Assembly: GCA_963804645.1 (NCBI GenBank)
Contig: CAWDRG010000019.1
Span: forward strand, 96,001 to 160,000
Source: an uncultured Bacillota bacterium
GTDB taxonomy: Bacteria > Sysuimicrobiota > Sysuimicrobiia > Sysuimicrobiales > Segetimicrobiaceae
Reading direction: 5' to 3'
Length of the DNA: 64,000 nucleotides
In this document: in pieces, positions 1 to 64,000 of the stretch
Position numbering within the stretch: the stretch's first letter is position 1
Layout of the letters: each line of letters opens with the position of its first letter
The notes under the pieces: generated by a model
Databases searched by the model: none
What the model was told of the DNA's origin: nothing
Seen by the model: only the letters and a program-made list of their open reading frames with translations
Program-made: the position numbers and the translations under genes

Positions 1-8
1 GGACGCAG

Positions 9-416
9 ATGTACGGCTATTGCGCGTCCGACATCCGCGGCAAGACGCCGGCCGGCGCCCGGATGCTGGCGCGGTACGTGCCGGGCGCGCTGGTGGGCTA
101 CGGCCAGCTGCGGCGCGCGACGACGCATGAGACCTCCCTGCCGAAGCCGGTCCGCGAGCTGCTCATCATCGCGGTGCAGGCGGCGCTCAAGAAGGATCCG
201 TCGGGCCACGCCCGGTCCGCAGTGGACGCCGGGGTGTCTCCCAAGAAGATGCACGACGCGTGCGCGCTCGTGCGGTGGCTGGCGGGCATGCCGGCCTATC
301 AGGTGGGGATGCTCGCGGTCGCGGCCGCGGAGACGCACGCCGCGAGCCGGAAGCGCCCGTCCCGGCGGCGCGCGTCCCGCGCCCGGGCGACGGCACGCGC
401 GCGGACGGCCCGATGA
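9..416 (+). CDS. Carboxymuconolactone decarboxylase (CMD/AhpD)-like protein, possibly 5'-partial
   Basis: SLPKPVRELLIIAV...HARSAVDAGVS...AGMPA resembles the CMD fold; its stop overlaps the tcuA start (ATGA). Confidence 0.6.
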   Translation: MYGYCASDIRGKTPAGARMLARYVPGALVGYGQLRRATTHETSLPKPVRELLIIAVQAALKKDPSGHARSAVDAGVSPKKMHDACALVRWLAGMPAYQVGMLAVAAAETHAASRKRPSRRRASRARATARARTAR

Positions 417-1852
417 GCGCGGCCGCCCGCCGGTCCGTGTTCGCGGCCGCGCCGCCGGTCGAGGCGTCGTACGACGTGATCGTGGTCGGCGGCGGCCACG
501 CGGCGCTGTCGGCCGCCCTGTCTGCGCGTGAGGCCGCGGCGACGGTGCTGCTGCTGGAGCGCGCCCCGGTGTACATGCGCGGGGGCAACTCCCGGCACAC
601 TCGCAACGTCCGCTGCGCCCATCCCCCGAATGATCCGTATCTGACCGGCGAGTATCTCGAGGACGAGTTCCTCGACGATCTCAAGCGGGTGGGAGGCGGC
701 CGCGTCAACGAGGCGCTGGCGCGCTTCACGATTCGGGCGTCGGTGGACCTGCCGGCGTGGATGACCCGCCACGGCGTTCACTGGCAGCACGCGCTGCGGG
801 GCACGCTGTCGCTCGGACGGACCAACCGATTCTTTCTCGGCGGCGGCAAGGCGCTTGTGAACGTGTACTACGAGACCGCGGCGCGCGCGGGCGTCCGGGT
901 CCAGTATGAGGCGAGCGTCGAGGATCTCCTGCTCGACGGGCTGCGCGTCGAGGGCGTGGTCGTCCGGCGCCACGACGGCACCCCGCAGCTCGTGCGGTCC
1001 AGGGCGGTCGTCGTCGCCTCCGGCGGCTTCGAGGCCAACCTCGATTGGCTCAAGGAGTATTGGGGAGACGCCGCGGACAACTTCGCCGTCCGCGGCACGC
1101 CGTACAACGACGGTCGGGTGCTTCGGGCCCTCCTCGACCGCGGCGCGATGCGCGTGGGGGACCCCAAGGGGTTTCACGCGGTCGCCGTCGATGCCCGCGC
1201 CCCCAAGTACGACGGCGGGATCGCGACCCGCCTCGACGCGATCCCGTTTGGGGTCGTGGTGAACCGGCACGGCGTGCGGTTCTACGACGAGGGGGAGGAC
1301 CTCTGGCCGAAGCGGTACGCGACCTGGGGCGGCCGCGTCGCGGACCAGCCGGGGCAGATCGCCTACTGCATTGTGGACGCGCAGGCAATGGGGCACTTCC
1401 TCCCTCCGCTCTACAAGCCGTTTCAGGCGGGGTCGATCGCGGAGCTCGCGGCGGCGATCGGGCTGGACGCGCCCACGCTGGTGCGCACGATCGAGGCGTT
1501 CAACCGCGCGGCCGCCGGCAACGCCGACGTGCGTCCGGAGGTGCTGGACGGCCTCGCGACGCGCGGGCTCATGCCGCCGAAGAGCAACTGGGCGCGACCG
1601 ATCGACCGGCCGCCCTATTACGCGCTGCCGCTGCGCCCGGGGATCACGTTCACCTACATGGGGGTGGGAGTGGATGAGACGGCCCGAATCGTCGATCGCG
1701 ACGGCCAGGCGTTCGAGAACCTGTACGCGGCGGGCGAGATCATGTCCGGCAACATCCTGGCGAGCGGGTACCTCGCGGGGTTCGGCATGACGATCGGGGG
1801 CGTGTTCGGGCGTCTGGCGGGACGGGAGGCCGCGGCGCATGCCCGCGTCTGA
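413..1852 (+). CDS. tcuA: FAD-dependent tricarballylate dehydrogenase TcuA
   Basis: VVGGGHAA FAD motif, RGGNSRHTRN, GGGKALVN, WPKRYA, PGITFTYMG, GYLAGFGMTIG; followed by tcuB. Confidence 0.9.
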   Translation: MSAAARRSVFAAAPPVEASYDVIVVGGGHAALSAALSAREAAATVLLLERAPVYMRGGNSRHTRNVRCAHPPNDPYLTGEYLEDEFLDDLKRVGGGRVNEALARFTIRASVDLPAWMTRHGVHWQHALRGTLSLGRTNRFFLGGGKALVNVYYETAARAGVRVQYEASVEDLLLDGLRVEGVVVRRHDGTPQLVRSRAVVVASGGFEANLDWLKEYWGDAADNFAVRGTPYNDGRVLRALLDRGAMRVGDPKGFHAVAVDARAPKYDGGIATRLDAIPFGVVVNRHGVRFYDEGEDLWPKRYATWGGRVADQPGQIAYCIVDAQAMGHFLPPLYKPFQAGSIAELAAAIGLDAPTLVRTIEAFNRAAAGNADVRPEVLDGLATRGLMPPKSNWARPIDRPPYYALPLRPGITFTYMGVGVDETARIVDRDGQAFENLYAAGEIMSGNILASGYLAGFGMTIGGVFGRLAGREAAAHARV

Positions 1853-2936
1853 CCTGTACCAGGAAGCCGCACGGCAGATGACCGTGTGCAACGCGTGCCG
1901 CTACTGCGAAGGCTACTGCGCCGTGTTTCCCGCGATGGAACTGCGGCAGTCGTTCACGAACGGCGACCTGACGCAGCTCGCGAATTTGTGCCACGACTGC
2001 CGGGCGTGCTACTACGCGTGCATGTACGCGCCGCCCCACGAGTTCGGCATCAACGTGCCCCAGGTCCTCGCGGCGGTGCGGCAGGACAGCTACCGCCGGT
2101 ACGCGTGGCCCGCGGCGTTCGGCCGCCTCTTCGCCGACGTGCCGCTCGCCGGGGTCCTCGCCGCGGCGGCGGTGGCCGGCGTCGTGCTGCTGGCGTGGAT
2201 TCTCGCCGGCCCGGGGCGGCTGCTGTCCGGGCATGCGGGGCCGGGCGCGTTTTACCAGGTGGTCGCGTACTGGGCCATGGTCGTCCCCGGCGTGCTGGTC
2301 GGCGGGTACTGGGCCGCCGTCTGGGTCGTCGGCGGCGCACGATTCTGGCATGATACCGGGACGGCCGCTCGCGGGCGCGTCGGCGTGCGCGCGGTGCTGG
2401 GCGCCGCGCAGGATGCGCTGGTCCTGCGGTGGCAGCGCGGCGGAGGGCCCGGCTGCCCGTACCCCGGGCCGCACGCGTCGTTCGGGCGGAGCATCCTGCA
2501 CATCCTGGTGGTCGCGGGGTTTCTGGCCGCGGTCGCCTCGACGACGCTCGCGGCGATCTACCAGGACCTCCTCGACCGGCTGCCTCCGTATCCGCTGACG
2601 AGCGCGCCGGTGGTGCTCGGCGCCCTCGGGGGCGCGGCCATGATCGTCGGGACCGTCGGCATGCTGGTCCAGAAGGGCGTGAGCGACCGCGCCCCGGGGA
2701 GCGAGGGGCAGCGCCCGCTCGATGCCGCGTTTGTGATCACGCTCGGGGTCGCGTCGCTGACCGGCATCCTCACGCTCGTGCTGCGCGCGACGCAGGTGAT
2801 GGGGGTGATGCTCACGGTGCATCTCGGGGTCGTCGCGGCGCTGTTCCTGACGGCGCCCTACGGCAAGTTCATTCACGCGGTGTATCGGTTTCTCGCGCTC
2901 GTACGGCACCGCCTCGAGCAGGACCATGCGGCCTGA
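1839..2936 (+). CDS. tcuB: Tricarballylate utilization 4Fe-4S membrane protein TcuB
   Basis: CNACRYCEGYCAVFPAM, LANLCHDCRACYYACMYAPPHEF, PYGKFIH, several TM segments. Confidence 0.92.
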   Translation: MPASDLYQEAARQMTVCNACRYCEGYCAVFPAMELRQSFTNGDLTQLANLCHDCRACYYACMYAPPHEFGINVPQVLAAVRQDSYRRYAWPAAFGRLFADVPLAGVLAAAAVAGVVLLAWILAGPGRLLSGHAGPGAFYQVVAYWAMVVPGVLVGGYWAAVWVVGGARFWHDTGTAARGRVGVRAVLGAAQDALVLRWQRGGGPGCPYPGPHASFGRSILHILVVAGFLAAVASTTLAAIYQDLLDRLPPYPLTSAPVVLGALGGAAMIVGTVGMLVQKGVSDRAPGSEGQRPLDAAFVITLGVASLTGILTLVLRATQVMGVMLTVHLGVVAALFLTAPYGKFIHAVYRFLALVRHRLEQDHAA

Positions 2937-3222
2937 CCGCAGCGCGGACGCGCCGGGACGGCGGGGGTTTACCGTGGTCGAGATCCTGGTGGTGCTGCTG
3001 CTGCTCGCGCTCGCAATCTGGCTCGTGCGGACGGGGTATCACGCGCTGACCCACCACGCGCTCGAGCGTCCCGGATCGGTCAGGCTCGCCGTCGCGCGGC
3101 CCGCGGCCGCGCCGCCGAGGCCCGCGTCCCTCGTGCGCGCGCCGTGGCCGGCCGCCGCCGCGCTGGCTCCGCGCGTGCCGGGGTCCTGGACGCCGCGACG
3201 CGATCGATCTTCGCGGCCATGA
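2926..3222 (+). CDS. Small protein with prepilin-type N-terminal cleavage/methylation motif
   Basis: RRGFTVVEILVVLLLLALAIWLV matches the class III signal peptide; the C-terminal part overlaps the opposite-strand gene. Confidence 0.4.
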   Translation: MRPDRSADAPGRRGFTVVEILVVLLLLALAIWLVRTGYHALTHHALERPGSVRLAVARPAAAPPRPASLVRAPWPAAAALAPRVPGSWTPRRDRSSRP

Positions 3223-3517
3223 CGAAGTCGCTCTCCGTCAGCCCGTCGATCTTGTGCGTCCACAGGTAGACGCGCACCTCGCCCCAGCGGACGTACAGAT
3301 CGGGATGATGGCCCTCCCGTTCGGCGACGGCGGTGATCGCGTTAACGAAGTCCACGGCCTGCACGAAGTTGTCGAACCGGTACGACCGCATGAGCTTCTT
3401 GCGGTCCTCGATTGTCCAGTCCGGAAGCTGCTTGAGGAGCGGCCGGATCTGGCTCGGCGTGAGCGGGGGCGTGCCGCCCAGGCACGGCACGCAGCGGCGA
3501 TCGGCCAGGCTGGTCAT
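3080..3517 (-). CDS. phhB: Pterin-4-alpha-carbinolamine dehydratase (PhhB family)
   Basis: CVPC..., AEREGHHPDL, THKIDGLTESDFVMAAKID; GGAGGT RBS before ATG 3517. Confidence 0.9.
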   Translation of the reverse strand: MTSLADRRCVPCLGGTPPLTPSQIRPLLKQLPDWTIEDRKKLMRSYRFDNFVQAVDFVNAITAVAEREGHHPDLYVRWGEVRVYLWTHKIDGLTESDFVMAAKIDRVAASRTPARAEPARRRPATARARGTRASAARPRAARRRA

Positions 3518-3936
3518 GACGATACCTCCGTGAGTGTCGATCGGCGTGATTCCCTCCATTATACGGTCCCGTCCGGTGCCCGCAACGGAGACGTGCCGTG
3601 CCGCCGAGCGGCGCGGGGATGCCGACGGGGACGTCCGTGCCGACGCGGCGCGTTCCGGCGGAAGGAGTTGTCGAAATCCAACCTGAACCATCAGGACGAG
3701 CCCGGTTTTCTTGTCGCCGCATGGATTGACCGCGAACCGGCGTGCTCGTCGGGATGCCGACGCGGGACGTCCGGCACGCACGCCCCTCGGGGTATTGGCT
3801 GGCGCCATCCGCACGATCGGGGCGACCTCGTTGTCGCCGACGGGACACACGCCAGTCCCAGCCGAGAGGCCGCCGCGGTCCCGTGGGCACCGGGGTCGAC
3901 GTCTGCGTAGGTATGCGCCATCAGAGGAGGCTCCGC

Positions 3937-5244
3937 ATGGGTGGACTGCTGATTGAGAACGGACGGGTGATCGACGGGACCGGCACGCCGCCGCGGCCGC
4001 GCGGCTGGGTGTTGACCGACGGGGAGCTCATCACCGCGGTGGGCGAGGGGACGCCCCCGGCGTCCAAGGTGCCGGACGGCGTGCGCCGGATCGACGCGAA
4101 GGGCGGCAGCATCCTGCCCGGTCTCATCAATCTCCACGTGCACATCCACCGGCGCCATCTGCACCGTCCGATGAGCCAGACGGCGTTCCGCGCCGGCGCG
4201 CGCGCGGTGGAGGCGCTGCCGGACACCCTGCGCATCCTGTGGGCCCTGCGCAACCTGTGGTGGGAGATGCAGGAGGGGGCGACGACGTTCCGCGAGATTT
4301 CCTCGAAGCACCGCATCAACCTGACGATCAAGCAGGCGATTCAGATGGGGATCTTCAAGGGCCCGCGGCTGTTCTGCTGCGGGCAGGGCGTCGGCATGAC
4401 GGGGGGCCACGGCAGCCACGGTGGCGGCGGGACGTCCGAAGCGGACGGCCCCGACGAGGTCCGGAAGGCGGTGCGGGCCGAACTGAAGGCGGGGGTGGAC
4501 TTCATCAAGGTGATGGCGTCGGCCGGGCTCGCGGCGATGCCGGATGAAGATCCGCGCATGGTGGAGTTCTCGGTCACCGAACTGCGCGCCGCCTGCGAAG
4601 AGGCCCACGCACGACACCGCCGCGTCGCCGCGCACGCGTATCCCGCGCAGGCGATCAAGAACTGTGTGCTCGCCGGGGTGGACTGCATCGAGCACGGATC
4701 CATCATGGACGACGAGACGATCGCGATGATGGTGGAGCGGAAGACCTGCTACGTCCCGACGATGACCGGCATGTACAATTTCTGGCAGCGCGAGGTTCAG
4801 TACGGCCGCAAGGATATCGCGGACACGATCCGGGCGGTGATCCTCGAGCCCCATCGCGTGAGCGTCGCGAAGTGCCACGCGCAGGGCGTGCGCATCGGGA
4901 CGGGCACCGACACCCTCGGGCAGCTCAATCAGGAGATCGAGATGCTGCACGACTGCGGGATTCCGACGATGGACTGTTTGCGGGCGGCGACGTCCATCGG
5001 CGCGGAGATCATGGGACTCGAGGACGAGATCGGCACGCTGGAACCGGCGAAGCGGGCCGACGTCCTCGTCGTCGACGGCAATCCGGTGGAGAATCTCGCG
5101 GCGCTCAGGAACGTGCGGACGGTGATCCACGACGGGTGGATCGTCGACGGGGAGACGCTGGCGGTCTTCGGCGGGGCGCACTCGCTGCGGACCGCCCCGA
5201 CCGTGGAGGCCGCCGTCGGCGCCGGGGCGGGTGGGCACGCGTAA
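3937..5244 (+). CDS. Metal-dependent amidohydrolase family protein
   Basis: ILPGLINLHVH, GVDFIKVMASAG, AAHA, IEHG, GTDT, ADVLVVDGNP; GAGGAGG RBS. Confidence 0.88.
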   Translation: MGGLLIENGRVIDGTGTPPRPRGWVLTDGELITAVGEGTPPASKVPDGVRRIDAKGGSILPGLINLHVHIHRRHLHRPMSQTAFRAGARAVEALPDTLRILWALRNLWWEMQEGATTFREISSKHRINLTIKQAIQMGIFKGPRLFCCGQGVGMTGGHGSHGGGGTSEADGPDEVRKAVRAELKAGVDFIKVMASAGLAAMPDEDPRMVEFSVTELRAACEEAHARHRRVAAHAYPAQAIKNCVLAGVDCIEHGSIMDDETIAMMVERKTCYVPTMTGMYNFWQREVQYGRKDIADTIRAVILEPHRVSVAKCHAQGVRIGTGTDTLGQLNQEIEMLHDCGIPTMDCLRAATSIGAEIMGLEDEIGTLEPAKRADVLVVDGNPVENLAALRNVRTVIHDGWIVDGETLAVFGGAHSLRTAPTVEAAVGAGAGGHA

Positions 5245-5296
5245 CCGGCCCGCCGGCGCGCCGTCGCCGTATCCGCACCGCCGAGGAGATGGAACG

Positions 5297-6805
5297 ATGA
5301 GGTATGCGCTGCAGGTCGTCTGCACGCTCGCGTGCGTGCTCGTGCTCGCGGTCCCTGGCGCGGTGTTGAGCGCGGCCGACACGAGCGTGAGCATCGCCCA
5401 GGGGATCGATGCCCAGACGCTCGACCCGCAGATGGACACGCTGGGATCGAGCACCGCCATCTTCAGCAACCTGTACGATCCGCTGGTAATGATCGACAAC
5501 ACCGGGAAAGTCGTCCCGGCCCTCGCGACCGGGTGGAAGTTTCTGAACGACACCACGTTGGAACTGACGCTGCGGCGCGGCGTGACGTTTCAGAACGGCG
5601 AGGCCTTTACCGCCCGCGACGTGGTCTTCACGCTGCAGCGCATGATGGCCACGGACCACCCGGTGCTCACGCATCCGTGGATCGCCGACATCGTCAAGAG
5701 CGTGATCGCGGTCGACGACTACACCGTCCGCATCACGACCGAGGCGCCGGACGCGCCGCTGCTGCGCCGGCTGGAGCTGTGGTTCATTCTGCCTGCCGAT
5801 ACGTTTCAGAAGGAAGGCGCCCAGGAGTTCGGGCAGCATCCGGTCGGGACGGGCGCGTACCAGGCCGGGCCGTGGGCGAAGAACGACCATCTGACGCTCA
5901 ACGCGTATGCCGAGTACTGGCGCGGGGCTCCGAAGATTTCGCAGGTGACGTTCCGCGTGATTCCGGAGGACTTTGCCCGGTACGTGGCGTTGAAGACGGG
6001 CGCAGCGGACATGGTCGTCAACCTGCCGCCGGAGCGGGTCGCGGAAGCCCAGCAGGACCCGAATCTCCGCGTCGAAGCCATCCACGCGTCGCGGACGATC
6101 TTCATCGGGATGAACACGTGGAACCCGCCGTTCAACAACGTGAAGGTGCGCCAGGCCCTGAACTACGCCGTCGACGCCACTCAGATCGTCCAGACGATCC
6201 TGAAGGGCGACGGCTACCCGAATCCGAGTCCCGTCAACCAAACCACGTTCGGCTACTGCCCGACCCTCACGCCGTACCCGCACGATCCGGCGAAGGCCCG
6301 AGCGCTCTTGGCGCAGGCCGGGTACCCGCACGGCTTCACCGCGACGCTCGCGACGACGATCGGCCGGTACCTGGACGACGTGCAGGTCGCGCAGGCGGTC
6401 TCCGGGCAGTTGGAGACCGTGGGGGTCCACGCGCAGGTGGCGCAGGAGGAGTGGCCGGTGTACTGGGGCGCGTGGCTCAGCAAGAAGCAGCCCGGCATGT
6501 ACCTCCTGGGCTTCGGCGGCGCGCCGCTCGACGCCGACTACGTGATGGCCAGTCATTTTGATTCCACCCGCCGCGGCCTCTACTACAACAGCCCGACGAG
6601 CGACAAGCTGATTGCCGAGGGCCGGCGCACCACGAGCGACGCGGCGCGGAAGCAGATCTACTGCCAGCTCCAGCAGTATCTGCAGGCGCAGGCGCCGTGG
6701 ATCTATCTGTTCGATCAGCAGGATATCTACGGCCTGACGAAGCGCGTGGTGTGGCAGCCGCGGGTCGACGAGTTGATCTGGATGTACGATGCGAAGCTCC
6801 AGTAA
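5297..6805 (+). CDS. ABC transporter substrate-binding protein, family 5 (peptide/nickel)
   Basis: Signal peptide, TLDP, LRRGVTFQNG, PVGTGAY, VRQALNYAVD. Confidence 0.92.
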   Translation: MRYALQVVCTLACVLVLAVPGAVLSAADTSVSIAQGIDAQTLDPQMDTLGSSTAIFSNLYDPLVMIDNTGKVVPALATGWKFLNDTTLELTLRRGVTFQNGEAFTARDVVFTLQRMMATDHPVLTHPWIADIVKSVIAVDDYTVRITTEAPDAPLLRRLELWFILPADTFQKEGAQEFGQHPVGTGAYQAGPWAKNDHLTLNAYAEYWRGAPKISQVTFRVIPEDFARYVALKTGAADMVVNLPPERVAEAQQDPNLRVEAIHASRTIFIGMNTWNPPFNNVKVRQALNYAVDATQIVQTILKGDGYPNPSPVNQTTFGYCPTLTPYPHDPAKARALLAQAGYPHGFTATLATTIGRYLDDVQVAQAVSGQLETVGVHAQVAQEEWPVYWGAWLSKKQPGMYLLGFGGAPLDADYVMASHFDSTRRGLYYNSPTSDKLIAEGRRTTSDAARKQIYCQLQQYLQAQAPWIYLFDQQDIYGLTKRVVWQPRVDELIWMYDAKLQ

Positions 6806-6832
6806 CGCGCGGGCGCCCCGCCGACCAGCCCC

Positions 6833-7750
6833 GTGCAAGGGTACTTGACGCGGCGGATCGCGCACTCGCTCGTCGCGCTGCTCGGCGTGACGTTGGTGGC
6901 CTTTGTCTTTGTGAACGCGAGCGGGGATCCGGCCGCGCTCTTGCTGCCTGGGGATGCCACGCCCGCGCAGGCGGCGGCCCTGCGGCGTTCGCTCGGCCTC
7001 GACCGTCCGTTCCTGACGCAGTACGGTCTGTTCGTCTGGCAAGCGGTCCACGGGAACTTCGGCGTGTCGTTTCGGCAGCAGCTGCCGGCCGCTCCACTGA
7101 TCCTGAGCTACGCGCCGGCGACCGCGGAACTCGCCGTCGGCGCCTCCGTCGTCTCGGTGGTGGTCGCGGTGCCCCTCGGCATCATCGCGGCCTCCTATCG
7201 CGGCCGCCTCTACGACTGGCTGACCTCGGTCTTCGTGCTGATCGGGCAATCGGCGCCGATTTTTTGGCTGGGGCTGATGGCGATCTGGATCTTCAGCCTC
7301 GAGCTTCGCCTGCTGCCGCCGTTCGGCCGAGGCACGCTCGCGCAGCTGGTCCTGCCCGTGATGACGCTGGCCTGGTACGTGAGCGCCCTGCTGACCCGCA
7401 TGACGCGCGCGAGCATGCTCGAGGTGCTGGACCAGGACTACATCCGCACGGCGCGCTCGAAGGGATTGAGCTGGCTTCCCGTGATTCTGAAGCACGCGCT
7501 CCGCAACGCGGCGATTCCGGTCCTGACCGTGTTTGGGCTGCAGTTCGGCGAGCTGCTGGGCGGTGTCGTGGTGACCGAAACCGTGTTTGCGTGGCCGGGG
7601 ATGGGGCGCGCGATCGTGGACGCGATCAACGCGCGCGACTACCCGGTGGTCCTGGCCGGCGTCGTGGTCCTGGCGACCATCTTCGTCGCCGTCAATCTGC
7701 TGGTCGACCTGTCCTATGGACTGCTCGACCCGCGCATCCGCTATCAATAG
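6833..7750 (+). CDS. ABC transporter permease (DppB/OppB-like)
   Basis: GLDRPFLTQY, DYIRTARSKGL, HALRNA, RDYPVV, LDPRIR. Confidence 0.92.
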   Translation: MQGYLTRRIAHSLVALLGVTLVAFVFVNASGDPAALLLPGDATPAQAAALRRSLGLDRPFLTQYGLFVWQAVHGNFGVSFRQQLPAAPLILSYAPATAELAVGASVVSVVVAVPLGIIAASYRGRLYDWLTSVFVLIGQSAPIFWLGLMAIWIFSLELRLLPPFGRGTLAQLVLPVMTLAWYVSALLTRMTRASMLEVLDQDYIRTARSKGLSWLPVILKHALRNAAIPVLTVFGLQFGELLGGVVVTETVFAWPGMGRAIVDAINARDYPVVLAGVVVLATIFVAVNLLVDLSYGLLDPRIRYQ

Positions 7751-7762
7751 ATCGGGCGGCGT

Positions 7763-8620
7763 GTGACGGCCCGTCTGCGGGGACTGGTGCGGGATCCGAA
7801 AGGGGTGGCGAGTTTCGCGCTGCTGCTGGCGATCGTCGTGGCGGCGCTCGCGGCCCCGCTGATCGCGCCGGCGAATCCGCTGCAGCAGTCCCTGCCGTCC
7901 AGTGACCTGGCGCCGATGGCATCGGGGCCCGGCGGGGCGAGGCACTGGTTGGGCACCGACGAGTACGGCCGGGACGTGCTCAGCCGGGTGATCTACGGGG
8001 CCAGGGTCTCGCTTTTGGTGGCCGTCGGCGCGGTGTTTCTCGCCGGGGTCGCGGGGGTGACCCTGGGGATCCTCGCGGGGTTTCTCGCGGGTCCGATGGA
8101 CGCGGTGACGATGCGGCTGGTGGATATCCAGCTCGCCTTTCCGACCGTGTTGCTCGCCATCGCCTGGATCGCGTTCATCGGCAACAACTTGGCGTCGCTC
8201 ATCGCCGTCGTGGCCCTCTCGGGATGGGCGTCGTACGTCCGCATTGCCCGGGCCAGCGCGCTCTCGCTGCGCGCCGTGCCGTTCGTCGAGGCGACGGTCG
8301 CTGCGGGGGCGAGCCGGACCCGCATCATGCTCCGCCACATCGCGCCCAACGTCATGGGCCCCATCATCGTCCTTGCGACGCTGCAGCTCGGCCGGGCGGT
8401 GCTCCTGGAGTCCACGTTGAGTTTCCTCGGCCTCGGGGTGCAGCCGCCGACCCCAAGCTGGGGCAGCATGCTGGCAGACGGACGGGCGCAGCTTGACGTG
8501 GCGTGGTGGATTGCTGCGTTTCCAGGCCTGGCGATCACGCTCCTGGTGCTCGGCGCCAATCTGCTGGGGGACGCCCTGCGCGACGCGCTCGATCCGCGCT
8601 TCGAACAGCGGCGGGCGTGA
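7763..8620 (+). CDS. ABC transporter permease (DppC/OppC-like)
   Basis: HWLGTDEYGRDVLSR, LSFLGLGVQPPTPSWG, GDALRDALDPR. Confidence 0.92.
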   Translation: MTARLRGLVRDPKGVASFALLLAIVVAALAAPLIAPANPLQQSLPSSDLAPMASGPGGARHWLGTDEYGRDVLSRVIYGARVSLLVAVGAVFLAGVAGVTLGILAGFLAGPMDAVTMRLVDIQLAFPTVLLAIAWIAFIGNNLASLIAVVALSGWASYVRIARASALSLRAVPFVEATVAAGASRTRIMLRHIAPNVMGPIIVLATLQLGRAVLLESTLSFLGLGVQPPTPSWGSMLADGRAQLDVAWWIAAFPGLAITLLVLGANLLGDALRDALDPRFEQRRA

Positions 8621-8717
8621 GCGGGGACGCGGGAGCGCTCGGCGCGCGCCGAGCCATGGGGGCCTTGGCGGCGGGGGGACGTGGGTCCCACCGCTCGAGC
8701 CGCCTCAGGCTCGTCCG

Positions 8718-8861
8718 CTAGTCGTCCTCGGAGTCGACCCACTCCTCCTCGTCGGGCACGAACGGCCGGTGGCAGTGCGGACAGACGATCGGGTCGTTTT
8801 CCTCGGGAAGAAACAGGACCAGGACGGTCGCGGCGCAGTGCGGACACAGGACTCGGATCAT
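8718..8861 (-). CDS. 47-aa zinc-ribbon protein with acidic tail
   Basis: MIRVLCPHC...VCPHC...PDEEEWVDSEDD; two CxxC motifs. Confidence 0.55.
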   Translation of the reverse strand: MIRVLCPHCAATVLVLFLPEENDPIVCPHCHRPFVPDEEEWVDSEDD

Positions 8862-9099
8862 GACGCTATCGTACCACGCGCCGCGGCGAGAACAGGAAGC
8901 GCGGGACGCGTCCCAGAATGCGGAACCGTCGCGATCGTGCGTGTGCCGCCCCGCACCGCATCCCGCGCGCCTCTCGATGCACCACGTCGTGGATGGAGAT
9001 GATCGATGCTGAACGGCGTCTCGGCCCGGTCGTCCAGAGGTAGGGGCGGGAGCCCCGGCGGTCCCGGCCGCGTCCCGGCGGCGTCGAACGGGCGCGCCC

Positions 9100-12024
9100 G
9101 TGGCTGACACGGCGGTGTCGCAGGACCTGGCCCACGATCTCCGGCGGCGCATCCGGGGCGAAGTCCGCTTCGACGCGGTCTCGCGGGCGCTCTACAGCAC
9201 GGACGCCAGCATTTACGAGATCGAACCGATCGGCGTCGTCCTGCCCCGGGACGCGGACGACATCCAGGCCGTGCTCGAGATCACACGCCGGGCGGGCGTC
9301 CCCGTGCTGCCGCGCGGCGGCGGGACGAGCCTCGCCGGCCAGACGGTCGGCCGGGCCGTGGTCATGGACTGCTCCAAGTACATGAACCGCGTCCTCGAGG
9401 TGGACGCCGACGCCGGGTGGGCGCGCGTGGAGCCCGGTATCGTGCGCAACGAGCTGCTGGCGGCCCTAGCGCCGTTGGGGCTGATCTTCGGGCCCGAGAC
9501 GTCCACCAGCAGCCGCGCGACAATCGGCGGGATGATCGGGAACAACTCCTCGGGATCGCGGTCGCTCGTGTACGGCAAGACGGTCGACACGGTCACCGCC
9601 GCCCGCGTCCTGCTCGCCGGCGGCGAGCCGCTCGCGTGCGCGGCGCTTGACGCGGAGGACGCCGCACTGCGCGCGCTGGGAGACGGCGCGGAAGGCCGGA
9701 TCTACCGCGAGGTGCTGCGGATCGTCGCCGCCACGCGGGAAGAGGTCGCCCGCCGGTTCCCCAAGGTCCAGCGCAGGGTCGGCGGCTACAACCTGGACGA
9801 GTTTCCGCCCGGCGGACCGGTGAACCTCGCCAAGCTGCTCGTCGGCTCCGAGGGGACCCTCGGCGTGGTCGTGGAGGCGACGGTGACGCTGGCGCGCCGG
9901 CCCGCGGCCACAGCACTCGCCGTCTTTCAGTTTGACGACATCATCCCGGCGCTGGAGTACACGCCCGAGATTCTCGAGACCCAGCCGACCGCGGTCGAAC
10001 TGACCGACAAGTTCATCCTCGACATGGCGCGCCAGGCGCGCGAGCACCGCCACCGGCTGACCTTCGTCGACGGCGACCCCGGCGCGATCGTGGCCGTGGA
10101 ATATGCCGGCGACAGCCCGGAGGCGCTGACCGCCAAGCTCGACGCGCTCGAGGTGCGGATGCGCCGCGCCGGGTTCGAGGGCCCGATGCGCCGGATCACC
10201 GAGCCCGGCGCCCAGTCAAACCTGTGGGCCGTGCGGGAGGCCGGGGTCGGGCTGCTGCTCGGGATGAAGACCGCCCGCAAGCCGGTCGCGTTCGTCGAGG
10301 ACAGCGCCGTGGGGCCCGCGCGGATCGCCGAGTACACCCGACGGTTTCGCGAGATCGTCCGCCGGCACGGCACCGAGGCGTCGTTCTACGGGCACGCGAG
10401 CGTCGGGCTGCTGCACACCCGGCCGATCCTGGATCTGAAGCAGGCCCGCGACATCGAGGAGATGCGGGAGATCGCGGGCGAGATCGCGGACCTGGTCCAA
10501 GAGTTTGGCGGGGCGCTCAGCGGCGAGCACGGGGACGGGCTCTCGCGCGGGGCGTTCATGGAGCAAATGTTTGGCTCCGAGCTCTACCAGGCGTTCCGGG
10601 GGATCAAAGCCGCGTTTGATCCCGAGGGACTGATGAACCCCGGCAAGATCGTCGGGGCTCCGCCCATGACTGAGTCGCTGCGGTACGGCCCGGCCTACCG
10701 CGCCGTCGTGCCGGCGACGATCCAGGATTTCACCCGGGACGGCGGCTTTGCCAACGCCGTCGAGCTGTGCAGCGGCGTCGGCGCGTGCCGGAAGCAGCGG
10801 AGCGGCACGATGTGCCCGTCGTACATGGTCACGCTGGAGGAGGCGCACAGCACGCGCGGGCGGGCGGACGCGCTGCGCGCGGCCATCGCCGGACACCTGC
10901 CTGACGCGCCGCTCGTGAGCCGAGCGCTCTACGAGGTCATGGATCTGTGCATCGGCTGCAAGGCGTGCAAGGCGGAGTGCCCGAGCAACGTCGACATGGC
11001 GAAGTTGAAGCACGAGTTTCTCGCCGCCTACCACGATGCGCACGGGCTGCCGGCGCGCGCCCGGCTGTTCGGGGGCGTCGCGGCGATGGGCCCGCTCGGC
11101 TGCGCCACCGCGCCGCTGTCCAACTGGGTGCTGGCGAGCCCGCCGGTGCGGTGGGCGCTCGACCGCGTCCTCGGGGTGGACGCGCGGCGGCGGCTGCCCG
11201 CGTTCACGCGGCAGCGGTTCTCGAAATGGTTCGCCGCCCGCCCGCGCGCGGCAGCCCCGCCGACGTCCGGCGCCGCGCCCGCGGGGCTGCCCGGCGGGGG
11301 ACGGGTGCGGCTGCTCGTCGATACGTTCACCGAGTACTACTATCCGGAGATCGGCCGAGCGGCCGTACGCGTGCTGGAAGCCGCCGGGTGCGAGGTGGCC
11401 CTCGCGGGCACGGTGTGCTGCGGGCGCCCCATGATCTCGCAGGGGATGCTGCGCGAGGCGAAGGCGCTCGCGGAGGAGAACGTCGGCCGCCTGCGCGCGT
11501 TCGCGGAGGGCGGCGTGCCCATCGTCGGGCTCGAGCCGTCGTGCGCGGCGACGCTGAAGGACGAGTACCCGGACCTCGTGCCGGGGCCGGCGGCCGAAGC
11601 CGTGGCGCGGCAGACGTTTCTGTTTGAGGAGTTTCTCGCCGCGCTCGCAGCGGCGGGGGTGCGCGTCCCCTACGCCCGGGAGGACCGCCGCGTGGTGCTG
11701 CACGGCCACTGCCACCAGAAGGCGCTCGTCGGCATCGGACCGTCCGCCGCCGCGCTTCGGGCGGTGCCGGGGTGGCAGGTCGAGCCGCTCGACTCCGGCT
11801 GCTGCGGCATGGCGGGGTCGTTCGGGGTGGAGCGCGAGCACTACGACGTGTCGCTGGCGATGGGCGAGCGCGTGCTGTTCAAGGCGGTCCGGGCGGCCCC
11901 CGCCGACGCGCTGATCGTCGCCGCCGGAGCGTCGTGCCGGCAGCAGATCGCGCACGGCACCGGCCGGCGTGCGGTGCACCTCGCGGAAGCGCTCGCCGGC
12001 GTCCTCGACGGGGGGGCCGCGTGA
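9100..12024 (+). CDS. FAD-binding, Fe-S-binding oxidoreductase (YdiJ / GlcD-GlcF fusion type)
   Basis: PRGGGTSLAGQ, GSEGTLG, SGEHGDG, CSGVGAC, CIGCKACKAECP, CCG domains (CCGRP, GCCGMAG). Confidence 0.9.
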   Translation: MADTAVSQDLAHDLRRRIRGEVRFDAVSRALYSTDASIYEIEPIGVVLPRDADDIQAVLEITRRAGVPVLPRGGGTSLAGQTVGRAVVMDCSKYMNRVLEVDADAGWARVEPGIVRNELLAALAPLGLIFGPETSTSSRATIGGMIGNNSSGSRSLVYGKTVDTVTAARVLLAGGEPLACAALDAEDAALRALGDGAEGRIYREVLRIVAATREEVARRFPKVQRRVGGYNLDEFPPGGPVNLAKLLVGSEGTLGVVVEATVTLARRPAATALAVFQFDDIIPALEYTPEILETQPTAVELTDKFILDMARQAREHRHRLTFVDGDPGAIVAVEYAGDSPEALTAKLDALEVRMRRAGFEGPMRRITEPGAQSNLWAVREAGVGLLLGMKTARKPVAFVEDSAVGPARIAEYTRRFREIVRRHGTEASFYGHASVGLLHTRPILDLKQARDIEEMREIAGEIADLVQEFGGALSGEHGDGLSRGAFMEQMFGSELYQAFRGIKAAFDPEGLMNPGKIVGAPPMTESLRYGPAYRAVVPATIQDFTRDGGFANAVELCSGVGACRKQRSGTMCPSYMVTLEEAHSTRGRADALRAAIAGHLPDAPLVSRALYEVMDLCIGCKACKAECPSNVDMAKLKHEFLAAYHDAHGLPARARLFGGVAAMGPLGCATAPLSNWVLASPPVRWALDRVLGVDARRRLPAFTRQRFSKWFAARPRAAAPPTSGAAPAGLPGGGRVRLLVDTFTEYYYPEIGRAAVRVLEAAGCEVALAGTVCCGRPMISQGMLREAKALAEENVGRLRAFAEGGVPIVGLEPSCAATLKDEYPDLVPGPAAEAVARQTFLFEEFLAALAAAGVRVPYAREDRRVVLHGHCHQKALVGIGPSAAALRAVPGWQVEPLDSGCCGMAGSFGVEREHYDVSLAMGERVLFKAVRAAPADALIVAAGASCRQQIAHGTGRRAVHLAEALAGVLDGGAA

Positions 12025-13178
12025 TGGTGGGGCAGGTGTCCAAGGAGGAAGTTCTCGGCCGGCTTGACCGGACGCGGCGGAACGCAGCGGAGCGGGGCTT
12101 CGACGGCCTCGTCGTGATCGGCCGGTCCTTTTACGATCGATGCGGGGACCTCGCCTATCTCACCAATCACTTCCCGCCGTTTCCGGCGACCGTGTTCAGC
12201 GAGACGCAGAAAGGACTGGGGCATGGCGTGCTCGTCCTGCCCGTCCGCGGCGAACCGGCGCTGGTGATCGACGGGCGGGCGTACCGCAAGGAGATGATGG
12301 TCGTCGACGAGATCGTGGCGGATACCGATCTTGCGCGGGGCGTCGTCGGGGTGCTGCGGAGCCGCGCGCTCGGGACCGCGCGGGTGGGGCTCGTTGGCGA
12401 CGACATCATGCCGATCGCGATGTACCGGATGATCACCGAGGCGCTGCCCGCACTGCGGGTGGAGCCCGCCGACGAGATCGTCCGGCGGCAGCGCATCGTG
12501 AAGAGCGCCGCCGAACAGGCGCTGCTGCGGCACGCGGCCGAGGTCTCGGACGCCGGCCTGCGCGCGGCGCTCGGGCGCGTCCGTGAGGGCGCCACCGAGG
12601 CGAAGGTGTGCGCGGCCGGGATCGCCGCGGCGATGGAGGCGGGCGCCGATTTCGTGCGCTATCTGCGGGTGCACTCCGGCGTGTACAGCTCGTACGGGTC
12701 GCGCTGGCCGCAGGCGCTGCCCCGATGCATGGAGCGCGGAGATCTCGTCGCGATGGACATCATCGGCGCCGCCGGCGGGTACCAGTTCGACGTCCTGCGG
12801 ACCACGATCGTGGGCGCGCCCGACGCCGAGCACCGTACATTTCTGGATGCGGTGGCCCGCGCGGCGGACGCGGCGGTGGCCGCCGCCCGGCCGGGGGCGA
12901 TCTGCGGCGATCTCGTCCGAACCGCCAACGGACTGCTCGACGACGCCGGCTACGGCACGCACGCGCGGACGTTCATGGGGCACGGCATCGGGCTCGAGAC
13001 CGTGGAGGAACCCTATCTCACGCCGGAGGTGACGTCCCGCCTCGAGCCGGGCATGGTGATCTGCGTGGAGCCGGGCGTGTACATCCCGGGGTGGGGCGGC
13101 GCGAGCATCGAGCATGAATTGATCGTGACCGACGGCGCCCCCGAGGTCATCACACCGACACCGGCGCGCCAGTGGTGA
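12024..13178 (+). CDS. M24 family (Xaa-Pro/creatinase-like) peptidase
   Basis: IVKSAAE, GHGIGLE, CVEPGVY, SIEH; translationally coupled to the upstream gene. Confidence 0.85.
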   Translation: MVGQVSKEEVLGRLDRTRRNAAERGFDGLVVIGRSFYDRCGDLAYLTNHFPPFPATVFSETQKGLGHGVLVLPVRGEPALVIDGRAYRKEMMVVDEIVADTDLARGVVGVLRSRALGTARVGLVGDDIMPIAMYRMITEALPALRVEPADEIVRRQRIVKSAAEQALLRHAAEVSDAGLRAALGRVREGATEAKVCAAGIAAAMEAGADFVRYLRVHSGVYSSYGSRWPQALPRCMERGDLVAMDIIGAAGGYQFDVLRTTIVGAPDAEHRTFLDAVARAADAAVAAARPGAICGDLVRTANGLLDDAGYGTHARTFMGHGIGLETVEEPYLTPEVTSRLEPGMVICVEPGVYIPGWGGASIEHELIVTDGAPEVITPTPARQW

Positions 13179-13259
13179 CGATCGCGCGGCACGCGTCCGC
13201 GGAGCCGGGGAATCGATTGACCGAGGTCTCGACCCGGGGCCTCCGAGGGCGGTGTCATC

Positions 13260-13440
13260 GTGGGACTGACGCGCCGTAGGATCGTGGGCGACATGGTGCT
13301 CGGCACCGCCTTGCTCGCCTTTGGGCAGGAGGCCTCCGCGCAGTCCGATCCGCTGCCGTCCTGGAACAACGGACCCGCGAAACGGGCGATCACTCAGTTC
13401 GTGGCAGCCACCACCGATCGGTTGAGCCGCCAGTATGTGA
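13260..13440 (+). pseudogene. Truncated Tat-exported HAD-like phosphatase N-terminus
   Basis: LTRRR Tat-like signal then DPLPSWNNGPAKRAITQFV; similarity ends near 13440 and no DxD motif follows. Confidence 0.55.
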
Positions 13441-13764
13441 CGGACCGACCGCTCCGGCCGCGTGGCGTTGACGGGGATTCTCAGCCTCGTGGGATGTCAG
13501 AAAGCCTGCCTCGCGATCGTCCCCCAGCCCGTCACTCCCGCCGTCACACCGAGCATCCAGGTCAGTACGACCATGGGAAAGATCTCCGAATGGACGCTCG
13601 CGCGCCGCTCGTGGAGAGTTTCCCGTGTGACCATAACGGCCAGATCCACGTCTCCGACGTGATCGGGCCGGAGATGTCCGTGGCGCTGTCGGGCGCCCCG
13701 CCGAATGCCGTGCTGAACGTGCGGGCGTGGATCGTGCTCTCCTGACGCGCCGCCGGGGACGGGG

Positions 13765-14163
13765 CTAGGATTTGAACACGCCGCGGCCGACGGCGACCGG
13801 CGTCCCGGCCTCGTCTACGACCTCGATGTCGGCGACGGCCGTCGACCGGCCGACCCTGACGGCGCGCGCGGTGGCCGTGAGTGCTCCGGGGGCGGCCGGC
13901 CGCAGGTAGTCGACGCGGAGATCGATCGTGGGCACGTCGTGGCCGACCGCGGCGATGATCGCGAAGTCGCCGGCCGCATCGATCAGGGAGGCGATCGCAC
14001 CTCCGTGGATGTAGCGTCCCGCGGCGTCGTCCCCCGCGAGGAGGTCCTCGCGAAACGGCATCCGGATGACGACCTCACCTGCCGACGCGCGCGTCATCTC
14101 CAACCCCAGCAGCCGGTGGTACGGCGACTGCCGCAGCAGTTCCGCGAGCGAGTCGGGCGGCAT
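13765..14163 (-). CDS. PaaI family thioesterase
   Basis: IHGGAIASLID, TIDLRVDYLRPA, VAVGRG hotdog-fold motifs. Confidence 0.88.
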   Translation of the reverse strand: MPPDSLAELLRQSPYHRLLGLEMTRASAGEVVIRMPFREDLLAGDDAAGRYIHGGAIASLIDAAGDFAIIAAVGHDVPTIDLRVDYLRPAAPGALTATARAVRVGRSTAVADIEVVDEAGTPVAVGRGVFKS

Positions 14164-15731
14164 CACTCGCCGCCGCCCTTGAGGATGCCGAAGGACGACT
14201 CGGCGCGCTTCCGCAGCGCCGCCCGGTCGACCTTGCCGGTGCTGCCGAGCGGCGCCGCGTCGATGACCAGGACGCGCCGAGGATGGGCGTACGCGGGGCC
14301 GCGGCTCAGGAAGAACTGCTTCAGCTCGTCCTCGGCGACCGTGTGCCCCTCGTGCAGCACCACGAACGCCACGGGAGCCTCTCCCTTGACCGCGTGCGGG
14401 ACCGGGACGACGAAGACCTCCCGCACGGCGGGATGGCGGAGCAGCGTGTCCTCGACTTCTTTGGGGTAGACGTTCTCGCCGCCGACATTGATCATGTCGT
14501 CCATCCGCCCGAGCACGTAGTAATAGCCGTCCTCGTCGCAGCGCGCCAAGTCGCCCGTGTGCAGCCATCCGTCCGCGTCGATCTTCCTGGCCGTGAGCTC
14601 CGGCGCCTTGTAGTACCCTGCGGCGACCCCCGGATTACGCGTCCACAGCTCTCCGGGCTCACCCGGACCGGCCGGGTGCCCGTCGGGCGTGACGACGCGC
14701 ACCTCGCAGCCCGGGAGGGGCAGGCCGCAGCTGCCGAGCTTCCGGGGCCCGAAGCGCGGACTTTCAAACACGACCGGCCCGCCCTCGGTGAGGCCGTACC
14801 CCTCGCTGATGCCCGCGCCGAACGTCGCCTGAAACTCCGCGAGGAGGTCCGGCGGCACCATCGCCGACCCGCACGCCGCCCACCGGATGGACGTGACGTC
14901 GTGCTCGGCCAGCAGCCGGCGCTCGTTCAGCAGCAGGCGGTACATCGCGGGCACGCCCGTGAGGTACGTGCAGCGGTGCCGCGCGATCGCGCGAATGACC
15001 TCGGCCGCGTCGAACCCGGGGAGGATGACGACGGCGCCGCCGGCCATCAGCAGCGGTTTCACCGCCGAGGCCATCGCGTTCTTATGGTACAGCGGAACCG
15101 CCACCAGCCCGCGGTCGGTCTCGTCGAACATCATGATTCGGCGGACCATGTCCATGTTCCAGTACTGGCCGCCGTGCGTCAGGAGCACGCCCTTGGGCCG
15201 GCCGGTCGACCCGGAGGTATACGGCTGCATGCACACGTCGTCCGGGGAGACCGCGGCGCTCTCGAACTCCGGGGAGGCGTCGTCGAGCAGCCGGTCGTAC
15301 GGCAGGGCGCCCGCCGGCGGCCGCTCCGTCACCACCAGCGCGCGGAGCGCCGGCACGTCCGCCTTGAGCCGGACCGCCTGGTCCGCCAGCGCGTGCGCGG
15401 CGATCAGTACCTGCGCATCCGAGTGCTCCACGCAGTACCGCAGCGTGTCGTAGCCGAGCCGCACGTTCAGCGGGACCGGGACCGCGCCGGCCCGCATCGT
15501 GCCGAAGCACAGTTCGATGAACCGCCATTCGTTCGGGAAGAGCAGGGCGACCCGGGCGCCCGCGCCGACGTCGAGACCGCGGAGCAGGCTCGCCACCCGG
15601 CGCATCCGGCCGTCGAGCGCTCGATAGGTCAGCGTGACCCCATCCTGGATGACCGCCGGCCGTTCGGGGAACGCGCACGCCGGCACGTAGATCAGTTCGC
15701 CGAAGTTGGTGGGAGACGTCTGCATGAGCAT
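14163..15731 (-). CDS. Class I adenylate-forming enzyme (acyl-CoA synthetase)
   Basis: YTSGSTGRPKGV, EGYGLTEG, WLHTGD, GGENVYPKEVE, STGKVDR. Confidence 0.92.
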   Translation of the reverse strand: MLMQTSPTNFGELIYVPACAFPERPAVIQDGVTLTYRALDGRMRRVASLLRGLDVGAGARVALLFPNEWRFIELCFGTMRAGAVPVPLNVRLGYDTLRYCVEHSDAQVLIAAHALADQAVRLKADVPALRALVVTERPPAGALPYDRLLDDASPEFESAAVSPDDVCMQPYTSGSTGRPKGVLLTHGGQYWNMDMVRRIMMFDETDRGLVAVPLYHKNAMASAVKPLLMAGGAVVILPGFDAAEVIRAIARHRCTYLTGVPAMYRLLLNERRLLAEHDVTSIRWAACGSAMVPPDLLAEFQATFGAGISEGYGLTEGGPVVFESPRFGPRKLGSCGLPLPGCEVRVVTPDGHPAGPGEPGELWTRNPGVAAGYYKAPELTARKIDADGWLHTGDLARCDEDGYYYVLGRMDDMINVGGENVYPKEVEDTLLRHPAVREVFVVPVPHAVKGEAPVAFVVLHEGHTVAEDELKQFFLSRGPAYAHPRRVLVIDAAPLGSTGKVDRAALRKRAESSFGILKGGGE

Positions 15732-15752
15732 CGGTGCCGGTCCTCTCGACGG

Positions 15753-16739
15753 CTACTCCTGCGGCCGAATGATGATCTTGCCGAACACGTCCCGCTCTTC
15801 CAGGAGACGCTCGCCCTCCGCGGTGGCGGCGAGCGGCAGGCGGCGGTCGATCACCGGGCGCAGCTGCCCCGACTGCACCGCACCCAGCACCGCCTCGAGG
15901 TCCGCGCGGCTCCAGCCGTCCGAGCCGAGCACGGTGAGCTCGCGGGTCCACACATAGCGGAGGTCGGTCTTCGCGTCGTACCCGGAGGTGGCGCCGCACA
16001 CCAGGAGCCGGCCGCCCTTGCGCAGGCTGCGGATGCTGCGCGGCCACGTGTCGGCCCCGGTGTAGTCGACGACGACGTCCACCCCGCGCTTCTGCGTGAG
16101 CCGCCAGACCTCCCGGTCGAACTCGACGTCCCGGTAGTTGATGAGGTGGTCGGCGCCGAGGGCCGCGAGCTTCGCCAGCTTGTCCTCGCGCGACGCCGCC
16201 GCGTACACGACGCACCCCGCGAGCTTCGCGATCTGGACGCACGCGGTCCCCACGCCGCCCGCCGCGCCGAGGATTAGGACGCGCTCCATCGGCTGCAGAC
16301 CGCCGCGAGTCACGAGCATGCGCCACGCCGAGCCGTAGGCGATCGGCAGGGCCGCGGCGTCGTCGAAGGTCATCGCGTCGGGGAGCGGGATGAGGTTCGC
16401 AGTCGGCACCCGGACGTACTCGGCGAGGCCGCCGGGGATGTCCTCGCCGATCGCGCCCCCGTCGATGGCGGGATCGACCACCACGCGCTCGCCCACCCGC
16501 ACCGCCGAGTCGCCGGGACCGATCTCCGCGACCACCCCCGCGATATCCCCGCCGGACGTGAACGGCAGGGGCGTGGGCTTCCCGGGCATGCCGCGCCGCA
16601 CGAACACATCGAGGTGGTTGAGGCCGCAGGCGTGGACCTGGACGACGGCGTGCCCCGGCCCGGCGCGGGGCGTCGGCACATCCGACTCGAGCCGCAGTAC
16701 GTCGCGTCCCCCGTGTTCGTGAAAGACGACCGCCCGCAT
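15753..16739 (-). CDS. MDR family zinc-binding dehydrogenase / NADPH:quinone oxidoreductase
   Basis: ACGLNHLD, GAAGGVG, CGATSG, FGKII. Confidence 0.88.
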   Translation of the reverse strand: MRAVVFHEHGGRDVLRLESDVPTPRAGPGHAVVQVHACGLNHLDVFVRRGMPGKPTPLPFTSGGDIAGVVAEIGPGDSAVRVGERVVVDPAIDGGAIGEDIPGGLAEYVRVPTANLIPLPDAMTFDDAAALPIAYGSAWRMLVTRGGLQPMERVLILGAAGGVGTACVQIAKLAGCVVYAAASREDKLAKLAALGADHLINYRDVEFDREVWRLTQKRGVDVVVDYTGADTWPRSIRSLRKGGRLLVCGATSGYDAKTDLRYVWTRELTVLGSDGWSRADLEAVLGAVQSGQLRPVIDRRLPLAATAEGERLLEERDVFGKIIIRPQE

Positions 16740-16844
16740 GATGTCTCCACCCCGTGCGGCGGACGGCCCCGTCGGCCCGCCCGCACTGCCGCTGTGGAAA
16801 CTTCGCGGCGTGCGGGCGCATCACCTAGATAAGATGAACGAGCC

Positions 16845-17126
16845 GGCGACCCGCGTAATACCTGAATCCGGCGGCATCTGCGCAGACTTTGGAGCAAGCA
16901 CGACCTGCTCGCGGAAGCTCGCGAATTGCTTGGGCCGGTGCGATCCAAGGGACGAAATTGTGCCCTTCCAGGATAATCTACACTCCAGTGTAGATTATCC
17001 TGGCAGGGCACAATTTCGTCGTCCATCGGCCCGCCGGTGCATGTCATTGGCAAGCTTCCGCGAGCAGATCGTGCTGGCTCTAAAGTCTGGACATTTCCGC
17101 CGGATTCAGGTAATACGTGGGTTGCC
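16845..17126. repeat. Long imperfect palindrome (about 280 bp) with a 70-bp near-perfect core
   Basis: 16951-16984 pairs with 16987-17020 (34 bp, 1 mismatch); outer arms 16845-16919 and 17053-17126 are largely complementary. Confidence 0.92.
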
Positions 17127-17166
17127 ACCAGGACGGAGGCCTATCCACATACGGGGGTGCCGGCTC

Positions 17167-18275
17167 ATGGATCAGCATAGCATAGTGGTTGGTCTGGATG
17201 TCCACAAAGGGAGCATCACGGCCGCGGTCCTGCCGCCAAACGTTGCGCGGCCTCAGGAGACGTGCACGATCGAGAACGACGCGCGGGCCGTCGAGCGCTT
17301 GGTGAAACGGATCATGAAGAACGGGAATGCGGTGTTTGTGTACGAGGCGGGGCCGTGTGGATATACGCTGCACCGGCAGTTGTATCGTCTGGGCTGCCAG
17401 GCGGCGGTGATCGCCCCGGGCCTGACGCCCGTGCGTCCCGGCGATCGGGTCAAAACGGATCGGCGTGACGCGGAGAACTTGGCCCAACTCTATCGCGCGG
17501 GGCAACTCACGGAAATTCGGGTGCCCACCGGGGAAGAGGAAGCGGCCAGAGACCTCGTCCGTGCGCGCGAAGACGCCGTGGCCGACCGGCTGCGCGCCCG
17601 ACATCGGCTGAGCAAATTTCTCCTTCGTCAAGGACGGCTGTACGATGGCAAGCAAGCGTGGAGTCAGAAGCATTACGCGTGGCTCCGTCAGCAACGGTTT
17701 GAGTTGACGTTGGCCCAGCAGACGTTTGATGCGTATCTCCGCGGGGTCGAAGAAGCCGACGCCCGGTTGGCGAGTTTGACCACCCAGGTGCTCGAACTGG
17801 CGCAACGGCCGAGCTATGCGGCGCTTGTGCAAGGCCTGCGCTGTCTGAAAGGCGTCGACACGCTGACCGCGATCACACTGATTGTCGAAACACAGGACTT
17901 CCGGCGCTTTGGGCACGCCCGCGCGTACATGGACTTCACCGGCTTGGTGTGCTCCGAGAACAGCAGCGGAGACAGGACCCGCCGCGGCTCTATTACGAAA
18001 GTCGGCAACGCGCATCTCCGCCGTGTCCTGGTCGAGCGGCCTGGAGCTACTCGCATCACAACAGCAGCGGCGCGACGATCACCAAACGACGCCACGGCTG
18101 TCCGGCGGCAGTGGTGCAGATCGCCCGCCGTGCGCAGGACCGGCTTCACCGCCGCTACTGGCGCCTGACCCAGCGCAATAAGCCACGGCCAGTCGCGATC
18201 GTCGCCGTCGCGCGGGAGTTGGCAGGATTCGTCTGGGCAATCGCGCATAGCGTGTCGAGCACCACCGCGGCGTAG
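17167..18275 (+). pseudogene. IS110 family transposase, frameshifted near 18036
   Basis: GLDVHK, YEAG, KTDRRDA, SENSSG, GNAHLRRVLVE, then AAWSY...AIVAVARELAGFVWAI in another frame. Confidence 0.88.
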
Positions 18276-18484
18276 AGTACCAGGAACAGATTCCGAGGAT
18301 CGACGGACGTGTTCTGGACCTGGAGGCGAAGCAGCGGTCAGGAGCATCCTCGAGGGGTCTATGTGGCGGACAGGCTGACGTCTGTGCCGACCCACGTTCC
18401 TAGATTGAGGCAGCTCCCGACGAATCACAATCATGTGCGCTCTGCCCGCTTCGTGCGGGTAACCGCCGAATACGCATGAAAATG

Positions 18485-19690
18485 TCAAGGCTTTTCTCGC
18501 TGCCTCGTGCCGTGGCGGGTAGCGACGAAGGCTCGGTAGTGTCCCTCCGCATCTTGTAAGACCTGCCGTTCTTCAGCCGGCGTCAACGTTTGCTCGTTGG
18601 TCTTGTCCGGCTTGCGTGGACGGCCCCGTCGGCTGGGTGCGCCTGCGGTCAGCTCCACTCGACGTAGCTTGTGCGCCGTAAGACTCGGAGGCGTCCATTT
18701 GTAGTCGGTCCTATCCGCGAGCAGGTGCCAGGCCACCACCGCTAGCTTGCGCGCCACGGCGACGATCGCGATGGCGCGCCCGCGGCGAGCGCGCACACGA
18801 TCGTAGAAGGCATGCAGAGGACCGGGCACACGGATTGCGGACTGGGCCGCTTCGACCAACAGCCCACGCGCATGCGCCTGTCCCTGTCGGCTGATGTGGC
18901 CTGTATGAGCGGGTCGCTCACCGGATTGGCGCACCCGTGGATCCAGGCCCAAATAGCCGACCAACTGCGTCGGCCGCTGAAACCGTGCGACGTCTCCGAT
19001 GACAGCGAGGAGAGCGACCGACGTGATCAACCCCACACCAGGGATCGTCATCAATCGCGTCGCCTGCGGATCCGCGAGAGCGGCCTGCGCGATCCGTTGT
19101 TCGGCTAACTTGATCTCCGCGTCGACGGCGGTGAGCAGGCGGAGCGCACTATCGACTTGGTCCTTCTCTTCGCGCGGAAGCGGCACACTCGCGAGCCAGC
19201 GACAGCCGGCCTTCCCGAACAGGTCCGTGAAGGAGTGTCCAATGAGATTGCGGTGCAGCACCCCGTGAATCCGATTCCGAAGACGCGTCCGCTGCTGAAC
19301 CAGCGACTGATGATGGGCGACCTGATGGCGGAGCGCTCGTGTCACCGGATCTGGTGTCCACACAGGCGGGATAAAATCCGCCGCGAGCAATTGTGCCAAA
19401 ATTGCGCTGTCCACTCGGTCAGTCTTGACCTTGGCACTCGCGATGGCCCGCGTGCGCATTGGATTGGACACAATGACTTCACCGGCATGCTCACTCAGCA
19501 ATTCGGCGATCGCCCATGTATTCACGCTCGCCTCGAGGACGACGCGATCCGTCGAGTGCAGCGTGCGCGCAAAAGCTCGCAATGCGGCGGGCGTCGTCTC
19601 AATGCGTTGCCGTTGCTGAACCTTGCGTCCGTGTTCAAGTACGGCGACTTCAGCAAAGCGTTTGTGGACGTCCAGCCCTATCGATCGCAT
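18485..19690 (-). CDS. IS110 family transposase/recombinase (intact)
   Basis: MRSIGLDVHK, LEAS, KTDRVDS, TIPGVG, YLGLDPRVRQSG, AIVAVARKL. Confidence 0.93.
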   Translation of the reverse strand: MRSIGLDVHKRFAEVAVLEHGRKVQQRQRIETTPAALRAFARTLHSTDRVVLEASVNTWAIAELLSEHAGEVIVSNPMRTRAIASAKVKTDRVDSAILAQLLAADFIPPVWTPDPVTRALRHQVAHHQSLVQQRTRLRNRIHGVLHRNLIGHSFTDLFGKAGCRWLASVPLPREEKDQVDSALRLLTAVDAEIKLAEQRIAQAALADPQATRLMTIPGVGLITSVALLAVIGDVARFQRPTQLVGYLGLDPRVRQSGERPAHTGHISRQGQAHARGLLVEAAQSAIRVPGPLHAFYDRVRARRGRAIAIVAVARKLAVVAWHLLADRTDYKWTPPSLTAHKLRRVELTAGAPSRRGRPRKPDKTNEQTLTPAEERQVLQDAEGHYRAFVATRHGTRQREKP

Positions 19691-19699
19691 GCAGACCCC

Positions 19700-19895
19700 C
19701 TTGGGACCCAGCCGGGCACCACAACACCTACGCATCCGCGCTCGCAGCGCAACCGGGTCAGTCGCAGGGGCGGCCAGATATCAGATCGGACTCGTGGTCC
19801 ATATTCGCGACGGCCTGCCCGTTGCTGGTGGTCCCTTGTGCCCCATGGCCCGGCTCCGCTACGATAAGTCGGAACCGGGTGGGACACCTCTTTCA
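19700..19895 (-). ncRNA. Predicted bridge RNA in the left end of IS110 element 2
   Basis: Internal loop closed by GGCC/GGCC and GGAC/GTCC stems, holding two segments matching the reconstructed target. Confidence 0.65.
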
Positions 19896-20206
19896 TAACC
19901 GATATCAGAGTGATTCACCGTCGCGAACGCTTCGCTTCCAGGACCCGAATACGCCGTCCATCCTCTGGGACGACGGAGGGCCGTTCGTGGCTTGACCTAC
20001 ACGGTACTTGACAGGCTCGTTCATATCAGACCTCGGGCGCGAGGCTCCGGTGGAGGAGGTCGCGGCCGATCCGCGAATCGTGATCCACGCACCGGGACGG
20101 TTCGTGGATCACGGAACCACGACATGCACGTATGCGCGCGGGCGGGGATCGCCGTTGTCGCCGCACGCCGCCCACCCCGATACCCCAGTTCCCTGGAGGC
20201 GCCGCC

Positions 20207-21028
20207 ATGAACGTGTTTGCCAGTCCGGAGATGATCCGATCGCTCACGCCGCTCAGCCGCTTCGACCGGTCACCCGACGGCCGGCCGCGGGTGCCGGACG
20301 ACGTGCTGGGACGCATCGCGCAGTCGTCGATCGAGCAGGCTTGGAAGACCCTCGGTCTGGCCGGGTACGATCACCAATTCGAGGGCAACTGGCTCCAAAC
20401 GCATCCCGGCCGCGTGCTGGTGGGCCGGGCGGTGACGGCCGTGTTCATGCCGTTCCGGCCGGATCTCGACGACGTGGTCATCGCGGGATCGGGCAAGCCC
20501 GCGGGGGAGCGCAAGGGGGGCGCCGGCCAAAACTCGTGGGTCATCGACAGCCTGCTTCCCGGCGACGTGCTCGTGGCAGACTTGTACGGCAAGATCGAGA
20601 ACGGGACGCTCGTCGGCGACAACCTCTCGACGACGCTCAGCCGACGGACGGGGGCCGGGGCTGTGATTGAGGGAGGCATTCGGGACTATGAGGGCGTGAA
20701 GCAGATCCCGTCCCTGCAGATCTTCTGCCGGGGCCTGCATCCGACCGCGATCCGCGAGATGTCGCTCGTCGGGGTCAACATCCCGGTGCGCATCGGCGGC
20801 GTGACGGTGCTGCCGGGCGACGTGGTGCTCGGCAAGGAGACGGGGGTGATCTTCATTCCGCCCCATCTCGCCGAGGACGTGGCCACGCGCGCGGAGGACA
20901 TCCGGCTGCGCGACATCTTCAGCAAGCAGCGGCTGGCCGAGGGGCGGTACACGGCATTCGCGATCGACAAGGACTGGACTCAGGACATCGAGGACGATTT
21001 TCGGAACTGGAAGACCGCGCGCGGGTAG
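20207..21028 (+). CDS. RraA family / HMG-aldolase-like protein
   Basis: LVGRAVT, PGDVLVAD, VGDNL, VIEGGIRD, VLPGDVVLG. Confidence 0.85.
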   Translation: MNVFASPEMIRSLTPLSRFDRSPDGRPRVPDDVLGRIAQSSIEQAWKTLGLAGYDHQFEGNWLQTHPGRVLVGRAVTAVFMPFRPDLDDVVIAGSGKPAGERKGGAGQNSWVIDSLLPGDVLVADLYGKIENGTLVGDNLSTTLSRRTGAGAVIEGGIRDYEGVKQIPSLQIFCRGLHPTAIREMSLVGVNIPVRIGGVTVLPGDVVLGKETGVIFIPPHLAEDVATRAEDIRLRDIFSKQRLAEGRYTAFAIDKDWTQDIEDDFRNWKTARG

Positions 21029-21121
21029 GACCGCGCACGTCGGCGCCACCCGCGCGGCGAGGGTGGGAGAGGCGCAGCCCCCGTCGGACACGCGGCCGGT
21101 CTGAGCGCGCGCCGCCGCGGC

Positions 21122-21979
21122 TTACCCCTCGGGGGTCCCGATGATCCGTGCGATGTCAGACGCGAAGCGCGTCTGGCTGTCATCCTCGGGCGCGTACCCG
21201 AGGACGCGCCGCGCGCTGGCCAGGCTCCAGAAGCGGTGGGTGTTGCCGCTGATCCCGTAGGCGATCAAGAACGGGACGTCGTGGACGTCCGCGATATTCT
21301 CCGTCTCTACCATGCGAATGACCTCTTGGACCTGGTCCCTCTTGGACAGGTACGCGCCGAGCGCGCGGTGCATGCGTTTGAGATCGCCGGGCGGCACCTG
21401 GGGTAGATCGGTGTCGCGCGGCGCGCCGATCCGCCAGGCCACGACCTCCAGCGGACGCCCGTCGACCCGGCCGGTCGCGAACACGAAGCCGAGGAGCTCG
21501 TAGGCGGCTTTGGACCAACCGTACCAGTTGTCCGAGCGGGGCAGCATCTCCGGCGTGACCATCTCCAGTTGCTCGGCCCAGATCAGCGGCTCGTAATAGT
21601 CCGCCGCGTGATTGGAACTCGTGAGGACGACCCGCCGCACGTTCTCCTCGAGCGCGGTGCGGCAGACGTTGTATGCGATCGCCACGTTCTCGTATTCCGC
21701 CCAGAACTTCGTGTCGTCAGTGTCGTGCGCCCGCGCGGCCGCCGACGGCCGGATGAACGCGCAGTGGACCACCGCGTCGGCGCCGCGGAAGAGCGCGCGG
21801 TACGCGTTGCGGTCGCGCTGCGTCAGGTCCGCCAGCACGACACCCGGCACCGGCACGCCGTTCCGGTCCGTCGCCCGCACGTCGATCGGCACGAGGTCCC
21901 ACCGATCACGGAGTTCGGGAAACATGCGCTGCGCCACGTACCCGGTGGCTCCCGTGAGGACGACCCGCCGCTTCGGCAT
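21122..21979 (-). CDS. NAD-dependent epimerase/dehydratase (uronate dehydrogenase-like SDR)
   Basis: LTGATGYVA, SSNHA, YGWSK. Confidence 0.8.
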   Translation of the reverse strand: MPKRRVVLTGATGYVAQRMFPELRDRWDLVPIDVRATDRNGVPVPGVVLADLTQRDRNAYRALFRGADAVVHCAFIRPSAAARAHDTDDTKFWAEYENVAIAYNVCRTALEENVRRVVLTSSNHAADYYEPLIWAEQLEMVTPEMLPRSDNWYGWSKAAYELLGFVFATGRVDGRPLEVVAWRIGAPRDTDLPQVPPGDLKRMHRALGAYLSKRDQVQEVIRMVETENIADVHDVPFLIAYGISGNTHRFWSLASARRVLGYAPEDDSQTRFASDIARIIGTPEG

Positions 21980-22085
21980 CGAGGGACCTCCTGTGCCCGC
22001 GCTGGCCCGGCCGCGGTCGCACACGCCGGTGAGGTGCTTCGCGATGCGCCGTCGTGAGTTCCTCGGTGGGCGCCCGTGTTTCACG

Positions 22086-23516
22086 TGTCAAGTCATTAAA
22101 GAACCTTACCGGAGAGGGTATCGTCAGGTCATTTAAGTTCTTACCGCGGAACCGGCGGTGGCGCGACGATCCTGTCGCTTGGCAAACAACCAGTCGTTGT
22201 TCCAGTGGTGCGCGCGCGGCTGGAACCGCGCGTCGACCGGGCTGGCCTCTGGGGTGCTGGCGCGGGGACTGTGACGCCGGTTGGCCAGCTGATAGATGCG
22301 CTCGAGCTTGCGATCGATGGCGGCCCCCAAGGCGAAGGGATCGATCTTGGCCCGCAGGCGCGCTAAGGTCCGGAGTTGTCGCGGATCGCCCTGTTTGGAG
22401 GCGAGGAGCCGATCCACGGGCGTTTGCGCGCGATCGTAGGTCCGGTGGACCTTGGCGCCGACCCGCGTCTTGCCGACCAGCTTGACCGACGGCTGAAAGA
22501 GGTTCATCATCAGGCGCAGTTCGTGGCGGTAGAGGTCGTTGATCGCCGTGAGCGCCTCGGCGGAGTCGTAGCGGTCCCAGCCCAACAGCTTGCGCACGTG
22601 GGTCCAGTTTTTCTGCTCCACGTGGGCGTTGTCGTTTTTCTTGTAGGGCCGGCTGCGGGTGAACTCGATCTTCGACCCTCGGCAATACTCCCACAACACC
22701 GTGTTGATGAACTCCGAGCCATTGTCGGAATCGAGGCCGCGGAGCGCAAAGGGCAGCGCCGCCCGCAGCTCCGCGAGCGCCCGCTGCACGCCGCGCTGCG
22801 TCTTGCTCAGGAGGGCCCGAGACTCCACCCACCCCGTCTGGATGTCCGTCAGGTTGAGCGATTGGAGGAAGTCCCCCACGGCCGAGTTGCCGGAATGGGA
22901 GACCAAGTCGACTTCCACGAAGCCGGGGGCCGTGACGTCCCAGTGCTCGGTGCGGACGGGGATATGGCTCTTGAGCAACGTGCCAGGCTTGGTGCGGCCG
23001 TAGAGCCGACGGCGGATCTGGCGCTTCCGACTGCGCAGGCGCCGGTCGATCGTACTGGGACTCATCTTGGGGAGCGCACGCAGCACCGCCCGCGGGATGG
23101 TGAAATGACGGCGGGCCCAGGGCAACCAGAGCGGCAGCAGCGCCTGGAGCCGTGCGGACCAGGGGTATCCCGCGGCCTCCCAAATCGCCGCGAGCACGGT
23201 GACCGTCTGCTCGGCATAGACGGGCTGCCGACGGCGTGGGGGGGCCGGTGTGGGCAACGGGCCGTTTAGCACCGTGATCGCGTATTTGCGATGGTACCCG
23301 GTCGTGGCACAGAATTCGTCCAGGATCGCGCGCCGGTGTTTGCGCGGCGCAAGCGTGTAGCGTGGGCGAACGGCGCGGACGTATTCGCGACGAGCGGCAG
23401 GGGTCACCGGGGCCTCCGGGGCGATAGACTGGGACGGCGCGCCCGGTAAGATCCTTCGTGATTTGACGATGCGGCTCATAGTAAGATTTTAGGTGAGTTG
23501 ATTCGTTTCATTGACA
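22086..23516 (-). mobile_element. rve-type DDE insertion sequence, copy A
   Basis: TGTCAA termini at both ends; repeated motifs ending in (A/T/C)CTTAC at both ends; single transposase. Confidence 0.75.
22133..23407 (-). CDS. Integrase-core (rve) DDE transposase
   Basis: EVDLVSH, TDIQTGW, DSDNGSEFIN, FTRSRPYKKNDNAHVEQKN. Confidence 0.9.
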   Translation of the reverse strand: MTPAARREYVRAVRPRYTLAPRKHRRAILDEFCATTGYHRKYAITVLNGPLPTPAPPRRRQPVYAEQTVTVLAAIWEAAGYPWSARLQALLPLWLPWARRHFTIPRAVLRALPKMSPSTIDRRLRSRKRQIRRRLYGRTKPGTLLKSHIPVRTEHWDVTAPGFVEVDLVSHSGNSAVGDFLQSLNLTDIQTGWVESRALLSKTQRGVQRALAELRAALPFALRGLDSDNGSEFINTVLWEYCRGSKIEFTRSRPYKKNDNAHVEQKNWTHVRKLLGWDRYDSAEALTAINDLYRHELRLMMNLFQPSVKLVGKTRVGAKVHRTYDRAQTPVDRLLASKQGDPRQLRTLARLRAKIDPFALGAAIDRKLERIYQLANRRHSPRASTPEASPVDARFQPRAHHWNNDWLFAKRQDRRATAGSAVRT

Positions 23517-23553
23517 GGGGGACGCGTCGGATTGTAAGGTGGGGTATGCACGC

Positions 23554-23629
23554 GGTGGCCGTAGCTCAAGGGCAGAGCACCAGACTGTGGCTCTGGGGGT
23601 TGCGGGTTCAAGTCCCGTCGGCCACCCCA
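23554..23629 (+). tRNA. tRNA-His (GTG)
   Basis: Cloverleaf with G-1, anticodon arm CCAGA-CT-GTG-GC-TCTGG, GGTTCAAGTCC T-arm, encoded CCA. Confidence 0.96.
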
Positions 23630-23726
23630 CGTCTCCGCCTGATGCCCGTGCCCGTGGTGGCGGGCCCCGAGTCCGAGGACCTGCGCGTCGTCGCCGATCG
23701 ACACCTGCACCCCGGGAGGCGATCCC

Positions 23727-23939
23727 ATGCGTGAGGAAGAGCAACCGGTCGTGATGACCGGGATCGACGTGCAGTTCGACGCGGCCGGCGGCCGCTGGGT
23801 CGCGGCCTGCGACGACCCGGGCGGCGACGCGCGTCTCGTCGTCGCCGCCGAGACGAGAGCGCGCGCGGAACGGCTGCTCGACGAGCGGTGGCGCGCCCGG
23901 CTGGAGGGGCTCGACCGGGAGGCTGAGGAAGAGCGCTAG
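23727..23939 (+). CDS. Small hypothetical protein
   Basis: GGAGG RBS, 70 aa, fills the gap between the tRNA and the next gene. Confidence 0.5.
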   Translation: MREEEQPVVMTGIDVQFDAAGGRWVAACDDPGGDARLVVAAETRARAERLLDERWRARLEGLDREAEEER

Positions 23940-23997
23940 GCGGTCGGCCGGTCGGGAGGGCTGACCCGCGCGCGGTGCGAACTTCTCCGGAGTCGCC

Positions 23998-24789
23998 ATG
24001 TCCGTCGCCCACTCACGCCCGCCGGCAGACCTCGAGACCCTCGTCGCGCCCAACGCGTCCCCGTACACCCTGGACGGGACGAACACGTATCTGCTCGGTG
24101 GGCCAGACATCGTGGTCATTGACCCAGGTCCCGACGACGCCGGACATGTGTCCCGCATCCTCGCTCACGCCGCGGGGCGGCGCGGCCGGGTCTCGCTGAT
24201 TCTGGTGACCCACGGACACGAGGACCATGAGGGAGCCGCGCGGTCGCTCGCCGAGGCGAGCGGGGCGCCGGTCGGCCGATGGCACGGGGGGGACCGACCG
24301 CTCGATGATGGGCCGGTCATTGGGGAGGGCCCGGTGCGTCTCCGCGTTCTGCACACGCCCGGGCACGCGCCCGATCATGTCGCGCTGCTGTGGGAAGAGC
24401 GGCGCACGCTGTTTTCGGGCGATCTCGTGCTCGGACGGGGGACGGTCACGGTGTCGCCGCCCGAGGGGTCGATGGACGACTATCTGCGGTCGCTCGCGCG
24501 CGTTGCGTCGCTCGATCTTGCGGCGATCGCGCCGGGACACGGACCCATGATCGAAGATCCCGCGCCCCGTGTGGCCGAATACCTGGCGCACCGCCGGTTG
24601 CGGGAGCGGCAGGTGCTGGAGGCGGTGGCCGCCGGGCCGCGGACGCCCGGGGAGATCTCGGCGCTGCTGTACCCGGATCTCGACCCGCGGCTGCACCCTG
24701 CGGCAGAGGGGAACGTACTCGCGCACCTGCTGAAACTCCTCGGCGAGGGACGTGTCGAGCGCGCGGGGAATCGCTACTACACGCCCTGA
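23998..24789 (+). CDS. MBL-fold metallo-hydrolase with C-terminal winged helix
   Basis: APNASPYTLDGTNTY, THGHEDH, TPGHAPDH, FSGD, PGHG. Confidence 0.9.
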   Translation: MSVAHSRPPADLETLVAPNASPYTLDGTNTYLLGGPDIVVIDPGPDDAGHVSRILAHAAGRRGRVSLILVTHGHEDHEGAARSLAEASGAPVGRWHGGDRPLDDGPVIGEGPVRLRVLHTPGHAPDHVALLWEERRTLFSGDLVLGRGTVTVSPPEGSMDDYLRSLARVASLDLAAIAPGHGPMIEDPAPRVAEYLAHRRLRERQVLEAVAAGPRTPGEISALLYPDLDPRLHPAAEGNVLAHLLKLLGEGRVERAGNRYYTP

Positions 24790-24822
24790 CGGCGGGACGG
24801 GCGGACGCGAGGGGAGTGGATA

Positions 24823-25038
24823 GTGATGGCGGTGCCGGTGACAGTCGAGCATGCGGTACATGATCGGAACGGGGGAGACGTGGTCGTCGGGAGCAAGGTC
24901 CGGATCGACGGGCAGCCCGACCCGGTCGAGGTGCACGAGATCGACCCTCGCTACGGCACGCTCGTGGTGTTGGTGCCGGGCCGGGCGGGGCAGCACATGG
25001 GATTGATGCTGCACGCATCAGACGTCGTCCTGGCCTGA
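24823..25038 (+). CDS. Small hypothetical protein (possible SH3-like beta barrel)
   Basis: GAGGGGAG RBS; 71 aa beta-rich sequence. Confidence 0.5.
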   Translation: MMAVPVTVEHAVHDRNGGDVVVGSKVRIDGQPDPVEVHEIDPRYGTLVVLVPGRAGQHMGLMLHASDVVLA

Positions 25039-25050
25039 CGAGGTTGCCTC

Positions 25051-25087
25051 AAAGCAGTCGGCGGGGGCTTCCGCCCCCGCCGACTGC
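25051..25087 (-). terminator. Intrinsic terminator after groEL
   Basis: GCAGTCGGCGGGGGC-TTCC-GCCCCCGCCGACTGC perfect stem with TTT on the minus strand. Confidence 0.8.
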
Positions 25088-25107
25088 GCCGAACCGGATC
25101 GTGCGTC

Positions 25108-26811
<1,704 letters not shown>

Positions 26812-27034
26812 TCACGTTGTAGATGGTCCTATCAATGGGGAATGAACGGCATCGCGGAGGCTCGGGGCCGATTTGACGGGTTTATCCCACTATCGCTCAG
26901 TATTTCTCTCGATATCTCTCGCGATCTGAATGGGACGACATCAGCCTTGGCGGGTAAGGCGGACGCATGGTGGGGGAGTTCCGCGCCTGGGTGTCAAACT
27001 TCAATGCCGGAGCGTCGAGAGGGAGGAATTGGGA

Positions 27035-27730
27035 GTGGCCTCGTGGGGGCGTGCCACCGCGGCGTTGTTGTGCCTCGCGGGCTTTCTCCTGGTCTTGCAG
27101 GTGCGGGCATACCGGGAGCTGAGCGCGGGTATTGAACTGCCGTCTCGGCGCCTGGAAGATCTCCTCGTGCTGATTCGGCGCCAGCAGGACTCGGACCGGG
27201 CGCTGCGCGACGAGGTCGCGTCGCTCGAGGCGAAGCAGCAGGAGATCCGAGCGACCGAGGCCGCGGGGCGCAGCCTCGCCGACGCGATGCGCCATGAGAT
27301 GGACGGGTACCGGCTGGCCCTGGGCATGACTGCGGTGGCCGGCCCGGCGATCTCCGTGACGCTCGCGGCAGACCCGAAACACGTCTCCGTGCCCCAAGCG
27401 CAGGACGTGGCGGCCATGGTCAACGAGCTCTGGGGAGCCGGGGCCGAGGCAGTATCGGTCAACGGGCTCAGGATGCTGGCGACCGATGGCGTCGTGTCGT
27501 CGGGGCGGGGCGTCCGGATCGCCGGGCGTCCCACGGGCGAGCCGTATGTGATCGTGGCGATCGGCGACCCCGCGGTCCTCGACGAGGCCTTGACGGTGCC
27601 CGGGGGTGCCGTCGACGGATTGCGCGGGGTCGGGCTCACGGTGACGCTGCGGCGGATTCCCCAGGCGGTGCTCCCGGCGTTCTCACGGACGGTCGAGTTT
27701 CACGTCGCCCGGCCGCTCCCCGGCCCCTGA
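27035..27730 (+). CDS. DUF881 family protein
   Basis: TM then coiled coil, GMTAVAGPAISVTL, VNELWGAGAEAVSVNG, PYVIVAIGDP. Confidence 0.85.
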   Translation: MASWGRATAALLCLAGFLLVLQVRAYRELSAGIELPSRRLEDLLVLIRRQQDSDRALRDEVASLEAKQQEIRATEAAGRSLADAMRHEMDGYRLALGMTAVAGPAISVTLAADPKHVSVPQAQDVAAMVNELWGAGAEAVSVNGLRMLATDGVVSSGRGVRIAGRPTGEPYVIVAIGDPAVLDEALTVPGGAVDGLRGVGLTVTLRRIPQAVLPAFSRTVEFHVARPLPGP

Positions 27731-27989
27731 TGGATCGCAGCGGGGCCGCAGCGGGTCGTACCGGCGGCGCTCTACCGGAGGGGGAAAATGATCGACGGCC
27801 GCCGCCCGGTGCGGGTTCCCGCCCTGGGCTGTCGCAGCCGTCGATGTCCCGTCCTGGAGAAGCTGCCCGCCTTGCGCCGGTGAGGCGTCAACGCTTGTCT
27901 GACTCGCCGGCGTCGCAGACCGCTCTTATCGAGACGGGTACATAAACTACCACGTTCGTGAGTCGGTTGTCAAGAGTCGAATCACGCCA

Positions 27990-29413
27990 TGTATTAGCTC
28001 CATGACTTTGTCACCCCTTAACGGCTCAGTGATTCTGTCACCCTGGGAGGATGACCAGGGAGACGATCACCTTGACCAAGCAGGAGCAACAGCGTGCACA
28101 TGTACTGTCTAAGGTGCAGGAGGGCACTCTTACGGCCAGTGCGGCGGCGAGCCTCATGAGCCTGTCGGTGCGGCACGTCCGGCGGTTGCTGGCGGAGGTG
28201 CGGGCGCAGGGACCCGCCGCCTTGGCCCACGGGAATCGCGGGTGCGTGTCCCACCGGCGCTTGTCCGACGCCGTACGGACCCAGGTCGTGACCTTGGCCC
28301 GCACGACCTATGCCGGCATCAATGATCATCAGCTCACCGAGCTCCTGCGGGAACGGGAAGCCCTCACCGTCTCGCGGCCCTCGGTCCAGCGCCTGCTGCG
28401 CGAAGCTGGCATCGGGAGTCCGCGGACCCGCCGCCCGCCTCGCCATCGCCGCCGCCGCGAGCGGATGCCGCAAGCCGGCTTGCTCATTCAGATGGACGGC
28501 AGTCACCACCCGTGGCTGGAGGACCGCGGGCCCCGCCTCGTCCTGCTCGCCGCGATCGATGATGCGACGGGCGAATTGCTCGGCGGCATCTTTCGCGAGG
28601 AAGAGGACTCGCACGGCTACCTGCTACTCCTCCGCCAGCTGATCACGCGCTATGGCGTGCCTGCGGCCATCTACACTGATCGTCACGGCATTTTCCATCG
28701 CGATCCCCGCACGCCCCTGACGGTCGCGGAGGAGCTCGAGGGACGACTGGAATCCACCCAGGTCGGCCGCGCGATGCAAGAATTGGGCCTCAAGTGGATC
28801 CCGGCCAATTCGCCGCAGGCGAAAGGTCGAGTAGAACGGCTCTTCGGCACGCTGCAAGATCGCTTGGTCGTCGAGCTGCGACTCGCGGGCGCGCAAACGG
28901 GCGCGCAGGCCCAGCGGGTCTTCAACCGCTTTCGACGGCGGTTCAACGCCCGCTTTGCCCACGCGCCCGCAGACGCCACACCGGCGTGGCGCCCCGCGCC
29001 GCCAGATCTGGAGCAGGTCTGTTGTTTCAAGCACGAGCGCAAGGTCCAGCACGACAATACCGTCCAACTGCAGGGCCGGTGGCTGCAACTGCGCCCCGGC
29101 CCCAACGGCCGCAGCTACGCCGGCCTCCGCGTGACCGTTCGAGCGCACTTGAACGGCACGCTCGCCGTCGTCTATCGGGGACAGCCACTGGCCGTCCGGA
29201 CGTTGTCGCACGCTCCGCGCCGGGCCACGGCGAGCCACAGCGCCACCACCGCCCAGCCCGCGGCGGCGGCCCCCGCGCCGCGCACTCCAACCGTCCCGTC
29301 GTCCACCCACCCCTGGCGACGGATGATCCAAGACGACATCTACAGGCAGCGCTTGCTCCAGAGGTGACATTTTCACAAATCCGTTAGGGTGACAGGATTA
29401 CTGAGCTATGACA
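27990..29413 (+). mobile_element. IS1202-like (ISNCY) insertion sequence
   Basis: TGT...ACA termini with doubled imperfect repeats ending TGTCACC; 16/17-bp direct repeat GAGTC(C)GAATCACGCCA on both sides. Confidence 0.85.
28051..29367 (+). CDS. ISNCY/IS1202-type DDE transposase
   Basis: N-terminal HTH, LAHGNRG, QMDGSHHPW, IDDATG, YTDRHGIF, SPQAKGRVER, HPWRR. Confidence 0.9.
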   Translation: MTRETITLTKQEQQRAHVLSKVQEGTLTASAAASLMSLSVRHVRRLLAEVRAQGPAALAHGNRGCVSHRRLSDAVRTQVVTLARTTYAGINDHQLTELLREREALTVSRPSVQRLLREAGIGSPRTRRPPRHRRRRERMPQAGLLIQMDGSHHPWLEDRGPRLVLLAAIDDATGELLGGIFREEEDSHGYLLLLRQLITRYGVPAAIYTDRHGIFHRDPRTPLTVAEELEGRLESTQVGRAMQELGLKWIPANSPQAKGRVERLFGTLQDRLVVELRLAGAQTGAQAQRVFNRFRRRFNARFAHAPADATPAWRPAPPDLEQVCCFKHERKVQHDNTVQLQGRWLQLRPGPNGRSYAGLRVTVRAHLNGTLAVVYRGQPLAVRTLSHAPRRATASHSATTAQPAAAAPAPRTPTVPSSTHPWRRMIQDDIYRQRLLQR

Positions 29414-29514
29414 GAGTCCGAATCACGCCATCTAAAATCTTACCGGGGCCCCGATCGTCGCGCCATCGAGAATCTTACCAGCGTTACACTCATCTTACGC
29501 CCCGGGAGGCCGCA

Positions 29515-30798
29515 GTGACTCCTCGATCCAGACGGGAATATGCCGCGATCATCCGCGAGCGCTATGCCAAGGCGACCCGCGAGGCGAAGCAGCGGATCCT
29601 CGACGAATTCTGCGCCACGACCAAGTACCATCGAAAATATGCGATTGCGGTGCTGGGGCATGCCCCTACACCGGCGGCCGCCCCACGGCGACGGCGACGC
29701 CCCACGTACGGCGCCCAGACGATCTCCGTACTCGCCACGATTTGGGAGGCGGCCAGCTATCCATGGTCGGCGCGGCTCAAAGCGCTCTTGCCGCTCTGGC
29801 TGCCCTGGGCGACACGCCACCTGCCCATCGCGCCCGGCGTGGAGCGGCAGTTGCGTCGGCTCAGCGCCCGGACCATGGACCGCCGCCTCGCCACGAAGAA
29901 ACGGCGCCTGCAGCGGCGCTTCTACGGCCGCACTAAGCCGGGGACCCTGCTCAAGCACCACATCGCCATCAAGACCGAGCATTGGGAGGTGAGTACGCCA
30001 GGCTTCACCGAGATCGACTTGGTCTCCCACTCGGGCAATGCCGCCGACGGCGACTTCCTCCAGTCGCTCAATCTCACGGATATCCACACCGGCTGGGTCG
30101 AAACGCGGGCCGTCATGGGCAAGGGACAAACGGCCGTCCGCGCGGCCTTGGAGGAGTTGCGGCAGGCCCTGCCGTTTCCCCTGCGCGGCATCGACTCTGA
30201 CAATGGCTCCGAGTTTATCAACAATCATCTCGTGCGCTACTGTGCCGATCGGAAGATTCAATTCACCCGCGGCCGCCCCTACAAAAAGGACGACAATGCC
30301 CACATTGAACAAAAGAACTACACGCATGTCCGCAAGCTGATGGGCTGGGAGCGCTACGATTCGCCGCACGCCCGCGCCCGCATGAATGACCTGTATCAGC
30401 ACGAAGTGCGGCTCATGATGAATCTCTATCAACCGTCCGTGAAGCTGCTCCGCAAGGAGCGCATCGGGTCCCGGCTCACGCGGCGCTATGATGCCCCCAA
30501 GACCCCGCTCGATCGCCTGGCGGCTACGCCGGGCGTCGACGCGGCCACCATCCGCGCGCTCCACCAGCTCCGTGCCCAACTCGACCCGTTCGCGTTGGCC
30601 GCCGCGATCGATCAGAAACTCAGCGTCATTCACCAGGCTGCCAATCATCGCCTCAGTCCCCGCGATGCCACCATGCCGCCCCCGGCCGTCACACCGTCCG
30701 TTCGCGCCACCCATGCTCCTCACCGCTGGGACCACAACTGGTTCTTCCCGAAGGCGGTCGCCCAACGTCGCGGCGGCCGCACTCTGGTAAGAACTTAA
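29515..30798 (+). CDS. Integrase-core (rve) DDE transposase, paralog of 22133-23407
   Basis: EIDLVSH, DSDNGSEFIN, FTRGRPYKKDDNAHIEQKN. Confidence 0.9.
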   Translation: MTPRSRREYAAIIRERYAKATREAKQRILDEFCATTKYHRKYAIAVLGHAPTPAAAPRRRRRPTYGAQTISVLATIWEAASYPWSARLKALLPLWLPWATRHLPIAPGVERQLRRLSARTMDRRLATKKRRLQRRFYGRTKPGTLLKHHIAIKTEHWEVSTPGFTEIDLVSHSGNAADGDFLQSLNLTDIHTGWVETRAVMGKGQTAVRAALEELRQALPFPLRGIDSDNGSEFINNHLVRYCADRKIQFTRGRPYKKDDNAHIEQKNYTHVRKLMGWERYDSPHARARMNDLYQHEVRLMMNLYQPSVKLLRKERIGSRLTRRYDAPKTPLDRLAATPGVDAATIRALHQLRAQLDPFALAAAIDQKLSVIHQAANHRLSPRDATMPPPAVTPSVRATHAPHRWDHNWFFPKAVAQRRGGRTLVRT

Positions 30799-30865
30799 AT
30801 GGCGCGATGATACCTTCCCGGGTAAGATTCCTTAATGGCTTGACGGGGGAGTCCGAATCAACTCA

Positions 30866-30980
30866 TGTAATAGGTCAATGAATTTGTCACCCGGTAACGG
30901 GCCAGTGATTCTGTCACCCTGGAATAATGAACAGGGAGACGATCACCGTGTTACGGTGACAGGATTACTGAGCTATGACA
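30866..30980 (+). mobile_element. 115-bp MITE, internally deleted relative of the IS1202-like element
   Basis: Left end similar to 27990-28071 including the first transposase codons (MNRETIT vs MTRETIT); right end GGTGACAGGATTACTGAGCTATGACA identical to 29388-29413. Confidence 0.85.
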
Positions 30981-31055
30981 GAGTGCGAAGTGCCTGGTAG
31001 TGTCCTAATTTGGTTGCTCCTATTTCTTAGTCGGGGATTAGCGCGGGACGGACCG

Positions 31056-31247
31056 TTACCCGCGTGGGCGGCGCCGCCGGTATGCGCTGAACCCGGCGAG
31101 GCCGATGGCCAGCAGCAGGAGTAACCCGGTGACGACGGTTTGGGACTGGTGGGTGGTCGGAGTGGCCAGCGCAGAAACCGCCGCAATCCCTAGCACCACC
31201 AATGCCAAGACGATGCCAAGCAGCCACCAGCGATTCATCGCGGTCAT
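31056..31247 (-). CDS. Small two-TM membrane protein
   Basis: GGAGG RBS, two hydrophobic segments, basic tail. Confidence 0.5.
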   Translation of the reverse strand: MTAMNRWWLLGIVLALVVLGIAAVSALATPTTHQSQTVVTGLLLLLAIGLAGFSAYRRRRPRG

Positions 31248-31316
31248 ACTAACGCCTCCTACTCTATGCTGCCGGTTCGATGTCCGTGATTCCAACGACG
31301 GCATCGTACAATTTGC

Positions 31317-31635
31317 TCATGTTCCACGTGTACGTTTCCAGCCCTGCCGCGACCGCGGGACGACTTTGAGCGTCGAATGCACCCGCACGACGTTGTAGTG
31401 GGCGAAGTGTAATGTCAGGGCGCTCTTGAGATTGCAGAGCCTCTTCGAGAAGGCGTTCGTTCGCCGCGTGAACCGACGTACCTGCATCCGAATCGTGAGG
31501 TTCTGGCGCTCGACGTAGGATGTCGAGATGTCTTGAAAATCGGGGTTCCCAACGATCGGCGCCGGAATCGCCTGGGTGATCCGTGGTCGACAGTACCGCG
31601 CTTCGTCGGCGACCTCCGCGCCGCAGAGTTTCACT
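31317..31635 (-). pseudogene. IS1-family transposase C-terminal remnant
   Basis: ISTSYVERQNLTIRMQVRRFTRRTNAFSK...HFAHYNVVRVHSTL; no N-terminal part. Confidence 0.75.
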
Positions 31636-32142
31636 GGTTTCACGCGATGCGCGGGCTGCACCACCGCGAGCCGGGCGCGGCAGGCGCCGCGCTCTTGATC
31701 CGCGGGCTCACGGTGAGCGTGATCGCCGACCGGGTGCACGTGCACCCCGCGGTGCTGCGGCTGATCGCGCGCACGGCGGGGACCGGCCGGATCGCGCTTG
31801 TCACGGACGCAGTGTCCGCGGCGGGCATGGAGCGCGGCTTGTACACGCTGGGCGCGGAGACGATCGATGTGCGGGACGGCGCATCGCGGCTGCCGGACGA
31901 AACGCTCGCGGGCAGCGTGCTGCGCCTGGACCGGGCGGTGCGCAACTTCGCGGCGGACGCGGAGGTCAGCATCCGCGAGGTGGTGCAGGCGGCGACGCTC
32001 GTTTCGGCGCGGCTGCTCGGCCTCGCGCGGAAGGGGCCGGATCGCGGTCGGCTGTGACGCGGACCTGATGGTGCTCGACCGCGACGGCCGCATCGGCCTC
32101 ACCGTGGCGCGGGGCGCGATCGCGCATTCGCGAATCGCGTGA
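31630..32142 (+). pseudogene. nagA: N-acetylglucosamine-6-phosphate deacetylase C-terminal fragment
   Basis: HWFHAMRGLHHREPG, IADRVHVHP, LVTDA, LAGSVL, then GRIAVGCDADL after a frameshift near 32035; 5' half absent. Confidence 0.8.
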
Positions 32143-32194
32143 CGCCGCACGGCAGGGACACCGCGGCCGACGCCGAATCGTCACCCCGGCCCGC

Positions 32195-33412
32195 ATGGAC
32201 ACCCTCGATCGCACCGAGCATGCCACGATCATCCGTAACGCCAACCGGATTGCCGTACGCGATCTCCGCTCCTGCTACAACCCCGACGGGATCGTCGCCG
32301 GCCGGCAGCAGTTTAATGCGTACTGGGCCCGCGATGGATTTTGGGCGACGCTGGGGGCGAATGCGCTCGGGGACTATGGGCAGACGCTGACCCAGATCGG
32401 ACTGTTTGTCCGGTTTCAGCGGCGGAACGGGTGCATCCCCGTGCGTGTGGAGTTCCTCGGCAAGAACATCGCGGGCTACCGCAAATTGCTGGCGAGGCCG
32501 CGCGTGGTCGGGCGGGCAGGTGGGCTCTTCGCGGATCCGATCGACCTTTCGTCGCTCTTTGTGATCGCCGCGGCGCGGTACCTCGAGCAGACCCGTGATC
32601 TCGTGTTTGCCGAACGCGTCGAGTCGGCGGTGGACCTCGCGCTTGGGTGGTTGCGCGGTCTGGACCGCAACCGCGACGGCCTGCTCGAGAGCCATTTTCT
32701 CGCCGATTGGATGGACTCCATCCTCAAGATCAACCAGCTGCTGACGCTCAACGTGCTGTACTGGGCGGCGCTGCGTGCGGGGGAGGCGATCAAGCGGGCG
32801 CTGCGCGCGGAGGAGGCCGCTGACCGTTATGGGGAGCTGGCGGCGCAGACGCACGCGACGCTCCACGCGTTCTTTTGGAACGGCGAGTACTTCGTGGATT
32901 GGGTGCACGGTCGCCGACGGGGTGCGTTCGCCTCCGACGGCAACATCTTTGCGATGCTGTTCGGCCTGGCGACGCCGGCGCAGTCGACCCGAATCATGGC
33001 GTTCATCGCCCGGCGGGGACTGCAGCGGGACGCGCCGCTCCGCACCTGCGACCCGGTCTATCCGTGGTGGCGCGTGTTTCCCGCGTACTATCTCGCCGGC
33101 ATTCCCGATTATCACCGGTCGCTGATTTGGCCGTGGCAGGGCACCCTGTTTGCCCTGTGCAAGGCGCAGTTCGGGGACCGGGCGGGAGCGCTGGCCGACC
33201 TTGCCCAACTCGGTGAGTGGTACATCCGCTGGCACTCGGTGAGCGAAGTGTACACCCCCGATGGGCGCCCCCTCGCGCGGCCGTTCTACACGGCGGATGT
33301 CCCGTTCGCATGGAACGCCGGTACGTATGTCTACGTCGTCCACGCGTTGGGGCTCGGCGTCGAGCCGTCCCCGGGACCGGCGCCGGATCCGCGTGCTATG
33401 ATGACCGGGTGA
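32195..33412 (+). CDS. Six-hairpin glycoside hydrolase (amylo-alpha-1,6-glucosidase-like)
   Basis: YWARDG, DRNRDGLLE, DWMDS, YHRSLIWPW, FAWNAG. Confidence 0.75.
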   Translation: MDTLDRTEHATIIRNANRIAVRDLRSCYNPDGIVAGRQQFNAYWARDGFWATLGANALGDYGQTLTQIGLFVRFQRRNGCIPVRVEFLGKNIAGYRKLLARPRVVGRAGGLFADPIDLSSLFVIAAARYLEQTRDLVFAERVESAVDLALGWLRGLDRNRDGLLESHFLADWMDSILKINQLLTLNVLYWAALRAGEAIKRALRAEEAADRYGELAAQTHATLHAFFWNGEYFVDWVHGRRRGAFASDGNIFAMLFGLATPAQSTRIMAFIARRGLQRDAPLRTCDPVYPWWRVFPAYYLAGIPDYHRSLIWPWQGTLFALCKAQFGDRAGALADLAQLGEWYIRWHSVSEVYTPDGRPLARPFYTADVPFAWNAGTYVYVVHALGLGVEPSPGPAPDPRAMMTG

Positions 33413-33978
33413 GCGCGCCTGCACAGCGATCCTGGCGTCCGTTCGCGGGCCTGTTGGTTCCGGTCCTGGTGCTGCTCGTGCTGCTCGTGGTTGGGCTGTC
33501 GCGCCATGATCAGAGCCAGGTCGTGAGTGAGGAGCTGGCGCGCGGCGAGACCCCGAGCGCGCCGGTGATCTCAATGCCGGCATTCTCCGGACCCCCGCTG
33601 TCGCTCACGGCGCTGCGGGGACACGCGGTCGTGTTGAATTTTTGGGCGTCGTGGTGCATCCCGTGCCGGGCGGAGGCGCCGCAGCTCGAGTCGGTGTGGC
33701 GCGAGTTTCGTCCGAAGGGGTTGGTCGTCGTCGGAGTCGACACCCAAGACCTGATGACACCGGCACGTACGTTCTTGACCCAATACCGTCTGACGTTCCC
33801 CGCGGTGCGGGACCCCGACGGCGCGGTCGCGCGTCGGTTTGGCGCCACGGGCGTCCCGGAGACGTTCTTTATCAGCGCGGACGGCCGGATCCTCGGGAAG
33901 TTTCCCGGCGAGCAAGAGGACCCGGCCGTCTGGCGATCCGCCGCCTCGGCTCTGCTCGACGGCCGCGCCCCGCAGTAG
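33409..33978 (+). CDS. TlpA/ResA family membrane-anchored thiol-disulfide oxidoreductase
   Basis: TM anchor, VLNFWASWCIPCRAE, GVPETFFI. Confidence 0.9.
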   Translation: MSAPAQRSWRPFAGLLVPVLVLLVLLVVGLSRHDQSQVVSEELARGETPSAPVISMPAFSGPPLSLTALRGHAVVLNFWASWCIPCRAEAPQLESVWREFRPKGLVVVGVDTQDLMTPARTFLTQYRLTFPAVRDPDGAVARRFGATGVPETFFISADGRILGKFPGEQEDPAVWRSAASALLDGRAPQ

Positions 33979-34023
33979 TAGCTCATCGCAAGGCCAGCCA
34001 TGTCATTCCCGAATAACCTATTG

Positions 34024-34071
34024 TTGACTTTATCACTCGAGAAGTGTAAACTTTAGGATGCTTCGGTCCTA
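34024..34071 (+). promoter_or_regulatory. Sigma70-type promoter with adjacent palindromic TetR-type operator
   Basis: TTGACT-N17-TAAACT followed by TAGGA-N8-TCCTA (34054-34071). Confidence 0.65.
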
Positions 34072-34097
34072 GATCATACAGTACTAGGGATGAAATT

Positions 34098-34688
34098 GTG
34101 GCTAGAGATCAGCGTAATAGGGAAAAACTGATCGAAACCGCGACGGCCCTCTTCCATCTACGAGGGTTTCAGCCGACGTCTCTGGATGAGGTGTTCGACC
34201 GTAGCGGGGTCTGCCGCAGTAATTTCTACTACTATTTCCGCAGCAAGGAGGATCTGGGACTCGAGGTCCTCGGCCGGCAGATCGAGGCGTTCGCCGATCG
34301 CGTCATTCGCGGAATCCTGGAGGATACCAGGTTGAGCCCTCGCGAGCGGGTGGCGCGTCTGTTCGAGACGGTGATCAGTGAGATGCGGAACGGGTCGTAC
34401 CGGGGCGGGTGCCCGTTCGGCAACCTGGTCGCCGAGATGTGCGGAGCCCATCCGGAGTTCCGGGCTCGATTGAGCGCATTCTTTGAGCGCTGGCAGGAAG
34501 CGGTGGAACGGTGCTTGGCCGAGGGCGTCGGGCGCGGAGAGTTCCGCGCGGACCTCGACGCCAGGGGTGTGGCGATCGCGCTGGTCGGCGAGATCGAGGG
34601 CGCGGTCCTGTTGGCGAAAGCGCACGGTCATGGGGCCCCCATTGAGGCGGGGGCGCAGGCGATGTTGATGCTACTGGAAAGCAGGTGA
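34098..34688 (+). CDS. TetR/AcrR family regulator (NemR/LmrA-like)
   Basis: HTH with NFYYYFRSKEDL; GCPFGNL in the C-terminal domain. Confidence 0.9.
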   Translation: MARDQRNREKLIETATALFHLRGFQPTSLDEVFDRSGVCRSNFYYYFRSKEDLGLEVLGRQIEAFADRVIRGILEDTRLSPRERVARLFETVISEMRNGSYRGGCPFGNLVAEMCGAHPEFRARLSAFFERWQEAVERCLAEGVGRGEFRADLDARGVAIALVGEIEGAVLLAKAHGHGAPIEAGAQAMLMLLESR

Positions 34689-34717
34689 GGGGCGTGGAAA
34701 ACTCTACCCGTCGTGTA

Positions 34718-35329
34718 ATGGCGGCACCGGTCGCGCAGGCGGAATCCCTGTCGGTCGAAGCGCTTCGGCGTGCGACCACCGGCGGCTCGGCGTCGACCGA
34801 GGCGATCTTGTTTGAGGAGATGGTCACGTCGCACCTCGATCCGCTCTACCGGACCGCGCTCCGGCTGACCGGACGGCCGCAGGACGCCGAGGATTTGGTG
34901 CAGGAAACCTACCTGCGCGCGTGGCGGTCGCTGCATACGTACCGGCCGGGCACGAATCCGAAGGCGTGGCTGTTCCGGATTCTGCACAACGCGCACATCG
35001 ATCGCTACCGGGTCTCGACGCGGACCGTGCAGACCGTGGATGAGATCGAGGGACAGGACCCGGCGTTCGTCGTGAACGAAACGCCCGAGTCGGTCGTGCT
35101 CTCCGGCGTCATGGATGCGGAGATTCGGCAGGCCCTGATGGATCTGCCCGAGGTGTTTCGGTCCTGCCTGATCCTGGCGGACCTTGAGGGGTTTTCGTAC
35201 CAGGAGATCGCGGACATCCTCGCGATCCCTCGGGGCACGGTGATGAGCCGCTTGTTCCGGGGTCGTCGGGCGATGCGGCGCTCGCTCGCGACCTACGGGC
35301 GCGAGCACGGCTACGTGAAGGTCAACTGA
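34718..35329 (+). CDS. ECF RNA polymerase sigma factor (SigR/SigH-like)
   Basis: DAEDLVQETYLRAW, GTNPKAWLFRIL, FSYQEIADIL, GTVMSRLFRGR; start may be 34685-34718. Confidence 0.9.
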   Translation: MAAPVAQAESLSVEALRRATTGGSASTEAILFEEMVTSHLDPLYRTALRLTGRPQDAEDLVQETYLRAWRSLHTYRPGTNPKAWLFRILHNAHIDRYRVSTRTVQTVDEIEGQDPAFVVNETPESVVLSGVMDAEIRQALMDLPEVFRSCLILADLEGFSYQEIADILAIPRGTVMSRLFRGRRAMRRSLATYGREHGYVKVN

Positions 35330-35456
35330 TTCGCGCGGAGATCGCGGCACAACGGCCCCGGCGCATGCCGGGGCCGTTGTGCGTGTCGGGGCAGGGGGCC
35401 CTCCGGCCGGCGCGAACCTCCACCTGCGCATACGAGCACGGCACGTGGAGGCCCCG

Positions 35457-36059
35457 ATGCCTGGTGATCTGAGCATTCTTGCGGCAAGACGTACGGTTCG
35501 ATTTTACACCCCGGACGCCGTGCCCGATGACGTGGTCCGCGCGCTGTTCGAGGCGGCGAACCTGGCGCCGTCGGCGCACAACGCGCAGGCGGCGCGCTTC
35601 ATCATCATCCGCTCGCCGGAACTGCGTCGGCGCTTGACCGCTCGCATGTCTCGGCGCTGGCGGCGGGATCTCGAGCGCGCGGGCACGAGCGAGGCGGCCA
35701 TTCGCGTGCAGCTCCGGTTTTCTGAGCGCCGGTTCGGGCAGGCCCCGCTGCTGATTCTGGTCGGCTACACGCTGGAGGACATGGACGAGTATCCCGATCG
35801 GGCGCGCCGCGCGGCCGAGGCGACGATGGCGTCGCAGAGCGCGGCGGCCGCGACGCAGAACCTGTTGCTCGCCGCGGCCGCCCACGGGCTCGGGGGCTGC
35901 TGGACGTGCGCGCCGCTGTTCTGTCCGGGAATCGTGCGCCGGGCCCTCGATCTTCCGGCGTCGTTTGTCCCGCAGGCGCTGCTGACGATCGGCTATCCGG
36001 CGCATACCCCGCCCATGCCGCCGCGCAAGCCCATCGATGCGATCGTGAGCGTTCGGTAG
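35457..36059 (+). CDS. Nitroreductase, stand-alone FbiB C-terminal-domain-like
   Basis: RRTVR, APSAHNAQ, YPDRARRAAE, CWTCAPLFCP; directly upstream of cofD. Confidence 0.8.
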   Translation: MPGDLSILAARRTVRFYTPDAVPDDVVRALFEAANLAPSAHNAQAARFIIIRSPELRRRLTARMSRRWRRDLERAGTSEAAIRVQLRFSERRFGQAPLLILVGYTLEDMDEYPDRARRAAEATMASQSAAAATQNLLLAAAAHGLGGCWTCAPLFCPGIVRRALDLPASFVPQALLTIGYPAHTPPMPPRKPIDAIVSVR

Positions 36060-36067
36060 GCGCCGCG

Positions 36068-37042
36068 ATGATCACCGTGCTGTGCGGCGGGGTGGGCGGC
36101 GCGAAGCTGGTCGACGGGCTCGCGGCGGTGCTGCCGGATCCGTCGGACCTTACGGTCGTGGTGAACACCGCCGACGACTGCGCGTGTTGGGGGCTGCACG
36201 TCTCGCCCGACGTCGACACGGTGCTGTATACCCTGGCGGGGCTCGCGAGCCGCACGCAGGGGTGGGGCATCGAGGGCGACACGTGGAGCGCGCTCGACAT
36301 GCTCGGACGCTACGGACTGCCCACGTGGTTTCGGATCGGCGACCGGGACCTCGCGATCCATCTGGCCCGCACACAGCGGCTGCGCGAGGGGCGGCGCTTG
36401 ACCGACGTGACGCTCTCCCTCGCGCGGGCGCTCGGGGTGCGGCCCAAGGTGCTGCCGATGTGCGATGAGCCGGTGGCGACGGTGGTCCACACGCCGTTCG
36501 GGCCGGTCCCGTTTCAGGAATACTTCGTGGCGCGTCGCGCCGCCGATCCGGTGGTCGGTCTTGAGTTCACCGGCATCAGCCGTGCCGAGATCACGCCCGA
36601 GGTCGCCCGCGCGGTCCGGGACGCTGCGCTGGTGATCGTGGCGCCAAGCAATCCCCTCGTCAGCATCGGGCCGATCCTCGCCGTCCCCGGCGCGGGCGAC
36701 GCGCTGGTGGAAAGCCGGGCCCTGCGTATGGCCGTCACCCCGCTCGTCGGCGGCCGGGCGATCAAGGGCCCCACCGTGGAGATGCTCGAGGGATTGAAGA
36801 TGCCCGCCGGGCCGTCCGCTGTCGCGGCGCTGTACCGCGAGTTCCTGGACGTGTTTGTGCTGGACGCGCAGGATCGCGCGGAGGCGCCGTCGGTGTCCGC
36901 CGTCGCGGCGCCAGACCGTCCGATCGCGGTCGAGTGCACGGACACGATCATGATGGACGCCGAGGCGCGTCGCCGCCTCGCCCGCGAGGTCCTGGAGATC
37001 GCTCGGCGGCGCGGCGCCGCGGTGCCGGCCCCGCGCGCGTGA
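36068..37042 (+). CDS. cofD: 2-phospho-L-lactate transferase CofD (FbiA)
   Basis: GGVGGAKL, VNTADD, SPDVDTV, IGDRDLA, FQEYFV, PSNPLVSIGPIL. Confidence 0.95.
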   Translation: MITVLCGGVGGAKLVDGLAAVLPDPSDLTVVVNTADDCACWGLHVSPDVDTVLYTLAGLASRTQGWGIEGDTWSALDMLGRYGLPTWFRIGDRDLAIHLARTQRLREGRRLTDVTLSLARALGVRPKVLPMCDEPVATVVHTPFGPVPFQEYFVARRAADPVVGLEFTGISRAEITPEVARAVRDAALVIVAPSNPLVSIGPILAVPGAGDALVESRALRMAVTPLVGGRAIKGPTVEMLEGLKMPAGPSAVAALYREFLDVFVLDAQDRAEAPSVSAVAAPDRPIAVECTDTIMMDAEARRRLAREVLEIARRRGAAVPAPRA

Positions 37043-37623
37043 GCGTCTACGCGCTTGTTCCCCAGAAGCGCCTCGCCGACGCCAAGAGCCGGCTCGGCGC
37101 CGTGTTGGCGGTCGATGAGCGCGCCGCGCTGTCGCGCAGGCTGCTCGCCCACGTGTGCTACGCGGTGCGGGCGGTCGCCGGTGTCGAAGGGCTGACGATC
37201 GTGACGCCCGACCTCGCGGTCCGCGAGTGGGCGCGCCGCTGGGGCTGCGAGACCGTCGTGGACCCCGAGCGGGGCTTGAACCCGGCGCTGGCGCACGCCC
37301 TGCGCCTGCCGCGGTGTGACGGACGCGACGTGCTGATCCTGGCGGCCGATCTGCCGTGGGTCCGGCCGTCAGACGTCGCGGCGGTCCTCGCGGCCGGGGG
37401 CGCCGGGCGTTTCGTGCTCGCTCCGTCGAAGGACGGGCTCGGCACGGGCGCGCTGCTCATCCCGAGGGGCGCGCGGTTCATCCCCGAGTTCGGGGCGGGG
37501 AGCCGGGCGGCGCACCGGCGGGCGGCCGCGGGGCTCGGTCTCGAGGTGGTCGAGCTCGTGCGGCCCGGGCTGGCGTTCGATCTCGACGGGCCGGAGGATC
37601 TCGCCGCGCTGCACGCCGGATGA
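37039..37623 (+). CDS. cofC: 2-phospho-L-lactate/PEP guanylyltransferase CofC (FbiD)
   Basis: VPQKRLADAKSRL, GLNPAL, ADLP, FDLDGPEDL. Confidence 0.92.
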   Translation: MSVYALVPQKRLADAKSRLGAVLAVDERAALSRRLLAHVCYAVRAVAGVEGLTIVTPDLAVREWARRWGCETVVDPERGLNPALAHALRLPRCDGRDVLILAADLPWVRPSDVAAVLAAGGAGRFVLAPSKDGLGTGALLIPRGARFIPEFGAGSRAAHRRAAAGLGLEVVELVRPGLAFDLDGPEDLAALHAG

Positions 37624-37655
37624 CCGGGCGCCCGGGACGCGCGGGCTCGTTCATA

Positions 37656-38666
37656 TCAGAGCCAGGGGTAGCGCGGCTCGCGGTACATGCGGCCGAAATC
37701 CATCGCGTTGGACACCATGAAGCGGAGCAGGTCGACGATGTGGCCGTGGAGCGGGCCCGGCACGCCGTCGGCGCCGACGTCGAGCAGGCCGGAATCCGCG
37801 TTGTTGGCGCCCGCGTTTGTGCACAGGGCGTACGCGCGCGCGTCGATGTCACGGTCGTGAATGATTTCGCGGCGCGACAGGAGCAGCGCGAGCGCCGCCT
37901 CGATGCCGTACGCGCCCCAGTTGGACACCGCGGCCGTGACGAGCAGATCGGTGCCGACCACCGGCACGATCGTGCCCTCGCACGGACAGTTGCACCGCTC
38001 GGCGTGCGGCACGACGCTCAGGATCGTGTCCCGGATCTTCGCGCACCCGAGCTCATTGCCGCCGTCGCCCACGCCGATCGTCAGCAGCCCGCGCTCGCCC
38101 GCGGCTCGAAACAGCGCGTCGATCTTGGCGCAGTGCTCGGTCAGGCGGCGGCCGCCCGCGGAGTGGTACTCCCCGAGCTCGTTCGCGCCGGGCCGCTCGA
38201 TGGCGATCAGGGCGGCGGGCCGCAGCGCGTCGAGCAGTTCCGTCGCCCGGGCCTCCGCGTCCGGCCACCCGAGCGGGAACGGGATCACCGCGGTCGTGGT
38301 CGGGAGGCGCACGGCATCCGCGACGGAGCGCACGGACAGCCCGCTGCCCCGCGCCGCCGCGGTGCAGATCTCGACGTTGCCGGGATCGGTGACGATCACG
38401 GGATGTGCCCGCTTCGCGAGGACGAGCGCGCGCGCCAGGGTGGCGGCGCCGACCGGTCCGTCCTGCTCGCCCGCGAACCAGGGGAAGATCGGCAGGCCGG
38501 TCGCGAGGATCACCACGTCATCGCGCTGCACCGTCTCGAGCAGTCGCGCGGCCGCCTCGAGGCACAGCGGGCCGGATTGCGCGCGTCTGGCAGCCTGATA
38601 CATGGCCCCGATGACGCCCCGGCCGCTGACCTCGGCGTTCACCAACTGGTCGATCCCCTCGCCCAT
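37656..38666 (-). CDS. D-glutamate cyclase-like (DUF4392) protein
   Basis: ATG, EQDGPVGA, IAIERPG, IGVGDGGNELG, VSNWGAY. Confidence 0.8.
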   Translation of the reverse strand: MGEGIDQLVNAEVSGRGVIGAMYQAARRAQSGPLCLEAAARLLETVQRDDVVILATGLPIFPWFAGEQDGPVGAATLARALVLAKRAHPVIVTDPGNVEICTAAARGSGLSVRSVADAVRLPTTTAVIPFPLGWPDAEARATELLDALRPAALIAIERPGANELGEYHSAGGRRLTEHCAKIDALFRAAGERGLLTIGVGDGGNELGCAKIRDTILSVVPHAERCNCPCEGTIVPVVGTDLLVTAAVSNWGAYGIEAALALLLSRREIIHDRDIDARAYALCTNAGANNADSGLLDVGADGVPGPLHGHIVDLLRFMVSNAMDFGRMYREPRYPWL

Positions 38667-38789
38667 GGCGGTCTGTTCAGGCGTGGGGGGCACGGGGCGG
38701 GTCCTCCGGGGCTTCGGATGTGCCGCCCGCACAACGCGGGGTCCCACCGGGACCCCGCGCATGCCGTCTGGTGCGTTGTCGCGAGCGCG

Positions 38790-39305
38790 TCAGAATTTGA
38801 ACGTCGGCGGGAGCGTCGGCGCCGTCGGCGCCGGCGCGTTCATGCCCGGAGGCGGGGCTCCCGGGAATCCGGGAATCTGGGGGCCGCCGTACGGCTGCAT
38901 GAAGAAGAACTCCGGATTCTGATCGCCCTGCGGCGGCCGGAGCTGATAGAGCCGCCCCTGATAGTAGAAGAGAATCTGGTTGCAATCCTGGCCGCCGCCT
39001 GGCGCGGACTGTCCGGGTCCGACGTTATTCCCCCCGGCGCCCGGGGACTGCGGTCCCGGGCCGAAGCTGTTCCCGTGGTCGGGAGGCGGCGGGACAGGGA
39101 CGAACTCCCGCGGCGGTGTCGGGTTCTCAAATGGCCCTTGCGCCTGGACCGGCCGCACGGCGAGCGGCGCTCCGGTGCGCGCCTCGGAGACCGCGAGCCC
39201 CGCGTGCCAGCCGCCGACCGCTGCGGCGCCTCCAAGCGCGGCCAGGCTCACGCCCGATCCCACGACGATTCCTAGGGCGAGCACCTTCAGGGTCCGACCG
39301 TCCAT
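38790..39305 (-). CDS. Proline/glycine-rich exported hypothetical protein
   Basis: GAGGAGG RBS, N-terminal hydrophobic segment. Confidence 0.65.
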   Translation of the reverse strand: MDGRTLKVLALGIVVGSGVSLAALGGAAAVGGWHAGLAVSEARTGAPLAVRPVQAQGPFENPTPPREFVPVPPPPDHGNSFGPGPQSPGAGGNNVGPGQSAPGGGQDCNQILFYYQGRLYQLRPPQGDQNPEFFFMQPYGGPQIPGFPGAPPPGMNAPAPTAPTLPPTFKF

Positions 39306-39613
39306 CGCGGTCCTCCTCGCGAGCGAGCCTCTAACGCCGATGGTAGCACACGCCGAATGGGTTTCCTAGGCGTCCGCGCGGCGGTCGCTCTGTGATGCGC
39401 GTCCGTCCGGCGCCGCGACCACTCGGCGTTCGCCGCTACGCTTCGGGACCCCGGGCGGCGCTCCTTCTTGCACCGCGGCTCGAACTGCGCATCCACCGGC
39501 GGCGCGCGCGTGACGGGCGCGATTCGATGGGGCCGATGTCTCTTCGGTTTGGGAAAAGGGGCACGTTAGAAGTGTGCGAACCACACTTGGGGGGTACGGA
39601 GAGGAGCGGGAGC

Positions 39614-40114
39614 GTGGACAATCGGGAGGTAGAGGCGCTGGCAGCACGGCTGGCGGTGGTGGAGCGTCGATTTCGCACGGCGACGGTAGTGTGGCTCGGG
39701 ATCGTCATCGCGGTGATCGGACTCTCGATTGGCGCGCAGCGGGCGTTCTCGCAGACGCAGGCGGTGCAGACGCGGGAACTGGATATCGTCGACGGGAGCG
39801 GGCGGACCCGCATCGCGCTCGCGTTGAGCACCAACGGCAATCCCGGGATGTGGGTGTACGACGCCAACGGGAAGACGCGAGCCTTCTTTGGCCTCTCGGG
39901 CGCGACGCAGCCGACGCCGACGTTGAGCCTCAGCGACCCGAACGAGCGGACGCGCGCATTCATTGGATTTGGGACGACCGGCGAGTCCACCCCGCAGGTG
40001 GATCTCAGTGATCCCCAAGGCGTGCAGCGCCTGTACATGGGGTGGAACACGGCCGAGAAGCCTTGGTTCTCCGTGTCCGACGAGTCCGGCAAGACCATGT
40101 GGTCCCAGCCGTAG
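39614..40114 (+). CDS. Membrane-anchored hypothetical protein with DxxGxxR repeats
   Basis: GAGGAG RBS, one TM, repeated D-x-x-G/E-x-T-R units. Confidence 0.65.
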   Translation: MDNREVEALAARLAVVERRFRTATVVWLGIVIAVIGLSIGAQRAFSQTQAVQTRELDIVDGSGRTRIALALSTNGNPGMWVYDANGKTRAFFGLSGATQPTPTLSLSDPNERTRAFIGFGTTGESTPQVDLSDPQGVQRLYMGWNTAEKPWFSVSDESGKTMWSQP

Positions 40115-40191
40115 CCGCTCTGCGCTGCGCCCGCGGTCCCGTCAGCGACGAACCGCAGCGCGGGGCCGCGGCGATAGTGCGCACGACGGCG

Positions 40192-42414
40192 CTACGGCGC
40201 GCCGTCGCGGCGCGCGAGCGCGGCCGCCTGCGCCAGGCCTGATCGCGTGAATACCATCACGAGGCTGGGCGTCACGTGCTTCACGGCGCCCGTGGGCAGC
40301 TGCAGCGTGATGGTCATCGAATAGGGGAACAGTGTGCGGGCCGCGTACGGCCCGAACCGCGCGGCGATCGGCTTCAGGTCTTCGGGCGCACCCAAGATGG
40401 CGACGCCAACGTGGCTTCCGGGCACGGGCCCGAGCCAACTGTTTGCGTGCGTCCACACGCCGGAGTCCGGAGCCGGCCCCGGCTCCGTGCATCCCCAGTC
40501 CGGCAGGAGGCCCTCCCGCTGCACGGCGGGGACGCTGATCGGGGCCGTGGCCCCGGGTCCCGCAGTGTACCGCGCGGCGGCGGAGATCAGCGCGGAGAAC
40601 TGGGCGAGGAACCCCTGCTGCCGCATCTCCTCGGGGGTGGGGATCGGCGCAGCGCGGAGCCGCGCGAGCGGCACCTGATAGACGGTCACCCCGCCGGTGT
40701 GGATCGCCGCGGCGTTCAGCGGTGCGAACAGCTCGCTCCAGCGGCCGGGAGTCCCGTCCACCACGACGATCGCGTTCACGCCGGCGTTTGCGAGGAACGC
40801 CTCGAGCTGACGCTTGTGGTCCGGAATGAGCGTCCCGCAGGTTAGTGAATCCGAGATCGGCCACCGGATAAACTCCCAGGCAAACGGCCCCGTGTAGGCG
40901 GCGGCCAGCCGGAAGTACAGCCGCGATTGTGCCTGCCAGAGCAGGGTCTGACTCGCGCCCCCATAGGGGATGACGAGCAGATTGTCGTTCAGCACCACGT
41001 ACTTCCGATACAACCCGTCGGTGATAAACGCCGGTGTCTCGAGGGACGAGATCCAGCGGGCCGGCGGGACGTTCGGGAGCGTCGCGGCGACGGCGGCGAG
41101 CACCAGGGCCCACCTGCCCCACGCGCGGGGCCGCGTCGCGGCCGCCAGCCAGATCGCGGTCGAGACCGCGGCGATCAGGGAGACGTACATCATGAAGCGT
41201 GCCGGCAGCGCCAGCCTGACGAGCGGCAGATGGAGCAGTGCCTGTCCGATCGGCAGGGGGACGTTCGCGCCGGCGATCCGTGCCGACGGGCCCAACGCGG
41301 CGAGGCCGATGAACGCCATCGACAGCAGCAGGAACGCTCCGCTCGCCGTGCGCCACCGCTCCCACGCGAAGAGCGCGAGGACGATGAGCAGCGGGATGCC
41401 CAGGTACGTGCCGGCTTCCGTGACGTTGCCGGAGAACTCGGGGGGCGGTCCACTCAGCAGCCGGCTGCTCAGGCTGACGTCAGTGGGGGTCACGACGTTG
41501 AGCAGATTCGCGGAGTAGTATGTGGGATCCACGCCCGACAGCTGCGGGGAGCCGTGCGCGAACGCGTACGCGAGATAGGGGCTCAAGAGCGCGAGCGCGG
41601 CGAGATACGCGGCGCCGATGAGCCACGCGGTGTTCAGAAGGTGCGGTCGCTTCGCCCGCGGCGCGACGAGCAGGGCGAATGCGATCGCGACCGCCCCGAA
41701 GAGGGTGAGTGTCGCGAACACCTCCGTGGAGGTCAGGAACTGGAGCATGAACAGTCCCGCGAGCGCCGCCGCGAACCACTGGGGTCGGATCTGGTCTTCA
41801 AGACGCAGCACGACGACGTAGACGGTGAGCGGTACCAGGCACGTCACGACGAGGTTCAGGTGTCCGCCGACGAGATGCGCGAGCTCATAGGAAGAAAATC
41901 CGAAGAGATAGCCCGCCGCGAGCGCCGGCCAGAACGCGCCGGTGACGTGCCGGCACAGGAGATACGCCGTCCACGCCGCGAGCGCCGGAGCCAGCAGGAC
42001 AGCGACGTTGTACGCGACGGCCGGGCCGGCCAGCAGCGTCACGGGGGACATGAGCAGGCTCACGCCGGGCACGGACGTACGCCACGCGATGATCATGCCG
42101 GTCGGAGTCCACACCGCATGGGTGATGAGCGGATTGAGCCCGTGCGTGAGGGCGAAGGGCCACCATGCGAGGAACCACATGAACAACACCGCGTCGGTGC
42201 CGAGGCGCCCGACGTACGCGTGGGCCGCGCGCGGGAGCAGCGCAGCGCCGAAGAAGCCTACCGAGAGGAGGAGGTACGCTAGGAACGCGATCGCCGCATC
42301 ACGGGGCGCGCGGCGCCGACGCGCGCGATCGCCTCGGTGTTCGTGTGCCGGGACCATCGAGTCCTCTGCGCGGAGTTGCACGTCGGACGCATCGCTGTCG
42401 TTGCGTGCGGACAT
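40192..42414 (-). CDS. Polytopic membrane protein, probable GT-C fold glycosyltransferase (YfhO-like)
   Basis: Many TM helices, YNVAVLL, GYLFGFSSY, GHLNL, RLALPARF. Confidence 0.65.
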   Translation of the reverse strand: MSARNDSDASDVQLRAEDSMVPAHEHRGDRARRRRAPRDAAIAFLAYLLLSVGFFGAALLPRAAHAYVGRLGTDAVLFMWFLAWWPFALTHGLNPLITHAVWTPTGMIIAWRTSVPGVSLLMSPVTLLAGPAVAYNVAVLLAPALAAWTAYLLCRHVTGAFWPALAAGYLFGFSSYELAHLVGGHLNLVVTCLVPLTVYVVVLRLEDQIRPQWFAAALAGLFMLQFLTSTEVFATLTLFGAVAIAFALLVAPRAKRPHLLNTAWLIGAAYLAALALLSPYLAYAFAHGSPQLSGVDPTYYSANLLNVVTPTDVSLSSRLLSGPPPEFSGNVTEAGTYLGIPLLIVLALFAWERWRTASGAFLLLSMAFIGLAALGPSARIAGANVPLPIGQALLHLPLVRLALPARFMMYVSLIAAVSTAIWLAAATRPRAWGRWALVLAAVAATLPNVPPARWISSLETPAFITDGLYRKYVVLNDNLLVIPYGGASQTLLWQAQSRLYFRLAAAYTGPFAWEFIRWPISDSLTCGTLIPDHKRQLEAFLANAGVNAIVVVDGTPGRWSELFAPLNAAAIHTGGVTVYQVPLARLRAAPIPTPEEMRQQGFLAQFSALISAAARYTAGPGATAPISVPAVQREGLLPDWGCTEPGPAPDSGVWTHANSWLGPVPGSHVGVAILGAPEDLKPIAARFGPYAARTLFPYSMTITLQLPTGAVKHVTPSLVMVFTRSGLAQAAALARRDGAP

Positions 42415-42559
42415 CCTACCCGAGGTTTTCTTCGGACGATGGGCGGACCCTCTTCAGCGCGCGTCTCACACGCCCGGCGGCCGAGATCCCGCTGGAGTAT
42501 AGTCGGACTACGGCGATGCCCAGGGCACCGTCGGGCAACATCGGAGGGACATTGGAGAC

Positions 42560-43129
42560 ATGACGCGGCGATTGATCGTGTTCAATCAGGTATCGCTCGA
42601 CGGCTATTTCGTGGATCGGAACGGCGACATGAGCTGGGCCCACAAGCCGGCGGGCGATGCCGAGTGGGACGCCTTCGTCGCGGGCAATGCGACGGGCGGC
42701 GGCGAGTTGCTGTTTGGCCGGGTGACCTACGAGATGATGGCGGCGTTCTGGCCGAGCGCGCAGGCGATTGCGCGATTGCCGGTGGTGGCCGACGGGATGA
42801 ATCGGGCGCCGAAGGTCGTGTTTTCACGCACCCTGGACCGGGTAGCCTGGAACAATACGAGGCTGGTCAAGGCCGATCTCGCGGCTGAAATCCGCCGGAT
42901 GAAGCACGAACCCGGACCGACTATGGTGATTTTGGGAAGCGGCACGCTCATCTCGCAGCTAGCGCAGGAGGGCCTGATCGACGAGTTCCAGATCGTCGTG
43001 GTTCCCGTCGCGCTCGGCAGCGGACGGACCCTGTTCGACGGTATCACCACGACGCTGAGCTTCACGCTGACGAATACACGGAGATTCCGAAACGGCAATG
43101 TGTTGCTGTACTACGCGCCGACCCCGTGA
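42560..43129 (+). CDS. Dihydrofolate reductase family (RibD C-terminal) protein
   Basis: VSLDGYF, LFGRVTYE, KVVFSRTL, GSGTL, GLIDE. Confidence 0.9.
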   Translation: MTRRLIVFNQVSLDGYFVDRNGDMSWAHKPAGDAEWDAFVAGNATGGGELLFGRVTYEMMAAFWPSAQAIARLPVVADGMNRAPKVVFSRTLDRVAWNNTRLVKADLAAEIRRMKHEPGPTMVILGSGTLISQLAQEGLIDEFQIVVVPVALGSGRTLFDGITTTLSFTLTNTRRFRNGNVLLYYAPTP

Positions 43130-43274
43130 AGTCTGCCGAGCCGTCGCGACCGGTCGGACTACCCGCCGTGCCGTTTCGTTAGATAGGCACGCAGTGCGGA
43201 CTGGCCGCGCGGCGAGGTCCAGTAGTGGTTCCACTGCCCTGAGAGCCTGGCTTATCGCGGACCCGTGACGGAAT

Positions 43275-43350
43275 TGGTGGGCCGTGCAGGACTTGAACCT
43301 GCAACCTTGGGATTAAGAGTCCCCTGCACTGCCAGTTGTGCTAACGGCCC
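43275..43350 (-). tRNA. tRNA-Lys (CTT)
   Basis: Reverse-complement cloverleaf, anticodon loop CT-CTT-AA, encoded CCA. Confidence 0.95.
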
Positions 43351-43404
43351 CGCTTCATTCTAGCAGAGGGTGAAGAGAGTGGGAAGGGGAGATCCCTCGC
43401 GGCG

Positions 43405-43433
43405 TTGACGCATGCGGCGGCCGCACGTAGAAT
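43405..43433 (+). promoter_or_regulatory. Sigma70-type promoter for tRNA-Leu
   Basis: TTGACG-N17-TAGAAT. Confidence 0.7.
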
Positions 43434-43445
43434 CGAATCACGGCG

Positions 43446-43535
43446 GCGGGCGTGGCGGAATCCGGCAGACGCGCCAGGCTTAGGACCTGGTGGACCGTGA
43501 GGTTCGTGGGGGTTCAAATCCCTCCGCCCGCACCA
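43446..43535 (+). tRNA. tRNA-Leu (TAG)
   Basis: Anticodon arm CCAGG-CT-TAG-GA-CCTGG, long variable arm, encoded CCA. Confidence 0.95.
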
Positions 43536-43583
43536 CCGTGCGCCGCATCGGCGGGTGCCGATGCGGTCGGACCGGGGAGGGCG

Positions 43584-43949
43584 ATGATGATCGAGATCGA
43601 CTGGCAGTATCATCGGCGGGGCTGAGCGACATGCGCCAAGGCCCAGGCGTGTCTTGGGCGGCACCGCGCCGTGGCACGGGTGCAGGTCGACGCGACGCGC
43701 CAGGCGATCGTCGGCAACGCGGCGCTGGCGGTGGTGGATGGGATGCACGACCTCTACTCGGTGCGCGCAGGACGGGTGGTGCATGTGGACCTGCGCGGCG
43801 GCAGACCGTCCCGCGCAGACCTGCGGCGGCTGCTGCTCGGTCCCACCGGTCGGCTGCGCGCGCCGACGCTGCGGGTGGGCCGCACGGTCGTCGTCGGCTA
43901 CGACGCGGTGCTGTTCGAGCGCGTGCTTGCCGCGGGTTCCTCGCGCTGA
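43584..43949 (+). CDS. ArsC family selenoprotein (UxxC), in-frame TGA at 43623
   Basis: GGGGAGG RBS; MMIEIDWQYHRRG-U-ATCAKAQ...LLGPTGRLRAPTLRVGRTVVVGYD; hairpin after the TGA. Confidence 0.85.
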
Positions 43950-44078
43950 TACGCCCGTGCGCGCCTTGACGCCCGCGCGGCGCCCCGTGTATACTGCGAG
44001 CAGGTCGTGGCCTCGGCGGTGTGCCCGTCGAGGCCTTCGTCCGTCCTTATCCCCCGACGTATGGAGGAGTGGCGGCTC

Positions 44079-45395
44079 ATGAAGGTGGCGGTGCGCACCG
44101 AACCCGGGAGCCGGGCGGTGCTGGAGATCGAGGTTCCGGAGGACGTCGTGGCGCGCGCGATGGACCGGGCGTACGCCGCGCTCGTCCGGCAGGTCAACGT
44201 GCCCGGGTTCCGGCGCGGCAAGGCGCCGCGCGCGATCCTCGAGCGGCACGTCGGGACCGAGGCGATTCGAGAAGAAGCCCTCCGGCGGCTCATCCCCGAG
44301 CAGTACTCCGAGGCGGTGACGCAGTCGGGGATTTCTCCGATCGCCAGCCCGTCGGTGGACATTCAGGAGGCCGAGGACGGGAAGGGGCTGCGGTTGACCG
44401 CGACGGTGGATGTCTACCCGGAGGTCACCGTTCCCGACTACCGCACCCTGCACGTCGACCGCGAGGCGCATCCCGTGACCGACGAGGACGTGGACCGCGC
44501 GTTCGACGACCTGCGGGCCCGCCAGGGCCGCCTGGTCACGGTCGCGGAGCCGGCGCAGCGCGGGGATTTCGTGCTCGTGACGGTCGTGGCCGCGCCCGCC
44601 GGGCTAGAACGGATGCAGGCGGGGAAGGAGTTACTGGTAGAGGTGGGCGGCGGGCTCCTTCCGGCCGAGGTCGAGGCGGCGCTCGAGGGCGCATGCGCCG
44701 GCGAGGAGCGGACGGCACCGGTGGCGTCCGGCGAGGGCGACGTGACGGTGCGCGTCACCGACGTGCGTCGAAAGGAACTGCCCCCTCTGGACGACGAGTT
44801 CGCACGCAAGGTGTCGGATCAAACGACGCTCGCCGCCCTGCGCGACGGGGTGCGCGCCCAGATCAGCCGGGAGCGCGAGGAGCGGGAACTGAGTGCGCTG
44901 CAGGACCGCGTCGTCGACGCGGTGCTGGCGCAGACCACGATGGAGCTGCCGGAGAGTTTGGTGGAGCACGAGATCGAGCACGTCCTGGAAGATGTGAGCG
45001 GGCGACTGCAGTCGCGGGGGATGACGCTCGAGGCGTATCTGCGCAGCGTCAACAAGGACGAGGCGGCGTTTCGTGCTGAGGTGCGGCCGCGCGCGGAGCG
45101 CCGGGTTCGCGTCCGCGTGCTGCTCGAAGCGGTGACCGAGCGCGAGGGGTTGACGGCGAGTGAGGAGGAGATGGCCGACGAGGTCAAGAAACTCGCGGCC
45201 GAACTCCAGCAGGATGTGCCGAACGTTGAGAAGTGGCTGGACGAGGGGGGCCGCCGCGACGGGATGCGGGCGGGTCTGCTCCGCCGCAAGGCGGTGGACA
45301 CCCTCGTCGAGGCCGTAGCGGGTGCGGCGCCGGCGCCGCGGGCCGACGAACCCGCCGCGGAGCCCGCGGCCGCGACGCCTCCGGCCTCAGAGTAG
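44079..45395 (+). CDS. tig: Trigger factor
   Basis: [10 protein letters not shown] ribosome-binding motif, LPPLDDEFA; upstream of clpP. Confidence 0.93.
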
Positions 45396-45453
45396 CCGCG
45401 GTCGGGACGGATCGACGGCGGATCGGGCGACAGCCAGGGAAGGGAGCACGCGC

Positions 45454-46053
45454 GTGTACTATATGCCGATCGTAGTGGAGCAGACGGCTCGCGGCGAGCG
45501 GGCGTACGATATCTATTCTCGCCTGCTGCGGGAGCGGCTGATCTTTATCGGGGGCGCGATCGAGGACGAGATGGCCAACCTGATCATCGCCCAGATGTTG
45601 TACCTTGACTACGAGGACCCGGAGAAGGAAATCCAATTGTACGTAAACAGCCCCGGGGGCTCGGCGACCGCCGGACTCGCGATCTACGACACGATGCAGT
45701 TCCTGAAGTCGCCGGTGTCCACGATCTGCGTCGGGCTGGCCGCGAGCGCCGGGGCGATCATCCTGGCCGGCGGCACGAAGGGGCGGCGATTTGCGCTGCC
45801 GTATTCCCGGATGATGATCCACCAGCCGTGGGGGGGCGCGCAGGGGTCGGTGTCCGACATTACCATCCAGACAAAGGAATTCCTCGCGATCCGGCAAATC
45901 CTGGATGAGATCCTCGCGTCGCACACGGGGCAACCGCTCGAGCGGGTGCAGAAAGACACCGATCGCAACTTCTGGATGAGCGCGCCGGAAGCGCAGGAGT
46001 ACGGGCTGATCGACGACGTCATTAAGCCGCGGAGTGGGAATCGGCCGCAGTGA
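45454..46053 (+). CDS. clpP: ATP-dependent Clp protease proteolytic subunit
   Basis: [30 protein letters not shown]. Confidence 0.96.
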
Positions 46054-46086
46054 CGACGCGAGAGACACGCGGAGAGCCAACCAGCG

Positions 46087-47361
46087 ATGTTTAAGACCGG
46101 GGACGATCGGGACCGCCTCAAGTGCTCGTTCTGTGGGAAGACCCAGGAGCAGGTGCGCAAGCTTGTCGCCGGGCCAGGCGTCTACATCTGTGACGAGTGC
46201 ATCGAGCTCTGCAACGAGATCATCGAGGAAGAACTGGCCGCGGGCCCGCACGGGCACGCGAAGCCGCGCACCGTCCCCAAGCCCCACGAGATCTATCAGA
46301 CCCTCTGCCAGTACGTGATCGGCCAGGAGCACGCGAAGAAAGCGCTGGCCGTCGCGGTCTACAACCATTACAAGCGGATCGGCTCCCACTCGAAGCGGTC
46401 GCCCGAGGTCGAGCTGCAGAAGAGCAACATCATGTTGATCGGCCCGACCGGGTGCGGGAAGACGCTGCTGGCACAAACACTCGCGCGGATCCTGGATGTG
46501 CCGTTCGCGATCGCCGACGCCACGTCGCTCACCGAAGCGGGGTATGTCGGCGAAGACGTCGAGAACATTCTGCTGCGCCTGATTCAGGCGGCCGACTACG
46601 ACGTGAAGCGCGCCGAGCGGGGGATCGTGTACATCGACGAAGTGGACAAGATCGCCCGGAAGTCCGAAAACCCGTCGATCACGCGCGACGTGTCCGGCGA
46701 GGGGGTGCAGCAGGCGCTGCTGAAGATCCTCGAGGGCACCACCGCCAACGTGCCGCCGCAGGGGGGCCGCAAGCACCCCCACCAGGAGTTCATCCAGATC
46801 GATACCACGAATATCCTTTTCGTCTGCGGCGGAGCCTTTGACGGTCTCGACCGGATCATCGAGTCGCGCGTGCGCGTCGCCAGCATCGGGTTCGGGGCGA
46901 AGGTGGAGGCGAAGCGCGAGCACCGCATCGGCGAGCTGCTGGCGCAAGTCATGCCGCAGGATCTGCTGCGGTACGGGCTGATCCCGGAGTTCATCGGCCG
47001 GCTGCCGGTCGTCGTGCCCCTCGAGCCGTTGACCGAATCGGACCTCGTGACGATCCTGGTGGAGCCGCGGAACGCGCTCGTGCGCCAGTATCAGAAGATT
47101 CTCGAGATGGACGGCGCGGAACTGAGCGTCGGCGACGACGCGCTTCGGGCGATCGCGCGTGAGGCGATGACCCGGAACACCGGCGCCCGGGGGCTGCGCA
47201 CGATTATCGAAGAGATCATGCTGAACATCATGTACGAGATCCCGTCGCGGGGAGACGTCAAGCGAGTCATCGTGACGCGGGAGACGGTGGAAAAGCACAC
47301 CGAGCCGCTGCTGCTGACGGCCGGCGATCTCAAGAGAATGCCGAAGGAGAAACCCGCCTGA
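46087..47361 (+). CDS. clpX: ATP-dependent Clp protease ATP-binding subunit ClpX
   Basis: CSFCGK zinc finger, [11 protein letters not shown] loop, TGARGLR. Confidence 0.98.
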
Positions 47362-47398
47362 GCGACCCGTGGCGCGCGGAGACGGTGTTCCTTGGATT

Positions 47399-47433
47399 CG
47401 AAGAAGCCTGCGGTGCAGGCTTCTTCGCTTTTT
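47399..47433 (+). terminator. Intrinsic terminator after clpX
   Basis: CGAAGAAGCCTGC-GGT-GCAGGCTTCTTCG followed by CTTTTT. Confidence 0.8.
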
Positions 47434-47637
47434 GGGGTGCCCGGGGCCGGGCGGAACTCCCCGGGGGACGGCGGCGCTCGGAGGGGCAGGAATTAGACCG
47501 TGCCTTCTGAGCGTATATAGATGGAGACAGGAATGGTGAGCGCCCGCTCACGCCCGAACGGTCGATCGGCGCCGGACCCGGCGCCCGGTAGCGAAGCGGC
47601 GTTCTAGGGGAGGCTCCCCCTCCCAAGGAGGTCGTCG

Positions 47638-50085
47638 ATGACTGAAGAGACGCAACACCCGACGCCGGAGCAGCCCGAACAGGCGCCGGCGGAGGCCCCG
47701 GCCGTGTTTCCCGACGTGATGCCGGTGCTGCCGCTGAAGGGCACGGTCGTGCTGCCCTCGATGGTGGTGCCCCTCGGGGTCGGACGCCCGAAGTCGCTGG
47801 CCGCACTGGAGGCCGCTCTGACCGGCGACCGCGTGCTGCTGCTCGTGGCACAGAAGAAGGATGACGAGGAAAACCCGGAGTCGTCCGGGCTGTACGAGAT
47901 CGGGACCGTCTGCCGCATCCTGCAGGTCGGGAAGCAGGCCGACGGGACGGTGCAGGTCGTGGTCGAGGGCGCCGTGCGCGGCGCGATTCTCGAATTCGTG
48001 CAGACCACGCCGTTTTTCCAGGTGCGCGTGGAGACCCGGCCGGATTCGACCGAGAAACCGCTGGAGATCGAAGCGCTGATGCGGGGCGTGACCTCGCAGT
48101 TTGAGCGGTACGCACGGCTGTCGCGGTCGATCCCGCCTGAGGCGTTCATGCTCGTGATGTCCACCGAGGAGCCGGGCCGCCTGGGAGACCTCGTCGCGCA
48201 GCATCTGCAGCTCCGGGTCGAAGAGCGCCAGCGCGCGCTCGCCGCGGCCCCGAAGGACCGGCTGGAGATGCTGAGCGGCATTTTGACCAAGGAGATCAAC
48301 ATCCTCGAGCTGGAGCGGAAGATCCACAACCGCGTGCGCAAGCAGATGGAGAAGAGCCAGCGCGAGTACTTCTTGAAGGAGCAGATGAAGGCGATTCAGC
48401 AGGAGCTCGGCGAGAAGGACGAGCGGACCGCGGAGACGGACGAGTACCGCAAGAAGATCGAGGACGCGGACCTGCCCGAGAAGGTCAAAGAGAAGGCGCT
48501 CGAAGAGCTGGGCCGTCTCGAGAAGATGCCGCCGATGGTCGCCGAGGCGGTCGTGGTGCGCACGTATCTGGATTGGATCCTGGCGCTCCCGTGGAGCATC
48601 CGGACCGAAGATCGGTTGGACACGAAAGAGGCCCGCAAGATCCTCGACCTGGATCACTACGGCCTCGAGAAGGCCAAGGACCGGGTGGTGGAGTACCTGG
48701 CCGTGCGCAAACTGGCGCCGGACTCCAAGGCGCCGATCCTGTGCTTCGTCGGACCGCCCGGGACCGGCAAGACGAGCCTCGGCAAGTCGATCGCGAAGGC
48801 GCTCGGACGCAAGTTCGTGCGCGTGTCGCTCGGCGGCGTGCGGGACGAGGCGGAGATTCGCGGCCACCGGCGGACGTACGTGGGCGCGCTTCCCGGCCGG
48901 ATCGTGCAGGGCATGCGGACGGCGGGGAGCCGCAACCCCGTGTTCATGCTCGATGAGATCGACAAGTTGGGCATGGATTTCCGGGGCGACCCGTCGGCGG
49001 CGCTCCTCGAGGCGCTCGATCCGGAACAGAATGAGGCGTTCAGCGACCACTACCTCGAGCTGCCGATCAATCTGCGCGAGGCGATGTTCATCACCACCGC
49101 CAACATCCTGGACACGGTGCCCCCGGCCCTGCGGGACCGGCTCGAGGTGATCCGGTTCTCCGGCTACATCGAGGAGGAGAAGCACCACATCGCGACCCAG
49201 TTCCTCATTCCGAAGCAGCTGAAGGAGAACGGCCTGCGGGCCGATCAGGTGACGTTTACCGAGGACGCCCTGCGGCTCGTCATCCGGCAGTACACCCGGG
49301 AGGCGGGCGTCCGGAATCTCGAGCGCGAGATCGGCACGATCTGCCGCAAGATCGCGCGCGAGGTGGCCGAGGGCGAGGCGACGGCCGTGAAAGTGACGAC
49401 GCAGAACGTGCACAAGTTCCTCGGGCCCACGAAGTTTCACTACGGGACCGCGGAGAAGGCGGATGAGATCGGGGCCTCGACCGGCCTCGTGTATACCGAG
49501 CAGGGCGGCGACATCATCACCGTCGAGGCGACGCTGCTTCGCGGCGACGGCAAGCTGTCGCTGACCGGGCAGCTGGGAGACGTCATGAAGGAATCCGCCC
49601 AGGCCGCGTTCAGCTACATACGTGCGCGGGCGCGGCGGCTCGGAGCCGACGAGATGTTCGCGTCGCGGTACGACGTGCACGTGCACGTGCCGGCCGGGGC
49701 GGTGCCGAAGGACGGGCCGTCCGCCGGCATCACGATGGCCACGGCGATCGCCTCCGCGCTGACGGGCCGGCCGGTGCACAGCGATATCGCGATGACGGGC
49801 GAGATCACGCTCCGCGGGAAGGTGCTGCCGATCGGCGGCGTCAAGGAGAAAGTCATCGCCGCGCACCGCGCCGGGATCAAGACCGTGATCATGCCGAAAG
49901 AGAATGAGAAGGACCTGCAAGAGATTCCCGGCAACGTCCGGAAGAAGTTGCGGTTCGTGTTCGTGGAAACGATGGATCAGGTCCTCGCCGAGGCGCTGGG
50001 CGAGGCGACGGGGCTGCCGCTCTTGACCCCGCCGACGGAACTGCCGCGGCCGCAGCATCGGCCGCAGCCGCCGATCCAGGCGTAG
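47638..50085 (+). CDS. lon: Lon protease
   Basis: GPPGTGKTS, GHRRTYVGA, PKDGPSAG, IGGVKEK. Confidence 0.98.
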   Translation: MTEETQHPTPEQPEQAPAEAPAVFPDVMPVLPLKGTVVLPSMVVPLGVGRPKSLAALEAALTGDRVLLLVAQKKDDEENPESSGLYEIGTVCRILQVGKQADGTVQVVVEGAVRGAILEFVQTTPFFQVRVETRPDSTEKPLEIEALMRGVTSQFERYARLSRSIPPEAFMLVMSTEEPGRLGDLVAQHLQLRVEERQRALAAAPKDRLEMLSGILTKEINILELERKIHNRVRKQMEKSQREYFLKEQMKAIQQELGEKDERTAETDEYRKKIEDADLPEKVKEKALEELGRLEKMPPMVAEAVVVRTYLDWILALPWSIRTEDRLDTKEARKILDLDHYGLEKAKDRVVEYLAVRKLAPDSKAPILCFVGPPGTGKTSLGKSIAKALGRKFVRVSLGGVRDEAEIRGHRRTYVGALPGRIVQGMRTAGSRNPVFMLDEIDKLGMDFRGDPSAALLEALDPEQNEAFSDHYLELPINLREAMFITTANILDTVPPALRDRLEVIRFSGYIEEEKHHIATQFLIPKQLKENGLRADQVTFTEDALRLVIRQYTREAGVRNLEREIGTICRKIAREVAEGEATAVKVTTQNVHKFLGPTKFHYGTAEKADEIGASTGLVYTEQGGDIITVEATLLRGDGKLSLTGQLGDVMKESAQAAFSYIRARARRLGADEMFASRYDVHVHVPAGAVPKDGPSAGITMATAIASALTGRPVHSDIAMTGEITLRGKVLPIGGVKEKVIAAHRAGIKTVIMPKENEKDLQEIPGNVRKKLRFVFVETMDQVLAEALGEATGLPLLTPPTELPRPQHRPQPPIQA

Positions 50086-50206
50086 CACGCACGGGTCTGC
50101 GGGAGTGATGGGCGGGCGGCCCCTCGGGCGGCCCGCCCGTTGCTTCTGGCGAGGTACATGACGATCGCGGTCGGCGCGCGGGCGGCCTGCGGTGGGAGGG
50201 CGATCG

Positions 50207-51184
50207 GTGGAGCCGGTCATTGACGTACAGGATCTTCGGAAGCGGTTCGGGACCGTGGAGGCCGTCGCCGGCGTGACCTTCGACGTCCAGCCGGGCGAGG
50301 TGTTCGGGTTTCTCGGCCCCAACGGGGCCGGCAAGACCACGACGATCAAGGTACTGGCGACGCTGCTCCGTCCGACGTCGGGACGGGTGACGCTTGCCGG
50401 GTATGACGTGGTGCGGCATCCCACCGAGGTGCGCCAGGCCATCGGGATCGTGTTTCAGGACCCGAGCCTGGACACCCGGCTCACGGCCGAGCTCAATCTG
50501 AGATTTCACGCGATGCTCTACGGCGTACCGTCGGGCGTCGCCGAGCGTCGGATCGACGCGGTGCTGGCGATGGTGGAGCTCGGCGATCGCCGGCGAGCTC
50601 GGGTCAGCACGTTCTCGGGCGGCATGAAGCGGCGCCTCGAGATCGCCCGCGGCCTCCTGCACGCGCCGCGCGTCCTGTTCCTGGACGAGCCGACCGTCGG
50701 CCTGGACCTGCAGACGCGGAAGCGGATCTGGGAGTACGTGCTCGAGCTGCGCCGCCGCGAAGGGGTGACGGTGTTCATGACGACCCACTACATCGAAGAG
50801 TCGGAGCACTGCGACCGCATCGCGATCATCGATCAGGGGCAGATCATCGCCGTTGACACGCCCGACGCGCTGAAGCGGGAGGTGGGCGGGGACGTGATCA
50901 CGATCGGGTCGCCGAACCCGGGCGCGCTGGTGCGGGAGATCCAGGCGCGCTTCGGCGGAGATCCCCGGGTGACCGACGGCCACGTCGTGCTGGAACGCGC
51001 CGGCGGCGCCGAGTTCGTGCCGCGGGTGGCCGAGGCGTTTCCCGGCCTCGTCGCGTCCGTCGCGGTGACGCGCCCGACGCTGGACGACGTCTTCTTGAAG
51101 CTCACCGGCCGCGCGATCCGCCCCGAGTCGGCGTCCGCGGCCGACCAGTTGCGCGCCTCGGCGCGCGTCTGGGGGCGGCGGTAG
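50207..51184 (+). CDS. ABC exporter ATP-binding protein (DrrA-like)
   Basis: GPNGAGKTT, FSGGMKRR, LDEPT. Confidence 0.92.
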   Translation: MEPVIDVQDLRKRFGTVEAVAGVTFDVQPGEVFGFLGPNGAGKTTTIKVLATLLRPTSGRVTLAGYDVVRHPTEVRQAIGIVFQDPSLDTRLTAELNLRFHAMLYGVPSGVAERRIDAVLAMVELGDRRRARVSTFSGGMKRRLEIARGLLHAPRVLFLDEPTVGLDLQTRKRIWEYVLELRRREGVTVFMTTHYIEESEHCDRIAIIDQGQIIAVDTPDALKREVGGDVITIGSPNPGALVREIQARFGGDPRVTDGHVVLERAGGAEFVPRVAEAFPGLVASVAVTRPTLDDVFLKLTGRAIRPESASAADQLRASARVWGRR

Positions 51185-52011
51185 TGGCGGCGCCGTCGGC
51201 GGTGTCCGTGCCCGCCGCGGGCACGCTCGGGCGCGAGGCCCGCGCGGTCTACGCGATCTGGCTCCGCGAGCTGACGCGGTTCGTGACCGAGCCGGCGCGC
51301 ATCGTCGGGGCCCTCGGGCAGCCGGTGATCTACTTGGTCATCATGGGCACCGGATTTGGAGCGACGTTTCGGTCCGCCGCAGTGCCGTCGGGCTTTCAGT
51401 ATCTCGTCTTCATGTTTCCGGGGATTCTCGGGATGACGGTGCTGTTCACGGCCCTGTTCTCGGCGATCTCGATCATCTGGGACCGGGAGTTTGGTTTTCT
51501 CAAAGAAATCCTCGTCGCGCCGGTGGCACGGAGTAGTATCGTGCTCGGCAAGGTCGTCGGCGGCGCGACGGTCGCCACGCTCCAAGGTCTGATCCTGCTG
51601 CTGCTCGCGCCGTTTGTGGGGGTGCACCTCGGGGCGGTCGCCGTGGTGAAAGTCTGCGTGGTGCTGATCCTGGTCGCGTCGGCATTGACGAGCCTCGGCC
51701 TGGCGATTGCGTCACGCATGGCGACGATGGAAGGGTTTCAGGTCATCATGAACTTTCTCGTGGTGCCGATGTGGCTGCTCTCCGGTGCGTTCTTCCCATT
51801 GCGGGGCCTGCCCGTGTGGATGAGCGTGCTGGTCCGGGTAGACCCGCTCACCTACGCTGTCGACGCGCTCCGCGGCGTCGTCTACGGTGGGTCACCGCTT
51901 GCGGCCGCGCTCGTGCTCCATCCGTTTCACGTGGATCTCGTCGTGGTCGTGGCGGTGCTCGTGGCCATGTTCGCGCTGGCGCTCGCGACGTTTCGGTCGC
52001 GCGAAGACTGA
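51184..52011 (+). CDS. ABC-2 type permease
   Basis: IIWDREFGFLKEILVAP, LSGAFFP, DPLTYAVD. Confidence 0.92.
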   Translation: MAAPSAVSVPAAGTLGREARAVYAIWLRELTRFVTEPARIVGALGQPVIYLVIMGTGFGATFRSAAVPSGFQYLVFMFPGILGMTVLFTALFSAISIIWDREFGFLKEILVAPVARSSIVLGKVVGGATVATLQGLILLLLAPFVGVHLGAVAVVKVCVVLILVASALTSLGLAIASRMATMEGFQVIMNFLVVPMWLLSGAFFPLRGLPVWMSVLVRVDPLTYAVDALRGVVYGGSPLAAALVLHPFHVDLVVVVAVLVAMFALALATFRSRED

Positions 52012-52142
52012 TCCTCGGCACTGGAGACCGTCCAGGGAATTCGCGTCATCGACGAATCGCCGTCCGCCGGACGGTCGTCGGCATTCGTATTACTAATGTA
52101 ACCCAACGAAACACGTAGGGGGACGCGTGTGATGGCTGCATT

Positions 52143-52361
52143 GTGAACGTGCGGGTCGATGACGCCGTGAAGCGGCAGATTGACGCGCGAGCCAAGGGGC
52201 AGCACCGGACCGCGAGTGATCAGGCGCGGCGCTGTCTGGAATTGGCGATGCTCGCCGAGGACAACCCTGATCTCCCCTTTGGTTTGATCTCCAAGATCGT
52301 CGAGGGATTGGCCGAGTCCGAGGCGAGGCTCGTCGAACCGCTCGATTCGCGGACCGAGTGA
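52143..52361 (+). CDS. ParD-like type II antitoxin
   Basis: RHH-like N-terminus, HRT, AEDNPDLPF motif. Confidence 0.7.
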   Translation: MNVRVDDAVKRQIDARAKGQHRTASDQARRCLELAMLAEDNPDLPFGLISKIVEGLAESEARLVEPLDSRTE

Positions 52362-52846
52362 CACCGTCGAAAGAGGCGCCGCCGGAAGCGTGGATCGGTG
52401 AGCAGCTCACGCGCGATGGGCGTGATCGTAAATCGCTGAGTCCGGCGGTTCTGCGCGCGCTCAACAAAGTGCAAGCGCAGATCCTCCAGAACCCGACACT
52501 GGAAGACCGGAAGCGCGGTCGGCTCCGGGCCGTGTACGTTGAGAAGTTCACGGCGCAGCACGACCAGCGGCTGGGCGCGTACGTCCTCATTGAGAAGACT
52601 CGCACCGTGCGATTTCTCGCAGTGGGGCAGCACGAGAATTTCTACCGAGACCTGTCGAGATACGTCGGGGTCCAGCCGGGCGTGGTGAGAGAGTCCGCCA
52701 AGAGTTCGTGGGCGCGCACCGGGCGCGGCCGTCGAGGCTCCCAGGAGCGGAGAGTAAGTCGCCGCTCCCCGGCGAGCGCTCGCTTGCGCAGCCGCGCGCG
52801 TCCAGCGTATAATACGCGGCAGATACGCGACGACGGGGAAGAGTAG
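52358..52846 (+). CDS. RelE/ParE-like toxin with C-terminal extension
   Basis: NPTLEDRKRGRL..VYVEKF, LAVGQHENFYRDL; GTGA overlap with the antitoxin. Confidence 0.7.
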   Translation: MTPSKEAPPEAWIGEQLTRDGRDRKSLSPAVLRALNKVQAQILQNPTLEDRKRGRLRAVYVEKFTAQHDQRLGAYVLIEKTRTVRFLAVGQHENFYRDLSRYVGVQPGVVRESAKSSWARTGRGRRGSQERRVSRRSPASARLRSRARPAYNTRQIRDDGEE

Positions 52847-53078
52847 GCCCGGGACGCCGGAAGGCGTCACGCCGGCAGCGAGGGGAGGACGGTGGAAGCT
52901 CCCCGGGCGTCGGGCTGAACGTCGCCCCCGAGCGTCGGGTCGCGGCGCCAGTGCCGTGGACCCGCGGGCGCGCCCGTGACAGCGCGTACGAGCCGGCGGC
53001 TTCCCTCCGGGGGGCGCCGGGAACGAAGGTGGTACCGCGGAGCGCCGCTCCGCCCTTTGGGCGGGCGGCGTTGTTGCT
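52820..53078 (+). promoter_or_regulatory. Val T-box riboswitch leader
   Basis: AGTA and GCTG motifs, specifier GTC (52921-52923), T-box AAGGTGGTACCGCGG (53026-53040), overlapping terminator hairpin; upstream TTGCGC-N18-TATAAT. Confidence 0.92.
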
Positions 53079-53097
53079 TCAGGAAGGAGGCGAGGCT

Positions 53098-55809
53098 GTG
53101 GACGCACGGCCGAAGACAGTGGATGCACTGCCGAAGACCTATGATCCGGCCGCGACCGAGGCGCGCTGGTACGCGGAGTGGATGGCCCGGGGATACTTCC
53201 ACGCCGTGCCCGACCCGACCCGGCGCCCGTACACGATCATGATGCCGCTCCCCAACGTGACGGGCGAGCTCCACATGGGCCATGCGCTCAACGACGGGCT
53301 GCAGGACTGCCTGACGCGGTGGAGCCGGATGCGCGGGTACGACGCGCTGTGGCAGCCCGGGACCGATCACGCCGGCATTGCGGTGCACGTGATCATGGAC
53401 CGGCGCCTTGCGAAGCACGGGCAGACGCGCTTCGACCTCGGGCGCGAGCGGTTTCTCGAGGAGACGTGGAAGTGGAAGGAAGAGACCGGCATCAAGATCT
53501 TCGACCAGATGCGGCGCCTCGAGTTCTCGTGCGATTGGGACCGGGCCGTGTTTACGATGGACCCTCAGTACTACGCCGCGGTGCAGGAGTGCTTCATCCG
53601 CCTCTACCAAAAGGGCCTGATCTATAAGGGCAAGCGGATGATCAACTGGTGCGTCAAGGACCAGACCAGCGTGTCCGACCTCGAGGTCGAGTCCGTGACG
53701 GAAGAGAGCACGCTCGTCTACCTCCGGTACCGCGGGGCCGACGGCGGCCCCGGGGTCGTGATCGCGACCCAACGGCCCGAGACGATCCTCGCCGACGTCG
53801 CGGTCGCGGTGCACCCCGAGGACGCGCGGTACCGCGCGCTCGTCGGGACCGACGTGCTGGTGCCGCTCGTCAACCGCCCCGTGCCGGTTATCGCCGACCG
53901 GCGCGTCGAGCGCGGGTTTGGGACCGGCGCGCTGAAGATCACGCCCGGCCACGACCCGCTCGACCACGAGATCGGCGCCGATCACGGGCTGCCGCTGCTC
54001 GTCGGGCTGGACCCGCACGGGCGGATCACCGACCTTGGCGGGCCGCGGTACGAGGGTCTGGATCGGTTCGAGTGCCGGCGCGTCATCATGGACGACCTGC
54101 GGGCGGCCGGGGCGGTGGAGCGCGAGGAGCCGTACACGACCAACATCGGCCGGTGCGACCGGTGCAAGACGATCATCGAGCCGTACGTGTCCGATCAGTG
54201 GTTTTGCCGGATGAAGGAACTGGCCGCGCCGGCGATCGACGCGGTGCACGACGGACGTGTGACGTTTCACCCAGAGCGCTGGACGAAAGTGTACATGGAC
54301 TGGATGGAGAACATTCGCGACTGGAATATCAGCCGGCAGTTGTGGTGGGGCCACCGGATCCCGATCTGGTACTGCCCGTGCGGGGAGCGGGTGGCGAGCG
54401 TGGAGGCGCCCGCCGCCTGTCCGGCGTGCGGCGAACGGACGCTGACCCAGGATCCGGACGTCTTGGACACGTGGTTCAGCTCCGCGCTGTGGCCGATGGC
54501 GACCCTCGGCTGGCCGGCGGACACTGAGGACCTGCGGTATTTCTACCCCACGAGCACCTTGGTGACCGCCCGCGACATCATCTTCCTGTGGGTGGCGCGC
54601 ATGATCATGTTCGGGTTGGAGTTCCGCGGTCACGTGCCGTTCCGCGACGTATACATCAACCCGACCGTGCTGAACATCGAGGGCAAGCGGATGAGCAAGA
54701 GCCTCGGTACGGGGATCGACCCGCTTGAGCTGGTCGACCGGTACGGGGCCGACTCGCTGCGGTTCGCGCTCATCAACCGCTGCACCGGGGAGCAGGACCT
54801 CCGGTTTTCCGAGAAGATGGTTGAGGACACCCGCAACTTCGCCAACAAGATCTGGAACGCGGCGCGGTTTGTGCGGCTGTCGCTCGGCGAGGCCGCCCCG
54901 CGGGAGGGGGACCCGGGCTGGACCAGCGCCGCGGAGGCGCGGAGGCTCACGCTGCCGGATCGCTGGATTCTGAGCCGGTACGCCGCCGCGGCGGCGCTCG
55001 TCACCGCATCGCTCGAGGGGTTCGAGTTTCGCGATGCGTGCGCGGCGCTCTACGGCTTCACGTGGAGCGAGTTCTGCGACTGGTACGTGGAGATGGCGAA
55101 GGAAAACCTGCGGGCCGGCGGCGACGCCGCCCAGGGTACCCGGCGCGTCCTCGCCTGGGTGCTGTCCCAGATGATGATCCTGCTGCACCCGATCATGCCG
55201 GCGCTGACCGAGGAGATCTGGCAGGCCCTGCCCCACTCGGGCGAGACGATCATGCGGGCGCCGTGGCCGGTGCCGGAGGGGGCGGAGGCGCGGGAGGCCT
55301 GGCTCGCGGGCCGCCTGGATGCCGAGGCCGACGAGGCGATGGCCGAGGTGATGGGGCTCGTGCACGCGGTCCGCGGCATGCGGGCCGAACTCGGCCTGAC
55401 GCCGACAGAGCCGGTGCCGCTCGTCCTGGCGTGCCCCGAAGACCGCCGCGGCCGGGTCGAGGCGGCGCGCCGGTACATCGCGCCGCTCGTGCGCGCGTCC
55501 GAGCTGCGTGTCACCCCGCTTGGCGACGCCGCGGCGCGGCCGGCGGGGGCGGTGTCCGCCGTGTGGGGCCCGGTCGAGATCGTGCTGCCCGTCGGATCGC
55601 CCGAGGCGCGTGCGGCCGTCGGCCAGCGGCTGCGCAAGCAGCTGGCGAGCGTTGAGCGGGATCTCGAGCGGCTGGAGGCGCGGCTCAGCAGCGCCGCGTT
55701 CCTCGACAAAGCGCCGGCGGACGTCGTGGACGCCGATCGGACGCGCGTGGGGGATCTGACGGCGCGGCGCCACCTCCTGGCGCGGTACTTGGAGAGCCTC
55801 GGTGCGTAG
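53098..55809 (+). CDS. valS: Valine--tRNA ligase
   Basis: PNVTGELHMGH, DWNISRQLWWGH, DVLDTWFSS, RMSKS, C-terminal coiled coil. Confidence 0.97.
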   Translation: MDARPKTVDALPKTYDPAATEARWYAEWMARGYFHAVPDPTRRPYTIMMPLPNVTGELHMGHALNDGLQDCLTRWSRMRGYDALWQPGTDHAGIAVHVIMDRRLAKHGQTRFDLGRERFLEETWKWKEETGIKIFDQMRRLEFSCDWDRAVFTMDPQYYAAVQECFIRLYQKGLIYKGKRMINWCVKDQTSVSDLEVESVTEESTLVYLRYRGADGGPGVVIATQRPETILADVAVAVHPEDARYRALVGTDVLVPLVNRPVPVIADRRVERGFGTGALKITPGHDPLDHEIGADHGLPLLVGLDPHGRITDLGGPRYEGLDRFECRRVIMDDLRAAGAVEREEPYTTNIGRCDRCKTIIEPYVSDQWFCRMKELAAPAIDAVHDGRVTFHPERWTKVYMDWMENIRDWNISRQLWWGHRIPIWYCPCGERVASVEAPAACPACGERTLTQDPDVLDTWFSSALWPMATLGWPADTEDLRYFYPTSTLVTARDIIFLWVARMIMFGLEFRGHVPFRDVYINPTVLNIEGKRMSKSLGTGIDPLELVDRYGADSLRFALINRCTGEQDLRFSEKMVEDTRNFANKIWNAARFVRLSLGEAAPREGDPGWTSAAEARRLTLPDRWILSRYAAAAALVTASLEGFEFRDACAALYGFTWSEFCDWYVEMAKENLRAGGDAAQGTRRVLAWVLSQMMILLHPIMPALTEEIWQALPHSGETIMRAPWPVPEGAEAREAWLAGRLDAEADEAMAEVMGLVHAVRGMRAELGLTPTEPVPLVLACPEDRRGRVEAARRYIAPLVRASELRVTPLGDAAARPAGAVSAVWGPVEIVLPVGSPEARAAVGQRLRKQLASVERDLERLEARLSSAAFLDKAPADVVDADRTRVGDLTARRHLLARYLESLGA

Positions 55810-55848
55810 CCCGGCGTTGGGGAGGCGGATCCGGTGAGCGGACCGCTC

Positions 55849-56865
55849 ATGTCCGACCTCGCGGCGCCTCCCAGCGCGCCGGCCGGTGCGGCGCGCTGGA
55901 TCGGGTATCTCCTGATCGTGTTCGGCGTCGCGATCCTGGTGATCTTTACCCGGACCGTCGATCCCGCGCGGCTCGGCCGTGCGCTGCAGGGCGCCCGGCC
56001 GGATCTGCTCAGCCTCGCGGTCGTGGCGATCGCGGTGCAGATCGTGGCGAAGGCAGTGCGCTGGCGGTACATGGTCGCCCGCTTGTCGGGGACGGTCATC
56101 TCCATGCGGTTCTCGACGCTCTCGATCCTCGCGGGCGTCGCGGCGGGCAGCGTCACCCCGGCGCGCAGCTTTGAGGTCGCCAAGGTGATGATGCTCAAGG
56201 GGTCGTACGGGACCGGGCTCGGGTTGTCGACGTCCGCCATGATCGTCGAGCGGCTGCTCGACGTCGTCTTCCTCGTGGGCGCGTTCCTCGTCGCCGGGAC
56301 CCTGCTCCCGCGGGGCGTGCTCCTGACGAGCGGCGCCCTGGTCGTCCTGATCGTGGCGCTGATCCTGGGGGCGGCCCTGCTCGCGGCCGCGCCCCTCCGC
56401 GTGCGGGCCTGGGCCCGCGCCGTGCTGCGCTGGCTGCCGGCGCCGGCGGGCGCGCGGGAGCGGGCGGTGCGCCTGGCCGACACGCTGTGCGAGAGCATTC
56501 TGGTGTGGCGCCAGGCGCGGACGCTCGGGATGCTCACACTGATGACGGTCGTGATCACGGCGCTCGATCTGACGCGGGTGTGCATCGTGTTCTGGGCGAT
56601 GGGGACCGGGCTGTCGCCGGTGCTCGTGGCGTTCACGTACGCGGGCGGCGCGATCCTGGGCATGGCGCTCTTGGTACCCGGCGGCATCGGCGTGACCGAG
56701 GTATCGCAGCTTGGCCTCATCACGCTGCTCGGCCCGCGGGCGCTCCCGACCGCGCTCGCGGGCGCCGCGGTGCTGCTCGACCGTTCGCTATCGTATTACC
56801 TGCCGACGCTGATCGGGGCCGCGGTCTTGATTGCGTACCATCGCTATCGGCACGCGTTCCGGTGA
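55849..56865 (+). CDS. Lysylphosphatidylglycerol synthase TM / flippase-like (UPF0104) protein
   Basis: KAVRWR, VERLLD, PGGIGVTE, many TM helices. Confidence 0.85.
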   Translation: MSDLAAPPSAPAGAARWIGYLLIVFGVAILVIFTRTVDPARLGRALQGARPDLLSLAVVAIAVQIVAKAVRWRYMVARLSGTVISMRFSTLSILAGVAAGSVTPARSFEVAKVMMLKGSYGTGLGLSTSAMIVERLLDVVFLVGAFLVAGTLLPRGVLLTSGALVVLIVALILGAALLAAAPLRVRAWARAVLRWLPAPAGARERAVRLADTLCESILVWRQARTLGMLTLMTVVITALDLTRVCIVFWAMGTGLSPVLVAFTYAGGAILGMALLVPGGIGVTEVSQLGLITLLGPRALPTALAGAAVLLDRSLSYYLPTLIGAAVLIAYHRYRHAFR

Positions 56866-56949
56866 CGGGCGCCGCCCGCGCGGCCGGCGGGCCCAGAGCA
56901 GGAGCCGTGCCGCCGGCGCCGCGAACCTGAAGGGCGTGGAGCGGGCGCG

Positions 56950-57675
56950 ATGAGAGCGGGGCGGATCCTGCTGGCGGGGCTCATCCTGATCGGCCTATTT
57001 GCTGCGGCCGTGGGCGCGGGGTACCTGCTGGGGCAGACGGCGTTCCGCTTGTCGGAGCCGACCGTGCGGCCGCCCGAAGCGCCGCCGAGCCGCTCGGCGG
57101 TCTCCCCGTCGATTCCCTCAGCATCGATCAGCGCGTCGCAGGGCGGTCCCGTCGGTGCGAATCCGTCGGGAGGGGTGCCGCCGGTGTTTCTCACCGGGAG
57201 CGCCCCGACACCACCGGCGCCCGTGCCCGCGCCGGCGGCGTCGGCGCAGTCGGGGTCCGCCCCCCCTGCACCCGCCGGCAACGCGGTGAGCGGCACCTCG
57301 CCGTCGCGCCCGGTACCGCCGCCCGCGGCGCCTGCGGCTCCGACCCCGCCCCCGGCCCCAGCGGTTCCGACCCCGCCCCCGGCGCCGACGTCCGCATCAG
57401 CGCCGCTGCCGTCGCCCGGCAGCTCGGTGAGCGGCACCTCGACGCCGTCCGTCCCGACGGTTCCGACCCGATTCCACGTGCAGGTCGGCGTGTTCGCGTT
57501 GGAGCAAAATGCGGAGGCGCTGGCACTGCGCGTGCGCGCGCGCGGCTACGCGGTCACGGTGACCAGCGGTCCGCCCTTCCACGTCCGCGTCGGCGGGTAC
57601 GTGGATCGGACGACAGCCGAGCAGCTCGCGCAAGACCTGCGCAAGGCCGGGTTCGAATCGTTTCTGACCCCGTAA
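56950..57675 (+). CDS. SPOR domain protein
   Basis: TM, Pro-rich linker, FHVQVGVF...NA...FHVRVGGY. Confidence 0.88.
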   Translation: MRAGRILLAGLILIGLFAAAVGAGYLLGQTAFRLSEPTVRPPEAPPSRSAVSPSIPSASISASQGGPVGANPSGGVPPVFLTGSAPTPPAPVPAPAASAQSGSAPPAPAGNAVSGTSPSRPVPPPAAPAAPTPPPAPAVPTPPPAPTSASAPLPSPGSSVSGTSTPSVPTVPTRFHVQVGVFALEQNAEALALRVRARGYAVTVTSGPPFHVRVGGYVDRTTAEQLAQDLRKAGFESFLTP

Positions 57676-57705
57676 GCGGGGTGATCTCGTGGAAGGGAGC
57701 TGCTG

Positions 57706-58479
57706 ATGGCGTATGAGCATCTGCTCGTGACGATCGAAGAGCCGATCGCGGTGGTCACGCTGAACCGCCCGAAGGTGCTGAACGCGTTGAGTCAAGCCGT
57801 GATGGGGGAGCTGGCCACGGCGCTGGAGGCGTGCGACGGCGATCCCCGCGTGCGGTGCGCGGTACTGTGGGGAGGCCCGCGGGTCTTCGCCGCCGGCGCT
57901 GATATCCGCGAATTTGCGGAGCAGTCTCCGGGCGATATGATCCGCAGCTACCGATTCCTCGAGTGGGAGCGAATCCGCCGCGTCGCGACGCCGGTCATCG
58001 CCGCGGTCTCCGGGTACGCGCTCGGCGGCGGCTGCGAACTGGCGATGGCGTGCGACATCATCATCGCGGCGGAGACCGCGCAGTTCGGGCAGCCCGAGAT
58101 TCAGCTCGGCGTGATGCCCGGTGCCGGGGGCACGCAGCGCCTGACCCGCGCGATCGGGAAGTCCCGCGCCATGGAGATGATTCTCACCGGCCGGTCGATC
58201 TCCGCGCAGGAGGCGCTGGCGGCGGGGTTGGTGGCGCGCGTGGTGCCGGTCGAGCTCTGTCTCGACGAGGCGAAGGCGCTCGCGCGGGAGATCGCGTCCA
58301 GGGCTCCGCTCGCGGTGCGCGCGGCCAAGGAGGCGGTCCTGCAGGCGTTTGAGATTCCGCTCGCCGACGGCGTCCTGTTCGAACGGCGGTGCTTCCACAT
58401 GCTTTTCGGGACCGCGGATGCGGCCGAGGGCATCCACGCGTTCGTGGAGAAGCGGCCCGCGAAGTGGACCGGGCGGTGA
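57706..58479 (+). CDS. paaF: Enoyl-CoA hydratase (PaaF-like)
   Basis: LNRPKVLNAL, FAAGADI, ALGGGCELA, FGQPEI, PGAGGTQRL; paa gene context. Confidence 0.8.
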   Translation: MAYEHLLVTIEEPIAVVTLNRPKVLNALSQAVMGELATALEACDGDPRVRCAVLWGGPRVFAAGADIREFAEQSPGDMIRSYRFLEWERIRRVATPVIAAVSGYALGGGCELAMACDIIIAAETAQFGQPEIQLGVMPGAGGTQRLTRAIGKSRAMEMILTGRSISAQEALAAGLVARVVPVELCLDEAKALAREIASRAPLAVRAAKEAVLQAFEIPLADGVLFERRCFHMLFGTADAAEGIHAFVEKRPAKWTGR

Positions 58480-59201
58480 CCGCCGTCCGGGCGCGCGATT
58501 CGCTCGCGCGCCTATCCCGCGACGTCGTGGCGTGTACCGCGTGCCCGCGCCTGCGCCGCCACTGCGATGCGGTGGCCGCCCGCGGCAAGCCGGAGTTCGC
58601 CGGATTTCACTACTGGGGCAGGCCGGTGCCCGGGTTTGGCGACGCGCGCGCCGCCCTCGTGATCGTCGGTCTCGCGCCGGCCGCGCATGGGGCCAACCGG
58701 ACGGGGCGCATGTTCACGGGCGACAGTTCCGCGGCGTGGCTCGTGCGGGCGATGCACCGCGCCGGGTTCGCCAATCAACCGACGTCCCTGCACCGGGGCG
58801 ATGGCCTGCGTCTCCGGGGAGCCTATCTGACGGCTCCCGTCCGGTGCGCGCCCCCGGCGAACAAGCCGACGCGGGGCGAGCTCGAGCGATGTCTGCCATA
58901 CCTCGAGCGCGAGGTGCGGCTCCTGCGGGACGTTCGGGTGCTGATGGCGCTCGGCCGGATCGCGTTCGAGGTCTGCCGCCGCCTCCTTCGGGGCTGGGGG
59001 GCCGAGGTGCGGGGCGTGTCGTTCGGACACGGGGCCTGCTATGAATTCGGGCCCGGCCGACCGGCGTTGATCGCAAGCTACCACCCGAGCCGTCAGAACA
59101 CCAATACGGGGAAACTCACCGAGCCGATGTTGGACCAGGTGTTTCGGGCCGCCCGCGGCCTGGTGGATGGCGCGGCGCCGGCGGAGACCGCGGCCGGCTA
59201 G
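58476..59201 (+). CDS. Uracil-DNA glycosylase, family 5 (UdgB-like)
   Basis: CTACPRL, GLAPAAHGANRTGRMFTGD, CAPPANKP, YHPSRQNT. Confidence 0.92.
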   Translation: MTAVRARDSLARLSRDVVACTACPRLRRHCDAVAARGKPEFAGFHYWGRPVPGFGDARAALVIVGLAPAAHGANRTGRMFTGDSSAAWLVRAMHRAGFANQPTSLHRGDGLRLRGAYLTAPVRCAPPANKPTRGELERCLPYLEREVRLLRDVRVLMALGRIAFEVCRRLLRGWGAEVRGVSFGHGACYEFGPGRPALIASYHPSRQNTNTGKLTEPMLDQVFRAARGLVDGAAPAETAAG

Positions 59202-59234
59202 GGCGCGTCGGCGCGGACACGGGAGGGCATCGGA

Positions 59235-60005
59235 ATGACGGGGACGCTGGTCGTGGAGACGCAGGGCGGCGTGCGGGTGGTCACGCTCAACCGCCCGGAC
59301 GTGCTGAACGCGTTCAACGCCGAGATGGGCGGCGCGCTCGCGGACGCGCTCCGCGATGCCGACCGGGACGCGGCGGTGCGCTGCGTGCTGCTCGCGGCGG
59401 CGGGCCGCGGATTCTGCGCGGGGCAGGACCTTCGCGAAGAGCAGGCGGGGTCGCTCGGGGACGTGCTGCGCGCCCGCTACAACCGGATCGTGCTGCTGAT
59501 GCGGACGATGGAGAAGCCCGTCGTGGCGGCGGTCAACGGTGTCGCCGCGGGGGCCGGCTGCAACCTGGCCCTGGCCGCGGACCTGCGCATCGCATCGGAC
59601 CGGGCATCGTTCATCGAGGCGTTCTCCCGCGTCGGGCTGGTCCCGGACTCCGGGGGCACCTGGCTGCTGCCCCGGCTCGTCGGGCTCGCGCGCGCGTTTG
59701 AGATGATGCTGCTCGCCGAGCCGGTGGACGCGGCGACGGCGGAACGCATCGGCTTGGTCAACCGCGTCGTGCCGCACGAGGAGTTGATGCCGCGCGCGCG
59801 CGAGCTGGCGGGCCGTCTCGCCGACGGGCCGACGCGCGCGTACGGGCTGATCAAGCGGGCGGTGGAGCATAATCTGTCGGTGGGGTTCCGAGGCGCGCTC
59901 GAGTACGAGGCGTATCTGCAGGACGTGGCCGGACGCACCGCCGACTACCGTGAAGGCGTGGCCGCATTTCTTGGGAAGCGGGCCCCCGTGTACCGCGGCG
60001 AGTAG
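59235..60005 (+). CDS. paaG: Ring-1,2-epoxyphenylacetyl-CoA isomerase-like (PaaG)
   Basis: [23 protein letters not shown]. Confidence 0.8.
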
Positions 60006-60038
60006 GCCCGCGGCGGGCGGCGAGAGGAGCGTTTGGGA

Positions 60039-61241
60039 ATGCGCGAGGTCGTGATTGTGGATGCGATTCGAACGCCGATCGGGCGGTATGGAGGCGCGCT
60101 GCGCGACGTGCGTCCGGACGATCTGGCGGCGCAGGTCGTGCAGGCGATCATCCAGCGCAACGGGCTCGATCCGCTGGCGGTGGAGGATGTGGTGCTCGGG
60201 TGCACCAACCAGGCGGGCGAGGACAACCGGAACGTCGCCCGGATGGCCGTGCTGATCGCGGGGCTGCCCGACGACGTGCCGGGCCAGACGGTCAACCGCT
60301 TGTGCGGGTCCGGCATGCAGGCGGTCCATACCGCTGCGCACGCGATCGCCTGCGGCAACGGCGATGTGTACATCGTCGGCGGCGTCGAGAGCATGACCCG
60401 CGCGCCGTTCGTGCTCGGGAAGCCCGACGCAGCGTTTCCCCGCGGGGCGCGGCTGCTGCAGGACACGACCCTCGGCTGGCGGTTCCCGAACCCGACCCTG
60501 GAGGCGCGGTTCCCTCTGTACAGCATGGGGGAGACCGCCGAGAACGTCGCGGAGCGGTATGGCATCTCCCGCGCGGAGCAGGATGCGTTCGCGCTCGAGA
60601 GCCAGCAGCGCGCCGCGGCGGCCGTCCGCGACGGCAAGTTTGCCGAGGAGATCGTCTCGGTCACGGCCCCGGGCCGCGGCGGGTCGACGTCGGTCGTGGA
60701 TACTGACGAACATCCGCGGCCGGACACCACCGCGGAGCGCCTCGCGTCGCTCGCGCCGGTGTTTCGGACCGGGGGGAGCGTCACCGCGGGCAACTCCTCC
60801 GGGATCAACGACGGGGCCGCCGCGCTCCTCGTGACATCGAAGGAGTGGGCCGAGCGCGAGGGCCGGCGTCCGCTGGCACGGATCGTCGCGTCGGCGGTCG
60901 CGGGCGTGGACCCGTCCTACATGGGGATCGGGCCGATCCCCGCGACGCGCAAGGCGCTCGCGCGTGCCGGGTGGACGATCGACGAGGTCGACCTCGTCGA
61001 GTTGAACGAAGCGTTTGCCGTGCAGGTCCTCGCGTGTGTCCGTGACCTAGGCATCGACCGCGCGCGCCTCAACCCAAACGGCGGCGCGATCGCGCTCGGG
61101 CACCCGGTGGGCGCGAGCGGCGCCCGCATCCTGGTCACGCTCGTGCGCGAGATGGTCCGGCGGGACGTGCGGCGCGGCTTGGCGACGATGTGCATCGGCG
61201 TCGGCCAGGGCATCGCGACGCTCCTGGAGCGGCCGGCCTGA
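60039..61241 (+). CDS. paaJ: 3-oxoadipyl-CoA thiolase (PaaJ/PcaF)
   Basis: [41 protein letters not shown]. Confidence 0.88.
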
Positions 61242-61267
61242 GGGCGGCGATGGCCGGGAGCGCCGGG

Positions 61268-62166
61268 ATGCGCGCGCGCTCGATGCTGTTTACGCTGTTC
61301 GGCGACTACGTCCGGCACTACGGCGGCACGATCTGGGTCGGCAGCCTGATCGCACTCATGGCCGAGCTCGGCTTCACCGCGCATGCCGTGCGCGCCGCCG
61401 TGTCGCGGATGGCCCGCCAGGGGTGGCTCGCCCCGACGCGGGTCGGCCGCGCCAGTTACTATGCGCTGACGCCTCGCGGACAGGACCGGATCGCGGAGGC
61501 CGCCGGCCGGATCTTCAAGCTGTATCCCGAGGCGTGGGACCGCCACTGGCGGCTGCTCGTGGTGCCGTCGGGAGGCACCGCCCGGCCGCAGCAGGCGGCG
61601 ATGCGCCGTGAACTCGGCTGGATCGGATTCGCGCGGGTGGGGCCGGGCCAGTACATCACGGCGAACGACGTGCTCGGCCGGCTCGCGTCCGTGGAGGAGC
61701 GCTATGGCCTCGTCGGGCGGATCGAGACGTTCGTGGCCCGCCACGAGGGGGGAGCACGGACGCCGCGCTGGCCGCGCGCTCCTGGGACCTCGGCGCCATC
61801 AACGCCGCCTACGCGGCATTTCTCGCGGCCTGGCGGCCGCGGCTGGATGCGAGCCGCGCCGCGGCCGTCGGGGTGTCAGACGCCGAGGCGTTCTCGGAAA
61901 AGTCGCGTCTCGTGCACGAGTTTCGGAAGTTCCTGTTCGTCGATCCCGGTCTTCCCAAGGAGCTGCTGCCGCCGCGCTGGAGCGGGCTCGACGCCCGCGC
62001 GGTGTTCTCCGCGTACTACCATCTCCTGGCGGAGGGGGCGCTGCGCTGCTTCGAGGCGCATTACCGGCCGGCTCCGGGGCGCGAGGCCGACCTGCCGGAC
62101 GGCCGCCGGGCCGCGCGGCGCGACCCGTTCCGACCTGCGGCGCAGGCCGGCGTCGTGCTCGATTAG
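61268..62166 (+). pseudogene. paaX: PaaX transcriptional repressor, frameshifted at a G6 run (61747-61752)
   Basis: RSMLFTLFGDY, RAAVSRM...GWL in one frame; WDL, VHEFRKFLFVDPGLPKELLP in another. Confidence 0.85.
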
Positions 62167-63482
62167 CCTCCGGCGGTCGGGACCGCCGGGAGCTCGGTGC
62201 CTTCCTCGAGGTACAGTTCGTCCGTGGTCTCGTCGAACGCGTAGGCTTCCGCGTACCGCCCGAACCCGACGAGGATGTTGAGCTGACGGCGCGCTTCTTC
62301 GAAGCTGAAGTGGCGCTCGAGCGCGTCCAGGAACGTTTCCGCCGACATGCGGTGGCCCTCGTGTTCCGCCAGCTGCTGGACGATCTCGCGCGCCGGCGCG
62401 ATCCGGCTCAGGAGCGCCTTGCGGAAGATCTCCTTCTTGTCCTGCACCGTCGCCTCGGCGAACGCCTTGCCTTGGGGCGTGAGTTCGAGGTCGCCTTCGC
62501 GGGCGGTCGCAAACCCGAGCATCTCGGCCGCTTCGACCGCCGGCAGGAGGTCCTCGACGTCGAACTGCAGCTCCGCGCCGACCTTGGCGAGTTCGGCGCG
62601 GCCGCCCTCGTTCTGGACGAGCTCCACGAGTCCGGTGATCAGGCCGACGGACGCGTACGGCAGCCGCGGGATCAGCGGCTTGGCGTGCTGGAGCCGGCGG
62701 GCCCGGTCGCCCGTGAGCACCTCGTACACGTGCTCGACGGCGCGCTGAAACTCCGGCGAGTGGCGGTCCCGCCAGTGCGGAATCTCCGGCCGGATCTCTT
62801 CGACGATGTGGGCCGGGTTCGCGCTCAAGACGATGATGCGGTCGGCCATGAACACCGCTTCCTCGATGCTGTGGGTCACGATCGCGATGGCGCGCGTCGG
62901 GAAGCGCCTCCCCAGCCAGAGTTCGAGCAGGTCGGTGCGCAGGTTTTCGGCCGTCAGGGCGTCGAGGGCCGAGAAGGGCTCGTCCATGAGCAAAATATCC
63001 GGCTGCACCGCCAGCGCGCGCGCGAAGCCGACCCGCTGCCGCATGCCGCCGGACAATTCTTTTGGAAACGCCGTTTCGAAACCGTCGAGACCGATGAGAT
63101 CGATCATATGAAGCGCGCGCTTCCGCCGCTCCTCGGGCTCCACGCCGATCGCGCTGAGCCCGAGCTCGACGTTGTCGAGCACGGTCAGCCACGGGAAGAG
63201 CGCGAAGGTCTGAAACACCATCGCGACCCCGGGATTGGGTCCGGTCACGGGTTGTCCGCGGTACAATACTTCGCCGCTCGAGGGAGGGATGAGCCCGGCC
63301 AGGACGCGCAGCAGCGTGGATTTCCCGCAGCCCGAGGCTCCGAGGATCGCCAGGACCTCCGCCGCGCGGATCTGGAGGTCGATCTGGTCGAGCACGACGG
63401 TCACCCCGCCGCCGGGGCGCGCGTAGGCGATGGTGATCTGCTTCGCGTCCACGAGCACGGTCGGTGCGCTGGTGATGACCAC
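62163..63482 (-). CDS. Nitrate/sulfonate-type ABC ATP-binding protein with C-terminal AAA-associated domain
   Basis: GASGCGKST, LSGGMRQRVG, MDEPFSALD, GRYAE tail. Confidence 0.9.
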   Translation of the reverse strand: MVITSAPTVLVDAKQITIAYARPGGGVTVVLDQIDLQIRAAEVLAILGASGCGKSTLLRVLAGLIPPSSGEVLYRGQPVTGPNPGVAMVFQTFALFPWLTVLDNVELGLSAIGVEPEERRKRALHMIDLIGLDGFETAFPKELSGGMRQRVGFARALAVQPDILLMDEPFSALDALTAENLRTDLLELWLGRRFPTRAIAIVTHSIEEAVFMADRIIVLSANPAHIVEEIRPEIPHWRDRHSPEFQRAVEHVYEVLTGDRARRLQHAKPLIPRLPYASVGLITGLVELVQNEGGRAELAKVGAELQFDVEDLLPAVEAAEMLGFATAREGDLELTPQGKAFAEATVQDKKEIFRKALLSRIAPAREIVQQLAEHEGHRMSAETFLDALERHFSFEEARRQLNILVGFGRYAEAYAFDETTDELYLEEGTELPAVPTAGG

Positions 63483-63543
63483 GCGTCACGCTCCTCGCAT
63501 GGATCTGGGTTGCCGCCCTTGTCGAGTCGGTGGTTCGGTCGTG

Positions 63544-64000
63544 CTAGAGATGGTAGCGGTCTTCGGCCAGATGCGCGGCCCGCTTCCAGAACAGACGGTT
63601 GATGATGACGACGACGACGGCCATGGTCACCGTGGCCGCCGCGAGCAGCGGGTAGTCGCCCCCGGCCGCGGCCGCCGAGATCAGCGCGCCGAGCCCGATC
63701 GTCTGCAGGACCTTGTTGTCGAAGGTTACGTACTCGGACACGATGGTGGCGTTGAACGCGCCGCCCTGAGCCGTGAGGCCGCCGGTGACGAGATGGGGGA
63801 AAATCCCGGGCAGGATCAGGGTGCGCCAGCGCATCCACCCGCGTATCTTCATGAGAGAGGCGGCCTCCTGCAGGTCGCGGGGCAGGGCGATCGCGCCGGC
63901 GATCGTGTTGAACAGGATGTACCACTGCGTGCCGAGCAGCATCAGCAGGACCGACGCGATCGAGAGACCGCCGCCCAGGCGTACGAGGAGGAGGAGCAGG
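63544..64000 (-). CDS. ABC transporter permease (5' end outside the window)
   Basis: LGTQWYILFN, GGAFNATIVSE, INRLFW. Confidence 0.88.
   Translation of the reverse strand, partial: LLLLLVRLGGGLSIASVLLMLLGTQWYILFNTIAGAIALPRDLQEAASLMKIRGWMRWRTLILPGIFPHLVTGGLTAQGGAFNATIVSEYVTFDNKVLQTIGLGALISAAAAGGDYPLLAAATVTMAVVVVIINRLFWKRAAHLAEDRYHL

Follow-up and report, generated by a model that had tools for sequence, protein, structure and literature searches.

Bacterial MITEs that can be set beside the element described here include MITEPye1, and the Correia and RUP elements are further examples for comparison. MITEPye1 is known from Paracoccus yeei and has been attributed to the IS1182 family. In the account given of it a MITE is recognized by small size, terminal inverted repeats (TIRs), direct repeats (DRs), the lack of a transposase gene and potential mobility (PMC11578231). 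ISEcp1, ISPme1 and IS1247 are members of the IS1380 family. ISEcp1 is described as producing 5-bp direct repeats and preferring AT-rich targets (PMC7527135, PMC2887853), and one of these reports records repeated use of a single target sequence (PMC2887853). TIMEs, as presented in PMC4133298, are non-autonomous elements with Tn3-family ends that insert in AT-rich DNA and make 5- or 6-bp duplications. According to PMC11187229, IS1111-type elements of the IS110 family carry subterminal inverted repeats of 11-13 bp, and their guide RNA is encoded in the long non-coding region that follows the tnp gene.

The window, that is the whole 64,000-nt stretch of DNA that was analyzed and from which all unprefixed positions are counted, lies on contig C19 (68.4% G+C) of a 5.3-Mb genome in 22 contigs with G+C contents of 66-70%. 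A preliminary description of the window had reported a hairpin of about 280 bp at the left end of an IS110 element. This hairpin is very probably a nested insertion, in which a 250-bp MITE entered the loop of a small native stem. The stem belongs to the left end of IS110-A, as the host is called here, an IS110-family element of the IS1111 type.

The MITE resembles MITEPye1 as described in PMC11578231 in its small size, its lack of a transposase gene and its low copy number, and also in having terminal repeats that match those of a host IS, flanking direct repeats and a long stem-loop fold. It differs in that its ends are of the IS1380 type and both of its copies in the genome lie inside another IS, at one identical 5-bp site. 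The full-length partner elements in the same genome are like ISEcp1, ISPme1 and IS1247 in encoding a transposase that scores above the NCBIfam cut-off, and like ISEcp1, as far as it is described in PMC7527135 and PMC2887853, in making 5-bp duplications of AT-rich pentamers. They differ from all three in being shorter (1,493-1,496 bp) and in coming from an uncultured high-GC soil or peat lineage; here, moreover, there is a non-autonomous derivative, and what is hit repeatedly is a hairpin loop within a different IS. TIMEs and the MITE are both non-autonomous and inserted in AT-rich DNA with short target duplications, but the MITE has IS1380-family rather than the Tn3-family ends given for TIMEs in PMC4133298, and no Tn3-type transposase is involved. 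IS110-A itself is like the IS1111-type elements with a seekRNA or bridge RNA in PMC11187229 in its DEDD transposase, 11-bp repeats and downstream region. Unlike the seekRNA or bridge RNA region described there, the hairpin is an insert in the short upstream end and lies outside that system. No IS1380-derived MITE was described in the full-text literature searched, a search that did not extend to ISfinder and is not proof that there is none. The hairpin element is otherwise an ordinary bacterial MITE in an IS-in-IS nest, and the point of interest is the repeated hits on one pentamer.

Host element IS110-A and its leader

IS110-A extends from 16825 to 20032 on the + strand and contains two nested inserts. 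Its limits were taken from the homology of six copies and are each uncertain by a few bp. The six copies in the genome (the window copy, one each in contigs C6, C17 and C16 and two in C21) are 99.85-100% identical outside the nested inserts. Subterminal inverted repeats of 11 bp are found at 16834-16844 and 20014-20024. Without its inserts the element has an upstream end of about 87 nt and a downstream non-coding region of about 330 nt. The transposase is of the DEDD/IS110 type (PF01548 and PF02371), and in copy C6, where it is intact, it matches NF033542 at 237.9 bits (cut-off 140). The DEDD transposase, the subterminal repeats and the long downstream non-coding region are those of an IS1111-type element. 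The transposase gene of the window copy (17167-18275, + strand) is frameshifted by a 1-nt deletion near 18035 which is absent from the other five copies and which splits the frame into two ORFs (16738-18168 and 17949-18275).

The share of the hairpin that belongs to the host IS is only the outermost 11-bp stem, formed by a left half, GGCGACCCGCG (16845-16855, + strand), and a right half, CGTGGGTTGCC (17116-17126, + strand). The two halves adjoin across a single TAATA in empty copies and include two G-T pairs on the + strand. The loop of this stem is the insertion target.

The native leader of 87 nt (16840-16860 and 17116-17166) is conserved in five related genomes (L009, L019-L023, L030, L031). 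Its 5' segment has two mutually exclusive pairings, one with the right stem half and one with the ribosome-binding and start region. The latter is preferred in the fold of the leader alignment, where one pair covaries between C-G and U-A among eight sequences, and is also used in the minimum-energy fold of the window copy. A second small hairpin in the leader differs in sequence among the relatives and keeps its pairing. As read from these alignments and folds, the native pairing may serve as translational control of the RNA-guided transposase.

The second nested insert is another IS110-family element, B (18473-19901, - strand, 1,429 bp), located in the right-end non-coding region of IS110-A. 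Its limits are given by C16, in which 18472 is joined to 19902. The transposase of B (P0003) matches NF033542 at 244.3 bits. Element B is part of the same nest and lies outside the hairpin. It is present at one identical point of IS110-A in five of the six copies, C16 being the one without it, and comprises three lineages. Besides B of the window there are copies in C6, C17 and C21 (L006, L007, L010), with identities to it of 100% in C6, 81% in C17 and 73.5% for both copies in C21. From its sequences this looks like repeated RNA-guided targeting of IS110-A by relatives of B, and the insertion point is possibly within the region that encodes the guide RNA of IS110-A.

Geometry and folding of the hairpin

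The hairpin is real and lies where it had been reported, as all three of its arm pairs were recovered by an inverted-repeat search. The core has arms of 34 nt with one mismatch and a 2-nt loop (16951-16984 and 16987-17020, 97% complementary), in agreement with the preliminary description. The middle arm pair (16883-16938 and 17034-17089) is 56 nt long and 82% complementary, and the outer pair (16845-16874 and 17097-17126) is 30 nt long and 90% complementary. Both reported limits also held: the hairpin starts at 16845, adjoining the left subterminal repeat of the host IS, and ends at 17126, 40 nt 5' of the transposase ATG at 17167. What did not hold was its reading as a single unit. It is made up of the 11-bp stem native to IS110-A, the 5-bp target sequence in duplicate and an inserted element of 250 bp. 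The insert is a palindrome too and sits in a hairpin loop, so that it and the native stem read as one hairpin of 282 nt.

Folded as RNA, the + strand of 16830-17170 (341 nt) gave -231.5 kcal/mol. The mean of 100 shuffled sequences was -123.0 (sd 6.07; z = -17.9), and none of the 100 folded as well. The - strand of the same stretch gave -226.7 kcal/mol (z = -19.6). Both strands fold equally well, as a DNA palindrome would, and the fold is therefore uninformative on a strand-specific RNA. Across the whole hairpin there are seven G-T pairs on the + strand, four on the - strand and 13 transversions. Within the MITE the figures are five, four and 12, respectively, so there is no strand bias. The two + strand G-T pairs noted at the outside are those of the native IS110-A stem.

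No Rfam family matched the hairpin above threshold: the best score was 34 bits, and the gathering score is 88. The matches below threshold, look-alikes of microRNAs on the core, were rejected as due to chance. A scan of 16700-17300 for promoters and terminators gave no promoter-like or terminator-like site.

Boundaries of the insert and empty sites

The palindromic MITE forms the bulk of the hairpin. It occupies 16861-17110 (250 bp, no strand assigned), which is the segment missing from the empty copies C17 and C16. Its left terminal inverted repeat is CCTGAATCCGGCGG (16861-16874, + strand), and the right one (17097-17110, - strand) is its perfect complement over all 14 bp. The central core hairpin with its 34-nt arms (16951-17020, no strand assigned) is the part in which pairing is kept in three members of the family. 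On either side of the MITE lies a TAATA (16856-16860 and 17111-17115, both + strand), which is present once at the empty site. The MITE is too short to encode a transposase, and the ORFs that cross it are long spurious frames of DNA with 68-70% GC.

The terminal 13 nt of the MITE are identical on both sides, 13 of 13, to the ends of both IS1380-family elements found in the genome (the C21 and C9 copies). Past these 13 nt the likeness is modest. In 34-nt windows the left end of the MITE matched the left end of the IS1380-family element at 28 of 35 positions and its right end at 25 of 35, and the right end of the MITE matched the right end of the IS at 27 of 36 positions and its left end at 24 of 36. 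A 7-bp duplication, GTAATAC, with ends CTG...CAG was considered and dropped, as the C9 copy shows TTCAT on both sides of ends CC...GG. Small size, terminal repeats, direct repeats, IS-like ends and evidence of mobility were thus all found, and no transposase gene.

Two of the six IS110-A copies, C17 and C16, are empty and read GGCGACCCGCG-TAATA-CGTGGGTTGCC uninterrupted. The window, C6 and C21a copies are interrupted exactly at the TAATA through which C17 and C16 read. In the window and in C6 the segment between the two TAATA starts with CCTGAATCCGGCGG and ends with its exact complement. Contigs from three metagenome studies (X1, X9 and X10, from peat, a bioreactor and soil) join 16854 to 17110. 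They skip 255 nt, which equals the 250-bp insert and a 5-bp duplication. Seven uninterrupted left ends of IS110-A relatives were found in five related genomes (two each in G004 and G006 and one each in G005, G012 and G081). These are 77-97% identical; the small stem is retained in them, and its AT-rich loop varies in length. The search for left ends in relatives covered 94 genomes; two genomes flagged as unpublished gave weak matches, and nothing rests on them.

The hairpin does not always travel with the IS110 element, a point raised by the preliminary description, as it is absent from two of the six genome copies, from the seven copies of relatives and from the contigs of three metagenome studies. 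Its remark that it did not recognize a hairpin of this length as usual for the left end of IS110 was likewise borne out. Among the origins it had listed, the one supported by the empty sites, the TAATA duplication, the IS1380-type ends and an inverted copy is insertion of a separate palindromic element in the IS. An apparent oddity is thereby removed, namely an IS110 element with a native 280-bp leader hairpin. When a palindromic MITE lands in the loop of a hairpin, the product can be mistaken for a very large native RNA structure.

IS1380-family partner elements

Contig C21 carries two identical IS1380-family copies of 1,493 bp in tandem at the TAATA of IS110-A, with the same 13 terminal bases as the MITE. 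Each encodes a 440-aa IS1380-family transposase which matches NF033539 at 278.6 bits (cut-off 180) and Pfam DDE_Tnp_1_4 (PF13701) with E = 4.6e-56. The two copies (C21 4885-7875, L006) are 100% identical and lie head to tail with only TAATA between them. This tandem could be due to a second hit on the duplicated target, to a tandem-dimer transposition intermediate or to an assembly effect.

An IS1380-family copy on contig C9 has 1,496 bp and is 70% identical to the C21 element. It has TTCAT on both sides, which sets its ends as CC...GG and its duplication at 5 bp. A relative in genome G027 is flanked by TTAAT, which gives the same length, and another, L041, has no clean duplication. Further IS1380-family fragments were seen on C19 outside the window (4037-4619 of the contig) and on C20 (about 11850-12110); these are 69-76% identical at the protein or DNA level.

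The very probable sequence of events is as follows. A MITE without coding capacity, with IS1380-family terminal repeats around a palindromic core, entered the 5-nt loop TAATA, and the insertion duplicated TAATA. We infer that the MITE was moved in trans, by the DDE transposase that this genome's IS1380-family elements encode, among them the two intact C21 copies at the same site. The length of the hairpin thus comes from the symmetry of the MITE itself, and the hairpin is not a device of the IS110 element.

Other copies of the MITE and upkeep of its arms

The genome contains two copies of the MITE, those of the window and C6, and both are within IS110-A. The C6 copy has 234 bp and is 88.4% identical to the window MITE when inverted and 73.8% identical when compared directly. 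The host IS around the two copies matches at all 35 nt compared on the left; on the right there is one difference in 1,362 nt, the single-base gap of the window transposase. In C6 the end-specific bases inside the 14-bp repeats are swapped as well, and the orientation of TAATA is unchanged. The two MITEs are probably independent arrivals, being 12% diverged and inverted relative to each other in a near-identical host IS. No source copy outside IS110-A was seen in this genome. None of 60 relatives gave a copy of the MITE; many of these are incomplete drafts, so absence is not established.

Two public collections were scanned for the terminal-repeat pattern with repeats 200-230 nt apart, and four metagenome loci and one genome locus were obtained. 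The only clear homologue among the five is L014, a 236-bp element with a truly homologous core in a 9-kb metagenome contig, with unrelated flanks and a TTATA duplication. Two other metagenome loci, L013 and L015 (245 bp), have the same 13-nt terminal repeats around unrelated AT-rich cores with their own internal palindromes, and L013 is flanked by TTTAA. As these two share the ends only, several unrelated MITE families of different organisms seem to use IS1380-type ends. L016 and L017 are uncertain cases: they are GC-rich, lack a duplication and may not be transposons.

Arm-to-arm identity was 103 of 128 positions (80%) in the window MITE, 80 of 125 (64%) in C6 and 77 of 125 (62%) in L014. Folded as DNA, the C6 and L014 elements gave z values of -3.8 and -6.5, respectively. 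Pairing is kept in all three members only at the termini and in a central core of about 30 bp. Double changes in the core occur at columns 98:153, 104:147 and 110:141 of the three-sequence alignment, which with only three sequences is weak evidence that the core pairs are maintained. The preliminary description had regarded absence from related elements with no compensatory substitutions as counting against the hairpin. This is largely what was found for the long outer arms, while the core keeps its pairing.

Alternative explanations

The boundaries, the duplication, the empty sites, the match of the ends, the inverted second copy and the homologue at an unrelated site were observed directly. 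The position of the hairpin, which separates the left end from the transposase gene and stops 40 nt short of the ATG, its extreme + strand folding and the two outermost G-T pairs, both on the + strand, are what a native structured leader or second ncRNA, controlling the transposase or taking part in RNA-guided recombination, would show. Such a native role is nevertheless given virtually no credence, as the hairpin is missing from two of the six copies, from seven copies in five related genomes and from three metagenome studies, is inverted in C6, folds equally well on the - strand, has insert mismatches divided five to four between the strands and has no Rfam match above threshold. The guide RNA of IS1111-type elements is encoded downstream according to PMC11187229, and it is downstream that the long non-coding region of the host lies. 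A guide RNA would be present in every functional copy and in a long non-coding region, whereas the hairpin is in the short upstream end. The structured leader and the cruciform used in IS110 recombination, both put forward in the preliminary description, fall together on the absence from near-identical copies, the inversion in C6 and the lack of strand bias in the mismatches. Perfect long palindromes are also a known class of assembly artefact, and no Logan contig from four metagenome runs spans the whole hairpin, so the exact sequence of the window copy rests on assembly alone. That the palindrome is a fold-back artefact is nonetheless hardly conceivable. There is a second copy in C6 which is 12% diverged and shorter (234 bp), and the 236-bp homologue has its own duplication in an unrelated 9-kb metagenome contig. 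A contig of X4 covers 16865-16975 with five substitutions and seven gaps, and clean terminal repeats with a 5-bp duplication are not expected of an artefact.

If there had been one MITE insertion only, with C6 produced by inversion through the arms and the element shared by gene conversion or by transposition of the loaded IS, no hot spot would be needed. The long inverted arms, 80% alike in the window copy, could support an inversion, no other donor copy was seen in the genome, and the 99.85-100% likeness of the IS110-A copies makes homogenization plausible. This course of events is very unlikely given that the MITEs are about 12% different in surroundings that differ at one base in 1.4 kb, and that the swapped end-specific sequences would require the inversion crossover to fall within 14 bp. 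Moreover, full IS1380 elements at the same TAATA, in C21 and reversed in peat, are separate events which inversion of a MITE does not explain. The MITE may also be supposed to have transposed in and then been co-opted, altering expression of the IS110-A transposase by locking the leader fold or by making dsRNA. The two exclusive pairings of the 87-nt leader, one of them with a C-G/U-A covarying pair, are compatible with this, insertion in the loop keeps both stem halves intact, and C6 has both the MITE and an unbroken transposase frame. As far as the predicted folds go, the balance of the two pairings could be shifted by an insert in the loop. Co-option is all the same unlikely. There is no sign that a loaded IS110-A has transposed, each copy with a MITE being unique. 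The transposase gene of the window copy is frameshifted, 16700-17300 has no promoter-like or terminator-like site, and the outer arms of the C6 and L014 elements have decayed. The preferred reading is thus still insertion of a MITE in the loop of the native stem.

Repeated insertion at one TAATA

Four occupants of the TAATA of IS110-A were found: the window MITE, the inverted MITE of C6, the tandem IS of C21 and a reversed full IS in peat. The last of these was seen in the peat-metagenome sets X1 and X4, where loose ends at 16873 and 17098 continue into the right and left ends of IS1380, respectively. The full IS in X1 and X4 is oriented opposite to that in C21. This amounts to at least four separate arrivals at one 5-bp site, as MITE and full IS each occur there in either orientation. 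As background, pentamers of A and T only occur at 13,023 positions of the genome, and TAATA/TATTA at 495. The other targets of the family (TTCAT, TTAAT, TTATA and TTTAA) are AT-rich too. No obvious flanking palindrome was present at the L014, C9 and G027 sites when these were read by eye, so a hairpin is not a general target requirement of the family.

The preference for this TAATA is an observation, and several causes may lie behind it. An AT-rich loop held open by the GC-rich palindrome is one candidate. Another is a sequence preference, which is not definable from so few sites, and a third is the survivorship of harmless insertions in a multicopy element. The repeated hits would reflect a strong preference of the transposase for an AT-rich pentamer in a GC-rich palindromic setting, the hits counted being those of the MITE and of the full IS, each in both orientations.

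A stronger proposal is that the IS1380-family transposase specifically recognizes the leader hairpin of IS1111-type elements, making the IS and its MITE specialized parasites of an RNA-guided IS. This is doubtful and is offered tentatively. If true, a MITE in the loop, where it spares the stem, could serve as a brake or a switch for the RNA-guided transposase, and IS110-A, with the three lineages of B at one point of its right end, would offer at least two further mobile elements a dedicated 'safe harbour'. Target choice in the IS1380 family, ISEcp1 included, is usually described no further than as a preference for AT-rich DNA, and a natural hot spot that is well defined and has a clear structure around it would help to show how these elements select their sites.

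The ORFs upstream of the nest in C21 had no NCBIfam match. The second IS110-A copy of C21 (1913-1966, L006) lies 50 nt past the right end of the first. It starts exactly at TAATA, without the left 35 nt, and this truncation suggests, from the position of its end, yet another event at the same pentamer.

Follow-up and report, generated by a model that had tools for sequence, protein, structure and literature searches.

A candidate RNA-guided IS110-family element inserted in the probable donor-guide DNA of a second IS110-family element

Two IS110-family elements at one locus

The window (the whole stretch of DNA that was analysed, 64,000 nucleotides from an uncultured bacterium) carries two IS110-family transposase genes, which lie head to tail on opposite strands. 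One of the two elements to which they belong, element 2, is inserted in the right end of the other, element 1, which is referred to as the host. The features of both elements are as follows, in window coordinates.

16829-20029, plus strand: element 1, the IS1111-like host, with ends taken from five flank comparisons
17167-18272, plus strand: transposase gene of element 1, frameshifted in the window copy
18348-18410, plus strand: predicted target-binding loop of element 1, with stem CCUCGA/UUGAGG, 5' strand GGGGUC and 3' strand CCUAGA
18422-18472, plus strand: proximal part of the predicted donor loop of element 1 (arm GAAUCAC, inner hairpin and start of the donor guide), cut by element 2
18470-19904, minus strand: element 2, both copies of the 3-nt core included, from empty versus occupied sites
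18483-18488, minus strand: -35-like box TTGACA in the right end of element 2, kept beside the right terminus in relatives
18488-19690, minus strand: transposase gene of element 2 (401 aa; ATG at 19690, stop codon at 18485-18487)
19692-19901, minus strand: left non-coding end of element 2 (about 210 nt, upstream of the gene), from its fold and the consensus structure of 13 relatives
19729-19735, minus strand: predicted left donor guide AUGCGUA, 3' strand of loop 2, identical to the right terminus CATGCG plus TA
19768-19776 and 19811-19820, minus strand: closing stem of loop 1, 3' arm (UGGCCGCCC) and 5' arm, respectively
19778-19785, minus strand: predicted left target guide UCUGAUAU, 3' strand of loop 1, identical to left flank plus core (8/8)
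19788-19800, minus strand: inner hairpin of loop 1, GGAC-CACGA-GUCC, three pairs of which show compensatory changes among 13 sequences
19801-19807, minus strand: predicted right target guide CGAAUAU, 5' strand of loop 1, complementary to the target top strand A-TAT-TCG (7/7)
19892-19897, minus strand: -10-like box TATGAA, 4 nt inside the left end of element 2, kept in relatives
19902-19916, plus strand: remainder of the predicted donor guide of element 1 (AUAUCAGA, 19902-19909) and arm GUGAUUC (19910-19916)

Element 1 has subterminal inverted repeats of 11 bp (ATGAACGAGCC/GGCTCGTTCAT, at 16834-16844 and 20014-20024) and ends in ...CATATCAG. Its insertion sites read CTAG-ACCYC, and its core is probably AG. 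Its transposase matched the Pfam families DEDD_Tnp_IS110 (2.7e-18) and Transposase_20 (4.3e-16); a frame of 369 aa is intact in five of the six copies of the element, the window copy alone carrying a 1-nt deletion near position 18037. Not counting element 2, its transposase gene is followed by about 330 nt of non-coding DNA. Folding of the right end, taken from the empty copy, gives -152.3 kcal/mol (z = -5.0 versus shuffled sequences) and two internal loops, the first closed by CCUCGA/UUGAGG and the second by GAAUCAC/GUGAUUC.

In the first of these loops, GGGGUC is the complement of the core plus the right flank, and the five bases before CUAUG complement the five bases after the right terminus. 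Fourteen aligned sequences were compared at this loop, four of them without the landmarks; in the remaining ten relatives, the loop matched its own flanks at a mean of 3.7 of 5 positions, versus 1.53 of 5 in cross comparisons. As the target loop varies with the flanks, this region is most likely the guide RNA of element 1, with its guides in the IS1111 order.

The core of element 2 is ATA on the plus strand, i.e., TAT in the sense of the element. The first-pass annotation had placed the two ATA copies at 18470-18472 and 19902-19904 and had claimed that removal of the element restores an uninterrupted site in the right end of element 1. Both points were borne out by an empty copy of element 1 elsewhere in the genome (the C16 copy), which reads CCGCCGAATATCAGAGTGATTC: ATA is present once in this empty site and twice in occupied sites, and the comparison sets the size of element 2 proper at 1432 nt. 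A contig that joins 18469 to 19902, skipping these 1432 nt, was found in one DNA run and one RNA-library run from a community in which this sequence is present.

The transposase of element 2 matched DEDD_Tnp_IS110 (2.2e-21) and Transposase_20 (6.5e-25) when scored as a frame of 416 aa (18488-19735) that includes the 401-aa coding sequence, and it is only 29% identical to the transposase of element 1. Its reading frame is open in variants A and C of the element and broken in variant B. In the sense of the transposase gene, the left end starts TAT-CGGT-TATGAAAG and the right end closes TTGACATTTTCATGCG-TAT; the right terminus follows the stop codon after only 15 nt. Element 2 has a subterminal inverted repeat of 6-7 bp, ATGAAA(A)/(T)TTTCAT, a feature that spans 7-17 bp in the IS1111 group. 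Like the IS110 family in the broad sense, it lacks long terminal inverted repeats, and its donor and target have a short core in common.

When the two ends of element 2 are joined, TTGACA-N17-TATGAA is read across the circle junction, and both boxes are conserved in relatives. If element 2 were excised as a circle, as the behaviour of the family leads one to expect, its junction would read TTGACA...CATGCG-TAT-CGGTTATGAA, and the resulting junction promoter, TTGACA-N17-TATGAA, would drive both the RNA and the transposase.

The predicted left-end RNA of element 2

The consensus fold of 13 sequences predicts that the left-end RNA of element 2 forms a 5' hairpin followed by loop 1, the candidate target loop, and loop 2, the candidate donor loop. 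Eight of the nine pairs in the closing stem of loop 1 are of one pair type in 13 of 13 sequences, and the ninth varies between CG and UG in two. The internal loop drawn in the first-pass annotation is the same one, with stems GGCC (19772-19775/19812-19815) and GGAC (19788-19791) paired with GTCC (19797-19800), and with strands ATATCAGA (19778-19785) and ATATTCG (19801-19807). Both strands vary with the flanks in relatives, as described below, and every position stated in the annotation proved accurate. The same annotation had noticed that TACGCAT (19729-19735) matches the right terminus of element 2; this holds as well, and in relatives the donor guide varies with the terminus (AUGCGUA with CATGCG, and AUCCGU with CATCCG). 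A right donor guide was sought as a reverse complement of the first bases of the left end, and loop 2 contained none; its 5' strand is similar to those bases, but in direct rather than complementary sense.

No bridge-RNA family was matched in an Rfam scan of positions 16000-21000. The sole matches were microRNA models below threshold on a palindromic insert at 16950-17021, which were taken as hairpin artefacts. All runs were available as contigs. Those from RNA libraries cover 18677-18931, which is internal to the transposase gene, as well as the right end of the host without an insert and two short pieces of host DNA at 18300-18414 (run X20). None covers 19692-19901, a result that is uninformative.

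By itself, the match between the left end and the target is only modestly unusual: when the left end was shuffled 5000 times with its dinucleotides preserved, 59 of the shuffled sequences (about 1%) contained both an 8-mer from one strand of a 33-nt target segment and a 7-mer from the opposite strand. What takes the match beyond chance is the repeated use of the same site, the variation of the guides with the flanks, and the conserved predicted loop.

Repeated use of one site in the genome

Both elements were compared by BLAST with their own genome (5.3 Mb in 22 contigs). Element 1 is present in six copies, five of which are occupied by members of the element 2 family; only the C16 copy is empty. 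All five members sit at the same single position in element 1, where the occupied copies read CCGCCGAATA|CGCATG...CATAACCGATA|TCAGAGTG. The first-pass annotation had proposed tabulating the flanks of other copies, and the five family members of this genome all lie at the site seen in the window. The 11-mer CGAATATCAGA is intact only once in the 5.3-Mb genome, in the empty copy (0.34 occurrences expected by chance), and insertion restores the 8-mer AUAUCAGA at the right junction.

Over about 1360 nt, only two positions vary among the six copies of element 1, which are about 99.9% identical, whereas the inserts comprise an identical pair (C19 and C6), a member with 81% identity (C17) and two with about 73% (both in C21, where the end of the contig truncates one). 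Near-identical hosts with inserts of 100, 81 and 73% identity imply that members of the element 2 family were inserted at the same nucleotide, independently, on at least three occasions.

Two of the occupied copies, which carry an identical element 2A, have a second insert in opposite orientations and with 88% identity to each other. The notion that elements 1 and 2 moved as one composite unit was considered and found to be unsupported, as these second inserts differ in both orientation and sequence.

Guides and flanks in relatives

The left end of element 2 was searched for in 151 related genomes; 11 of these gave matches, at 19 places in total. Another 28 loci with related transposases came from a scan that took one genome for each species, and 24 of the 28 carry the RNA. 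Landmarks were then extracted by script from 46 oriented loci; 25 were complete, and the others were dropped for having no -10 box at the expected distance (13 loci) or no match to the loop pattern (8 loci). Matches to a 14-mer of the left-end start were also seen in metagenomes (at least 120 loci) and were set aside as chance, as none of the 120 listed fits the left-end RNA profile.

Among the 25 complete loci, the left guide agreed with the left flank plus core at 8 of 8 positions in 13 loci, at 7 of 8 in seven, at 6 of 8 in four and at 4 of 8 in one (L009). Over the five positions outside the core, a guide matched its own flank at a mean of 4.56 positions, versus 1.89 for cross pairs between different programmes. 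The distinct left-guide programmes include TCTGATAT, GCTGATAT, GTTGGTA, GCCTTTAT and TGGTGTAT. For the right guide, 17 loci with a right junction were available, and its six bases matched fully in seven, at five positions in four and at four in three; two of the remaining loci scored 3 of 6 and one (L007) scored 1 of 6. The three flank bases match in 10 of these 17 loci. The right guide CGAAUAU goes with the flank TCG in the element 2 type, and five loci from a Solirubrobacterales group combine CGCAUAU with the flank GCG; in this group, L051 is an exception carrying TCG. The covariation proposed as a check by the first-pass annotation is therefore present: both strands of loop 1 vary together with the flanks. 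The junction triplets differ in several relatives (e.g., left TAT, right GAT), suggesting that donor and target cores need not be identical.

A more distant third group with 47% protein identity and a different left-end start was also observed (L045, L048, L050, L057 and L059, as well as L063, L064, L066, L067 and L071); the guide analysis was confined to the loci outside this group.

Relatives of element 2 are located inside relatives of element 1 elsewhere, namely in G004, G012, L044 and the Solirubrobacterales group, and the association spans different bacterial groups, with hosts 47% identical in protein and inserts 59% identical. Such a distribution could have come about if element 2 had entered element 1 once, long ago, and the two had spread together ever since, the shared site then saying nothing about targeting. 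We regard this history as extremely improbable. It fails to account for inserts that are only 73-81% identical within hosts that are about 99.9% identical, or for the existence of an empty copy, and under it drift would erase the fit between the guides and the split half-sites, which still fit, including the compensating change in the right guide.

For other members of the clade, the site is conserved sequence within ordinary coding genes, one of them an asparaginase gene (L007), and for this reason the idea that the whole element 2 clade aims at mobile elements was rejected. Fragments with the motifs KGRVERLFGT or TNGIERAF gave no Pfam match. Given these clade members in conserved coding genes, targeting of conserved sequence appears to be a habit of the clade, and targeting of a donor guide that of one branch.

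The coding-gene targets also bear on whether the protein or the structure of the DNA chooses the site, with the transposase recognising the hairpin-rich donor loop of the host and the loop matches being incidental. Every target of the element 2 type does adjoin a hairpin, and a 2026 preprint, in the part available, describes a requirement for sequence plus structure in ISPpu10. Still, both guides vary with the flanks across several programmes, among them those with ordinary coding-gene targets, and recognition of this sort is very unlikely to be what sets the position of element 2.

Taken as a whole, the evidence is best explained if element 2 is RNA-programmed against the donor-guide DNA of element 1, which is very probably the case. 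In this explanation, element 2 would be an active or recently active IS110-family insertion sequence the target of which is chosen by its own left-end RNA: loop 1 would carry the two target guides; the 3' strand of loop 2, AUGCGUA, would read the right end of the element itself; and the TAT core would be where recombination takes place. In the orientation of the host, the programmed site reads CGA-ATA-TCAGA; it would be the DNA for the left donor guide of element 1, present once per copy.

The probable donor guide of element 1 as the target

The target of element 2 lies in the 3' strand of the second loop of element 1, immediately ahead of the closing stem. Its 8-mer, AUAUCAGA, is the same as the right terminus of element 1, ATATCAG, followed by the first base of the left end of element 1, A. 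Close relatives of element 1 are uninformative in this respect, as both the terminus and the internal segment are nearly invariant among them. The hosts in the Solirubrobacterales group, which are also of the IS110 family and 47% identical to element 1 in protein, are more diverged, and three pairs of terminus and internal segment could be read by eye from them.

Host terminus CATATCAG, internal segment ATATCAG: L047, L051 and L055
Host terminus CATCTCAG, internal segment ATCTCAG: L049 and L053
Host terminus CATATGAG, internal segment ATATGAG: L062

As the internal segment tracks the terminus in these diverged hosts, the three sequence variants support the view that the target of element 2 is the left donor guide of its host. 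The first-pass annotation had made this very proposal, describing the target as a segment that matches the end of element 1 itself. It had added that the host cannot easily mutate the segment. This is correct insofar as the donor guide has to match the right terminus of element 1 itself and is conserved on that account, but the segment can be changed together with the terminus, and variants of that kind exist.

The crossover falls inside the donor guide, leaving the target loop and the proximal half of the donor loop on one side and the distal arm and terminus on the other, 1.43 kb apart. We infer that an occupied copy of element 1 cannot make its own bridge RNA. The term "hyperparasite", used in the first-pass annotation, implies harm to the host, which may follow from the split RNA gene; one intact copy could supply the RNA in trans.

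It may be, and we put this forward tentatively, at somewhat less than an even chance, that one RNA-guided IS lineage has specialised as a parasite of a second such lineage, is aimed at its donor guide, and has left traces of an arms race. If this is true, such traces would be the host pairs of guide and terminus (ATCTCAG and ATATGAG) that mismatch the guide of the parasite, and, on the side of the parasite, the retuning of the right guide from CGA to CGC.

Element 1 might instead be a safe harbour and vehicle, a harmless landing pad that is present in several copies and moves horizontally, the overlap with the donor guide mattering through conservation alone. The composite may then still be mobile when another copy provides RNA and transposase in trans, and element 2 would travel with it. 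The conserved coding motifs at which other clade members aim, including that of the asparaginase gene in L007, agree with such a role, as do the one remaining intact copy of element 1 and the regeneration of AUAUCAGA at the right junction. The 1.43 kb that insertion places between the host target loop with half of the donor loop and the rest of the RNA does not, nor do the second inserts of the two copies with identical element 2A, which differ in orientation and sequence. We consider this role conceivable but rather doubtful.

Comparison with known systems

Element 2 shows the broad features of the IS110 family, i.e., DEDD domains and a non-coding end with predicted loops that match target and donor. 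The core of IS621 is CT, and that of element 2 is TAT. The bridge RNA of IS621, according to the accessible text of PMC11208160, is encoded upstream of the transposase gene in the left end and has two loops, one for the target and one for the element's own ends, each reading both DNA strands across a short core. As far as that text goes, element 2 resembles IS621 and the IS110 group in its DEDD transposase and its upstream RNA with two predicted loops (PMC11208160). A promoter that arises at the circle junction is a further trait of that system, and a candidate for one can be read across the joined ends of element 2. It differs from IS621 in the order of the guides, the complement of the top strand (19801-19807) being 5' and the match to the bottom strand (19778-19785) 3', an order that is kept across relatives; in the IS110 group in the strict sense, the match to the bottom strand (left guide) is the 5' one. 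It differs further in having a subterminal inverted repeat of 6-7 bp and in targeting the guide-RNA gene of another element.

In seekRNA elements of the IS1111 type, such as ISEc11, ISKpn4 and ISPa11, the complement of the top strand lies 5' of the match to the bottom strand, and rare IS1111 relatives with an upstream non-coding region, e.g., ISMtsp17, are mentioned in the available portion of the same article (PMC11187229). Elements 1 and 2 both have this guide order, and element 1 fits the type, as that portion presents it, in full (PMC11187229). Element 2 departs from it in having a short inverted repeat and in encoding its RNA ahead of the transposase gene, where the IS1111 group has its non-coding region downstream. 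On these sequence features, element 2 is mixed, combining the RNA position of the IS110 type with the guide order of the IS1111 type, a layout that is uncommon but not unheard of.

Insertion of IS110/IS1111 family members at fixed sites in other mobile elements has precedents in the ends of Tn21 and in attC sites. As these are described in the parts of the sources available, the sites are transposon ends recognised by protein or integron recombination sites, whereas the site here is the donor guide of an element of the same superfamily. No report of a guide aimed at the guide-RNA gene of another element was found in the literature searched, which included few subscription papers. The mechanism is the known guidance by bridge or seek RNA, and the target class is new.

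Implications

Bridge and seek RNA recombinases are in development as programmable tools for genome writing. To our knowledge, the natural targets of these systems have so far been REP repeats, attC sites, transposon ends and short chromosomal sites. The locus described here would provide a natural case in which one RNA-guided system is programmed against the guide-RNA gene of another, and it points to competition between such elements. It also marks the donor guide as an evolutionarily constrained point of an RNA-guided transposon. The relatives offer a ready set of natural pairs of guide and target, with at least five left-guide programmes and two right-guide variants. Finally, the mixed RNA architecture of element 2, with the position of the IS110 type and the order of the IS1111 type, bears on the relation between the two subfamilies.

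Insertion sites of the element 2 clade

Further members of the clade of element 2, the IS110-family element, have inserted into coding sequence and carry guides unlike those of element 2 (L007:711-1415, L019:1074-1421 and L009:1186-1419). At locus L007 the gene that holds the insertion encodes an asparaginase (Pfam PF00710 and PF17763), the insertion in L009 adjoins TNGIERAFREI, and a gene with the KGRVERLFGTFQDRL motif is the insertion site in L008, L010, L011, L014, L017 and L019. A Pfam search of the target-gene fragments gave no match for the fragment with the KGRVERLFGTFQDRL motif or for the TNGIERAFREI fragment. L019 is a locus of the window's own genome, beyond the window.

Relatives of element 1, the IS1111-like host, that lack an insert (L023 in genome G006, L025 in genome G011, and L032-L034) show single changes in the 11-mer target of element 2: CGAACATCAGA, CGTATATCAGA and CGGATATCAGG. 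Some of these changes also abolish the match to the relative's own terminus.

Donor loop and core bases

The 5' strand of loop 2, the donor-binding loop of the element 2 RNA (window 19751-19763, minus strand), reads GACCCGGUU, and it has CGGUU in common, in the same sense, with the start of the left end. This strand tracks the left-end start in relatives of element 2 as well, with CUGGU accompanying CTGGT. A complementary right donor guide was sought in loop 2 of element 2 and was not found.

The base triplets at the left and right junctions are often unequal in loci L053, L047 and L049 and in the group with the KGRVERLFGT target (for example, TAT at the left and GAT at the right). It follows that the core of the donor can differ from that of the target, and that the cores are not simply duplicated.

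State of element 1 and its second insertion site

Among the six copies of element 1, only that in the window has a 1-nt deletion, near 18037, which frameshifts the transposase, so that its stop falls at codon 333, whereas it is at codon 369 in the remaining five. A 207-nt contig from X19, an RNA library, joins window 18399-18469 to 19902-20032, ends at the element 1 terminus, and spans the distal part of the uninterrupted right-end RNA region. As the data are contigs, this provides only a weak hint that this region is expressed.

The left end of element 1 in the window holds a near-palindromic 248-bp insert (16862-17109) with terminal repeats CTGAATCCGGCGG and a GTAATAC repeat on both sides. 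The copy on contig C6 has a 232-bp version in reversed orientation (88% identity after flipping), and the copy on contig C21 holds, at the same site, two identical full elements of 1495 bp in tandem:

L072:4885-6379, first tandem copy, encoding a 440-aa DDE_Tnp_1_4 transposase
L072:6383-7877, second tandem copy, encoding a 440-aa DDE_Tnp_1_4 transposase

Element 1 is thus a target for two unrelated elements, at two fixed sites.

Follow-up and report, generated by a model that had tools for sequence, protein, structure and literature searches.

A probable bridge RNA gene of an IS1111-type insertion sequence and its interruption by an IS110-type element

Overview

In the window, that is, the whole stretch of 64,000 nucleotides from an uncultured Bacillota bacterium that was analysed, the segments 18276-18472 and 19905-20030 are very likely the two halves of a gene for a bridge (seek) RNA of roughly 250 nt, which occupies the 3' non-coding region of an IS1111-type element and is interrupted here by an IS110-type element. 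The outer RNA is a further member of the known IS1111 kind of bridge/seek RNA; what is new here is the nesting of one RNA-guided insertion sequence (IS) in the guide RNA gene of another, a situation for which a literature search over titles and abstract openings found no paper. As judged from their sequences, the outer element belongs to the IS1111 group of the IS110 family and the nested, or inner, element to the IS110 group, and their transposase proteins are 29% identical. Homology searches returned roughly 590 outer-family and 550 inner-family matches; loci of the unpublished genome G025 were left out of every analysis.

The outer element and its copies

The outer element extends over 16827..20030 (+), as delimited by the differing flanks of its six copies in the genome, and is 3204 bp long in the window, or 1517 bp once two nested insertions are subtracted (the length of the copy termed C16). 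The flanks read ..CT|AG on the left and AG|ACC(C/T)(C/T) on the right, and this site specificity appears as four left flanks that end in CT and five right flanks that start with ACC(C/T)(C/T); apart from the shared core, no target sequence is duplicated. For the window copy, whose left junction reads CACCT|AGA (16822-16829) and whose right junction reads AGA|CCTC, the first-pass annotation had reconstructed an empty target CACCT-AGA-CCTC. Its flanks hold, and its three-base AGA core gives way to the dinucleotide AG found across the outer family; in this copy, the third A opens both the element and the right flank. The candidate target sequence is CCTAGACCCC, and eight unoccupied CTAGACCYC sites are present in the genome. 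No clean, unambiguous empty site of the outer element was recovered; in the DNA run X1, a joint of 16769 to 20046 was rejected as such a site, as its ends are off the element boundaries and the contig is diverged.

Five nucleotides past the AG core (16827-16828) begins the left sub-terminal inverted repeat ATGAACGAGCC (16834..16844, +), complementary to the right inverted repeat GGCTCGTTCAT (20014-20024, +), after which come ATC and AG(A). Relatives obey the rule 'AG + 5 nt + ATG...' at the left end, and the repeat arms pair with at most two mismatches in 75 of the 85 aligned outer relatives; sub-terminal repeats of about 7-17 bp are typical of the IS1111 group. An outward-facing TTGACA can be read at 20008..20013 (+); in the putative circle it would stand 17 nt from TAAGAT (16830-16835), and upon circularisation the two could possibly form a junction promoter. 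A promoter and terminator scan of C16:900-1600 found nothing.

The outer transposase gene (17167..18275, +) encodes 369 aa in intact copies and contains the Pfam domains PF01548 and PF02371, that is, the DEDD RuvC-like N-terminal and the C-terminal IS116/IS110/IS902 domains (E-values of 3.2e-18 and 7.1e-20, respectively, for protein P0001). Within the C-terminal GL-P----S(T)G motif, the protein reads GLVCSENSSG, with C for P, and the consensus of nine relatives is GLVPSExSSG. One base is missing near 18034 in the window copy, leading to a frameshift, and is present in the five other copies and in one contig of X1. In the C16 copy, the non-coding stretch that follows the transposase gene has 323 nt and the one that precedes it about 84 nt.

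Layout, fold and guides of the outer RNA

The 323 nt of the 3' non-coding region (18276-18472 plus 19905-20030) are split by the nested element in the window, and the joined halves are identical to the natural, uninterrupted sequence C16:1195-1517. The 5' part of the gene (18276..18472, +) corresponds to C16:1195-1391 without a difference, and the 3' part with the right end (19905..20030, +) comprises TCAGA, the second half of the donor guide, followed by GTGATTC, CCGTCG and the 3' arm of the long closing stem P1. Folding of the joined RNA gives a minimum free energy (MFE) of -148.1 kcal/mol, against a mean of -118.8 in 100 dinucleotide shuffles (z -4.39; 0/100 as good), and a structure in which P1 (5' arm at 18295..18332, +; partner at 19929-19965) is formed together with both loops. 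The target-binding arm (18341..18417, +) is built from the stems GGAGC/GCTCC (18341-18345 and 18413-18417) and CCTCG/TGAGG (18348-18352 and 18406-18410), an internal loop and an inner hairpin. The 5' part of the donor-binding arm (18418..18472, +) comprises CGACG, GAATCAC, the 5' strand AATCAT, an inner hairpin and the first half of the donor guide, ..CCGAATA, with GAATCAC (18422-18428) and GTGATTC (19910-19916) as the closing stem of the donor loop. All motifs, stems and loops listed by the first-pass annotation are located where it had placed them; the join and fold that it proposed reproduce its stems and recover the intact C16 sequence, and the long stem that it drew around both loops is present in the MFE fold and has cognate arms in relatives. 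Searches of Rfam 15, at E up to 1, over window positions 15500-21500 and C16:1100-1600 gave no relevant family; microRNA-like matches to a 34-bp perfect hairpin at 16951-17020 were dismissed as chance matches.

Both strands of the target loop can be read against the flanks of the element itself. GGTCTA lies at 18356-18361, where it had been proposed as a guide, and its length has been extended to the 8 nt of GGGGUCUA (18354-18361); this 5' strand of the target guide, GGGGTCTA (18354..18361, +), is complementary to the top-strand T + AG + ACCCC. The 3' strand, CCTAGAT (18399..18405, +; CCTAGA at 18399-18404), equals the left flank CCT, the core AG and the first two bases of the element, AT, and these two extra bases resemble, in their manner, a 'handshake' guide. 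In the donor loop, the 3' strand AUAUCAG equals the outer right terminus plus core; the next base tends to be the same as the one that opens the right flank. In the window, ATATCAGA at 19902-19909 is repeated at the right end of the element (20023-20030) and the donor guide is split, ATA at 19902-19904 being the duplicated core of the nested element.

If the outer element works as the tested IS1111 and IS621 systems do, its DEDD recombinase would bind the outer RNA, which would bring the circularised element to a CT-AG-ACCYC site, where strands would be exchanged at the AG core. Interrupted copies would depend on RNA supplied by the intact C16 copy. We infer the production of the outer RNA, its transcribed strand and its binding by protein.

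Covariation in the outer family

The seed alignment of the outer RNA contains 22 sequences and 28 pairs, and was trimmed before construction of the covariance model R1 because a first version was too long to calibrate. Paired cells amount to 90.1%, against 85.3% after shuffling (a value as high was reached in 0/500 shuffles) and at most 43.4% with the partners slid, and double changes occur in 9 of the 28 pairs. For the invariant stems GGAG/CUCC and CGACG/CGUCG, covariation speaks neither for nor against. R1 matches the window at 18338-18469 with 70.9 bits and finds 87 matches in 86 of the 91 outer-family loci, from many phyla; at four of the five loci that it misses, the DNA past the gene is shorter than 140 nt. 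P1 is retained among relatives despite unrelated sequences: the duplexes between its cognate arms average -58.6 kcal/mol, against -32.1 kcal/mol when the arms are mismatched, and in 72 of 83 cases the cognate duplex passes the 5th percentile of the mismatched pairs.

The guides were mapped in 60 elements with AG cores, full flanks and different targets, in which the covariation of guides with target flanks called for by the first-pass annotation was found, both strands of loop 1 tracking the flanks. On the right, the 5' strand of loop 1 is complementary to core2 and RF+1..+5 in 55, 50, 50, 52, 47 and 39 of the 60 elements (z 5.1-7.8, from permutation controls that ignore relatedness among elements, so that these z-scores overstate independence). 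On the left, its 3' strand is identical to LF-1, LF-2 and LF-3 in 56, 54 and 34 of the 60, and to LE+1 and LE+2 in 58 and 36. The left guide reads just 2-3 flank bases, and specificity therefore rests mostly on the right side. Over six positions of the target guide, cognate pairs match at 4.35 and non-cognate pairs at 2.30, and at least five of the six match in 36/60 cognates, against 4.0% of non-cognate pairs. In loop 2, the 3' strand is identical to RE-1..-3 in 58, 58 and 56 elements and to RF+1 in 36/60; the identity of this loop to the right terminus, noted earlier from the window alone, covaries across relatives (as ATATCAG). Covariation between the 5' strand of loop 2 and the left end is weak, the comparison of DBL5-5 with LE+2 giving 45/60 (z 4.1), and its register varies between subgroups. 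Neither homologs devoid of the stems nor loop segments that stay fixed while targets differ, named by the first-pass annotation as observations that would count against its reading, were found: in the outer family, the loop segments vary and the stems stay fixed.

Alternative readings of the outer RNA

The conserved structure might be thought to serve another role, stabilising the 3' UTR, terminating transcription or, as a DNA palindrome, binding protein, with the 6-8 nt matches to flank and terminus arising by chance. The guides are indeed short in any single element, the stems GGAG/CUCC and CGACG/CGUCG are invariant and hence without covariation, and no transcript of the outer non-coding region was seen in the metatranscriptome runs X17 and X18, each of which gave a single contig, located inside the transposase genes (18677-18931 and 17166-17344, respectively; such libraries may contain DNA, and the two runs say nothing on expression in either direction). 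Against this, position-by-position diagonals tie the loop strands to flanks and ends over the 60 elements, cognate scores lie far above non-cognate ones, and it is the loop segments that vary on fixed stems, so that a role of this kind is regarded as extremely unlikely.

Nor is it at all probable, although slightly less remote, that the functional RNA derives from the strand opposite the outer transposase and that its guides pair with the other DNA strands. The antisense sequence folds slightly better, being the more stable in 60/83 cases, with more G-U pairs (402/3344 vs 219/2982 in P1), and a strand test by fold energy and G-U counts accordingly favoured it; this test was dropped because shuffled sequences show the same composition bias. 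Composition explains the preference, with a sense G+T of 0.46 and shuffles that differ more than the natural sequences (+8.85 vs +5.18 kcal/mol). Moreover, both guides of an antisense RNA would have their 5' ends at the core, in contrast to IS621, the tested IS1111 seekRNAs and the inner family described below, where it is the 3' ends that abut the core. In ISEc11, the junction promoter was the only promoter found (Siddiquee et al. 2024, PMC11187229), and no other was found here in C16:900-1600 either. The preferred reading remains that of a guide RNA with the sense of the outer transposase gene.

The inner element and its RNA

The nested IS110-family element (18473..19904, -) is 1432 bp long, including one copy of the core TA(T), and is absent from C16. 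Its transposase gene (18485..19690, -) encodes 401 aa with the Pfam domains PF01548 and PF02371; this gene, which falls within the span that the first-pass annotation gave to the RNA, belongs to the nested element and not to the owner of that RNA. Upstream of the gene, 214 nt of non-coding DNA encode the RNA of the inner element. Its target-binding loop (19767..19820, -) reads GGGCAGGCCG-UCGCGAAUAU-hairpin-GAUCUGAUAUC-UGGCCGCCCC, and matches its site by 9 and 7 nt: the guide UCUGAUAUC equals the left flank, the core and 1 nt more of the insertion site, and the guide AUAUUCG is the complement of core and right flank. The donor guide AUGCGUA (19729..19735, -) equals the inner right end ATGCG plus the core TA.

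Folded by itself, the 214-nt left end does not stand out from shuffled sequences (z -1.58; 12 of 200 fold as well), and the case for the inner RNA consequently rests on covariation. The target loop was found in 69 of 77 inner-family relatives, in which the core is TA or TC. Its 5' strand is complementary to core2 and RF+1..+4 in 37, 37, 34, 33 and 34 of 42, and its 3' strand is identical to LF-1..-5 in 34, 31, 37, 30 and 25 of 50. In all 34 relatives with a donor guide found, its three core-adjacent bases equal the last three of the right end, and in 27 of them the match includes both core bases. The reverse-complement guide comes first in the inner-family RNA, and the arrangement of IS621 and ISEc21, in which the bottom-strand match precedes the top-strand match, was not encountered; the covariation maps of the two families bear out the earlier remark that both elements share this order, opposite to that of IS621. 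An uninterrupted target copy for the inner-family relative at C19:49233-50318 was sought in the genome and none was found.

Insertion into the donor guide of the outer RNA

The inner element is inserted between GAATA and TCAGA of the outer donor guide. The outer RNA gene is thereby interrupted in the window copy, where the frameshift in the transposase gene is a second defect. The corresponding joint in C16 lacks the inner element and is precise, with a 3-nt overlap ATA, and a contig of X1 likewise joins 18469 to 19902 without it. Five of the six outer copies in the genome carry an inner insertion, with one free site left. The outer parts of the copies C6, C17 and C21a are identical (1363/1363 and 126/126 aligned bases), and their inner elements are not, that of C17 showing 237 mismatches and 70 gaps and that of C21a 393 and 49; three diverged inner variants are thereby found at one position in identical outer copies. 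Beyond this genome, the metagenome relatives L164 and L161 are inner-type insertions into diverged outer-family RNAs, at the equivalent point of the donor loop, with guides altered to fit the donor-loop sequence of each host. The guide/site pairs are UCGCGAAUAU/UCUGAUAUC on CCGCCGAATA|TCAGAG, ACGCGAAUAU/CCUGAUAUC on CCCGCGAATA|TCAGGG and CCGCGCAUAU/GCUGAUAUC on CCCGCGCATA|TCAGTC.

It is rather probable, on these observations, that the inner clade specialises in the donor-guide DNA of another bridge-RNA IS family and that each insertion disables the host RNA, in an RNA-guided conflict between two RNA-guided transposons. The same distribution might be produced by composite spread, in which the 2.95-kb pair moved as one unit and C16 is a deletion derivative, without any targeted insertion. 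All copies of the inner element found in this genome lie within an outer copy, and inner variants are shared by the window and C6, as well as by C21a and C21b, so that co-movement is possible for those pairs. As an account of the whole, it is nevertheless unlikely: inner variants differ at 17-28% of aligned positions within identical outer sequences, the C16 and X1 joints are precise at the 3-nt overlap, the inner RNA loop matches its site by 9 and 7 nt, and where relatives occupy other outer-family hosts, their guides follow the host donor loop.

Comparison with known systems

Among known systems, the outer element is closest in layout to the IS1111 elements ISEc11, ISPa11 and ISKpn4, for which the portions of Siddiquee et al. 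2024 (PMC11187229) used here likewise describe a DEDD transposase, sub-terminal inverted repeats, a long non-coding region downstream of the gene, an outward -35 able to form a junction promoter and the same guide order, the top-strand match lying 5' of the bottom-strand match. IS1111 bridge RNAs are located in the right end in the part of Durrant et al. 2024 (PMC11208160) concerned with them. The outer element differs in the size of its transposase, whose 369 aa exceed the quoted family range of 330-350 aa, and in that a loop for the right terminus is also recovered, by covariation, in addition to target matches of the type described for IS1111 seekRNAs (PMC11187229). A further difference is the stem of 30-40 bp that would close the whole outer RNA. 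For many IS1111 RNAs, donor-binding bases are placed in a multiloop in the relevant passages of Durrant et al. 2024 (PMC11208160); in the outer RNA, they occupy a simple internal loop in an arm of its own.

The bridge RNA of IS621, as presented in the same portions of that paper (PMC11208160), likewise has a target loop and a donor loop, each reading opposite DNA strands on its left and right sides, with the core dinucleotide common to both pairings and the 3' ends of the guides at the core. The guide order is opposite, the 5' side of the outer RNA pairing with the top strand. The core of IS621 is CT; the outer element has AG instead, and members of the inner family have TA or TC.

The inner element resembles ISEc21, an IS110-type element whose upstream non-coding region also encodes the RNA and whose natural target, in the account given in PMC11187229, is found within other insertion sequences, where it coincides with conserved codons in the transposase genes of the IS3 family. 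The two differ in guide order, the top-strand match being 3' of the bottom-strand match in ISEc21 and 5' of it in the inner family, and in the nature of the target, which is protein-coding for ISEc21 and is the RNA gene of another RNA-guided IS for the inner element. IS4321/IS5075 and the attC- or REP-targeting members of IS1111 also insert site-specifically into conserved sequences of other mobile or repeated elements, namely transposon inverted repeats, attC sites or REP sequences; the target of the inner element is instead bridge RNA donor-guide DNA.

Significance

These results add a large family of IS1111-type bridge RNAs in which the loops, the core and the handshake-like positions can be read from natural covariation, and the outer-family covariation offers a map on which reprogramming experiments can draw. 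Although encoded upstream of the gene, the inner-family RNA shows the IS1111 guide order, which indicates that RNA position and guide order are not strictly coupled. If the inner clade does specialise in donor-guide DNA, the host element cannot alter the targeted stretch without altering its own terminus. Where one RNA-guided IS targets the gene for another's guide RNA and its own guides follow the host sequence, retargeting has a natural example, and the spread of insertion sequences may be slowed.

Two elements in one span

In the span 18290-20030 the first-pass annotation had read the bridge/seek RNA of IS110 element 1; this model stands, for the outer element, and the span holds parts of two elements rather than one. 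Two convergent IS110-family transposase genes are present, one at 17167-18275 on the + strand (369 aa in intact copies) and the other at 18485-19690 on the - strand (401 aa), and their proteins, both with PF01548 and PF02371, share 29% identity. When the window's own genome was searched, other copies of a repeat unit of about 16827-20030 were located on contigs C6, C17, C21 (two copies) and C16. Window 18473-19901 is missing from the C16 copy, in which 3 nt (ATA) are common to both sides of the joint. The - strand gene is therefore part of a separate element of 1432 bp, nested within the 3' non-coding part of the + strand element. Public DNA run X1 also has a contig with this joint (18469 to 19902), and C16:1195-1517 equals, letter for letter, window 18276-18472 joined to 19905-20030; the join proposed in the annotation is thus a natural sequence.

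The outer copies have a common left end (AGATAAGATGAACGAGCC...) and a common right end (...GGCTCGTTCATATCAGA). Their left flanks vary (CACCT, GTGCT, TCGCT, GCGCT), while the right flanks read CCTC, CCCC, CCCC, CCCT and CCTC, and these flanks bear out the empty target CACCT-AGA-CCTC reconstructed for the window copy. In outer relatives, the left end consists of the core AG, 5 nt and an inverted repeat beginning ATG, and the right end of an inverted repeat ending CAT, 3 nt and AG. Without its two insertions, the outer element measures 1517 bp, and CTAGACCYC occurs at just 8 further sites in the genome.

Near 18034, the outer transposase gene is short of one A that is present in the five other genome copies and in a contig of run X1, which breaks its frame in the window copy; this may be a real defect or an assembly error. 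A palindromic miniature element of 248 bp (16862-17109; ends CTGAATCCGGCGG and CCGCCGGATTCAG), with a perfect 34-bp hairpin at 16951-17020 and flanked by 7-bp repeats GTAATAC, is located in the loop of a conserved hairpin at the outer element's left end. The same site holds an 88% similar miniature element on C6 and, on C21, an IS encoding a DDE_Tnp_1_4 transposase (PF13701), present as two copies in tandem, and runs X1 and X8 contain the form without the miniature element. Elsewhere, one outer-family copy (L027, G063:C135) is inserted a few bases past what looks like a candidate tRNA-gene 3' end (..GGTTCAAATCC..CCA).

Structure of the outer RNA

The intact outer region folds to -148.1 kcal/mol (z -4.39; none of 100 shuffles as good). 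As had been proposed, this fold includes a closing stem, of 37-38 bp, and two stem-closed loops, one closed by GGAGC/GCTCC and CCTCG/TGAGG (loop 1, the target loop) and the other, a hairpin, by GAATCAC/GTGATTC (loop 2, the donor loop); a sequence check found all of the annotated motifs in place.

Outer transposase relatives occur in 13 of 94 genomes of the same order, and a scan with one genome per species gave 593 relatives in 605 candidate stretches, the best 80 of which were kept. Alignment of 22 downstream regions allowed a structure of 28 pairs to be assigned, in which 90.1% of the cells are paired, where shuffles give 85.3% (none of 500 as high) and sliding of the partners at most 43.4%; double-sided changes occur in 9 of the 28 pairs. 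The resulting covariance model has 133 positions and matched 87 times, with 86 of 91 sources represented; of the five sources that gave no match, four have less than 140 nt of DNA downstream of the gene. The closing stem falls outside this model and its sequence is unrelated from relative to relative. Its cognate arms nevertheless form duplexes of -58.6 kcal/mol on average, versus -32.1 for arms crossed between elements, and 72 of 83 pass the 5th percentile of mismatched pairs; the homologs keep the stems. No match to the outer RNA region was found in Rfam. A strand test by G-U pairs was rejected, its outcome being an effect of base composition: over the RNA regions of all relatives, the sense strands have a G+T content of 0.46 for the outer family and 0.571 for the inner one, and this opposite composition by itself determines which of the two strands gives the better in-silico fold.

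Guides of the outer RNA

The inverted repeat allowed element ends to be placed in 75 of 85 aligned rows. The guide map retained 60 elements with AG as left core and with flanks of 12 nt on both sides; rows with no repeat, another dinucleotide at the left core or a contig-end cut were left out, as was the second hit of L064 (the Halomonas sp. HK25 chromosome). Mapping loop against DNA positions all-against-all, with 300 permutations, gave clean diagonals, with z-scores that are generous because the permutations ignore the relatedness of the elements. The 5' strand of loop 1 is complementary to the second core base and to right-flank positions +1 to +5 (55, 50, 50, 52, 47 and 39 of 60), and its 3' strand is identical to left-flank positions -1 to -3 (56, 54 and 34) and to the element's first two bases (58 and 36). 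In loop 2, the 3' strand is identical to the last three bases of the element (58, 58 and 56, counting inwards) and to right-flank position +1 (36), and the 5' strand gives a weak signal with the second base of the left end (45 of 60, z 4.1). The run-ons of the two 3' strands, into the left end and into the right flank, resemble the handshake guides of IS621. Of 6 right-flank positions, 4.35 are matched by cognate guides and 2.30 in non-cognate pairs, and many close transposase relatives differ in both guides and flanks. The guides vary with their targets, as the annotation's model requires. Two model hits stand in tandem at L064:2374-2677, where the RNA gene of one outer-family copy seems to be interrupted by another copy at its left-flank guide (GTGTAG|AC); this guide imitates the left half of its own target.

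The RNA of the inner element

The inner RNA is encoded upstream of the inner transposase gene. Its target loop, read on the - strand from 19820 down to 19767, has the order GGGCAGGCCG-UCGCGAAUAU-hairpin-GAUCUGAUAUC-UGGCCGCCCC, where UCUGAUAUC equals the element's left flank, core and first base, and AUAUUCG is complementary to core plus right flank. This loop is kept in three otherwise strongly different variants, with 4 to 6 changes in 71 nt. Relatives were drawn from the phylum and from metagenomes (548 relatives of 601 candidate stretches in the latter, the best 80 kept and 77 examined), and the loop is present in 69 of the 77. In a covariation map of 67 distinct elements, the 3' strand is identical to left-flank positions -1 to -5 (34, 31, 37, 30 and 25 of 50), and the 5' strand is complementary to the second core base and right-flank positions +1 to +4 (37, 37, 34, 33 and 34 of 42). 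The reverse-complement guide comes first in both elements, in the opposite order to IS621, as the annotation had stated.

A second conserved segment varies in step with the right end: CATGCG|TA is accompanied by the guide AUGCGUA, CATCCG|TA or |TC by AUCCGUA or AUCCGUC, CATCCC|TA by AUCCCUA and CATCGG|TC by AUCGGUC. The three end bases match in all 34 relatives in which this guide was found, and both core bases as well in 27 of them. Together with the flank covariation, this segment indicates that the inner family has both loops.

At 19742-19858, the summed contig depth in runs X1 and X8 is several times that of the rest of the inner element, which fits an RNA loop region common to many related elements in those communities. 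Compared with the window copy, the inner copy at G000:C17:853084-853863 carries many single-base insertions as well as stop codons, and its transposase gene looks degenerate. Three inner relatives from different genomes (L129, L142 and L150, the last being G000:C19:48822-48980) have very similar left flanks (..GGTGCCAAAGAG..CCTTTAT), and they probably share as target a conserved gene in yet another repeated element; an uninterrupted copy of this target was not found in the window's genome.

Nesting, proposed mechanism and comparison with known systems

The nesting of the inner element in the outer RNA gene looks targeted. The outer parts are identical in the window, C6, C17 and C21a (1363/1363 and 126/126 aligned bases), and against the inner element of the window that of C17 shows 237 mismatches and 70 gaps, that of C21a 393 and 49; for two copy pairs with a common inner variant, the composite may instead have moved as a unit. 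A same-genus relative (G070) has the same nested arrangement, and at two metagenome loci, L164 and L161, inner-clade elements adjoin outer-family RNA genes that have diverged (the model scores them at 39 and 41.3 bits). Both elements are inserted at the same donor-guide position (CCCGCGAATA|TCAGGGTGATC and CCCGCGCATA|TCAGTCTGACC), and their loop strands are altered to fit (ACGCGAAUAU/CCUGAUAUC and CCGCGCAUAU/GCUGAUAUC). The inner element was not found elsewhere in the window's genome, where C16 has the one copy of that element's site that is still free.

The outer recombinase would use the sense RNA to pair the circularised element with CT-AG-ACCYC sites, and copies split by the inner element would depend for movement on the RNA of an intact copy. 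Circularisation would put TTGACA (20008-20013) at a distance of 17 nt from TAAGAT (16830-16835); a scan for further promoter-like sites found none, and no transcript of the outer RNA region was seen in contigs of two metatranscriptome runs.

According to Siddiquee et al. (2024, PMC11187229), IS1111 members have their non-coding region downstream of the gene, and the match to the top strand precedes that to the bottom strand in 5'-to-3' direction, ISEc21 being the reverse; Durrant et al. (2024, PMC11208160) locate IS1111 bridge RNAs in the right end. The outer element, with its RNA downstream and the top-strand match first, fits the IS1111 pattern, and its RNA is a new example of an already known kind of bridge/seek RNA. 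The inner family, in contrast, combines an RNA on the IS110 side of the gene with the guide order of IS1111. What is unusual is that the donor loop of the outer RNA is itself the programmed target of a second bridge-RNA element.
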